A stretch of DNA of 32,922 nt from Bdellovibrionales bacterium (GTDB lineage Bacteria > Bdellovibrionota > Bdellovibrionia > Bdellovibrionales > Bdellovibrionaceae): NCBI GenBank assembly GCA_031370005.1, contig JANMPT010000051.1:1-32922 (forward strand). Direction: 5' to 3'. The position numbers and the translations under genes are program-made. Within the stretch, counting starts at the first letter, position 1; the number at the start of each line of letters is the position of its first letter. Below the pieces are notes generated by a model that saw only the letters and a program-made list of their open reading frames with translations, had not been told where the DNA came from and searched no databases. Below, piece after piece: positions 1 to 32,922 of the stretch.

Positions 1-1
1 G

Positions 2-160
2 CTTAATCAACGCTGTGCAAAGCTACGAGCTGATATTCGGCGGCTAACGCGTCGGTCTTGGTGTACGACCAAGCTTAAGGAGAATTTGCAGAAGCACCTT
101 GAGCTTTATTGTTTTTACAACAATCAAGGAGCGAGCCAAGCCCTGAGTTATATTCCATAG
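2..160 (+). mobile_element. 3' end of an IS1-like DDE transposase gene (truncated by window start)
   Basis: Not in ORF track. Frame from base 2 reads LNQRCAKLRADIRRLTRRSWCTTKLKENLQKHLELYCFYNNQGASQALSYIP* (TAG 158-160), resembling the IS1 InsB C-terminal pattern N-x4-LR-x3-RLxR(K/R)(S/T)xxxxK. No terminal IR could be established. Confidence 0.6.
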
Positions 161-269
161 GGGTTCTCCTGCGCGCCGTAGTGAGGTTTTCTTGATGAGC
201 ATCGTGGTTAGCCCGCAGGAGAGTTCAGAATTCTATTAAATGAAAAGGATCTTTTGGGGCTTCGGAATT

Positions 270-294
270 AAAAAAGCCCCCTTCCAGGGGCTTT
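270..294 (-). terminator. Intrinsic terminator for the 323-3630 operon
   Basis: AAAGCCCC-cttcca-GGGGCTTT stem; A-run at 270-275 gives a U-tract on the minus strand. Confidence 0.7.
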
Positions 295-322
295 GGGTAC
301 AATCATCTGGGGCAGTTTCTAA

Positions 323-1012
323 CTATTTGCTAAGTTCAGATTCTGCCTGATTCATTTCTTGTTGGGCTAAAACATTTTTCCAAATTTTTTGACTGACTGG
401 GCCGGGAAGCCACTGCTGTATCTCGCTTGCCTTTAGAGGCTCCTGAGCCGTCCATTTGTAAAGCACTTCGGCCTTAACTCCCGCAAGGGTTTCACGGTCG
501 GCCATGCTAAGGTTTTCATTTTCAGTGCTAGGATCTTGAATAATTGATCTCAAAACTTCGGCAGCGGCTGTACTATTTTCACTGTTTAGCGCATCCAAAA
601 GAAAATCAACAGCAGCATTTTGTTGGTCCTCTGAGTTACTATATATACTCGGAGCTTTGAAAAGATCTTTGAGTCGCGTAATGAATGGCTCGTTTTTCAA
701 AAAATTCTGCTTTTGTAGTTTTTCTTTGTCAGTTAGAAAAATCTTTTTTCTAAGAAGACTATAGTCATTGAGTTCTTTTTTGTTTTCAAATGGTTTTAAT
801 TCAATGGTTGAAACTTCGTTTTGCGTTTGCGGCTCGAGCCTTATTACTGGCGGTGGAAGGGTGATCTCTTCATTTTTTTGCGATGTAAAGATTGGAAGCT
901 GCTTTGTCACTTTTTTAGAAGTTGTTAAAATTACTGATGGAGTCCTGAAGAACAGGACTCCTCCGAGTATAAAGACGGCGCCAAGCCCAAAGGCAACTTT
1001 TACAGTTCTCAT
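323..1012 (-). CDS. Hypothetical protein with N-terminal membrane anchor and helical C-terminal domain
   Basis: 229-aa ORF; hydrophobic segment VAFGLGAVFILGGVLFF; start overlaps the stop of the upstream gene (ATGA, 1009-1012). Confidence 0.8.
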   Translation of the reverse strand: MRTVKVAFGLGAVFILGGVLFFRTPSVILTTSKKVTKQLPIFTSQKNEEITLPPPVIRLEPQTQNEVSTIELKPFENKKELNDYSLLRKKIFLTDKEKLQKQNFLKNEPFITRLKDLFKAPSIYSNSEDQQNAAVDFLLDALNSENSTAAAEVLRSIIQDPSTENENLSMADRETLAGVKAEVLYKWTAQEPLKASEIQQWLPGPVSQKIWKNVLAQQEMNQAESELSK

Positions 1013-3630
1013 TTAGAGAATACCCCTTGAGTCATTTTATTTTTAAAGAGCCGTCGGTTTAAATTATCTGCACCTTGATTTTGGAAGAAGGCTGTTCCAT
1101 TTAAGTAACCATTTGTGACAACGATATTTTTCTTAATCTCTGAAGATTTCACGAAAAGGTTATAAACTTTACCGTAGTGGTTAATGTGATTTAAAGAAAT
1201 GATTGGGTCAAACTCACCACCCAAAACAACTAAGGCATCACCGACATGAAAGTCGCTTGCTTGCTTCATAAGTCCGTCGGAGGCCAATAGCGGATGGTTA
1301 GGGGTTAGCTTAAGTTGGCGACCTGATTTCATTTTGAACACAATAATGTCATGGTCGCCATCAAGAAGTTCGGTCACCCATTGATCTACTGCTGTTTTTT
1401 CGATGCTACGACTATTCAGGGATGAGTTGGTTTTTAAAGTTGCTACGTAACTATATTTTTTGGTCAAAGCTTCGATGAAGGTGACATATTTTGAACTTCC
1501 TTTTATATTTTCATCGGCCAGGATTTGTTGCTCTGGCGTTGCGCAGGAGGATACGCAGACCGCAGCGATATAGACAGTTGATGGAACTGTACAGTCTGCA
1601 GAGGCCGATTTCGGTGCAATCCATGCTTTTTCAGGTTTCGTTTCACGATTTAAGAAGGTTGGGTAAAGTAGTCTGCCTCGGGTGTTGTCGATCTCAACAT
1701 TTCCGCCGCCAATTTTTACACCGATATCAATAAATTTCCCCAAGAATTCTTTTACAACAGGAATTTGATCCTGACACTTTGCCATCCACTTAAAGCGACC
1801 AAGTGCCTCTGAGTTGCTTAAGCTGTCATGGGAGCAGCGATGAGCAACATAGTCACGGCAGTATTTTTCAGTTGCCCAAGCGCCATAGGCCACCTCTTGT
1901 TTTTCTTGCTGAACACTATGATCAGTACAAACAAAAGTCGTAGTGGTAATTTTATCACGAGTACTAGAAATGACGCCGATTTGGTTTGAAGGGCATTTTT
2001 CAGAGCTATTTGCTTCCTCTTGCACGACTGACTGTTCTTGTCGGCGAACGGCGGCAGGATTGCCGTCGCAGGCGCGCTCCTCCGTCTGGAAGTTTACGGC
2101 ACAACGCTCAGCTGGCGCTTCTGCACCTTTGTTGTCTTTGCAATGATAGATACGCGATTGTTTGCCGCCGCAGTCAGCAGAACAAGTCGTCCAGTTTTCT
2201 GTAGGAACATTCGAGTAAGTAGGACACAGGCCAAGAGTTTTTATATCACCCTGGTGGGTGTTTGAAGTGATAATTTGACCATTTTTACATTCTTGATCAG
2301 AGACCTGATTAAAGATACTGAAATAGCCTTGCTCTCCGTAAGCGCAGGTCAAGGCAACACTGGCCTCGCCTGTTATGATGTTGGCCTTAGATGTTCCGTT
2401 TGTGATTATGGAGCCGTCTGATAATTTACAGGATTGGTCTTGGCACAAGCCCTCATTTTTAAGTTCCTTCGACTTAGAGATCTCAACCCATTCTAAGCCC
2501 TCACCAACAAGCTTGCATTCCTCTACTGTGGTGTCGCGGTAAGACATGTTTTTAGTTCCATCAATACCACAAGCAACGGCCTCAGAGTAAATCTCACTTT
2601 GGCTAGAGCGTTTTTCTCCATATATAGAACAAGCCTTTGGATTTGTCGGAGTTGGCTCCGGGCTTGGGGAGGGGCTTGGCTCCGGTAGTGGCAAACCTAC
2701 GCTCAGATCATGGGTCAAAGTCACCCATGGAGTCGTTGAAGCTCCCACAAAGATTTGTACAGAAATTTGGTAGTCAGCAGCGGTTTGGTAAGTATGTTGG
2801 ACGCTTTGACCGCCGGAGGTGGCACCGTCTCCAAATCCCCACTGTACTGCTGAAATTTTTGAAGTTAAGCAAGAAGGAATATATAAAGATAATGAAACAG
2901 GAGTATCAACAATTGCTTCCGAGGCACCTGAGATTGTTAGATCTGATACGCACTCGAGGCCATCTTGAATCATTAAGACATTTACTTGGCGCACAAGAGT
3001 AATTTGTGTACGGTTCGAGTCAACCACGGTGGCAGAGATTTGATAAGTGCCGGGACGACTAAAGGTGTGATTGATTGTATTGATGTTATTTTCAAGAATT
3101 GAAGAGTCGCCAAAGTTCCAAGTCGCGGATTCAATAGTTAAACCTGTAGGAATCGCTAAACTATAGGATACGGGAGTCCCAACCATAGCAAGAGCAGGGC
3201 CAGAAATTACTGGTTGATCTGAAACGACCACGGTTTTAAGACTTATGCTAGAACTAGCAAGAGTGTTTTTTTCAATTTGGGCAACAACAACGTATTCGCC
3301 GGTCTTTTGGAAACTAGATTTAATAGCCGTACCGGTTTTTACAGACTGGCTATTGCTATCGCCAATTGTCCTCCAGCTAACTTTTTGAGTGGGTGAACAG
3401 CTAAGGTCGGTGTTTAATTGATAGGTTACAGAGGCACCTTTTTGAGCAACGGGCGCACCCTCAATTTGCAGAAGAGAAGGGTTAATAGGAGCTGTAGCAG
3501 TTTTACAGCTAGTCGCAAGGCCGTTGCTAGTAGAGTCTAATATGCCATCAGCACCAGTTGTCATCTTTTGGCAGCCGATAGTCCATAGGGCGAGTGTCAT
3601 AATCGAGAGCAATATTTTTTTTGAGTTCAT
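1009..3630 (-). CDS. Cys-rich lipoprotein with PKD domains, Pro-rich linker, thrombospondin type-1 repeat and C-terminal Hint domain
   Basis: Start moved to ATG 3630 (AAGGAG upstream). Signal MNSKKILLSIMTLALWTIG|C; PKD motifs WNFGD..HTFSRPGTYQI and WGFGDG..HTYQTAADYQI; TSP1 WTTCSADCGGKQSR (2068-2193); Hint motifs C-ATPEQ (1545), LTPNHPL, VYNLFV, NGYLN. Confidence 0.82.
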   Translation of the reverse strand: MNSKKILLSIMTLALWTIGCQKMTTGADGILDSTSNGLATSCKTATAPINPSLLQIEGAPVAQKGASVTYQLNTDLSCSPTQKVSWRTIGDSNSQSVKTGTAIKSSFQKTGEYVVVAQIEKNTLASSSISLKTVVVSDQPVISGPALAMVGTPVSYSLAIPTGLTIESATWNFGDSSILENNINTINHTFSRPGTYQISATVVDSNRTQITLVRQVNVLMIQDGLECVSDLTISGASEAIVDTPVSLSLYIPSCLTSKISAVQWGFGDGATSGGQSVQHTYQTAADYQISVQIFVGASTTPWVTLTHDLSVGLPLPEPSPSPSPEPTPTNPKACSIYGEKRSSQSEIYSEAVACGIDGTKNMSYRDTTVEECKLVGEGLEWVEISKSKELKNEGLCQDQSCKLSDGSIITNGTSKANIITGEASVALTCAYGEQGYFSIFNQVSDQECKNGQIITSNTHQGDIKTLGLCPTYSNVPTENWTTCSADCGGKQSRIYHCKDNKGAEAPAERCAVNFQTEERACDGNPAAVRRQEQSVVQEEANSSEKCPSNQIGVISSTRDKITTTTFVCTDHSVQQEKQEVAYGAWATEKYCRDYVAHRCSHDSLSNSEALGRFKWMAKCQDQIPVVKEFLGKFIDIGVKIGGGNVEIDNTRGRLLYPTFLNRETKPEKAWIAPKSASADCTVPSTVYIAAVCVSSCATPEQQILADENIKGSSKYVTFIEALTKKYSYVATLKTNSSLNSRSIEKTAVDQWVTELLDGDHDIIVFKMKSGRQLKLTPNHPLLASDGLMKQASDFHVGDALVVLGGEFDPIISLNHINHYGKVYNLFVKSSEIKKNIVVTNGYLNGTAFFQNQGADNLNRRLFKNKMTQGVFSK

Positions 3631-3662
3631 TGTGTGGGACTCCTTAAGGTTTATCATCCCAA

Positions 3663-3678
3663 AGCATTTTGGATTCCA
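3663..3678 (-). promoter_or_regulatory. Candidate sigma-54 (-24/-12) promoter
   Basis: Minus strand TGGAATCCAAAATGCT = GG-N10-GC, ~35 nt upstream of ATG 3630. Confidence 0.45.
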
Positions 3679-3731
3679 CAAATTCTCCTTAAAAGTGAAT
3701 CATCTTGATAGGGTAGCCTGTAGAGAATGAT

Positions 3732-3770
3732 GACAAAAAAATGAACTTCTAAAATATTCATTTTTTTGTC
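3732..3770. promoter_or_regulatory. Perfect 14-bp inverted repeat, candidate activator site
   Basis: GACAAAAAAATGAA-N11-TTCATTTTTTTGTC in the divergent intergenic region. Confidence 0.45.
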
Positions 3771-3925
3771 GAGAGTTTGTTCATTTGGAACTGCGAATGG
3801 CTGGCATGTAAAATTAACAAAAAATAAGCAAAAAATTGCGAAAGTTAACATTGCCGAGCTTTTCATCCCGAAATAGTTTAATATGCCCGCACAAACTTAA
3901 TGATTAAACAAAGGAAAGAAATTTT

Positions 3926-4309
3926 ATGAAACAGTTTTTCGTTTTAGCGTTCGTCACGTTGATATCAATTGGCTCTTTTGCTAGCCAAACTCGCTTTACA
4001 TGTAAAGTTATGGGGCAAAATTTATATTTTCAATATAACGGAAGTGATCAAGTAACGGCGTATGACAAAACGCAGTCATGCGATATGAAGTTAGATTCTG
4101 AATATAATCCAACGACACTAAAAGGTTTTTTGAGATTTAAACCAACTGCCGGTGATTATTGTAAAGCAGAATTTGACCCGTTTTTTCAAACGGGAAGAGT
4201 AACGATTGATAAGAGCTTTTTGGACAGTCAGACTGGCAAAACAGTGGCTCGTTTAAGATTAACAGGCGATGGCCAAACGCGAGATACCAAAGTTTTCTGC
4301 CGCAAATAA
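3926..4309 (+). CDS. Small secreted hypothetical protein
   Basis: 127 aa; Sec signal MKQFFVLAFVTLISIGSFA; four Cys; AAGGA upstream; terminator downstream. Confidence 0.8.
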   Translation: MKQFFVLAFVTLISIGSFASQTRFTCKVMGQNLYFQYNGSDQVTAYDKTQSCDMKLDSEYNPTTLKGFLRFKPTAGDYCKAEFDPFFQTGRVTIDKSFLDSQTGKTVARLRLTGDGQTRDTKVFCRK

Positions 4310-4325
4310 TTTATAAAATTCAATT

Positions 4326-4363
4326 AAAAAAAGGCTTGGATTAAATAACCAAGCCTTTTTTTT
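4326..4363. terminator. Intrinsic terminator (bidirectional shape)
   Basis: A-run + GGCTTGG-attaaataa-CCAAGCC + T-run. Confidence 0.85.
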
Positions 4364-4560
4364 GTCAGCCAAGGTGCTTTAAGGTGAGATGGCCGTTAAA
4401 AGCTGTTGCCAGACTTTCTCTTGATTATATTTTTCCTCAACATCCCTTCGAGCTTTATTTTGAATATTGTCCAATTAAATTACAGTAGGAACAAGTTACG
4501 GCAATCTGCCCAAGCGCACCTGGCCACGTCAAAGCAGACTTGGTATAGGCTTAAAAAGCT

Positions 4561-4576
4561 TGGCGTGCGCCTTGCT
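4561..4576 (+). promoter_or_regulatory. Candidate sigma-54 promoter
   Basis: TGGCGTG-CGCC-TTGCT, close to TGGCACG-N4-TTGCW, ~30 nt before GTG 4608. Confidence 0.6.
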
Positions 4577-4607
4577 TCTCATCTTTGAAAACACAACGAG
4601 GTGCTAG

Positions 4608-6173
4608 GTGAAATATTCCACTTTATTTACTATTATTACGGCGACGATTATGACCATCAGTGGTTCCGAAGCTTTTGCTAACTACTGTGCAGCCATTCGT
4701 GGAAATGGCGAATTGATGCCCGCGCATTGGGGTGCAATGTCGAGCCTTGTTGAAGAACAGGGCTTGCCTTCAGCAATGGCCGGCGGCAGTTCTGCAAGCA
4801 TCACCATGTTTTTACTTGAGAGTCTTTCTTTAAATCCCATTCCTGTGAACAACAGCGAAAGAGCTCTTCTTATTAAATCTTTCCAAGGCTATTTTGAAGC
4901 CATGTCTCAAACTTCCGAGGGCAAGGCCATTCAGGCGCTGCTAGCGGATAGGGGAGCCTTTCAATCCATTATTAATTCCGCCCCGAAACTTGATGAAGCC
5001 TTGGCTCATCCTGCAAATAGGGCTTTGCTGCTAAAACATATGGATTCATTGCAGGTTTTGATGGCTTCGGAAGATCTTAGGGATATCATTAATCCTGAGT
5101 TCGTTCTCTACGTCAAAAGAACTATTGGTCTTGCTCGGAAAGATGATGATTCAATTCAAAATGTTTTAAATTATCGCACAGGCCAAATCAGTTATGCGCT
5201 TAAAAACTTTGGGAAGTTTGACGCTCAAACTGACAAAACCCTTTTTGTTAGACCGGGGCTTATTAATTTCACAAGACTCAGTCTCATTTTGGGCGAAATG
5301 GGCAATTTCTATGCGAACTATAACAACGAATCTGCCACGGGAAATCAAATCGGACAAAGGCTGCGAGATTTTTTAAATCTCTGTACTCCTGGTTCTAAGG
5401 ATATGTCTTGGAGAGAGCTCAACCAGCAACGGCCTGCATGCCGGCAGCTTCTTGGCAGCGCCGTTCTCATGTATCACAAAGCCAAGGCCTCTGGTAAAAG
5501 TCGCATTCATGAGCTCATTGGAAGCCATATCCCGTCTTTTGCAAGCACCTCTGTTCTCACCGGGTCCGCAGTGAAGCAATTCGCGCGCTTGGCGGCTGAC
5601 TATCAAACCACTACGGATACTCAGTTCGGAGATTTCAGCATTAACTTTAATGAACTTCGCTTTGGTTATTGGGGTTTTCAAACGGATCTCGACAATATTC
5701 AAAACACATTAAATTTCGTAGCTGAATACAAGAGGGATGCAAAGTCACAGAAGTTTTTGTCCCTTGGTCAAGCCCCTTGGCTTCGGATTCTTTCCACATC
5801 CCCGGCAGAGCCAGGGCTGTCTCGCATTGTCGCCCTTTCTCGCAGTCAACTTTCAGCCGGCGGCTGGAGTGATTTACACCCAGTGATTGTTCTGAAGGCT
5901 TATGGCTGTAACCAGATTATATATGTTACGCGAAAAGGCGAAGAGTCCAAGTTTGCTCAAGCAGTGTTTAAACGACTAACTAGGGCAGACGAGAAGACTT
6001 GGAGTCGCTTTTACGATATGGCAAATCCAAATAGTTCAATCATGCTCTCGCAAAAACTTGCGACTAAAATCAAGTGCACAGATTGGGATCATTTCAAGGT
6101 AAAAGATGACATCAATGGACTCATTGAAGATGCGATGAGGGCTCCGCTTCTTGATCCCCCGTATTGCAAATAG
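4608..6173 (+). CDS. Secreted divergent patatin-like hydrolase
   Basis: Signal peptide ending AFA; AIRGNGELMPAHWGAM..AMAGGSSAS follows the patatin pattern LSGGG..AHIGVL..IAGTSAG; SPAEPG and LSAGGWSDLHP sit at the SxAxP and DGG positions. Confidence 0.6.
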   Translation: MKYSTLFTIITATIMTISGSEAFANYCAAIRGNGELMPAHWGAMSSLVEEQGLPSAMAGGSSASITMFLLESLSLNPIPVNNSERALLIKSFQGYFEAMSQTSEGKAIQALLADRGAFQSIINSAPKLDEALAHPANRALLLKHMDSLQVLMASEDLRDIINPEFVLYVKRTIGLARKDDDSIQNVLNYRTGQISYALKNFGKFDAQTDKTLFVRPGLINFTRLSLILGEMGNFYANYNNESATGNQIGQRLRDFLNLCTPGSKDMSWRELNQQRPACRQLLGSAVLMYHKAKASGKSRIHELIGSHIPSFASTSVLTGSAVKQFARLAADYQTTTDTQFGDFSINFNELRFGYWGFQTDLDNIQNTLNFVAEYKRDAKSQKFLSLGQAPWLRILSTSPAEPGLSRIVALSRSQLSAGGWSDLHPVIVLKAYGCNQIIYVTRKGEESKFAQAVFKRLTRADEKTWSRFYDMANPNSSIMLSQKLATKIKCTDWDHFKVKDDINGLIEDAMRAPLLDPPYCK

Positions 6174-6182
6174 GGCTTCAAT

Positions 6183-8348
6183 TTACTTTACAAGTTTTAG
6201 CCACTCTTCAGGAAAGGCAACAGGGCCTTCCCTTTGATTGAGCCTTTTATAAAATACATAGTTACGCATAACGAGCTTAACGTAGGCTCTAGTTTCATCG
6301 TAGGGAATTTCTTCAATGAACTCCAGAGCGTCATCACGATAGCGGGTTTTCATCCAGCCACGAATGGCCCCGGCACTAGCGTTATATGCGGCAACCGCTA
6401 AAATATATTGTTGATCATATCGGGTGACTAAGTTTCTAAGTTCCTTAGTCCCAAGGGCCACGTTGATTTCGGGATCGTACAAGTCTTCGGCGTCATTATA
6501 AGGAACTCCGGAATTACGACTGAGCTCTTTGGCAATGCTAGGCAGAAGCTGCATCAACCCAAAAGCATCTACGGGGCTTCGCGCCCGAGGATTAAATGCG
6601 GACTCTTGGCGAATGATCGAGAACCCAAGCTCCGCAGGGATTTGCTCTGCTTGGGCGGCTTGAACAATCAGATCCTTGTAGTTACGTGGAAATAAAAGCT
6701 CGGGATGACTCTGCACCATTTTGTCTTTTACTTCCGGTGGTAAAGTATTGAAGGCGGCAAAGAGTGGAAGATACAGATTGGCTCTGGCGTAGCTGGTTAA
6801 AACAATTAACCAGGTGTCTTCATCCTTGCGACCTTTTTGGCGCAGATCTTGTGAAAGCTGATCGATGATTCTCTCAGAGAAAGAGTTTTCTCCTACTGCC
6901 ATTAACCACTCGGTTTGAAGAGTAGAAATTTGGCTCATTTCCTTGAGATTGAATAGGGAATAAGTAAAATCCTTTTCATTGCTTTTCATGGGAGTAAAGT
7001 TTTGGCCAAGCTCACGAACGGCGATCACGCCGTAGTAACCGATTCGATCATCTTTGATAATTTGTTGTAGAAGAGTTTTTGCCTCTTCTGGCTTGTTCAA
7101 ATTTTTAAGGGCGCGGGCCTGCCAGAAAAGGCTGCGCATTCTGTCAGAAGCATCTTTGGCATTTTGCGAGAACTCTTGAAGTTTAGCAGCGGCTTCCTCA
7201 TAGCGTTTCATTTTATAAAGAACCCAAGGGTGCAACCATAAAACGCGTTCACGAATGCTAGAGCTCGAAAGGGGCTCCTTGAGACTGGCCTCATAGTAGG
7301 TTGCAGCTTTGGCAAGATTTCCTTTTTCTTCAGCCATGCGACCCAGAACAAAATAGATCTCATCCAGGGAGTGAATGCTCTTAAGCTGTCTTTGGGCCTC
7401 TGTTAGGTATTTAAGAGCAAGATTCAGGCGGTCTTCTGTCCATAGGGTGCGCGCGAGCAGCACATAACTTTCATGAAGATGTCTGATATTTTGAGGGTCT
7501 TTTTTATTTTTTTTATAGTTTGCTTTACACGAATTCACCAACTGAGCTGTGGCATCAATATAAGCATTTTTATTTTGCGCCACCTTGTAGGTCATACGGA
7601 TATTTTTTAGGGCGAGAAACTTATCTTCTGCCGTGGCGTTGGAATTTTTTAGGATTTTTTTATATAGAATCAATGCCTTTTCAAACTCTCGGCGTTGACG
7701 AAAGTCCATGGCCGCCGTCGGAAGTTCTTTGAAAGTCAGATGCGGCTTTAAGCGAGGCGAAGAGCGAAAGAGCTGACCTTGCACGGCTTCAATTTCACTT
7801 TCAGACTTTAGATCTTCGGCAATTTTTAATGCTTCAAGAAGGTATTGTTCTTTTTTCTTTGCAATAGTTTCTTGGCGCGCCATCTCCTTGAGAGCCTCGA
7901 GGTCGTCCTTTTTGTCCTCTGTTTTGCGGGCGCTCTTTAGCAGAACATCCGCTAAGACATCTTGGCTCCACTTATAGGTCGTGCGATAGAGTTCGGGATT
8001 CAGGCTTGGAAGACTCGCGGTATCCACGCAGCTTTGGTGGGCACGAAGCAGGGCAATGTCCTTCAGTGGGAAGTGCGGTTCCTTTGCCAGTGCTGTGAAT
8101 TGTATGCAGGCGAAGTCAGGATTTTTCTCTAGGCTTAAAAGTCCTTGGCGGTATCTTTTCCACCAAGTTTGATTTTCAGTTAGCGCAGTCAAAGCATCGA
8201 GTTCTTTTAAATTATGATCACGATTTTGAAGGATGAAATCATAGCTCGGAGCTTGTGACGACGGGGTGGCGCGGATATCTTTTATGGACGTCGTGGCACA
8301 ACCCAAAAATAAATTGGCAAATACTATGGCGGCAATAGTAAAATTCAT
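6183..8348 (-). CDS. slt: Slt70-like lytic transglycosylase with TPR-like helical region, probable lipoprotein
   Basis: IIRQESAFNP, AFGLMQLLP, AAYNAS, FIEEIPYDETRAYVKLV; lipobox LFLGC. Confidence 0.9.
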   Translation of the reverse strand: MNFTIAAIVFANLFLGCATTSIKDIRATPSSQAPSYDFILQNRDHNLKELDALTALTENQTWWKRYRQGLLSLEKNPDFACIQFTALAKEPHFPLKDIALLRAHQSCVDTASLPSLNPELYRTTYKWSQDVLADVLLKSARKTEDKKDDLEALKEMARQETIAKKKEQYLLEALKIAEDLKSESEIEAVQGQLFRSSPRLKPHLTFKELPTAAMDFRQRREFEKALILYKKILKNSNATAEDKFLALKNIRMTYKVAQNKNAYIDATAQLVNSCKANYKKNKKDPQNIRHLHESYVLLARTLWTEDRLNLALKYLTEAQRQLKSIHSLDEIYFVLGRMAEEKGNLAKAATYYEASLKEPLSSSSIRERVLWLHPWVLYKMKRYEEAAAKLQEFSQNAKDASDRMRSLFWQARALKNLNKPEEAKTLLQQIIKDDRIGYYGVIAVRELGQNFTPMKSNEKDFTYSLFNLKEMSQISTLQTEWLMAVGENSFSERIIDQLSQDLRQKGRKDEDTWLIVLTSYARANLYLPLFAAFNTLPPEVKDKMVQSHPELLFPRNYKDLIVQAAQAEQIPAELGFSIIRQESAFNPRARSPVDAFGLMQLLPSIAKELSRNSGVPYNDAEDLYDPEINVALGTKELRNLVTRYDQQYILAVAAYNASAGAIRGWMKTRYRDDALEFIEEIPYDETRAYVKLVMRNYVFYKRLNQREGPVAFPEEWLKLVK

Positions 8349-9253
8349 TAGGCCACACGGCCTCTTTCGAGTGCCTTGATTCGATCTGCGAGGGCTGGGT
8401 GGGTCATAAATAAATCGGCAATGCTGCCTTTTCTCTCACGTCCTGAAATTTTCAAGGTGGCCATGCTATCATTGCTAGATGGCGGAGCCTCGTGAAGGCT
8501 CTGCAAGCGTTGAAGAGCTGCGATCATGTTTCCAGAGGAGGAAATCCTGGAGCTACCCGCATCGGCACGGAACTCGCGTTTGCGAGAGTAGAAATTCACG
8601 GCAATGGAGCCCAATAAAGTAAATGCGATATCACCGATAATCACACATAAAAAACGTACTATGCCACGATATTTCTCATCCACATTGCTAGCAATAACAT
8701 TGGCCAGCAGGCGAGAGAAGAACATCGCAAAGGCATTCACCACACCTTGAATTAAAGTCATAGTGACCATATCGCCATTGGCAATATGGGAAACTTCATG
8801 GCCAAGAACTCCTTCGATTTCTTTTTCACTCATTCTTCGCAGCAAGCCAGACGAAACAGCGACCAGAGAATTTTTTTTACTTGGCCCCGTAGCAAAAGCA
8901 TTTACATCATCTGATTCATAGATGCCAACCTCAGGTAGCTTCGGCAACTGGGCGCGACGAGCAAGCTCGTGAACTTTTTCAAGCAACTGACGAAGTTCTG
9001 GCTGGTTTGTGTTTGGATCGATTATTTTGACTCCGTAAAAATGTTTAGCGGCGAATTTTGACATAAGCAAAGATATGAAAGCGCCACCCATACCCCAAAC
9101 CAAACAAAATGCCATTAAAGTCGGCAGGTATTGGTTATAACCGGCAAGGTTTAGAAAATGGCTGATGATCGACCAAGCAATACCGATGGTCACCATCACA
9201 AGAACATTCGTAAGAATAAAATAACCGAAACGTTTAAAAAATTGCATGTTCAA
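8348..9253 (-). CDS. htpX: M48 family membrane zinc protease HtpX
   Basis: NAFATG, GVLGHEVSHIANGDMVTMTL, SRKREFRADAG, THPALADRI. Confidence 0.95.
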   Translation of the reverse strand: MNMQFFKRFGYFILTNVLVMVTIGIAWSIISHFLNLAGYNQYLPTLMAFCLVWGMGGAFISLLMSKFAAKHFYGVKIIDPNTNQPELRQLLEKVHELARRAQLPKLPEVGIYESDDVNAFATGPSKKNSLVAVSSGLLRRMSEKEIEGVLGHEVSHIANGDMVTMTLIQGVVNAFAMFFSRLLANVIASNVDEKYRGIVRFLCVIIGDIAFTLLGSIAVNFYSRKREFRADAGSSRISSSGNMIAALQRLQSLHEAPPSSNDSMATLKISGRERKGSIADLFMTHPALADRIKALERGRVA

Positions 9254-9313
9254 ATCTCCCTATAAATAACCTGAGCCCGTTCTCTATCCAATCTGGCATT
9301 TTCTGAAAACTTG

Positions 9314-11665
9314 TCAAGTCGTGACGGTCTCTTTTGGTTTTTTTGAGCCATTGCTGCTCTGGGTGGTGCTAAACTGGAACTTCAGCGCCGAGGCATCGAC
9401 CTCTACGCTCACGCGTCCTCCATCAACCAGGCGACCAAATAACAACTCGTCTACCAGGGGTTTTTTTAAGTGTTCATCCACTGTGCGCGCTAATGGCCGG
9501 GCTCCATAGACCTTGTCATAGCCTTTTTTCATGAGCCATTTCAAAACTTCTTGAGATACCTGGAAATCAACTTTTTTCTCAGCTAAAGTCATCTTCAACT
9601 CATCAACAAACTTAGTTGCAACTTTAAGGATAATGTCCTCTGGTAAATCTTTAAAACTAACCACTGCGTCCAAACGATTGATGAACTCAGGTGAGAAGGC
9701 TTTTTTAATAGCTTCCATGCTATGTGAACTGCGATTTTCATCAATGATACCGATAGAGCCTCGCGCGACCTCCATGGCTCCCGCATTGCTTGTCATGACA
9801 AAAATAACGTTTTTAAAGTCGGCCACTCGTCCATGGGAATCTGTCAGGCGTCCGGCATCCATCACTTGCAAAAGGGCATTTGTGATATCTGGATGGGCTT
9901 TTTCAAGCTCATCCAGGAGTAAGACCGCATAAGGGTGTTTGTTGACGGCTTCAGTCAGCAATCCGCCGTCTTCATAACCAACATATCCTGGAGGGGCTCC
10001 GATCAAGCGAGCCACGGCGTGCTTTTCCATATATTCACTCATATCAAAGCGATGGAAGTGGACTCCCAAAATATGGGCTAGCTGTTTACAGACTTCCGTT
10101 TTGCCAACGCCAGTGGGGCCTGTGAATAAATAACTGCCAATGGGTTTGTTGGGACGTGCCAGTCCACTGCGGGCTAGTTTAATGCTTGTCACCAAGCGAT
10201 CAATGGCTTCATCTTGGCCATAAATCAGCGCTTTAAGTTTTTTATCTAGATCGCGCAATTGCATTTTTTCATTTGAAGAAATATTAGCAATTGGCAGGCC
10301 AGTCATCTTCGCAATTACTTCCTCAATGGCGGGAATGTCGATAACGAGTTTGTCTAGCTCTTTGTCCTTGTTCTGTCCTATTTGGCGAAGGCGGAAGTAA
10401 GCGCCGGTTTCATCCATCACGTCGATTGCTTTATCTGGCAAGAGTTTTCCGTGAATATGTTTAATTGAAAGATCCACAGCGGCCTTCAGGGCCTCATCAG
10501 TATACTTGACGTTGTGAAACTCCTCATAGGATTTGCGCAGGCCTTTTAAAATTTCCACGCAGTCCGCAGGCGTGGGCTCTGTGACGTCGACACGTTGGAA
10601 CCGGCGATTGAGGGCGCGATCTTTTTCAAAATACTGGCGATACTCGCTGTGAGTGGTTGAACCTATGCAGCTGATGTCGCCACTTGCAAGGGCGGGCTTT
10701 AACAAATTAGAGGCATCCAAAGAGCCGCCACTTGTTGCTCCTGCGCCAACGATATTATGAATCTCATCTATAAAAAGAATCGCATTTGGACGTTTTTCAA
10801 TTTCTTTGATCACGGCTTTGAGACGGCCTTCGAAGTCGCCGCGGAATTTCGTTCCGGCTAGTAGAGTTCCGATATCCAAAGAATAGATCACTGCATTTTT
10901 TAATTTTTCGGGAACCTCGCCATGAACTATTTTTGTAGCCAAGCCTTCAGCAATGGCCGTTTTGCCGACGCCCGGCTCGCCAATAAGCAGGGGATTGTTT
11001 TTTGTTCTGCGGGAAAGAATCTGGACACAACGCTCAATCACATCCTCTCGTCCTACAAGAGGATCAATCTTGCCGGCCTTGGTCTTCTCGTTCAAATTGG
11101 TGCAGAAGCTTTCAAGGGGTGAGTTTTTGTTTTCATCCATGGGTTGCCCATCAATAGCCATTTGCTGTGTCGCAGGAGAAGCTGCGTCTTCATCCGCAGT
11201 GCCACTGACATCTTTGGCAATGCCATGAGAAAGGTAATTAATCACATCAAATTGGCTTAAGCCTTGCTCTGAAAGTGCGAATACAGCGTGGGAATCTTGT
11301 TCATAGAAAAATGCTACAAGCAAGCTGCCCTCATTGATTTGATTGCGGCCCGAGCTTTTGACTTGAATGGCGGCTCTTTGGATCAAGCGATGGCAGGCAA
11401 GTGTAAACTCCGGAGTCCAGCTTTCAAAGCCGCCATAAGAGTCCAATTGCTCTTGGGTGATACGGGGAACAGTTTTTTTTAAATAATCTTTAAGATCTAA
11501 CTTAAGCTTTTGTACATTGGCCCCACAGGATTGAAGAATCTCCACCATAGGCGGTGACTCTGTCAGCGCCAGCAGGATGTGTTCGAGAGTGACGAATTCG
11601 TGATTTGCTTGCTTGGCCATTTCTGTGGCCACTGAAAGTCGGCGTTCTAATTCACGTGTCATCAT
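9314..11665 (-). CDS. clpA: ATP-dependent Clp protease ATPase ClpA
   Basis: Clp N-domain, two AAA modules ([16 protein letters not shown]), no M-domain, SIG loop, adjacent to clpS. Confidence 0.95.
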
Positions 11666-11695
11666 AAATTTCTCCTCCGTAAGCGATTCCTCAGG

Positions 11696-12070
11696 TTATT
11701 CTTCTTCAAGCGTGCTTTTCAGCGGGTGCTCATTCATTTGTGCATACTGATTCACTTGCATAACTTTCATTTCTGCCACCTCAAGAGTAAACACACCCGC
11801 TACTCCTGCGCCCTTCTTATGAACATCGAGCATGATCTTCGTAGCCTCACTCTCAGTCTTACCGAAAAAGCGGTGAAGTACCAGCACAACGAATTCCATA
11901 GGAGTATAATCGTCATTCAGTAAAATCACCTTATACATTTTTGGTGTTTCTATTCGAGGAATAGTTTGAACCGAGGACTCGCCCTCAGTTGTCACAAAAG
12001 GAAAGTTCTTTGGTGTATTATTAGGTGGGTTGTTATTGTTCGATCCATTTCCGTTTATTTTACTCATCAT
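11696..12070 (-). CDS. clpS: Clp protease adaptor ClpS
   Basis: [37 protein letters not shown]. Confidence 0.95.
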
Positions 12071-12310
12071 GAGTTCGCCTCTATTCGTCTCTGTTATACT
12101 TGTTAGGCTTGCGGGCTAAAGTCCAGCGTGTTCGTTTAGACCAGGCTTAACAAATCTATCACTTTATTGTAGAGTGTATGTCTTGTTTTGAGAAGCAGTC
12201 TTGATTTTAAAAGCGCAATTTGGCACCATCTTAAAGTGATGCGCATTTAGCGTTAATAAGAAATTTGATAAGTGTTAAAGATAAAAAACAAACCATTTTG
12301 GAGGTTTATA

Positions 12311-12877
12311 ATGTTGGACGTACGATCGAATAAAAATCAAGCGGGTTTCTCGCTTGTAGAATTGATGGTGGTCGTTGCCATCATCGGTATCTTGGCGTCG
12401 CTCGCCATCCCATCAATCGGCAAGTACATGGCAAAAGCTCGCCAATCTGAGGCAAAGACCCAGCTATCGTCTTTGTACACGGCAGAGAAGGCGTTCTTTG
12501 CTGAGTATACGGCTTTTGATGAGAGATTTGCTGCTCTTGGTTATTCTCCAGAGGGAAACCTTAGATATAATGTTGGTTTTGGCGCGGCGGGTTTTGTTGC
12601 CACTATTGCTAACGGTTATACTATGCCAATTGGTTTACTTCCTGATAGGAGCACGATAACCTATTGCGGAGCTGCTGGAGCCGTTGTCAATGCATGTTCA
12701 ACTTTAAATGGTGCTACCAATGTGCCACCGCCAGCTTTACCGGCCGCAAATACTACTACGTCAAATACCTTTCTTGCAGGAGCTACTGCAATTATTCACG
12801 AAGGTGTTCCTGCCGGAGATTTTTGGACAATAACCAACAACAAAATTCTAGTAAATACTGCGAGCGGCATTCCCTAG
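12311..12877 (+). CDS. pilA: Type IVa pilin (probable major pilin)
   Basis: Prepilin site QAG|FSLVELMVVVAIIGIL with E5; GGAGG RBS before ATG 12311; two Cys in variable domain. Confidence 0.85.
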   Translation: MLDVRSNKNQAGFSLVELMVVVAIIGILASLAIPSIGKYMAKARQSEAKTQLSSLYTAEKAFFAEYTAFDERFAALGYSPEGNLRYNVGFGAAGFVATIANGYTMPIGLLPDRSTITYCGAAGAVVNACSTLNGATNVPPPALPAANTTTSNTFLAGATAIIHEGVPAGDFWTITNNKILVNTASGIP

Positions 12878-12883
12878 GCTAGT

Positions 12884-13543
12884 ATGACTGAGTCAGTTTA
12901 TTTACAAAAAAACCCAAGCTTTACTTTGCTTGGGTTTTTTTCTTTTCTATTAGTCATATTTTCGCAGATATATGCGAGCAAAGGTCTTTTGGAAAAGCCT
13001 CGGGATCTTCTGGCTCCCCCGGTTGGGATTGAGCATTTCACTTTTGGCCACAGGGATGTAACCGCGGACGTTTTATGGATTCGCGCCATTCAGGATTTTG
13101 ATTACTGTGATCAAGAAATTGCTAAAAATCTTTGTGTGGGTAAGGGTTGGCTTTATCGCATGTTGAATGCAATTACCGACTTGTCTCCAAAGTTTCGAAT
13201 GCCTTACGCCACAGGGGCTATTGCATTGAGTGTGATGGTTTCCGATGTTGACGGAGCCGCCCGTATTTTTGACAAGGGAGTAGCGCAATTCCCGAATGAT
13301 TGGCCCATTCTTTATCGCGCAGCTTATCACTACCTCTATGAGGTAAAAGATAAAAAAAGAGCTGCTGACCTATTTGTTCGCGCAGGAAGAAATGGCGCAC
13401 CTTCTTGGGTTTATTCCTTGGCAGGAGGTCTTTATAACGAATCCAATGAGCGAGTCTCCGCGGACGCCATCCTTCTAGAAATGATCAAAACCGAAGTCGA
13501 CCCAACAATCATCAAACGCCTCCAAGAAAAACTCAAAAAATAA
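12884..13543 (+). CDS. Pilin-associated membrane-anchored TPR-like protein
   Basis: N-terminal TM; ADVLWIRAIQ..TDLSPKF..FDKGVAQFPNDW resembles TPR proteins found next to pilin genes in deltaproteobacteria-like taxa. Confidence 0.65.
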   Translation: MTESVYLQKNPSFTLLGFFSFLLVIFSQIYASKGLLEKPRDLLAPPVGIEHFTFGHRDVTADVLWIRAIQDFDYCDQEIAKNLCVGKGWLYRMLNAITDLSPKFRMPYATGAIALSVMVSDVDGAARIFDKGVAQFPNDWPILYRAAYHYLYEVKDKKRAADLFVRAGRNGAPSWVYSLAGGLYNESNERVSADAILLEMIKTEVDPTIIKRLQEKLKK

Positions 13544-13632
13544 GGTACGCCCTACCTTTTTCGGATGCGTCATGGCATTTCGCTGATAACCCGACCCAAC
13601 GCTTCGCATCCGAAAAAGGTAGGGCGTACCTT
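13542..13632. repeat. Perfect 28-bp inverted repeat with internally palindromic arms (REP doublet/REPIN-like)
   Basis: AAGGTACGCCCTACCTTTTTCGGATGCG (13542-13569), 35-nt spacer, exact reverse complement at 13605-13632. Confidence 0.85.
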
Positions 13633-13673
13633 CGCTGTCTTGACTCTTGAGGGTTTGCGGATTAGGGAATGGT

Positions 13674-14777
13674 ATGTCGAGTCAAAGAGATTATTATGAG
13701 ATTTTGGGCATTCCCCGTGATGCCGATGCGGATGCTATCAAAAAGGCTTACCGTAAATTAGCAATTCAATTTCATCCTGATAAGAATCCAGGCAATTCCG
13801 AGGCTGAAGAGAAATTTAAAGAAGCCGCTGGCGCCTATGAGATCCTAAGTGATGCCCAAAAGCGTGCGCAGTATGATCGTTTTGGTCATGCGGCCTTCTC
13901 CGGTGGTCGCGGTCACCAGGATGTGAATGATATTTTCGCAAACTTTGGCGATATCTTCGGTGACTTCTTCGGTGGCGGTAGTCAGCAGAGGACCCGTCGC
14001 TCCCGTCATGAGTCGCGCCGTGGGGCGGATCTCCGCTACCTCACGGAGATTTCGCTAAAAGAAGTTTTGCACGGTCTTGAGAAAGATATTGAATTCGACA
14101 CTGATAAATCCTGCAATGAATGTAAAGGCAGCGGAGCTGAAAAAGGTTCTACTCCCGTGACCTGTCCCACTTGCCATGGCTCGGGACAAGTGGTGCGATC
14201 TCAAGGCTTTTTTAGTGTGGCTTCGACCTGCCCCACTTGCCATGGTGAAGGCGCTACTGTCAAAAACCCCTGCAAGTCATGTAAGGGAAAGGGCCGTGTA
14301 TTAGAGCATCGTAAAATTCGTATTAATATTCCCCCAGGAGTTGATACGGGCACTAGATTACGTATTGGTAATGAGGGTGAGGGTGGCTACAACGGAGGCC
14401 CCGCTGGGGACCTTTATGTTGAAATACGTGTTAAGGATAATCCACGTTTTGAGCGCGAAGGGGATGACCTTCATAATACAATTTCCGTGTCTTACTTGCA
14501 GTTGCTTTTGGGTGCTGAGCTCGAAACTGAGACACTCAGTGGACCAGCCACACTGGATATCCCTAAATGTACGTCGAATGGCAAGACCCTGAAGTTGGCT
14601 GGTCATGGCCTTCCTTCATTACGCGGCCAACGTCGCGGTGATCTCTATTGCACTTTAGAGGTCGAATTTCCAGAAAAAATCTCGAAAGAGGAGGAGAAAC
14701 TCCTACGTGATTTGGCAAAATTGAAAAAGATTGAAGTGAAAGAGGATGGCGGCGGTATTTTTAGTCGAAAAAAATAG
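13674..14777 (+). CDS. dnaJ: Chaperone DnaJ (class A)
   Basis: J domain with HPD, G/F region, four CxxCxGxG motifs; start taken at ATG 13674. Confidence 0.96.
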
Positions 14778-14846
14778 CTGAAAATGTCCTCTGACACCTT
14801 GACGGCTTGTAAAGCCGACACATGTTCTGACTATAAGGAGTAAACA

Positions 14847-16772
14847 ATGGGAAAAATAATCGGTATTGACTTAGGAACAACCAACTCTTGTGTGGCTATT
14901 ATGGAGGGTGGTGAGCCGAAAGTTTTAGTTAACGAAGAGGGTGCACGTACGACTCCTTCGGTTGTGGCTTTCACCAAAGATGGGGAGCGTTTAGTGGGGC
15001 AGATTGCCAAACGCCAGGCCGTGACCAACCCTGAAAATACAATTTACTCTGCAAAACGTTTTATCGGACGAAGATTCGAAGAAGTAACAGAGGAAATTAA
15101 GCTAGTTCCTTACACTGTGGTTGCAAAAGGCAATGACTGTGCGTTCAAACTATTGAACAGTAAAACAGTTTCTCCAGAGGAAATCGGAGCAGCGGTTCTA
15201 GCGAAACTTAAAAAAGTTGCTGAGGACTATTTGGGTGAACCGGTGACCGAGGCTGTGATTACGGTTCCAGCATACTTCAACGATTCCCAGAGACAGGCGA
15301 CGAAAGATGCCGGTCGGATCGCGGGCCTTGAGGTTAAGCGTATTATCAATGAGCCAACAGCCGCAGCTCTTGCTTATGGTCTTGATAGAAAGAAAGATGA
15401 AAAAATCGTTATTTATGACTTCGGTGGAGGCACATTCGATATTTCCATCCTGGAAGTAGGCGACGGTGTTGTCGAGGTCCGCTCAACAAATGGAGACACT
15501 CATCTGGGTGGAGATAACTTTGACACCGTGATCCTTGAGTGGCTTATCGCTGAGTTCAAAAAAGATCAGGCTATTGATCTCAAAAATGACAAAATGGCCT
15601 TGCAGCGTTTGAAAGAGGCAGCGGAGAAAGCAAAAATTGAGCTCTCCTCTGCACAAGATACAGAGATCAACTTGCCATTTATCACTGCAGATCAATCAGG
15701 TCCGAAGCATCTTCAAACAAGGTTGTCTCGTGCAAAGTTTGATCAGATGACAGAGGCCTTAGTAAAGCGTTCTATGGAGCCTTGCCGCAAGGCTTTGGAA
15801 GATGCTGGAATGAAGTCATCTGAGATCGATGAAATCGTTCTTGTGGGTGGCTCGACACGTATTCCTGCGATCCAAAAAGCAGTGAAGGACTTCTTTGGTA
15901 AAGAACCGAATCGTACTGTGAACCCGGACGAAGTTGTAGCTGTTGGTGCAGCGGTTCAAGGTGGTGTACTTGCGGGTGAGGTAAAGGATGTTCTTCTTTT
16001 GGATGTAACCCCGCTCAGCTTAGGTATTGAGACTTTGGGTGGAGTGATGACCACTTTGATCGAAAGGAATACTGCAATTCCTACGAAGAAAACGCAGGTG
16101 TTTTCAACTGCCGCTGACAATCAGCCCGCAGTAGACATCCACGTTCTTCAAGGAGAGCGCAAAATGTCCACAGATAATAAAACTCTTGGCCGATTTGAGT
16201 TGACGGGAATTCCAGCAGCACCTCGCGGGGTGCCTCAGGTTGAGGTGATTTTTGATATTGATGCCAATGGTATTTTGAGTGTGTCAGCAAAAGACTTGTC
16301 TTCTGGGAAACACCATCAGATCAAGATCACAGCTCAATCCGGCTTGACTGAGGAAGAAGTTAAAAAAGCGGTTCGCGAGGCTGAACTGCAAGCTGATTCC
16401 GATAAACAAAAAGCAGAAGCAGTTCAAGCTCACAACAACTTGGATAATCTGATTTATCAAACAGAAAAAGTAATTAAAGACTCTGGTGCACAAATTCCTG
16501 AGTCCGAGGTGAAATCTGCAAATGAGGCTGTTGCCGAAGCTAAGAAAGTTCTTGAAAACAAGTCCGCTCCAGCTACCGAACTCAAGGCAAGTTTTGATAA
16601 GCTACAAGCAGTGACTCATAAGCTTTCTTCTGAATTATACAAAAAACAAGGTGGTGAGGCTGGTGGTGGAGCAACCAGTGGCGAAGCCTCTTCTGGTGGC
16701 CCTAAAGAATCAGAGGGTGCTACGAAAGGGAACGAAGACGTTATCGACGCAGACTACAAAGACGTCAATTAA
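14847..16772 (+). CDS. dnaK: Chaperone DnaK
   Basis: [37 protein letters not shown]-terminal DVIDADY. Confidence 0.98.
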
Positions 16773-16783
16773 GTCTTGTAGCT

Positions 16784-18673
16784 ATGAATTTCGATGAATA
16801 CAAAAAAATGTACGAAGACTCTGTCCGCGATCCAGAAGCCTTTTGGGGTAAGCAAGCCGAAAGGCTTCACTGGTTTAAAAAGTGGAGTAAAGTCAAAAAT
16901 ACTTCCTTTAAAAGCCCAGTTTCAATTAAGTGGTTTGATGGCGGGGAGTTGAATGTTTCCTACAACTGTATTGATCGCCATTTGGCAACGAGGGGTCATA
17001 AGATAGCTCTTATATGGGAATCTGATGACCCTCATATACCCTCAAAAAAAGTGACCTATAAAGAACTCCATGAGAACGTTTGCAAGTTTGCAAACATTCT
17101 CAAACGCAATGGCGTAAAACGTGGCGACCGCGTTACGATCTACATGCCAATGATTCTTGAGGCCGCCTACGCAATGCTGGCCTGCACTCGTATAGGTGCC
17201 ATCCATTCCGTGATTTTTGGGGGCTTTGCACCGGACTCTATTGCAGATAGAATTATCGACTGCGATTCTGATTTTGTGATTACTGCTGATGAAGGCTATC
17301 GCGGTGGAAAAACTATCCCACTTAAATATAACGTCGATCAGGCACTAATGCGGACACCAAAAGTCCGCAAAGTTTTGGTAGTTAAACACTCTGGTAATAC
17401 TGTTAATTTTAAAAACGGGCGGGATATTTGGTATCACGAGGAACTTTCTCTGGTAGATGCCAATTGTGAAGCAGAAAAAATGAGTGCGGAAGATCCCCTT
17501 TTTCTTCTATACACCTCTGGCTCCACGGGTAAACCGAAGGCCGTTCTTCACACCACGGGTGGTTATTTGCTGTATGTCGGAGTGACTCACGAATATGTTT
17601 TTGATCTCAAGGAAAACGATATTTACTGGTGCACAGCAGACGTTGGCTGGGTGACCGGGCATAGTTATTTAATTTATGGCCCATTAGTAAACGGTGCCAC
17701 GACATTGATGTTTGAAGGCGTGCCTCATTACCCAAGTTTCTCGCGTTTTTGGGAAGTGGTGGATAAACACAAAGTCACAATATTTTATACCGCGCCAACG
17801 GCAATTCGTTCCTTGATGAGAGAGGGTGATGAACCCGTGAAAAAATGCTCAAGGAAGTCTTTGCGCATTCTCGGAACTGTAGGGGAGCCCATCAATCCTG
17901 AGGCATGGTATTGGTATCACAAAGTAGTAGGTGATGAACGTTGCCCTATTGTAGACACTTGGTGGCAGACTGAGACCGGCGGAATTTTAATTTCTCCCAT
18001 ACCAGGAGCCATGGAGTTAAAGCCAGGGTCGGCAACCTTGCCGTTTTTTGGTATTAAGCCAGTGATCTTGACTCCCGAAGGGCAGCGCCTTGAAGGAGCT
18101 TGCGAAGGAATTTTGGCCATAGAAGACTCGTGGCCAGGGCAAATGCGCACGGTTTATAAAAATCACGAGCGTTTTGAGCACACATATTTTTCTAGTTATA
18201 AAGGTTATTATTTTACCGGGGATGGCTGTCGCCGCGATGAAGATGGTTATTATTGGATTACTGGCCGTGTAGATGATGTTTTAAATGTTTCAGGTCACCG
18301 CATAGGGACGGCAGAAATTGAGAGTGCCTTGGTCGGTCATGCGGGAGTCTCAGAAGCAGCTGTTGTGGGATATCCCCATGATATTAAAGGCACGGGCATT
18401 TATGCCTTTGTCACTCTAAGAAATGGTCTTGAGGGAAGCGAAGAAATTAAAAAAGAATTAACCCAATGGGTTCGGAAAGAAATCGGTGCCATCGCATCGC
18501 TGGATTTGATTCAATGGGCTTCATCTGGATTGCCAAAAACTCGCTCTGGAAAAATCCTTCGCCGAGTTTTAAGAAAGATCGCCGAGAATCATCCGGATCA
18601 ACTGGGAGATATCTCAACTTTGGCAGATCCAAGCGTCGTCGATGAACTAGTAAAGAACCGCCTCTCCAAATAA
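16784..18673 (+). CDS. acs: Acetyl-CoA synthetase
   Basis: [32 protein letters not shown]. Confidence 0.95.
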
Positions 18674-18676
18674 AAC

Positions 18677-19213
18677 TCAGTAGGCAATCGTCAGAATTGT
18701 GGCACCTTTAGAGTGAATATTCACCAGCTTCAATGTGCCGCTCCCTTTGATTGAGAGCATTTGCGTTTTGGTGATCTCAATGGAGTCATCATGGGTTCTC
18801 ACTGTGAGACTTCCGTCTAGGACATAAATCTCATAGCAAAAATTTATTTCTATTTTCATTTTTCTGATTGATTTTGAATGAACGTCTATTGACCGAATTT
18901 TTGCTGAGCCACTAAATGCTTTTGCATAATTTTTAATTGTAAAATTATTTTGAGATTTTTCCAAATACTCAATGCGCTTTTTTATTTCTATGTCCATCTT
19001 CTCGGTTTTGCGGAATAGCTCCGCCAATGGAATTTCATAGTGTTTAGCGAGGATATTCAGGTTTTCAAACGTAATTTCGCCGTGCCCTCGTTCAAGCCTG
19101 CTCATTTGATATTGAGAGAGTCCGACTTTTTGACCCAGTTGCTTTTGGGTAAGACCTTCTCCTTGGCGCAGATTTATAAGTTTCCAGGCAATGTCTCGGT
19201 AGATCTCAGTCAT
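18677..19213 (-). CDS. XRE-family HTH regulator with degenerate cupin-like C-terminal domain
   Basis: LRQGEGLTQKQLGQKVGLSQYQMSRLERG; C-terminal EIYVLDGSLTV; start taken at ATG 19213. Confidence 0.8.
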   Translation of the reverse strand: MTEIYRDIAWKLINLRQGEGLTQKQLGQKVGLSQYQMSRLERGHGEITFENLNILAKHYEIPLAELFRKTEKMDIEIKKRIEYLEKSQNNFTIKNYAKAFSGSAKIRSIDVHSKSIRKMKIEINFCYEIYVLDGSLTVRTHDDSIEITKTQMLSIKGSGTLKLVNIHSKGATILTIAY

Positions 19214-19243
19214 AAGTTTTCCGTCATTAGTACTTATTAAATG

Positions 19244-19284
19244 CAATGGCGTAATACGCCATTGAGTTGCGTATTACGCCATTG
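19244..19284. promoter_or_regulatory. Tandem palindromic operator pair
   Basis: CAATGGCGTA-A-TACGCCATTG (19244-19264) then TTGCGTA-T-TACGCCATTG (19267-19284), period 20 bp. Confidence 0.7.
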
Positions 19285-19426
19285 GTCTTTGTGGCCTTTT
19301 TCAATATCAAGGCAGGGAGCAAAAACAGAACTCAAGTGAGGGCGGAGGACTCGCAAAAAGGGGTCCGGGGACGGGTTGGGGTCGGAACTCCTTGTCTGGA
19401 GGGCGGATCAAGAGTATTTAATTGCG

Positions 19427-20485
19427 ATGCGAGACGCCCCAGGGCTATTAAAGCCTATTCTTAATCAAGAAGTTAATTTTCCGCTTTGCTTGGCGCCGAT
19501 GGTGGGCTTGAGTCATGTTGCTTTGCGATTAACGGTGCGTGAATACATGCCCCACGGGGCGAAGACGATTTGGCCCACTGAAATGTTGAATTCCCGACGG
19601 CTTCCTAACGAGGATTTTAACATGACTCCCGAGACCATGCGGGCGACTCATGAGACCGAACTGGTGCCACAGATTCTCGGGAATGAAGAGAAGCCTATCA
19701 GTGAGAGTGTTAAAAAATTAATATATGAGTGGGGAGCTGAGGGCATTGATATTAATATGGGTTGCCCGGTGAAAAAAGCGCTTAAGCATAATTATGGCGT
19801 ATCGCTGATGGGTGATCCTGATTATGCCGCCCAAATTGTTGAGATGACTGTCAAAAATTCTACAGTGCCTGTGTCCGTGAAGCTTCGTGCTGAGAATGAT
19901 TTCAGTTATCTGCATAATTTTGTACAGGGGCTTAAAGACGCTGGAGCAAGTTGGGTTTGTCTTCATCCGAGAACTGCGGAACAAAAACGCCGTGGCGTCG
20001 CCGATTGGTCGCAGATTACAAAGCTCCGAGAGGCTGTTGATATTCCTCTCATTGGCAATGGAGACGTACAAACGGCAGAAGACGCACTAAGAATGCTTCG
20101 GGAAACTGGTTGTGATATGGCGATGGCCGGTCGTGCGCTGGCTGCTCGTCCTTGGATGATGTGGCAATTCGGCGAGATATTGGGTTTTCCTGCACCTGCA
20201 GGTCGTGAAGGTCAGCGAGCTCCTCAGGGATCACTTGAGGAGGGAGCGGAGTATGGCAGAGCCTTATTGTCATTGATAGAGCATAGTGGCCAGTATTTTT
20301 CCGAAGACTTAGCCATGCGCAAGATTCGTTTTCATGTGAGAACCACTGAGGCTTGGTTGGATTTTGGTCAGTCCCTAGTTGGGGTCTGCGCCAAGGCAAG
20401 AAACCTGCAGGATTTACAGATTTCGGTGAAGGAGTTTTTTCAAACTCCGATTGAGATGTGCGCTCGCACTGACTTACGCCAGTAA
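19427..20485 (+). CDS. tRNA-dihydrouridine synthase (DusB-like)
   Basis: LAPMVG, IDINMGCP, VSVKLR, LHPRT, IGNGDV, AGR; start uncertain (19376 or 19427). Confidence 0.9.
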   Translation: MRDAPGLLKPILNQEVNFPLCLAPMVGLSHVALRLTVREYMPHGAKTIWPTEMLNSRRLPNEDFNMTPETMRATHETELVPQILGNEEKPISESVKKLIYEWGAEGIDINMGCPVKKALKHNYGVSLMGDPDYAAQIVEMTVKNSTVPVSVKLRAENDFSYLHNFVQGLKDAGASWVCLHPRTAEQKRRGVADWSQITKLREAVDIPLIGNGDVQTAEDALRMLRETGCDMAMAGRALAARPWMMWQFGEILGFPAPAGREGQRAPQGSLEEGAEYGRALLSLIEHSGQYFSEDLAMRKIRFHVRTTEAWLDFGQSLVGVCAKARNLQDLQISVKEFFQTPIEMCARTDLRQ

Positions 20486-20740
20486 AAGAGCTTCAAGCTT
20501 GCCATCTTCATGAAGAGATTTCATATCAGTGTAGCCGCCGATCAAAGATCCATTGATCATGATCATAGGTACGGTTCTCCATCCGGTTTCATTTTTTAGA
20601 CGATCAATTTCATCCGGCTTGTCTGTCAAATCTATTTCTTCGTATTTGATTCCATGTTGGTCGAAAAAGTTAATCGCACGAACGCAGTATGGGCAAGGAT
20701 CCTTGGTGTAGATTACGACTTTTGCTGTTTGATTTTTCAT
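20474..20740 (-). CDS. grxC: Dithiol glutaredoxin
   Basis: CPYC, RTVPMI, IGGYTD. Confidence 0.9.
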   Translation of the reverse strand: MKNQTAKVVIYTKDPCPYCVRAINFFDQHGIKYEEIDLTDKPDEIDRLKNETGWRTVPMIMINGSLIGGYTDMKSLHEDGKLEALLLA

Positions 20741-20776
20741 AAATCACCTTAATCTTGGGTATTCAAAAGTACTGAA

Positions 20777-21739
20777 TTAGGAGCAAAAATATTCTAGTTG
20801 AGTGCGAAAATCCAGAGGTTTTCGTAGGACTTTGATTTGGTCAAAGATCACTTTGGCTTCAGGATTCGCTAACGATAGTGCCCTTAGCCACTGTTTGGTG
20901 CGGCTAATGGCGAAATACTCATTAATATGAAGAGTGCTGGCCTCAAAAAAACCCGGCAACAGGCTCTTGGTGTTTTGCCAGCAGATTTCGGTGGCGGTGT
21001 TCGTCAAAAGACTTTCGTGGATTTGCTTAAAGATAAAAGGGTTACTGAGAGCGCCACGGCCAATCATAAAGTCATTGCAAGCGGTGATTTCACGGCAGCG
21101 ATGAAAATCCGCAACATTCCAGATTTCGCCGTTAGCAATAATCGGAATTTTTGTGGTTTCACGCATTCGTGGAATCCACTCCCAATATGCAGGTGGTCTA
21201 TAGCCGTCTGTTTTGGTGCGGCAATGGACAGTGAGCCAAGTGGCTCCGGCCTCTTCAATTGCCTTTGCATTTTCGATACATGCGGACGGATCTTCAAAGC
21301 CCAAGCGAATTTTCGCTGTCACGGGAATGTGTGCAGGAACTGCCTTTCGCACTGTTTTGACAATAGAGTACAGGCGATCGCAGGACTTGAGTAAGGTGGC
21401 TCCGCCGTCGTGTCGGTTCACAGTTTTTGCTGGGCAACCAAAATTGAGATCAATACCCAATGCTCCAAGTTTTGCGGCGCGAAGGGCATTCATTGCTAAA
21501 GGCTCTGCCTGGCCCCCAAGAAGTTGCATAAATACGGGAGTGCCGTTGCGAGTGCGCGAAGTCGTTTTTAACTCAGGGCAATTGCGATAAATCACGGATT
21601 CTGGGTGAAGCTTGTCTGTGACGCGCAAAAACTCCGTCACAAATTGGTCGATGCCACCAATTTGCGAAAGGGTGTCCCGTAGGACCCAGTCAACAACGCC
21701 TTCCATGGGGGCTAAAAGTAAACGTACTTGAGATGACAA
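20777..21739 (-). CDS. dusC: tRNA-dihydrouridine synthase DusC-like
   Basis: LLAPMEGVVD, DLNFGCPAKTVN, TVHCRTKTDGYRPP, IANGEIW, TKQWL. Confidence 0.88.
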   Translation of the reverse strand: MSSQVRLLLAPMEGVVDWVLRDTLSQIGGIDQFVTEFLRVTDKLHPESVIYRNCPELKTTSRTRNGTPVFMQLLGGQAEPLAMNALRAAKLGALGIDLNFGCPAKTVNRHDGGATLLKSCDRLYSIVKTVRKAVPAHIPVTAKIRLGFEDPSACIENAKAIEEAGATWLTVHCRTKTDGYRPPAYWEWIPRMRETTKIPIIANGEIWNVADFHRCREITACNDFMIGRGALSNPFIFKQIHESLLTNTATEICWQNTKSLLPGFFEASTLHINEYFAISRTKQWLRALSLANPEAKVIFDQIKVLRKPLDFRTQLEYFCS

Positions 21740-22210
21740 TTACAGGCCTCCGAGTTGTTTAGCGAGCTTTTTAACGATGTCGAAGTGCTTTTTTTCAACT
21801 GGTTGTACCGATAAACGACTGCCTTTTTTAAGAACTAGCATATTTGCCAAGGAGCTTTGTCCGCGAAGATCTGCTAAGGAAACTACATGCTTAAATTTTT
21901 CTACATATTCGACTTGAACGCAGAACCACTGTGGCTTTTCCTTTGTTGCCCTCTCATCATAGTATTCTGATTTTTTGTCGAATTGGGTTTTGTCGGGTTG
22001 GGCGGCATGAGAGATTTTTGCGATCCCGGCAACGCCTGAAGGCTCAGCGTTAGAGTGATAAAATAAAACAAGATCGCCCTCTTTCATGTCCTTCATCATA
22101 AAATTGCGGGCCTGATAGTTGCGAACGCCTTCCCACCAAGTGGTTTTATCTTTACTGAGTTGCTCAATGGAGTAGGAGGCGGGCTCAGATTTCATCAACC
22201 AGTAGTTCAT
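21740..22210 (-). CDS. EVE domain protein
   Basis: MNYWLMKSEP..WEGVRNYQARNF..FYHSN..RLSVQPV. Confidence 0.93.
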   Translation of the reverse strand: MNYWLMKSEPASYSIEQLSKDKTTWWEGVRNYQARNFMMKDMKEGDLVLFYHSNAEPSGVAGIAKISHAAQPDKTQFDKKSEYYDERATKEKPQWFCVQVEYVEKFKHVVSLADLRGQSSLANMLVLKKGSRLSVQPVEKKHFDIVKKLAKQLGGL

Positions 22211-22236
22211 AGTGCCCCTCTCAAAGGATATTATGC

Positions 22237-22265
22237 GTTATATTGATTCGCGATGGTGATTTCAA
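22237..22265 (-). promoter_or_regulatory. Candidate sigma-70 promoter for EVE-dusC-grxC
   Basis: TTGAAA-N17-TATAAC on the minus strand. Confidence 0.4.
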
Positions 22266-22320
22266 GTAGAAAAAACTGTAAGTTCACTTCTCTAAGTAAA
22301 GATCACAGGAAAGATCACAA

Positions 22321-23097
22321 ATGCATACGAAATGGGCAATCATTACAGGGGCATCTGCGGGTATTGGCTGGGCCACGGCCGAAGAGCTTGCTCATGCAGG
22401 TTATTCTTTAATTTTGATTGGCCGCAGAGGTGATAGACTCAAAGAGCTCAGAGACCGCTTAGTGAAAAAATCTTTTCATCATGAGAGGATTCAGGAATTC
22501 AAAACTCTTCAGCTAGATATAACTAAAAAGTCCGAAATTGATGATTTTGTTCAATCAGAGGGAGCTTCCTTAGAAAAGCTTGTATTGCTTGTGAATAATG
22601 CAGGTCTTGCAAAAGGCACTGAAAAAATTCAAGATGCTCAGATTTCTGACTGGGATGTGATGATTGATACCAATATCAAAGGCCTTCTTTATTTAACTCG
22701 CGCGGTTTTGCCTTATATGGTGAAAAATAAATCAGGGCATATCGTGAATATCGGCTCCGTGGCAGGTCGTTTAGTTTACCCAGGGGGCGCGGTCTATTGT
22801 GCAACTAAGTTTGCGGTACGTGCGATCTCTGAGGGGCTTCGCATGGATCTTGCTGGTAGCAATATCCGTATTACCAATATAGAGCCGGGTATGGTGAATA
22901 GTGAATTTTCCTTGGTCAGGCTTGAGGATAAAGAAAAAGCTGACAAAGTTTATGAGGGGATGGCTCCTCTCAGTCCCAAAGACATTGCAGAGACAATTCT
23001 GTGGTGCGTACAAAGGCCGCCTCATGTAAACATTCAAGAACTAATGATTTATCCAACAGATCAAGCCAGTGTTGGCCAAGTAGTAAGGAAACAATAA
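22321..23097 (+). CDS. NADP-dependent short-chain dehydrogenase (YdfG-like)
   Basis: [27 protein letters not shown]. Confidence 0.9.
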
Positions 23098-24488
23098 TGG
23101 ATTTCAGAATTGAAAAAGACACTATGGGAGAAGTTAAAGTTCCCTCTGACAAATTCTGGGGAGCTCAAACTCAACGTTCTCGTGAGAATTTCAAAATCGG
23201 CGGCGATAAGTTTCCCCGTGAAATGATCAAAGCTTTGGGCGTTCTTAAAAAGTGTGCTGCTTTGGCGAATACCAAACTGGGTCTATTAGATTCAAAGAAA
23301 TCTGAGTTCATTGTCAAAGCTGCGGATGAAGTGATTGCAGGAAAACTCGATGAGCATTTTCCCCTTGTAGTTTGGCAAACAGGCTCTGGCACTCAAACCA
23401 ATATGAATGCCAATGAGGTTATCGCCAACCGTGCGATGGACATGCAGGGGCTTACACTTCCGAATAAAGAAATTCATCCCAACGATGACGTGAATAAAGG
23501 TCAGTCGTCCAATGACACTTTTCCTACGGCGATGCACATTGCGGTTGCGGATCAAATATACAGCCGCCTATTGCCAATGCTAGAAAAGCTTCACCATGCA
23601 CTTTTAAAAAAACAAGATGAATTTAAAGATATTGTGAAAATCGGACGTACTCACTTGATGGATGCAACTCCTTTGACTTTGGGACAGGAGTTTTCGGGCT
23701 ATGCAACCCAACTCAAATACTCAATTCAAAGAGTAAAAAACACTTTGCCGCATCTACATCAGTTGGCTTTGGGTGGGACTGCGGTGGGAACAGGTTTGAA
23801 CACTCACATCCAATTCCCTGTAGAGGCCGCGAAAGTGATCGCTGCTGAAATGAAGATTCCTTTTGTAACGGCAGAAAATAAATTCGAGGCCTTAGCAGCC
23901 CATGATGCTTTAGTTGAGGTCAGTGGGTCCTTAAACATGATAGCCGTATCTTTGATGAAAGTGGCAAATGACATTCGCTTATTGGGCTCGGGACCACGCT
24001 GCGGGATTGGTGAGTTGAGTCTTCCAGAGAACGAGCCGGGCTCCTCCATCATGCCTGGGAAAGTGAATCCAACTCAGTCAGAAGCTATGACTATGGTCTG
24101 TGCTCAAGTGATGGGAAACAACGTGGCGGTGAGCATCGGCGGTTCTAACGGTCACTTTGAGCTGAATGTTTTTAAACCTGTGATTGTTTTCAATGTCCTG
24201 AATTCAATTCGTCTAATTTCCGACGCGTGCGAGTCATTTACAGACCATTGTGTATTGGGTATCGAGGCCAATCGCCAGCAAATTAAAAGACATTTGGACA
24301 ATTCGTTGATGCTGGTAACAGCACTAAATCCGCATATTGGTTATGACAATGCTGCCAAGATTGCAAAGACAGCTCATAAAAATGGCACTACATTGAAGGA
24401 GGAAGCAGTCAAGTTAGGACTCCTTTCTGCTGAACAATTTGATAAGCTAGTCAAACCACAGGATATGGTTCATCCGCTCGGCAAGTAG
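23097..24488 (+). CDS. fumC: Class II fumarate hydratase
   Basis: Start ATG 23097 (TAATG overlap), [38 protein letters not shown]. Confidence 0.97.
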
Positions 24489-24496
24489 GAGATATA

Positions 24497-25447
24497 TTGG
24501 CAAAACTTAATCCGCTATTAAAAAAAGCGAATTGGATAGAGTCTGAAGACATCAGGCCTTATGTTTTTGTTCGTCCCGAGAATCAAATTGCACATCCGGG
24601 GACTCGCCATAAACTGGACTGGTTCAGTCAAGGTTCTATATACAAAGACCCCTTGGACATTGCGGAAGTCAATTTTGCCGATCGCATTTACTCCATCGAA
24701 GAGCGAGCCTTCGGACCTTCGAATATGGCCATGCCTCGTTGGGTATTTTATGATTGCGCTGTGATGCCAGGCTTTGTCGCTGGTTTTGCAGCAAAGCCCT
24801 CTGCGCTCAAAAAGGAAGTTCGTGATATTTTAGACCCAGTCAAGTTTCCGGCAACGAGTTCCCCGATTTTTAAAAGTAATCTGCCTGAAGCTCGATCTTT
24901 AATTGCGAAATCTTTGGACGAGATGGATTGGATTCCGCTTTCGCTTTTTATTATTATTCCAACTATGCACAAAGGGGAGTGGGTGGCCCACAATCTTTGT
25001 TCTATGAATTCATTGCTATCGAAAGAACATCAATTTTACGGATTAGGCTTCCTTTCCAAGGCCTTTGGCCTTTGGTATGCCAATGTGGAGCAGTGCTCAG
25101 GCATGACTCAGTGGGGAAGCCCTGCCTTGAAGCTGCACAGCCATTTTGGACATCTTGAAGTGGTGGGCTCTTATGCTCCAGTGCATTCTCACGCTAAAAC
25201 AATTACTTATCGCGCTCAAGTAAATACCAATTGTTGGGAGCAGTTTTTTTCGAAAGAACAAGACCTTGCCTTTCTTGAGAACTATCAGCCAAGTGATTCG
25301 AAAATTGACCCGAAGAATGAGCAGAGCATGATTGATCTGCAAAAAAAAATCGAGAAGGAAGAAGGTCCCTTCTACCTTAACGCTATGGAAATTGCTGCTA
25401 AGAATTTGGATGAATCTTTAACCATCTATAAACCAAAGGGATACTAA
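24497..25447 (+). CDS. Hypothetical protein, possibly GNAT-fold
   Basis: 316 aa, AGGAG RBS before TTG; HQFYGLG and QWGSPALKLHSHFG resemble GNAT motifs A and B. Confidence 0.7.
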   Translation: MAKLNPLLKKANWIESEDIRPYVFVRPENQIAHPGTRHKLDWFSQGSIYKDPLDIAEVNFADRIYSIEERAFGPSNMAMPRWVFYDCAVMPGFVAGFAAKPSALKKEVRDILDPVKFPATSSPIFKSNLPEARSLIAKSLDEMDWIPLSLFIIIPTMHKGEWVAHNLCSMNSLLSKEHQFYGLGFLSKAFGLWYANVEQCSGMTQWGSPALKLHSHFGHLEVVGSYAPVHSHAKTITYRAQVNTNCWEQFFSKEQDLAFLENYQPSDSKIDPKNEQSMIDLQKKIEKEEGPFYLNAMEIAAKNLDESLTIYKPKGY

Positions 25448-25448
25448 G

Positions 25449-25889
25449 ATGCCAGTAAACCAACTGCCCCCAGTCGCGAAATCATTTTTTACTTTTTGCA
25501 AAAAATGCGATTCTGATCGTTACCACACAGTGTTGGCACATACGACTTCGAAAACTGCGAAAATTAAATGTGAAGTTTGCGGCAGTCAAAAATCCTACTC
25601 CTTGCCTAAGGTAGCAAGCTCTGTAGCTGGAAAAGCAAAAGTGACTCGCCCACGTGGCGCAAAGTCTGAAACAGCTCGCAGATCCTCGCATATTGCGGAG
25701 TATGAACTGCTTTTGTCGACCCACGAGAAAGCAAGCCCCGCTTCCTACAGTATCAAAGAAAAATTTGCGATGAATCAAAAAATTGAGCATCCAAAGTTTG
25801 GCCTTGGGGTCGTTCGTGATGTGCAGCAAGAAAAAATTGAAGTTATTTTTTCTGACGAAGTTCGCAATCTCGTACACAACCGCCAGTAA
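25449..25889 (+). CDS. Zn-ribbon protein with C-terminal UvrD/PcrA-CTD-like (Tudor-like) domain
   Basis: CKKC..CEVC, basic linker, FAMNQKIEHPKFGLGVV..IEVIFSDEVRNLVH. Confidence 0.75.
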   Translation: MPVNQLPPVAKSFFTFCKKCDSDRYHTVLAHTTSKTAKIKCEVCGSQKSYSLPKVASSVAGKAKVTRPRGAKSETARRSSHIAEYELLLSTHEKASPASYSIKEKFAMNQKIEHPKFGLGVVRDVQQEKIEVIFSDEVRNLVHNRQ

Positions 25890-27910
25890 TGAGTTTATGG
25901 ACGAAGGGTCTCAATCCTGAGCAGATCAAAGCCGTTAATCACGATTATGGTCCACTGCTTATTCTGGCTGGCGCTGGCTCTGGAAAAACCACTGTTCTTG
26001 TTTCAAGGACAGGCCGTCTAATCGCCGACCAAATCGCGAACGCGGATGAGATTTGTGTTCTGACTTTTACAAATAAAGCTGCTAAAGAACTCAAACACCG
26101 CGTGACAAAAAAGGTGGGGTCCCAGATACAAAAGGGCCTCTGGGCTGGAACTTTTCACTCCTTTGGCCTGCAAATACTTCGCCGCTTTCACAAGCAAGCG
26201 GGTCTAAGTCCTTACTTTGGGATTGTGGATCAGAGCGATTGCAATTCCATCATCAAAGAGTTGATGAAGGATTTGAAGAATTCAGGCAAAGACAAATATG
26301 ATGTAGATAAGCTTCTCAATATGATCAATGAGCGACGTACAGGCATGGCTCCAAAGACTGAAGCCTTTGATGAGTACCATGAGATGGTCGAAGTACTTAC
26401 TCCCAAATTTAAAAAAAAATTAGAACTTCTTGGAGTGGTGGATTTCGAGGGGCTTTTAATTAAACCATTGGAAGTCTTTAAAGAACACCCTGAGGCTCTG
26501 GAGAAAATTCAAAACTCCTTTACACAAGTGATGGTAGATGAGTTCCAAGATACCAATCGGCTGCAAATGGAGTTAATTCACCAGATTGTGAAGACTCATC
26601 ACAATATCACCGTCGTGGGTGATGACGACCAGTCCATCTATGGCTGGCGTGGAGCAGAAGTAAAAAATATTTTGAATTTTCCGAAGGAATTTAAAAGTTG
26701 CGAAGTGATTAAGCTCGAACACAACTATCGTTCAAGTCAGGAGATTCTAGCCGTGGCAAATGCGGCGATTGCTCAGAATAAAAATCGTCACGGCAAAGTT
26801 CTGCGTTCGGATATTGCATCTATAACCGGAGATTTGCCTGAGGTTTTCGTTCTTGAGCGCGAAGAGGACGAGTGTGATTTTGTAGTGAGTGAAGTTCAGC
26901 ACTTTATGCGTCAAGGTTATACCTATAAGGACTTTGCCGTGCTTTATCGTTCGAACACTCAAGGAGGCTTGATTGAGAGCTCCCTACGTCGCGCAAATAT
27001 TCCTTATACAATCACAGGTGGCACTTCGATTTTTGACCGCAAAGAAGTCAAAGATGTCATGTCCTACTTAAAACAAGCCTTGGCCCCGAACGAAGTCTCG
27101 CTTCGCCGCATTATTAATGTGCCAACCCGGGGGGTTGGTGACAGCACAATTGAGAAGCTTTCGGAGTACTCACTGGAGCACAAAATTAACTTTGTGGATG
27201 CTTGCCAGCAATGGCGAAAGACCGGAATCGCGGAGAAAACTGGCGAGTCCATTGAGCAATTATTGAACTTTTGTCACACGCTTCCCGCACGGATTTTAGA
27301 TTACAAAGAGGGCTCGAGTCCCGGCGCCCATTTCGTTGAAATCATGCAAGAGCTTGGTTATCGTCAATTTATCTATAATGGAGTCGGAGACCCAGTAGCT
27401 GCTGAAAAAAAATGGCAAGTCGTCGAAATCGTGGGGCGCATTTTGGATGCATACCTAGGACGTCGCAGCTATGAGATTGAGAGTATTAAATCATTTATCG
27501 ATGCAATGATGCTTCGGGATGATGTGAACGAGGAAGACAGCAGCCAGAATAAAATGCAGTTAATGACCCTGCACGCCAGCAAGGGCTTGGAGTTTCCAGT
27601 TGTGATTTTGGCGGGGCTAGAAGAGGATCTCTTACCGCATAGGACACTGGGTTCTGACATTGATGAAGAGCGTAGATTGTTTTATGTGGGCGTAACTCGA
27701 GCAAAGAAACACCTCGTAATATCTCGTTGTGAGCAGCGCAAACGTCATGGAGTGATTCGTCCTGTGGCGCCCTCTAGATTTCTTCTCGAGATTGCGCAAA
27801 AACTCTATAAGAAGTATCCTGCCGGGGCTCGTCCTGTATCAGGACAAGAGCGAGAAGACCTTGTCTCTAGTTTTTTAAAGGGTCTAGAGAACAAAACACA
27901 AAGTAAATAA
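25889..27910 (+). CDS. SF1A DNA helicase, Rep/UvrD family (Rep-like C-terminus)
   Basis: LAGAGSGKT, TFTNKAA, VDEFQDTN, VGDDDQSIYGWRGA, LEHNYRS, TLHASKGLEF, EERRLFYVGVTRA, PSRFL. Confidence 0.95.
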   Translation: MSLWTKGLNPEQIKAVNHDYGPLLILAGAGSGKTTVLVSRTGRLIADQIANADEICVLTFTNKAAKELKHRVTKKVGSQIQKGLWAGTFHSFGLQILRRFHKQAGLSPYFGIVDQSDCNSIIKELMKDLKNSGKDKYDVDKLLNMINERRTGMAPKTEAFDEYHEMVEVLTPKFKKKLELLGVVDFEGLLIKPLEVFKEHPEALEKIQNSFTQVMVDEFQDTNRLQMELIHQIVKTHHNITVVGDDDQSIYGWRGAEVKNILNFPKEFKSCEVIKLEHNYRSSQEILAVANAAIAQNKNRHGKVLRSDIASITGDLPEVFVLEREEDECDFVVSEVQHFMRQGYTYKDFAVLYRSNTQGGLIESSLRRANIPYTITGGTSIFDRKEVKDVMSYLKQALAPNEVSLRRIINVPTRGVGDSTIEKLSEYSLEHKINFVDACQQWRKTGIAEKTGESIEQLLNFCHTLPARILDYKEGSSPGAHFVEIMQELGYRQFIYNGVGDPVAAEKKWQVVEIVGRILDAYLGRRSYEIESIKSFIDAMMLRDDVNEEDSSQNKMQLMTLHASKGLEFPVVILAGLEEDLLPHRTLGSDIDEERRLFYVGVTRAKKHLVISRCEQRKRHGVIRPVAPSRFLLEIAQKLYKKYPAGARPVSGQEREDLVSSFLKGLENKTQSK

Positions 27911-27997
27911 ACACTGCCTTGACTTAAAGACGTCCTCGCGGTGGGATTAGCTTCAAAGTTTGCTTCAAGATTGAAAATGATAATCAAGGAGAACCCC

Positions 27998-28780
27998 TTG
28001 GCAAGAGCTAAAAAAATCTGTTCTCACAAAGTGATCTCGGTGCAAATGCTGAAGGGCGGGGTCGCAAAGACAACTTCAGCTTTAAATATCGGTCTTGGCG
28101 CCGCACACTACAATGCGCGGGTTCTTTTTATCGACATGGACCAGCAAGCTAATCTGACCTTTGCGCTAGGTGTGAGCCCTGAAGAGGCTGAAGAAAAATC
28201 AGTGTGGCTCGATATTGTAGAGAAGAAAGTCACTATCCAAGACTGCATCCTAAAGCTCACAGACAAGATTGATTTGATTCCATCGAATCTCAATAATTCT
28301 GTATTGGATCGAGTGCTTCTAAATTCAAATCGCAATTGGGCCCAGGCCGTTAAAAACCCCCTTGAACAAATTCGGAAGAATTATGACATTATTCTGATTG
28401 ATACCGCTCCGGCACTGAGCGCAGTCAATACAGCCGTGACCGTGGCCTCTGATACTGTGATTTTGCCAGTGAACCCCGATCGGTTCTCTTATATGGGGCT
28501 GGAGAAACACCTTAAAGAACTCGGTGAAATTAAGAAGGACTTTGACCTTGATTTCACGGAGAAGATTCTTTTCACTAAATTTGACGGTCGCGAGAAGGCC
28601 AGTCATGAGCTTTTACAAAAATGTATGGATTCCTTTGAGAATTTACTAATGAAGAGCTATATAAGAACTTCTACGGAAGTGAAAAACACCATTGGCACAG
28701 GAAAGACAATCTATCAGACGAAGTCCAATGCCCGTGAAGATTATGATTTAATTACTCGTGAAGTTTTAGAAATGCTATAA
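27998..28780 (+). CDS. Orphan ParA/Soj-family ATPase
   Basis: Deviant Walker A KGGVAKTT, IDMDQQANLT, DLIPS, ILIDTAP; TTG 27998 follows AAGGAG (ORF is open from 27941). Confidence 0.9.
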   Translation: MARAKKICSHKVISVQMLKGGVAKTTSALNIGLGAAHYNARVLFIDMDQQANLTFALGVSPEEAEEKSVWLDIVEKKVTIQDCILKLTDKIDLIPSNLNNSVLDRVLLNSNRNWAQAVKNPLEQIRKNYDIILIDTAPALSAVNTAVTVASDTVILPVNPDRFSYMGLEKHLKELGEIKKDFDLDFTEKILFTKFDGREKASHELLQKCMDSFENLLMKSYIRTSTEVKNTIGTGKTIYQTKSNAREDYDLITREVLEML

Positions 28781-28791
28781 AGAGGCCAACA

Positions 28792-29187
28792 ATGCCAACT
28801 ATTAAAGACTACAAACCAAAAAATAAAAACGTTCGCAGGCGCCCACATCATGAGGAGACTCCAATTGCTGAGTCAGCGTCTTCCGAGTCAACACCTTCCG
28901 AGCCAACAGCTCCAGAGCGGAAAAAAATTCATATTGAGTTTCCCTACAGTGAGACTGTGCGGACCAAGGTTCCAAAAGTCTTTGAGGTTGCGGAGAGTGT
29001 GGCCGAAGAGTGGGTGAATGACGGTAACTTCGAAAATGTTCCTGTGGGTCATCCGTTGGCGCAGATCACTGTGGCGGCGGGCTTGCGTAAAGCCAAAGAA
29101 ATAGAGAAAAAACTCGAAGAAAAGGGAGTTTTCACCATGGCCAAAATGGGTCTTGAGTATGCAAAATCAAAACTCAATAAGAAGTAA
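28792..29187 (+). CDS. Hypothetical protein with basic N-terminus and helical C-terminus
   Basis: 131-aa ORF with GAGG RBS, tightly packed between parA and bolA. Confidence 0.8.
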   Translation: MPTIKDYKPKNKNVRRRPHHEETPIAESASSESTPSEPTAPERKKIHIEFPYSETVRTKVPKVFEVAESVAEEWVNDGNFENVPVGHPLAQITVAAGLRKAKEIEKKLEEKGVFTMAKMGLEYAKSKLNKK

Positions 29188-29188
29188 T

Positions 29189-29509
29189 ATGGGACCCATC
29201 GAGGCGGCACTTCGTGAAAATATCGAAAAGACTTTCAATCCGAAGTATTACGAGCTTGAAAATGAAAGCCACATGCATTCGGTTCCTATGAACTCTGAAA
29301 CACATTTTCGGCTTCTGGTGGTTTCAGTGGCCTTCGAGGGCAAGTCTCGTATTGATCGAAGTCGTATGGTTAATGATCTGATGAAGCCCCTGATGGTTAA
29401 TGGCCTTCACGCCCTTTCACAGCGAACGATGACTCCGGTAGAGTGGGCTAAAATCAAAGATAGCTTTGTGATGGTGTCCCCTAAGTGTCAGGGTGGATCT
29501 GATCTTTGA
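29189..29509 (+). CDS. bolA: BolA family protein
   Basis: LENESHMHSV..SETHFRLLVVS.AFEGKSRIDR..GLHAL; start at ATG 29189. Confidence 0.92.
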   Translation: MGPIEAALRENIEKTFNPKYYELENESHMHSVPMNSETHFRLLVVSVAFEGKSRIDRSRMVNDLMKPLMVNGLHALSQRTMTPVEWAKIKDSFVMVSPKCQGGSDL

Positions 29510-29540
29510 CAATTTTTAAATATACTAAAGGAGCTTAGAG

Positions 29541-31214
29541 ATGTCTCAAGATATCATCTATACAATGAAGGGGGTTTCTAAAGTTTACCCTCCCAATCGT
29601 TTCGTACTGAAAAATATTTATCTCTCTTATTTCTATGGCGCAAAAATTGGCGTTCTAGGACTCAATGGCTCTGGAAAGTCTTCCTTGCTAAAAATCATGG
29701 CGGGGACAGACAAAGACTTTCTCGGTGAAGCTTTTCCCGCAAAGCAAATGAGGGTGGGCTATCTGGAGCAAGAACCTCATCTTGATCCGAAACTCACGGT
29801 AAAAGAAAATATTTTCTCAGGAATGGGTGAGTTGCCAAGCCTTATGAAGCAGTTCAATGAGATCAGCGAAAAATTTAATGATCCAGATCTTGATCCCGAT
29901 GAGATGAATAGACTAATAGAGAAGCAAGGGGTGATTCAGGAGAAGCTTGAGGCCCTCGGCGGCTGGGAGGTCGATCAAAAGATCGAAGTCGCCATGGATG
30001 CACTTCGTTGCCCAGATGGTGATCTGCCAATAGCTCAGCTTTCAGGTGGCGAAAAGCGTCGCGTGGCCCTTTGTCGTCTTTTGATGAGCGATCCAGATAT
30101 TTTACTTCTGGATGAGCCAACGAATCATTTGGATGCAGAGTCTGTAGCTTGGCTTGAGCAATACCTTGCAAAATTTCCAGGTACGGTCATTGCGGTCACC
30201 CATGATCGTTATTTTTTGGATAATGTTGCAGGATGGATTCTAGAGCTTGATCGCGGGGAGGGCATTCCTTGGAAAGGGAATTATACTTCTTGGCTTGAGC
30301 AAAAAGACAATCGCATGGCTCAGGAACAAAAAGACAATGCCCGCAGAAATAAGACTCTTCAAAAAGAACTTGAGTGGATTCGACAGGGTGCCAAAGCTCG
30401 TCAGTCTAAGGCGAAGTCTCGTATTTCCGCTTACGAAAATCTCTTGAAGGAGCCAACAGCGGAGAAGCTCCAGGAGATGTCTATTTATATCCCACCGGGA
30501 CCTCGTTTGGGCGACATTGTAGTGGAGGCAAAGAATATCACTAAGGCTTACGGTGGAAAATTGCTCTTCGACGATGTCAGCTTCACAATCCCCCGGGGGG
30601 CCATTGTGGGTGTGATTGGGCCGAACGGGGTGGGTAAGACGACGCTATTTCGTATGATAACGGGCCAAGAAAAAACGGATAGCGGTAGCTTCAAAGTTGG
30701 TGAGACCGTAAAAATGGCCTATGTGGATCAAAACCGAGAGACCCTGAACGGCGAAAAAACCGTCTGGGAAGAGCTTTCAGGGGGCAGTGAGGTGATTCAG
30801 CTCGGCCAGAGGGAGATGTCTTCAAGGGCCTATGTTTCATGGTTCAACTTCTCAGGATCAGATCAGCAAAAGAAGGTCGGGCAACTTTCGGGTGGGGAAA
30901 GAAACCGTGTGAATATGGCTAAGATCCTCCAGCAAGGTGCCAACCTGCTCTTGCTGGATGAGCCAACCAATGATCTGGATGTAAATACCATGCGCGCCCT
31001 TGAGGAAGCGATCTTAGAATTTGGTGGCTCCGCCATTGTGATTTCCCATGACCGTTGGTTCTTAGATCGGATTTGTACTCATATTATGGCTTTTGAGGGG
31101 GACTCAAAGGTGGACTTCTTCAATGGGAATTTTTCAGAATACGAAGAAGATCGTAAAAAACGTCTAGGGGCTGATGCTGCTCCAAAGCGCGTACGTTTTA
31201 GATCAATCAACTAA
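29541..31214 (+). CDS. ettA: ABC-F translational throttle EttA
   Basis: GAKIGVLGLNGSGKS, ELEWIRQGAKARQSKAKSR, IPPGPRLG, two ABC domains, 557 aa. Confidence 0.95.
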   Translation: MSQDIIYTMKGVSKVYPPNRFVLKNIYLSYFYGAKIGVLGLNGSGKSSLLKIMAGTDKDFLGEAFPAKQMRVGYLEQEPHLDPKLTVKENIFSGMGELPSLMKQFNEISEKFNDPDLDPDEMNRLIEKQGVIQEKLEALGGWEVDQKIEVAMDALRCPDGDLPIAQLSGGEKRRVALCRLLMSDPDILLLDEPTNHLDAESVAWLEQYLAKFPGTVIAVTHDRYFLDNVAGWILELDRGEGIPWKGNYTSWLEQKDNRMAQEQKDNARRNKTLQKELEWIRQGAKARQSKAKSRISAYENLLKEPTAEKLQEMSIYIPPGPRLGDIVVEAKNITKAYGGKLLFDDVSFTIPRGAIVGVIGPNGVGKTTLFRMITGQEKTDSGSFKVGETVKMAYVDQNRETLNGEKTVWEELSGGSEVIQLGQREMSSRAYVSWFNFSGSDQQKKVGQLSGGERNRVNMAKILQQGANLLLLDEPTNDLDVNTMRALEEAILEFGGSAIVISHDRWFLDRICTHIMAFEGDSKVDFFNGNFSEYEEDRKKRLGADAAPKRVRFRSIN

Positions 31215-31615
31215 AACAGTACGTTTAATGTTTCATAGTTATTTTTGAGTTCAATAAAGGCGCTAACCGCGCCTTTATTCATATCGGGATGAAGCCTTAG
31301 GGCAAGGGTTCTGAAAGCTTTCTTAAGCTCGCCTCGTGTAAATGCAGGGCTAAGAGCAATGCCATGATGAGTGAAAAAATCCATAGCCAACTGTTGCTCC
31401 TCAGTTAAAGAGTGTGGAGGAGCTGAGGGCTTTGGTCTTGAGGGATAAGTCCGATTCGGGCGGAAGTGGCTTTGTCCAATATGGCCCATTAGATAGGCGA
31501 GGTGGGCGGGATCTTGATTGAAGTATTGTTGAGTGGGGTTTTGCAGTTTCTGAGACGGACTTTGATTTTTAATTTTATCCTCGAGAATTTGCTGGAAACT
31601 TGCCTCTGTTCTCAT
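31211..31615 (-). CDS. Small protein with C-terminal J domain
   Basis: ELKKAFRTLALRLHPDMN..AFIELKNNYETL. Confidence 0.85.
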   Translation of the reverse strand: MRTEASFQQILEDKIKNQSPSQKLQNPTQQYFNQDPAHLAYLMGHIGQSHFRPNRTYPSRPKPSAPPHSLTEEQQLAMDFFTHHGIALSPAFTRGELKKAFRTLALRLHPDMNKGAVSAFIELKNNYETLNVLF

Positions 31616-31621
31616 ACAAAT

Positions 31622-31650
31622 CTTTTCGGTTAATAAGCTAAAACACTCGA
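31622..31650 (-). promoter_or_regulatory. Candidate sigma-28 (FliA) promoter
   Basis: Minus strand TCGAG-N16-CCGAAAAG just upstream of ATG 31615. Confidence 0.5.
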
Positions 31651-31866
31651 GTCCAGCCTTTTTCAGAGGCCAATTACAGGGCTTACAGGGTGCAATTAAG
31701 TGCGCTAGCTCCTACTTATTACGATTTCCAGAAGGAAAAACCGCTATTTTTATAGGTAAAAAGGCCCTTTGAGTGTGTTTTCTCCATGGAAAATTGCTAA
31801 TTTCCCTCTGAGAAACGTCTTTTCAGAGTAAAAAAGAAAAAAACTTTAAGCATGCTGCATTTTTTT

Positions 31867-31895
31867 TTGGACAAACACCAGGAGTTGGTTACACT
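31867..31895 (+). promoter_or_regulatory. Candidate sigma-70 promoter for SWIB gene
   Basis: TTGGAC-N17-TACACT preceded by T/A tracts (possible UP element). Confidence 0.45.
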
Positions 31896-31946
31896 GAGGT
31901 CATTCGAGTTAGTAATAAAGCAAACCATTAATGGAGGAATACAAAA

Positions 31947-32321
31947 ATGGCAAAAGCAAAAAAGGCGACTAAAAAAGCCGCACCGAAGAAAGCAGCAACG
32001 AAGAAAGCGACTACTAAAAAAGCCGCTCCTAAAAAGACAGCTGCTCCTAAAATGAAAAAAGCTGCTAGCAAAAGAAAGCCTAATCTAGCTTTTATGAGAC
32101 CTCTTACGCCTAGCACTACTTTGGCTGCTGTTGTTGGAGCTTCTCCACTTCCACGCACTGAAGTTGTTAAAAAGCTTTGGGCATACATCAAGAAGAATGG
32201 TCTTCAAGATGCTAAAAACAGAAGAAACATCAATGCTGATGACAAGTTGAAGCCGATTTTTGGCAAAAACACTGTTTCTATGTTTGAAATGACTAAACTT
32301 GTTTCTAAGCATTTGAAATAG
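31947..32321 (+). CDS. SWIB/MDM2-domain protein with Lys/Ala-rich H1-like N-terminal tail
   Basis: KKAAPKKAATKK repeats, then AFMRPL..PRTEVVKKLWAYIKKNGLQD..INADDKL..VSMFEMTKLVSKHL. Confidence 0.92.
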   Translation: MAKAKKATKKAAPKKAATKKATTKKAAPKKTAAPKMKKAASKRKPNLAFMRPLTPSTTLAAVVGASPLPRTEVVKKLWAYIKKNGLQDAKNRRNINADDKLKPIFGKNTVSMFEMTKLVSKHLK

Positions 32322-32344
32322 TTTTTAGAACCAGTGCATTCTTA

Positions 32345-32387
32345 AAATATAAAAAGCCTAGGCTCAACCCCTAGGCTTTTTATATTT
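32345..32387 (+). terminator. Intrinsic terminator
   Basis: AAATATAAAAAGCCTAGG-ctcaacc-CCTAGGCTTTTTATATTT perfect 18-bp IR. Confidence 0.85.
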
Positions 32388-32407
32388 GTCATGCTATAAA
32401 ATATCAC

Positions 32408-32922
32408 ATGGGGATTACGCCGCTATCTTTTGAAGAAATCAAAAAAATGAAATTAGCCTGCCGGATTGCTGCAGATACGCTGACTTATCTCGATAAGTAC
32501 ATCAAAATTGGTATGACTACTAACGAAGTCGATGAAATCACCAACGATTATATGCTCACTCGTGGAGCGAAATCAGCATGTTTGGGCTATGGTGGTTATC
32601 CGAAGTACTCTTGCACCTCAGTGAATCAGGTGATTTGCCACGGAGTGCCTGATGAAAGACCCCTGAAAGATGGGGATATTGTGAATGTGGATGTGACGGC
32701 CTTTATCGATGGTTTTTTTGGCGACACATCAAAGACTTATATTTTAGGGAATGTGACAGAAGAGGTTCGTGATCTGGTGGAGACAGCTCGACAGGCTCGG
32801 GATATCGGTATTGAGGCTATTCGTCCGATGGGGTATACGGGGGACATTGGCTTTGAGACCCATAAGTTTATCACGCGCAAGGGGTATAGCGCTGTCAAAG
32901 AAATTGGCGGCCATGGTATTGG
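32408..32922 (+). CDS. map: Type I methionine aminopeptidase (truncated by window end)
   Basis: Not in ORF track. Translates MGITPLSFEEIKKMKLAC..CTSVNQVICHGVP..GDIVNVDVT..FFGDTSKT..IGGHGI. Confidence 0.95.
   Translation, partial: MGITPLSFEEIKKMKLACRIAADTLTYLDKYIKIGMTTNEVDEITNDYMLTRGAKSACLGYGGYPKYSCTSVNQVICHGVPDERPLKDGDIVNVDVTAFIDGFFGDTSKTYILGNVTEEVRDLVETARQARDIGIEAIRPMGYTGDIGFETHKFITRKGYSAVKEIGGHGI

Follow-up and report, generated by a model that had tools for sequence, protein, structure and literature searches.

A Bd2400-type lipoprotein with a predicted self-cleaving Hint domain and its neighbouring partner gene in a Bdellovibrionales bacterium

What happens to a C-terminal, non-splicing bacterial Hint domain after it has cleaved is an old question, on which the gene context of one such domain in a Bdellovibrionales bacterium bears. 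The window analysed here (a stretch of 32,922 nucleotides) carries a gene for an 873-aa protein ending in a Hint domain and, overlapping its stop codon, a gene for a putative membrane-anchored partner (Table 1). The protein type has reportedly been known since 2009, so that ours is itself one more orthologue; the added value lies in its new and testable gene context. An earlier note on this DNA had recognised neither that the family is known nor that a partner gene is coupled to it.

Architecture and orthology with Bd2400

In 2009 Dori-Bachash reportedly made Bd2400 the type protein for bacterial intein-like domains of the C type (BIL-C) with PPS-1 upstream, and N-terminal autocleavage of its BIL-C domain is said to have been described in that work; its architecture we take to be a signal peptide, two PKD domains, and a C-terminal BIL. 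On sequence comparison our gene is a full-length orthologue of B. bacteriovorus Bd2400, a further member of a known family and not a new one: it is 45% identical over the whole length to CAE80217.1 (Bdellovibrio bacteriovorus HD100), which can be identified as Bd2400 because the peptides encoded by the two published qPCR primers for bd2400 occur in it at the right distance (computed 122 bp, against a stated 121). The two proteins share the whole architecture, an identical junction (VCVSS/CATPEQQI, slash at the predicted cut), the motifs TxNH, GKVYN and NGYLNG(S/T)AFFQN, and a downstream partner (CAE80216.1). They differ in length (873 versus 913 aa, a Cys-rich segment of some 51 aa being absent from ours) and in their flanking genes, and sequence comparison gave no mechanistic difference. 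The gene is single-copy in its own genome and occurs in only 18 of the 38 other family genomes searched. The BIL-C genome loci belong almost entirely to named Bdellovibrionota (52/53, plus one 'Proteobacteria bacterium'), other phyla lying outside the survey.

Table 1. Features of the two-gene locus (positions in the window; aa, residues of the encoded protein)
Feature	Positions	Strand	Details
Bd2400-type lipoprotein gene	1009..3630	minus	873 aa: lipobox, 2 PKD, Pro linker, Cys-rich region, PPS-1, C-type BIL Hint, tail
Signal peptide and lipobox	3571..3630	minus	WTIG before Cys20, by sequence pattern; Cys20 predicted lipidated
Two PKD domains	2698..3216	minus	~aa 139-311; PF18911 and PF00801, 2 stretches each; outer limits estimated
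Pro-rich linker	2647..2685	minus	aa 316-328
Cys-rich spacer	1840..2631	minus	~aa 334-597; TSP1-like stretch aa 478-521, sub-threshold
Conserved domain preceding Hint, taken as PPS-1	1546..1839	minus	aa 598-695; four conserved Cys 599, 619, 680, 692
Hint domain	1093..1545	minus	Cys696-Thr846; Cys1, Thr81-x-x-His84, block F Asn129, Gly150-Thr151 replacing His-Asn
Conserved tail	1012..1092	minus	27 aa, predicted amphipathic helix; Gln155, Asn163, Arg/Lys168
Partner gene	323..1012	minus	229 aa; start overlaps preceding stop (ATGA)
Intrinsic-terminator-like hairpin and T run	273..294	minus	directly 3' of partner gene; consensus match; region's site number not above shuffles

The lipoprotein gene runs from an ATG, with an AAGGAG ribosome-binding site 5' of it, to a TGA; an upstream TTG (position 3681) was rejected as start because it is the ATG that carries this site and coincides with the Bd2400 start in the alignment. 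From its sequence the product is predicted to be a bacterial lipoprotein with a type II signal peptide and a lipobox cysteine, and a lipobox-like motif (strict pattern) is found in 96 of 107 homologues of at least 850 aa. The PKD domains score above the Pfam cut-offs (PF18911, E 4e-19; PF00801, E 1.4e-16); the TSP1-like stretch stays below them, and so does the Hint region, which a profile search, as suggested in the earlier note, did match to Intein_splicing but only at E 2e-4. The four-cysteine domain preceding the Hint, common to our protein and Bd2400, appears by its position to be PPS-1 (the name is taken from an excerpt of PMC9185962). Each of its four cysteines is present in 120/120 of the close homologues listed and, among distant representatives having a residue there, in 93/98, 87/98, 97/107, and 110/110 (Cys 599, 619, 680, and 692, respectively). 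The four-Cys domain also occurs stand-alone, without a Hint, and the PPS-1 part of a joint AlphaFold2 model (aa 586-873) gave no fold match (Z ≤2.9). The terminator-like hairpin likely closes a two-gene operon of lipoprotein gene and partner; a promoter scan of the region gave chance level.

The Hint domain and its conserved residues

The horseshoe Hint fold is confirmed on the AlphaFold2 model of aa 586-873 (pLDDT 83.7), which Foldseek matches to a DnaB intein (E 1.4e-9) and for which VIA gives Z scores of 17.5 to an intein, 17.0 to a BIL, and 16.5 to Hedgehog (rmsd about 2.2 A, 137 aligned). In the structural register Cys696 (at nt 1545) equals intein residue 1 and Thr846 the last intein residue, and Gly845-Thr846 occupies the His-Asn positions; the C-terminal His-Asn of inteins and A-type BILs is absent here, and block G His-Asn was found in 0/151 members. 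The motifs are TPNH (aa 776-779, with Thr776 and His779), VYNL (aa 822-825), and NGYLNGT (aa 840-846), followed by exactly 27 residues. The earlier note was right in every one of these details, from the lipobox, PKD domains, Pro linker, and Cys-rich region to the Hint motifs, the missing His-Asn, and the length of the tail, and its expectation of a Hint fold with conserved Cys and TxxH is borne out. Cys1, Thr81, and His84 are each kept in 120/120 of the close homologues listed (query included), and in 144, 150, and 150 of the 150 listed representatives at 50% identity, the six Cys1 misses being three fragments without the position, two Gly, and one Ser. With residues so nearly universal, the Hint motif is not a product of chance. 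As to the claim of a self-cleaving, Hedgehog-like surface lipoprotein, what stands is a non-splicing Hint predicted from residues and fold to cleave between Ser695 and Cys696 in an exported lipoprotein, as is reportedly already described for Bd2400. In structure the domain lies about as near to inteins and other BILs as to Hedgehog (Z within 1).

Beyond the catalytic residues, position 151, where inteins have their terminal Asn, is Ser or Thr in 120/120 close homologues and 145/150 representatives listed, and lies six residues past the block G Asn, which is the offset of Hedgehog Cys143 (read by eye from the printed Hedgehog sequence). The tail measures 26-29 residues after Gly150 in 124/151 members, reaches a helical hydrophobic moment of up to 0.67, and keeps Gln155 in 148 of the 150 representatives listed. 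Position 59, near Hedgehog Asp46 (register inferred), holds Glu/Asp in 99 and Ser in 48 of the 150 listed.

The partner gene and its gene context

The partner (Bd2399 type) consists of a hydrophobic N-terminal anchor, a variable linker, and, from about aa 75 to 229, an all-alpha domain. The protein matched no family in Pfam or NCBIfam; its model (pLDDT 92.5) found generic helical repeats only (best Foldseek E 0.037; in VIA, best Z 8.8 at rmsd 5.4), and its Atlas matches were all <0.9. The gene lies 3' of the BIL-C gene at 51 of 53 related loci, the two misses lying at contig ends; both genes are present in 18 and neither in 20 of the 38 other family genomes, and all 31 partner matches in 301 genomes of the phylum are downstream of a BIL-C gene, on the same strand and within 3 kb, related genomes being non-independent observations in all these counts. 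Of 20 metagenome loci fetched separately, each with 3.2 kb or more of downstream sequence, 17 have a same-strand partner, and in the other three none was detected; among 30 distant BIL-C loci seven gave no partner, of which two have <1.7 kb downstream and four are the most divergent. In addition, the partner adjoins short PKD-less BIL-C genes and was found in none of the four fetched stretches with a stand-alone PPS-1 and no Hint nearby, which suggests that it goes with the Hint and not with the remaining parts of the protein. The partner, uncharacterised and predicted to be membrane-anchored, accompanies the BIL-C family as a whole and likely controls the cut. Neither the partner nor a MACPF link was found described in the literature searched, subscription papers being outside its scope.

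One natural fusion (P0181, n=1), known from one metagenome ORF on a contig of 3.8 kb, has the partner domain, without anchor and linker, joined behind the tail, and its Hint Cys1 is changed to Gly; Cys1 is lost also in the unfused P0169. No further partner fusions were found among longer proteins, in a search that missed the known P0181 as well. The best-kept nucleophilic side chains of the partner are Lys90 and Lys180, present in 45 and 48, respectively, of the 50 close partners and in 16 and 13 of the 21 distant ones, five of which have Arg at position 180.

The distant, short BIL-C genes (about 300 aa: signal peptide, PPS-1, and Hint) often stand in one operon with genes for a MACPF/CDC-like protein and for a subtilase-like lipoprotein, and in these operons the partner is mostly directly 5' of the MACPF/CDC-like gene. 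A hydrophobic N-terminus is seen in 78/91 short members and a lipobox in 8/91; one short member used as query against metagenomes gave no match. The subtilase-like neighbours carry a G(T/S)SxA(A/S)P-type motif in 7/15 cases and the His and Asp patterns in 0/15. The association of short members with MACPF/CDC-like and subtilase-like genes suggests an undescribed envelope-attack or competition module of Bdellovibrionota.

According to an excerpt of PMC2797640, Bd2400 is among the attack-phase membrane-protein genes that decrease upon prey entry. Bd2400 and Bd2399 each drop to about 0.6-fold at that point. Published pooled Tn-seq of the 109J orthologue (locus assigned by synteny) gave W of 2.16, 1.12, 1.96, and 1.57 under four prey conditions, no predation defect at a threshold of W <0.1; the lowest values were those on V. 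cholerae biofilm (orthologue 1.12, partner 0.74 +/- 0.50). The product is probably an accessory surface protein and not a core predation factor, although it may still have a conditional role in predation, since a pooled screen may mask effects when products are shared.

Mechanism, alternatives, and comparison with known systems

Our main reading, to which we give a probability of roughly 0.55, is that of a Bd2400-type lipoprotein whose Hint likely makes one cut, at Ser695/Cys696, and does not splice, and whose adjacent partner likely is a dedicated chaperone or switch. After export, Cys20 would be lipidated and the other 24 non-catalytic cysteines would pair. Going by residues and modelled fold, Thr81 and His84 would then aid an N-to-S acyl shift at Cys696; neither Asn cyclisation nor C-extein ligation should follow, because Gly-Thr stands where His-Asn would be. 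On its way the acyl group may be taken over by Thr846, hydrolysis being the simplest outcome. Of the two products, the lipid-anchored one (72 kDa) would comprise the PKD, Cys-rich, and PPS-1 parts, and the other (20 kDa) the Hint and the tail. Held by its anchor in the inner membrane, its helical domain facing the periplasm, the partner might bind the Hint or tail and set the timing of the cut, a role suggested by gene linkage only. For the main reading count full-length orthology, the kept catalytic residues, Hint fold and register, partner linkage, the P0181 fusion, and the joint drop at prey entry; against it count prey-independent growth, in which Bd2399 stands at 0.61/0.47 and Bd2400 at 1.12/1.05, and the distant and metagenome loci near which no partner was detected.

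A possible though rather unlikely alternative is a Hedgehog-like ligase that hands the thioester to a lipid or another envelope nucleophile, perhaps via Ser/Thr151, with the amphipathic tail selecting and the partner presenting, so that PPS-1 gains a C-terminal anchor. The conservation of Ser/Thr151 at the Hedgehog Cys143 offset and of the tail in its length, Gln155, and hydrophobic moment speaks for it, and short members mostly have a hydrophobic N-terminus without lipobox while two stand-alone PPS-1 proteins are lipoprotein-like, as if the Hint substituted for the N-terminal anchor. Such an adduct, however, is reported nowhere in the literature searched, the 873-aa protein has a lipobox already, five stand-alone PPS-1 proteins are without Hint and without evident lipobox, the acidic residue near Hedgehog Asp46 is kept in part, and the 27-aa tail is far shorter than the Hedgehog sterol-recognition region. 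Were the partner itself the covalent acceptor, one of its lysines attacking the thioester and tethering the N-fragment to the inner membrane, the loss of Cys1 in the P0181 fusion would be expected, ligation having become redundant, and Lys90 and Lys180 would be well kept, as they are in close partners; that fusion is one small metagenome ORF, though, Cys1 is missing also from an unfused protein, and neither lysine is invariant in distant partners, which makes this improbable.

The covalent adhesin that the earlier note had put forward, taken as required for predation and with the thioester reacting with the prey envelope, is highly improbable: PKD domains, lipobox, occurrence in Bdellovibrionota, the attack-phase expression, and the lowest Tn-seq values on V. 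cholerae biofilm would suit it, but none of the four prey conditions brought a fitness loss, 20 of the 38 family genomes searched gave no such gene, and, in an excerpted report, a soil Bdellovibrio isolate is without it. It is equally hard to credit that the partner is unrelated to the Hint, for example an immunity protein for the MACPF/CDC-like protein that is merely carried in the operon. Its usual place directly 5' of that gene in distant operons fits; yet the partner is kept at Bd2400-type loci with no MACPF-like gene nearby (0/51), the source genome (99.8% complete) holds no MACPF-like homologue, and MACPF-like genes beside stand-alone PPS-1 (L086, L087) have no partner in the fetched stretches.

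It also counts against the main reading that a Hint that does no more than cut itself off makes little sense in the short proteins, and that the conservation of Ser/Thr151, Gln155, and the tail suggests a further chemical step. A wider scheme, rather improbable, would make PPS-1/BIL-C and partner a widespread two-component Hedgehog-like ligation system of predatory bacteria, in which PPS-1, a small disulfide-bonded domain, passes via a branched ester at Ser/Thr151 onto an envelope lipid presented by tail and partner. Anchored PPS-1 of the short form, the commoner one, would dock a co-encoded MACPF/CDC-like pore former matured by the subtilase-like lipoprotein, and the Bd2400 type would be derived, without the pore former and with PKD adhesin domains added. 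Handles are available in a culturable predator: the uncharacterised Bd2399, Ser/Thr151, and Gln155.

In its layout alone the partner resembles the lipase-specific foldases, which we take to be encoded by a downstream, coupled gene and to comprise an N-terminal membrane anchor, a variable linker, and an all-alpha periplasmic domain; with neither sequence nor fold match, this is an analogy and not membership. Inteins, A-type BILs, and PT-HINT share with our domain the Hint fold, Cys1, and the block B TxxH, but here His-Asn and a C-extein are lacking, Asn replaces the block F Asp, and scores stay under the Pfam and NCBIfam cut-offs. B-type BILs, going by excerpts of reviews, likewise are without the His-Asn motif and cleave N-terminally; they differ in being inserted in hypervariable regions, in cleaving C-terminally too, and in having no PPS-1, a separation drawn from descriptions and not from a profile. 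With the Hedgehog Hog domain ours has in common the C-terminal Hint, Cys1, TxxH, the absence of His-Asn, a conserved tail, and perhaps, going by the offset, a potential nucleophile closing block G (Ser/Thr151 here; in Hedgehog Cys143, which forms a branched intermediate according to an excerpt of PMC12054796). It differs in the shorter tail, in an Asp46 equivalent that is not clearly kept, in its low identity (15%), and in belonging to a bacterial lipoprotein with a dedicated partner gene. By analogy the Hint would work like Hedgehog in the first step and might do so in the second; a bacterial Hint proven to ligate adducts would shed light on how Hedgehog lipidation arose and could serve as a tool for protein ligation.

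Architecture and modelled fold of the BIL-C protein

The lipobox, Pro linker, Hint motifs and 27-aa tail that the earlier note had read in the product of the gene with the C-type bacterial intein-like domain (BIL-C) all lie where it had placed them (see table), and the PKD domains it had claimed are represented by two matches above Pfam cut-offs. The protein contains 26 Cys, or 24 without Cys20 and Cys696. Intein models match it below cut-off only. An AlphaFold2 model of residues 586-873 (alignment of 98 rows; pLDDT 83.7), a check that the same note had named, has a predicted Hint fold that resembles inteins, a BIL and Hedgehog equally, with Foldseek E-values of 1e-9 to 1e-6 and VIA Z of 17.5 (intein), 17.0 (BIL) and 16.5 (Hedgehog). 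In the register of this model intein residue 1 falls on Cys696 and the last intein residue on Thr846, so that Gly845-Thr846 stand in place of His-Asn. The four-Cys domain directly upstream of Hint is, from its position, probably PPS-1, which occurs in C-type BILs according to the available part of PMC9185962. PPS-1 is also found without Hint, and since seven of the eight such proteins seen keep all four Cys, their sequences suggest two internal disulfides that would leave Cys696 free.

Coordinates of the BIL-C gene, features of its product, neighbouring genes and two related loci
Feature	Position	Strand	Remark
BIL-C gene	3630-1009	minus	873-aa protein
Lipobox	Cys20		in BIL-C protein
Pro linker	aa 316-328		in BIL-C protein
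Hint Cys696	nt 1545
TPNH	aa 776-779		in BIL-C protein
VYNL	aa 822-825		in BIL-C protein
NGYLNGT	aa 840-846		then 27-aa tail
Partner gene	1012-323	minus	start overlaps BIL-C stop codon (ATGA)
127-aa protein gene	3926-4309	plus	signal-peptide-like start; divergent from BIL-C gene
521-aa exported protein gene	4608-6173	plus	GGSS(A)S motif and WSDLHP
clpS-clpA-M48 peptidase-TPR/SLT lytic transglycosylase run	6183-12070	minus
Type IV pilin gene, then unannotated 219-aa gene	12272-13543	plus
Tandem PPS-1 and MACPF/CDC-like genes, locus L086	550-5084		Bdellovibrio genus group
Tandem PPS-1 and MACPF/CDC-like genes, locus L087	1-3817		Bdellovibrio genus group

Around the BIL-C gene, the 127-aa product has no family match and is not conserved in the related loci. 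The 521-aa exported protein has no Pfam or NCBIfam match; its motifs resemble, we presume, those of a patatin-like phospholipase. Housekeeping genes (dnaJ, dnaK, acetyl-CoA synthetase, two Dus, fumarase, UvrD) make up most of the remaining window.

Kinship with Bd2400 and conservation

Bd2400 of B. bacteriovorus HD100 is said to be the model protein of the 2009 description of this domain type, secreted and processed, and its BIL reportedly cleaves N-terminally in vitro. A whole-protein search (209 matches, 8000 candidates scored) had HD100 protein CAE80217.1 among its matches, 45% identical end to end. It carries the peptides of both published bd2400 qPCR primers at a computed spacing of 122 bp, against a stated 121 in the available part of PMC11271337, and is thus Bd2400. 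The BIL-C gene, single-copy in its own genome, is a real finding and a further member of an already described family, whose intein-like domain was presented from B. bacteriovorus as a new bacterial type (Dori-Bachash et al. 2009). Among named loci its nearest relative, a Pseudobdellovibrionaceae MAG, stands at 78%.

Cys and TxxH, whose loss in homologues the earlier note would have counted against itself, are retained. With Cys696 as Cys1 and Thr846 as position 151, Cys1, Thr81, His84, Asn129, Gly150, Ser/Thr151 and Asn163 are each present in 120 of the 120 listed close homologues, the query counted in, and Gln155 in 119. A search with residues 661-873 gave 550 representatives at 50% identity, and among the best 150 of these Cys1 is kept in 144 (the others being three fragments, two Gly and one Ser), Thr81 and His84 in 150 each, Asn129 in 149, Gly150 in 148, Ser/Thr151 in 145 and Gln155 in 148. 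The terminal His-Asn, absent as had been claimed, occurs in 0 of 151 sequences. Distant members are mostly short proteins of about 290-470 aa with signal peptide, PPS-1, Hint and tail (91 sequences; hydrophobic N-terminus in 78, lipobox-like in 8). The 35 PKD-bearing representatives all fall inside one clade of 48 in the midpoint-rooted FastTree Hint tree (support 0.98). One homologue, P0169, has Gly for Cys1 and a long His/Asp-rich insertion within Hint, with no fusion.

The partner gene and wider operons

Directly 3' of the BIL-C gene lies a partner gene, itself directly followed by a terminator-like hairpin. Its predicted membrane-anchored product has an N-terminal segment that is hydrophobic in 49/50 homologues, a variable linker, and a domain modelled as all-alpha (pLDDT 92.5) that belongs to no named family. 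Of 53 related genome loci, 51 have a homologue directly after BIL-C; the other two are at contig ends. The partner profile matched 30 of 301 phylum genomes, all 30 with BIL-C. Each of the 31 matches is downstream of BIL-C, on its strand and no more than 3 kb away. Of the family's 38 other genomes, 18 carry both genes and 20 neither. By hhalign (probability 89%, E 2e-6) the distant partners are true homologues. In 30 distant loci a broader profile placed the partner on the BIL-C strand in 22 and on the opposite strand in one, a circular count as that profile was built largely from these loci. Of 62 separately fetched metagenome loci, 42 were excluded from the count; of the 20 whose downstream stretch reaches 3.2 kb or more, 17 carry the partner on the BIL-C strand, although two of the 20 look duplicate and some could come from organisms already represented among the genome loci. 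In the source genome, with 14,379 reading frames, the profile's sole match was the true partner. The metagenomic P0181 (881 aa) is a natural fusion, PKD-PPS-1-Hint(Cys1 to Gly)-tail-partner domain, in which the partner domain follows Hint and tail without anchor and linker. The HD100 partner, CAE80216.1, is uncharacterised and is taken to be Bd2399 because the accession is adjacent. In the papers searched, which did not include the 2009 BIL-C paper and its supplements, we found no description of the partner gene or of the MACPF-like/subtilase operon context.

Short BIL-C genes often have behind them genes for a lipoprotein of subtilase type (Pfam S8), for the partner and for an exported protein of 400-980 aa, which in its long form carries LRR and Kelch repeats at its end. 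In one such protein the first 430 aa look like MACPF/CDC-type domains: the Atlas feature score is 0.90, to a cluster with MACPF or Thiol_cytolysin in about 10% of its members, and TM to MACPF models of stonustoxin type is about 0.6, below the service bar for family naming. One relative has a weak Thiol_cytolysin match (E 0.046). This likeness is a lead, short of a family assignment. Same-strand MACPF-like genes occur in 17/30 distant genome loci (again a circular count) and 12/20 long metagenome loci, and S8-like genes in 17/30 and 8/20. A MACPF-like neighbour was seen in 0 of 51 Bd2400-type loci and a search of the source genome found no MACPF-like homologue, so the system in the window is the two-gene form.

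This operon recurs in distant Bdellovibrionota genomes (L056, L059, L060, L067-L069, L071, L073, L074, L078-L080; L059 and L078 without the subtilase-like lipoprotein). In L086 and L087, where there is neither Hint nor partner, a tandem of two or three stand-alone PPS-1 genes, whose 146-164-aa products have a CxxxxC-like motif in a Pro-rich end, stands before two MACPF/CDC-like genes, one with LRRs; this arrangement ties PPS-1 itself to MACPF-like proteins. In L057 and L061 a short BIL-C and partner, and in L089 a lone PPS-1 lipoprotein, lie between an FtsK/SpoIIIE ATPase gene and a phage-type integrase, a location that suggests carriage on an integrative element.

Proposed regulated cleavage and its alternatives

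We favour, at a probability of about 0.55, regulated self-cleavage with a dedicated partner: the BIL-C protein would be lipidated, its disulfides would form, cleavage would yield 72- and 20-kDa pieces, and the partner would control that cleavage. A partner unrelated to BIL-C is most improbable; that it captures the protein covalently is also very unlikely, though a shade less so.

An essential covalent adhesin is as improbable as an unrelated partner. In the microarray supplement of PMC2797640, Bd2400 stands at 0.62/0.54 on prey entry and at 1.12/1.05 in prey-independent growth, and Bd2399 at 0.64/0.58 and 0.61/0.47. The Tn-seq supplement of PMC6561027 gives EP01_RS08110, assigned to Bd2400 by name and by flanking response regulator and RsbU genes, W of 2.16, 1.12, 1.96 and 1.57, inside or close to the span covered by most neighbours, and the presumed partner noisy values of 1.78, 0.74, 1.70 and 1.91. 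A soil Bdellovibrio is reported without Bd2400 in the available part of PMC5941755. Under the conditions covered, the gene thus counts as accessory. In supplement 5 of PMC6561027 EP01_RS08115, the response regulator adjoining the Bd2400 orthologue in 109J, has reduced W on planktonic prey (0.41, 0.27) and unreduced fitness on biofilms (0.95, 0.99).

Besides regulated self-cleavage, transfer as in Hedgehog onto an envelope nucleophile, be it a lipid or another, is doubtful, yet the likeliest of the alternatives. Its best support lies in the conserved amphipathic tail and in Ser/Thr151, whose offset in the BIL-C Hint domain matches that of Hedgehog Cys143 as given in the available part of PMC12054796.
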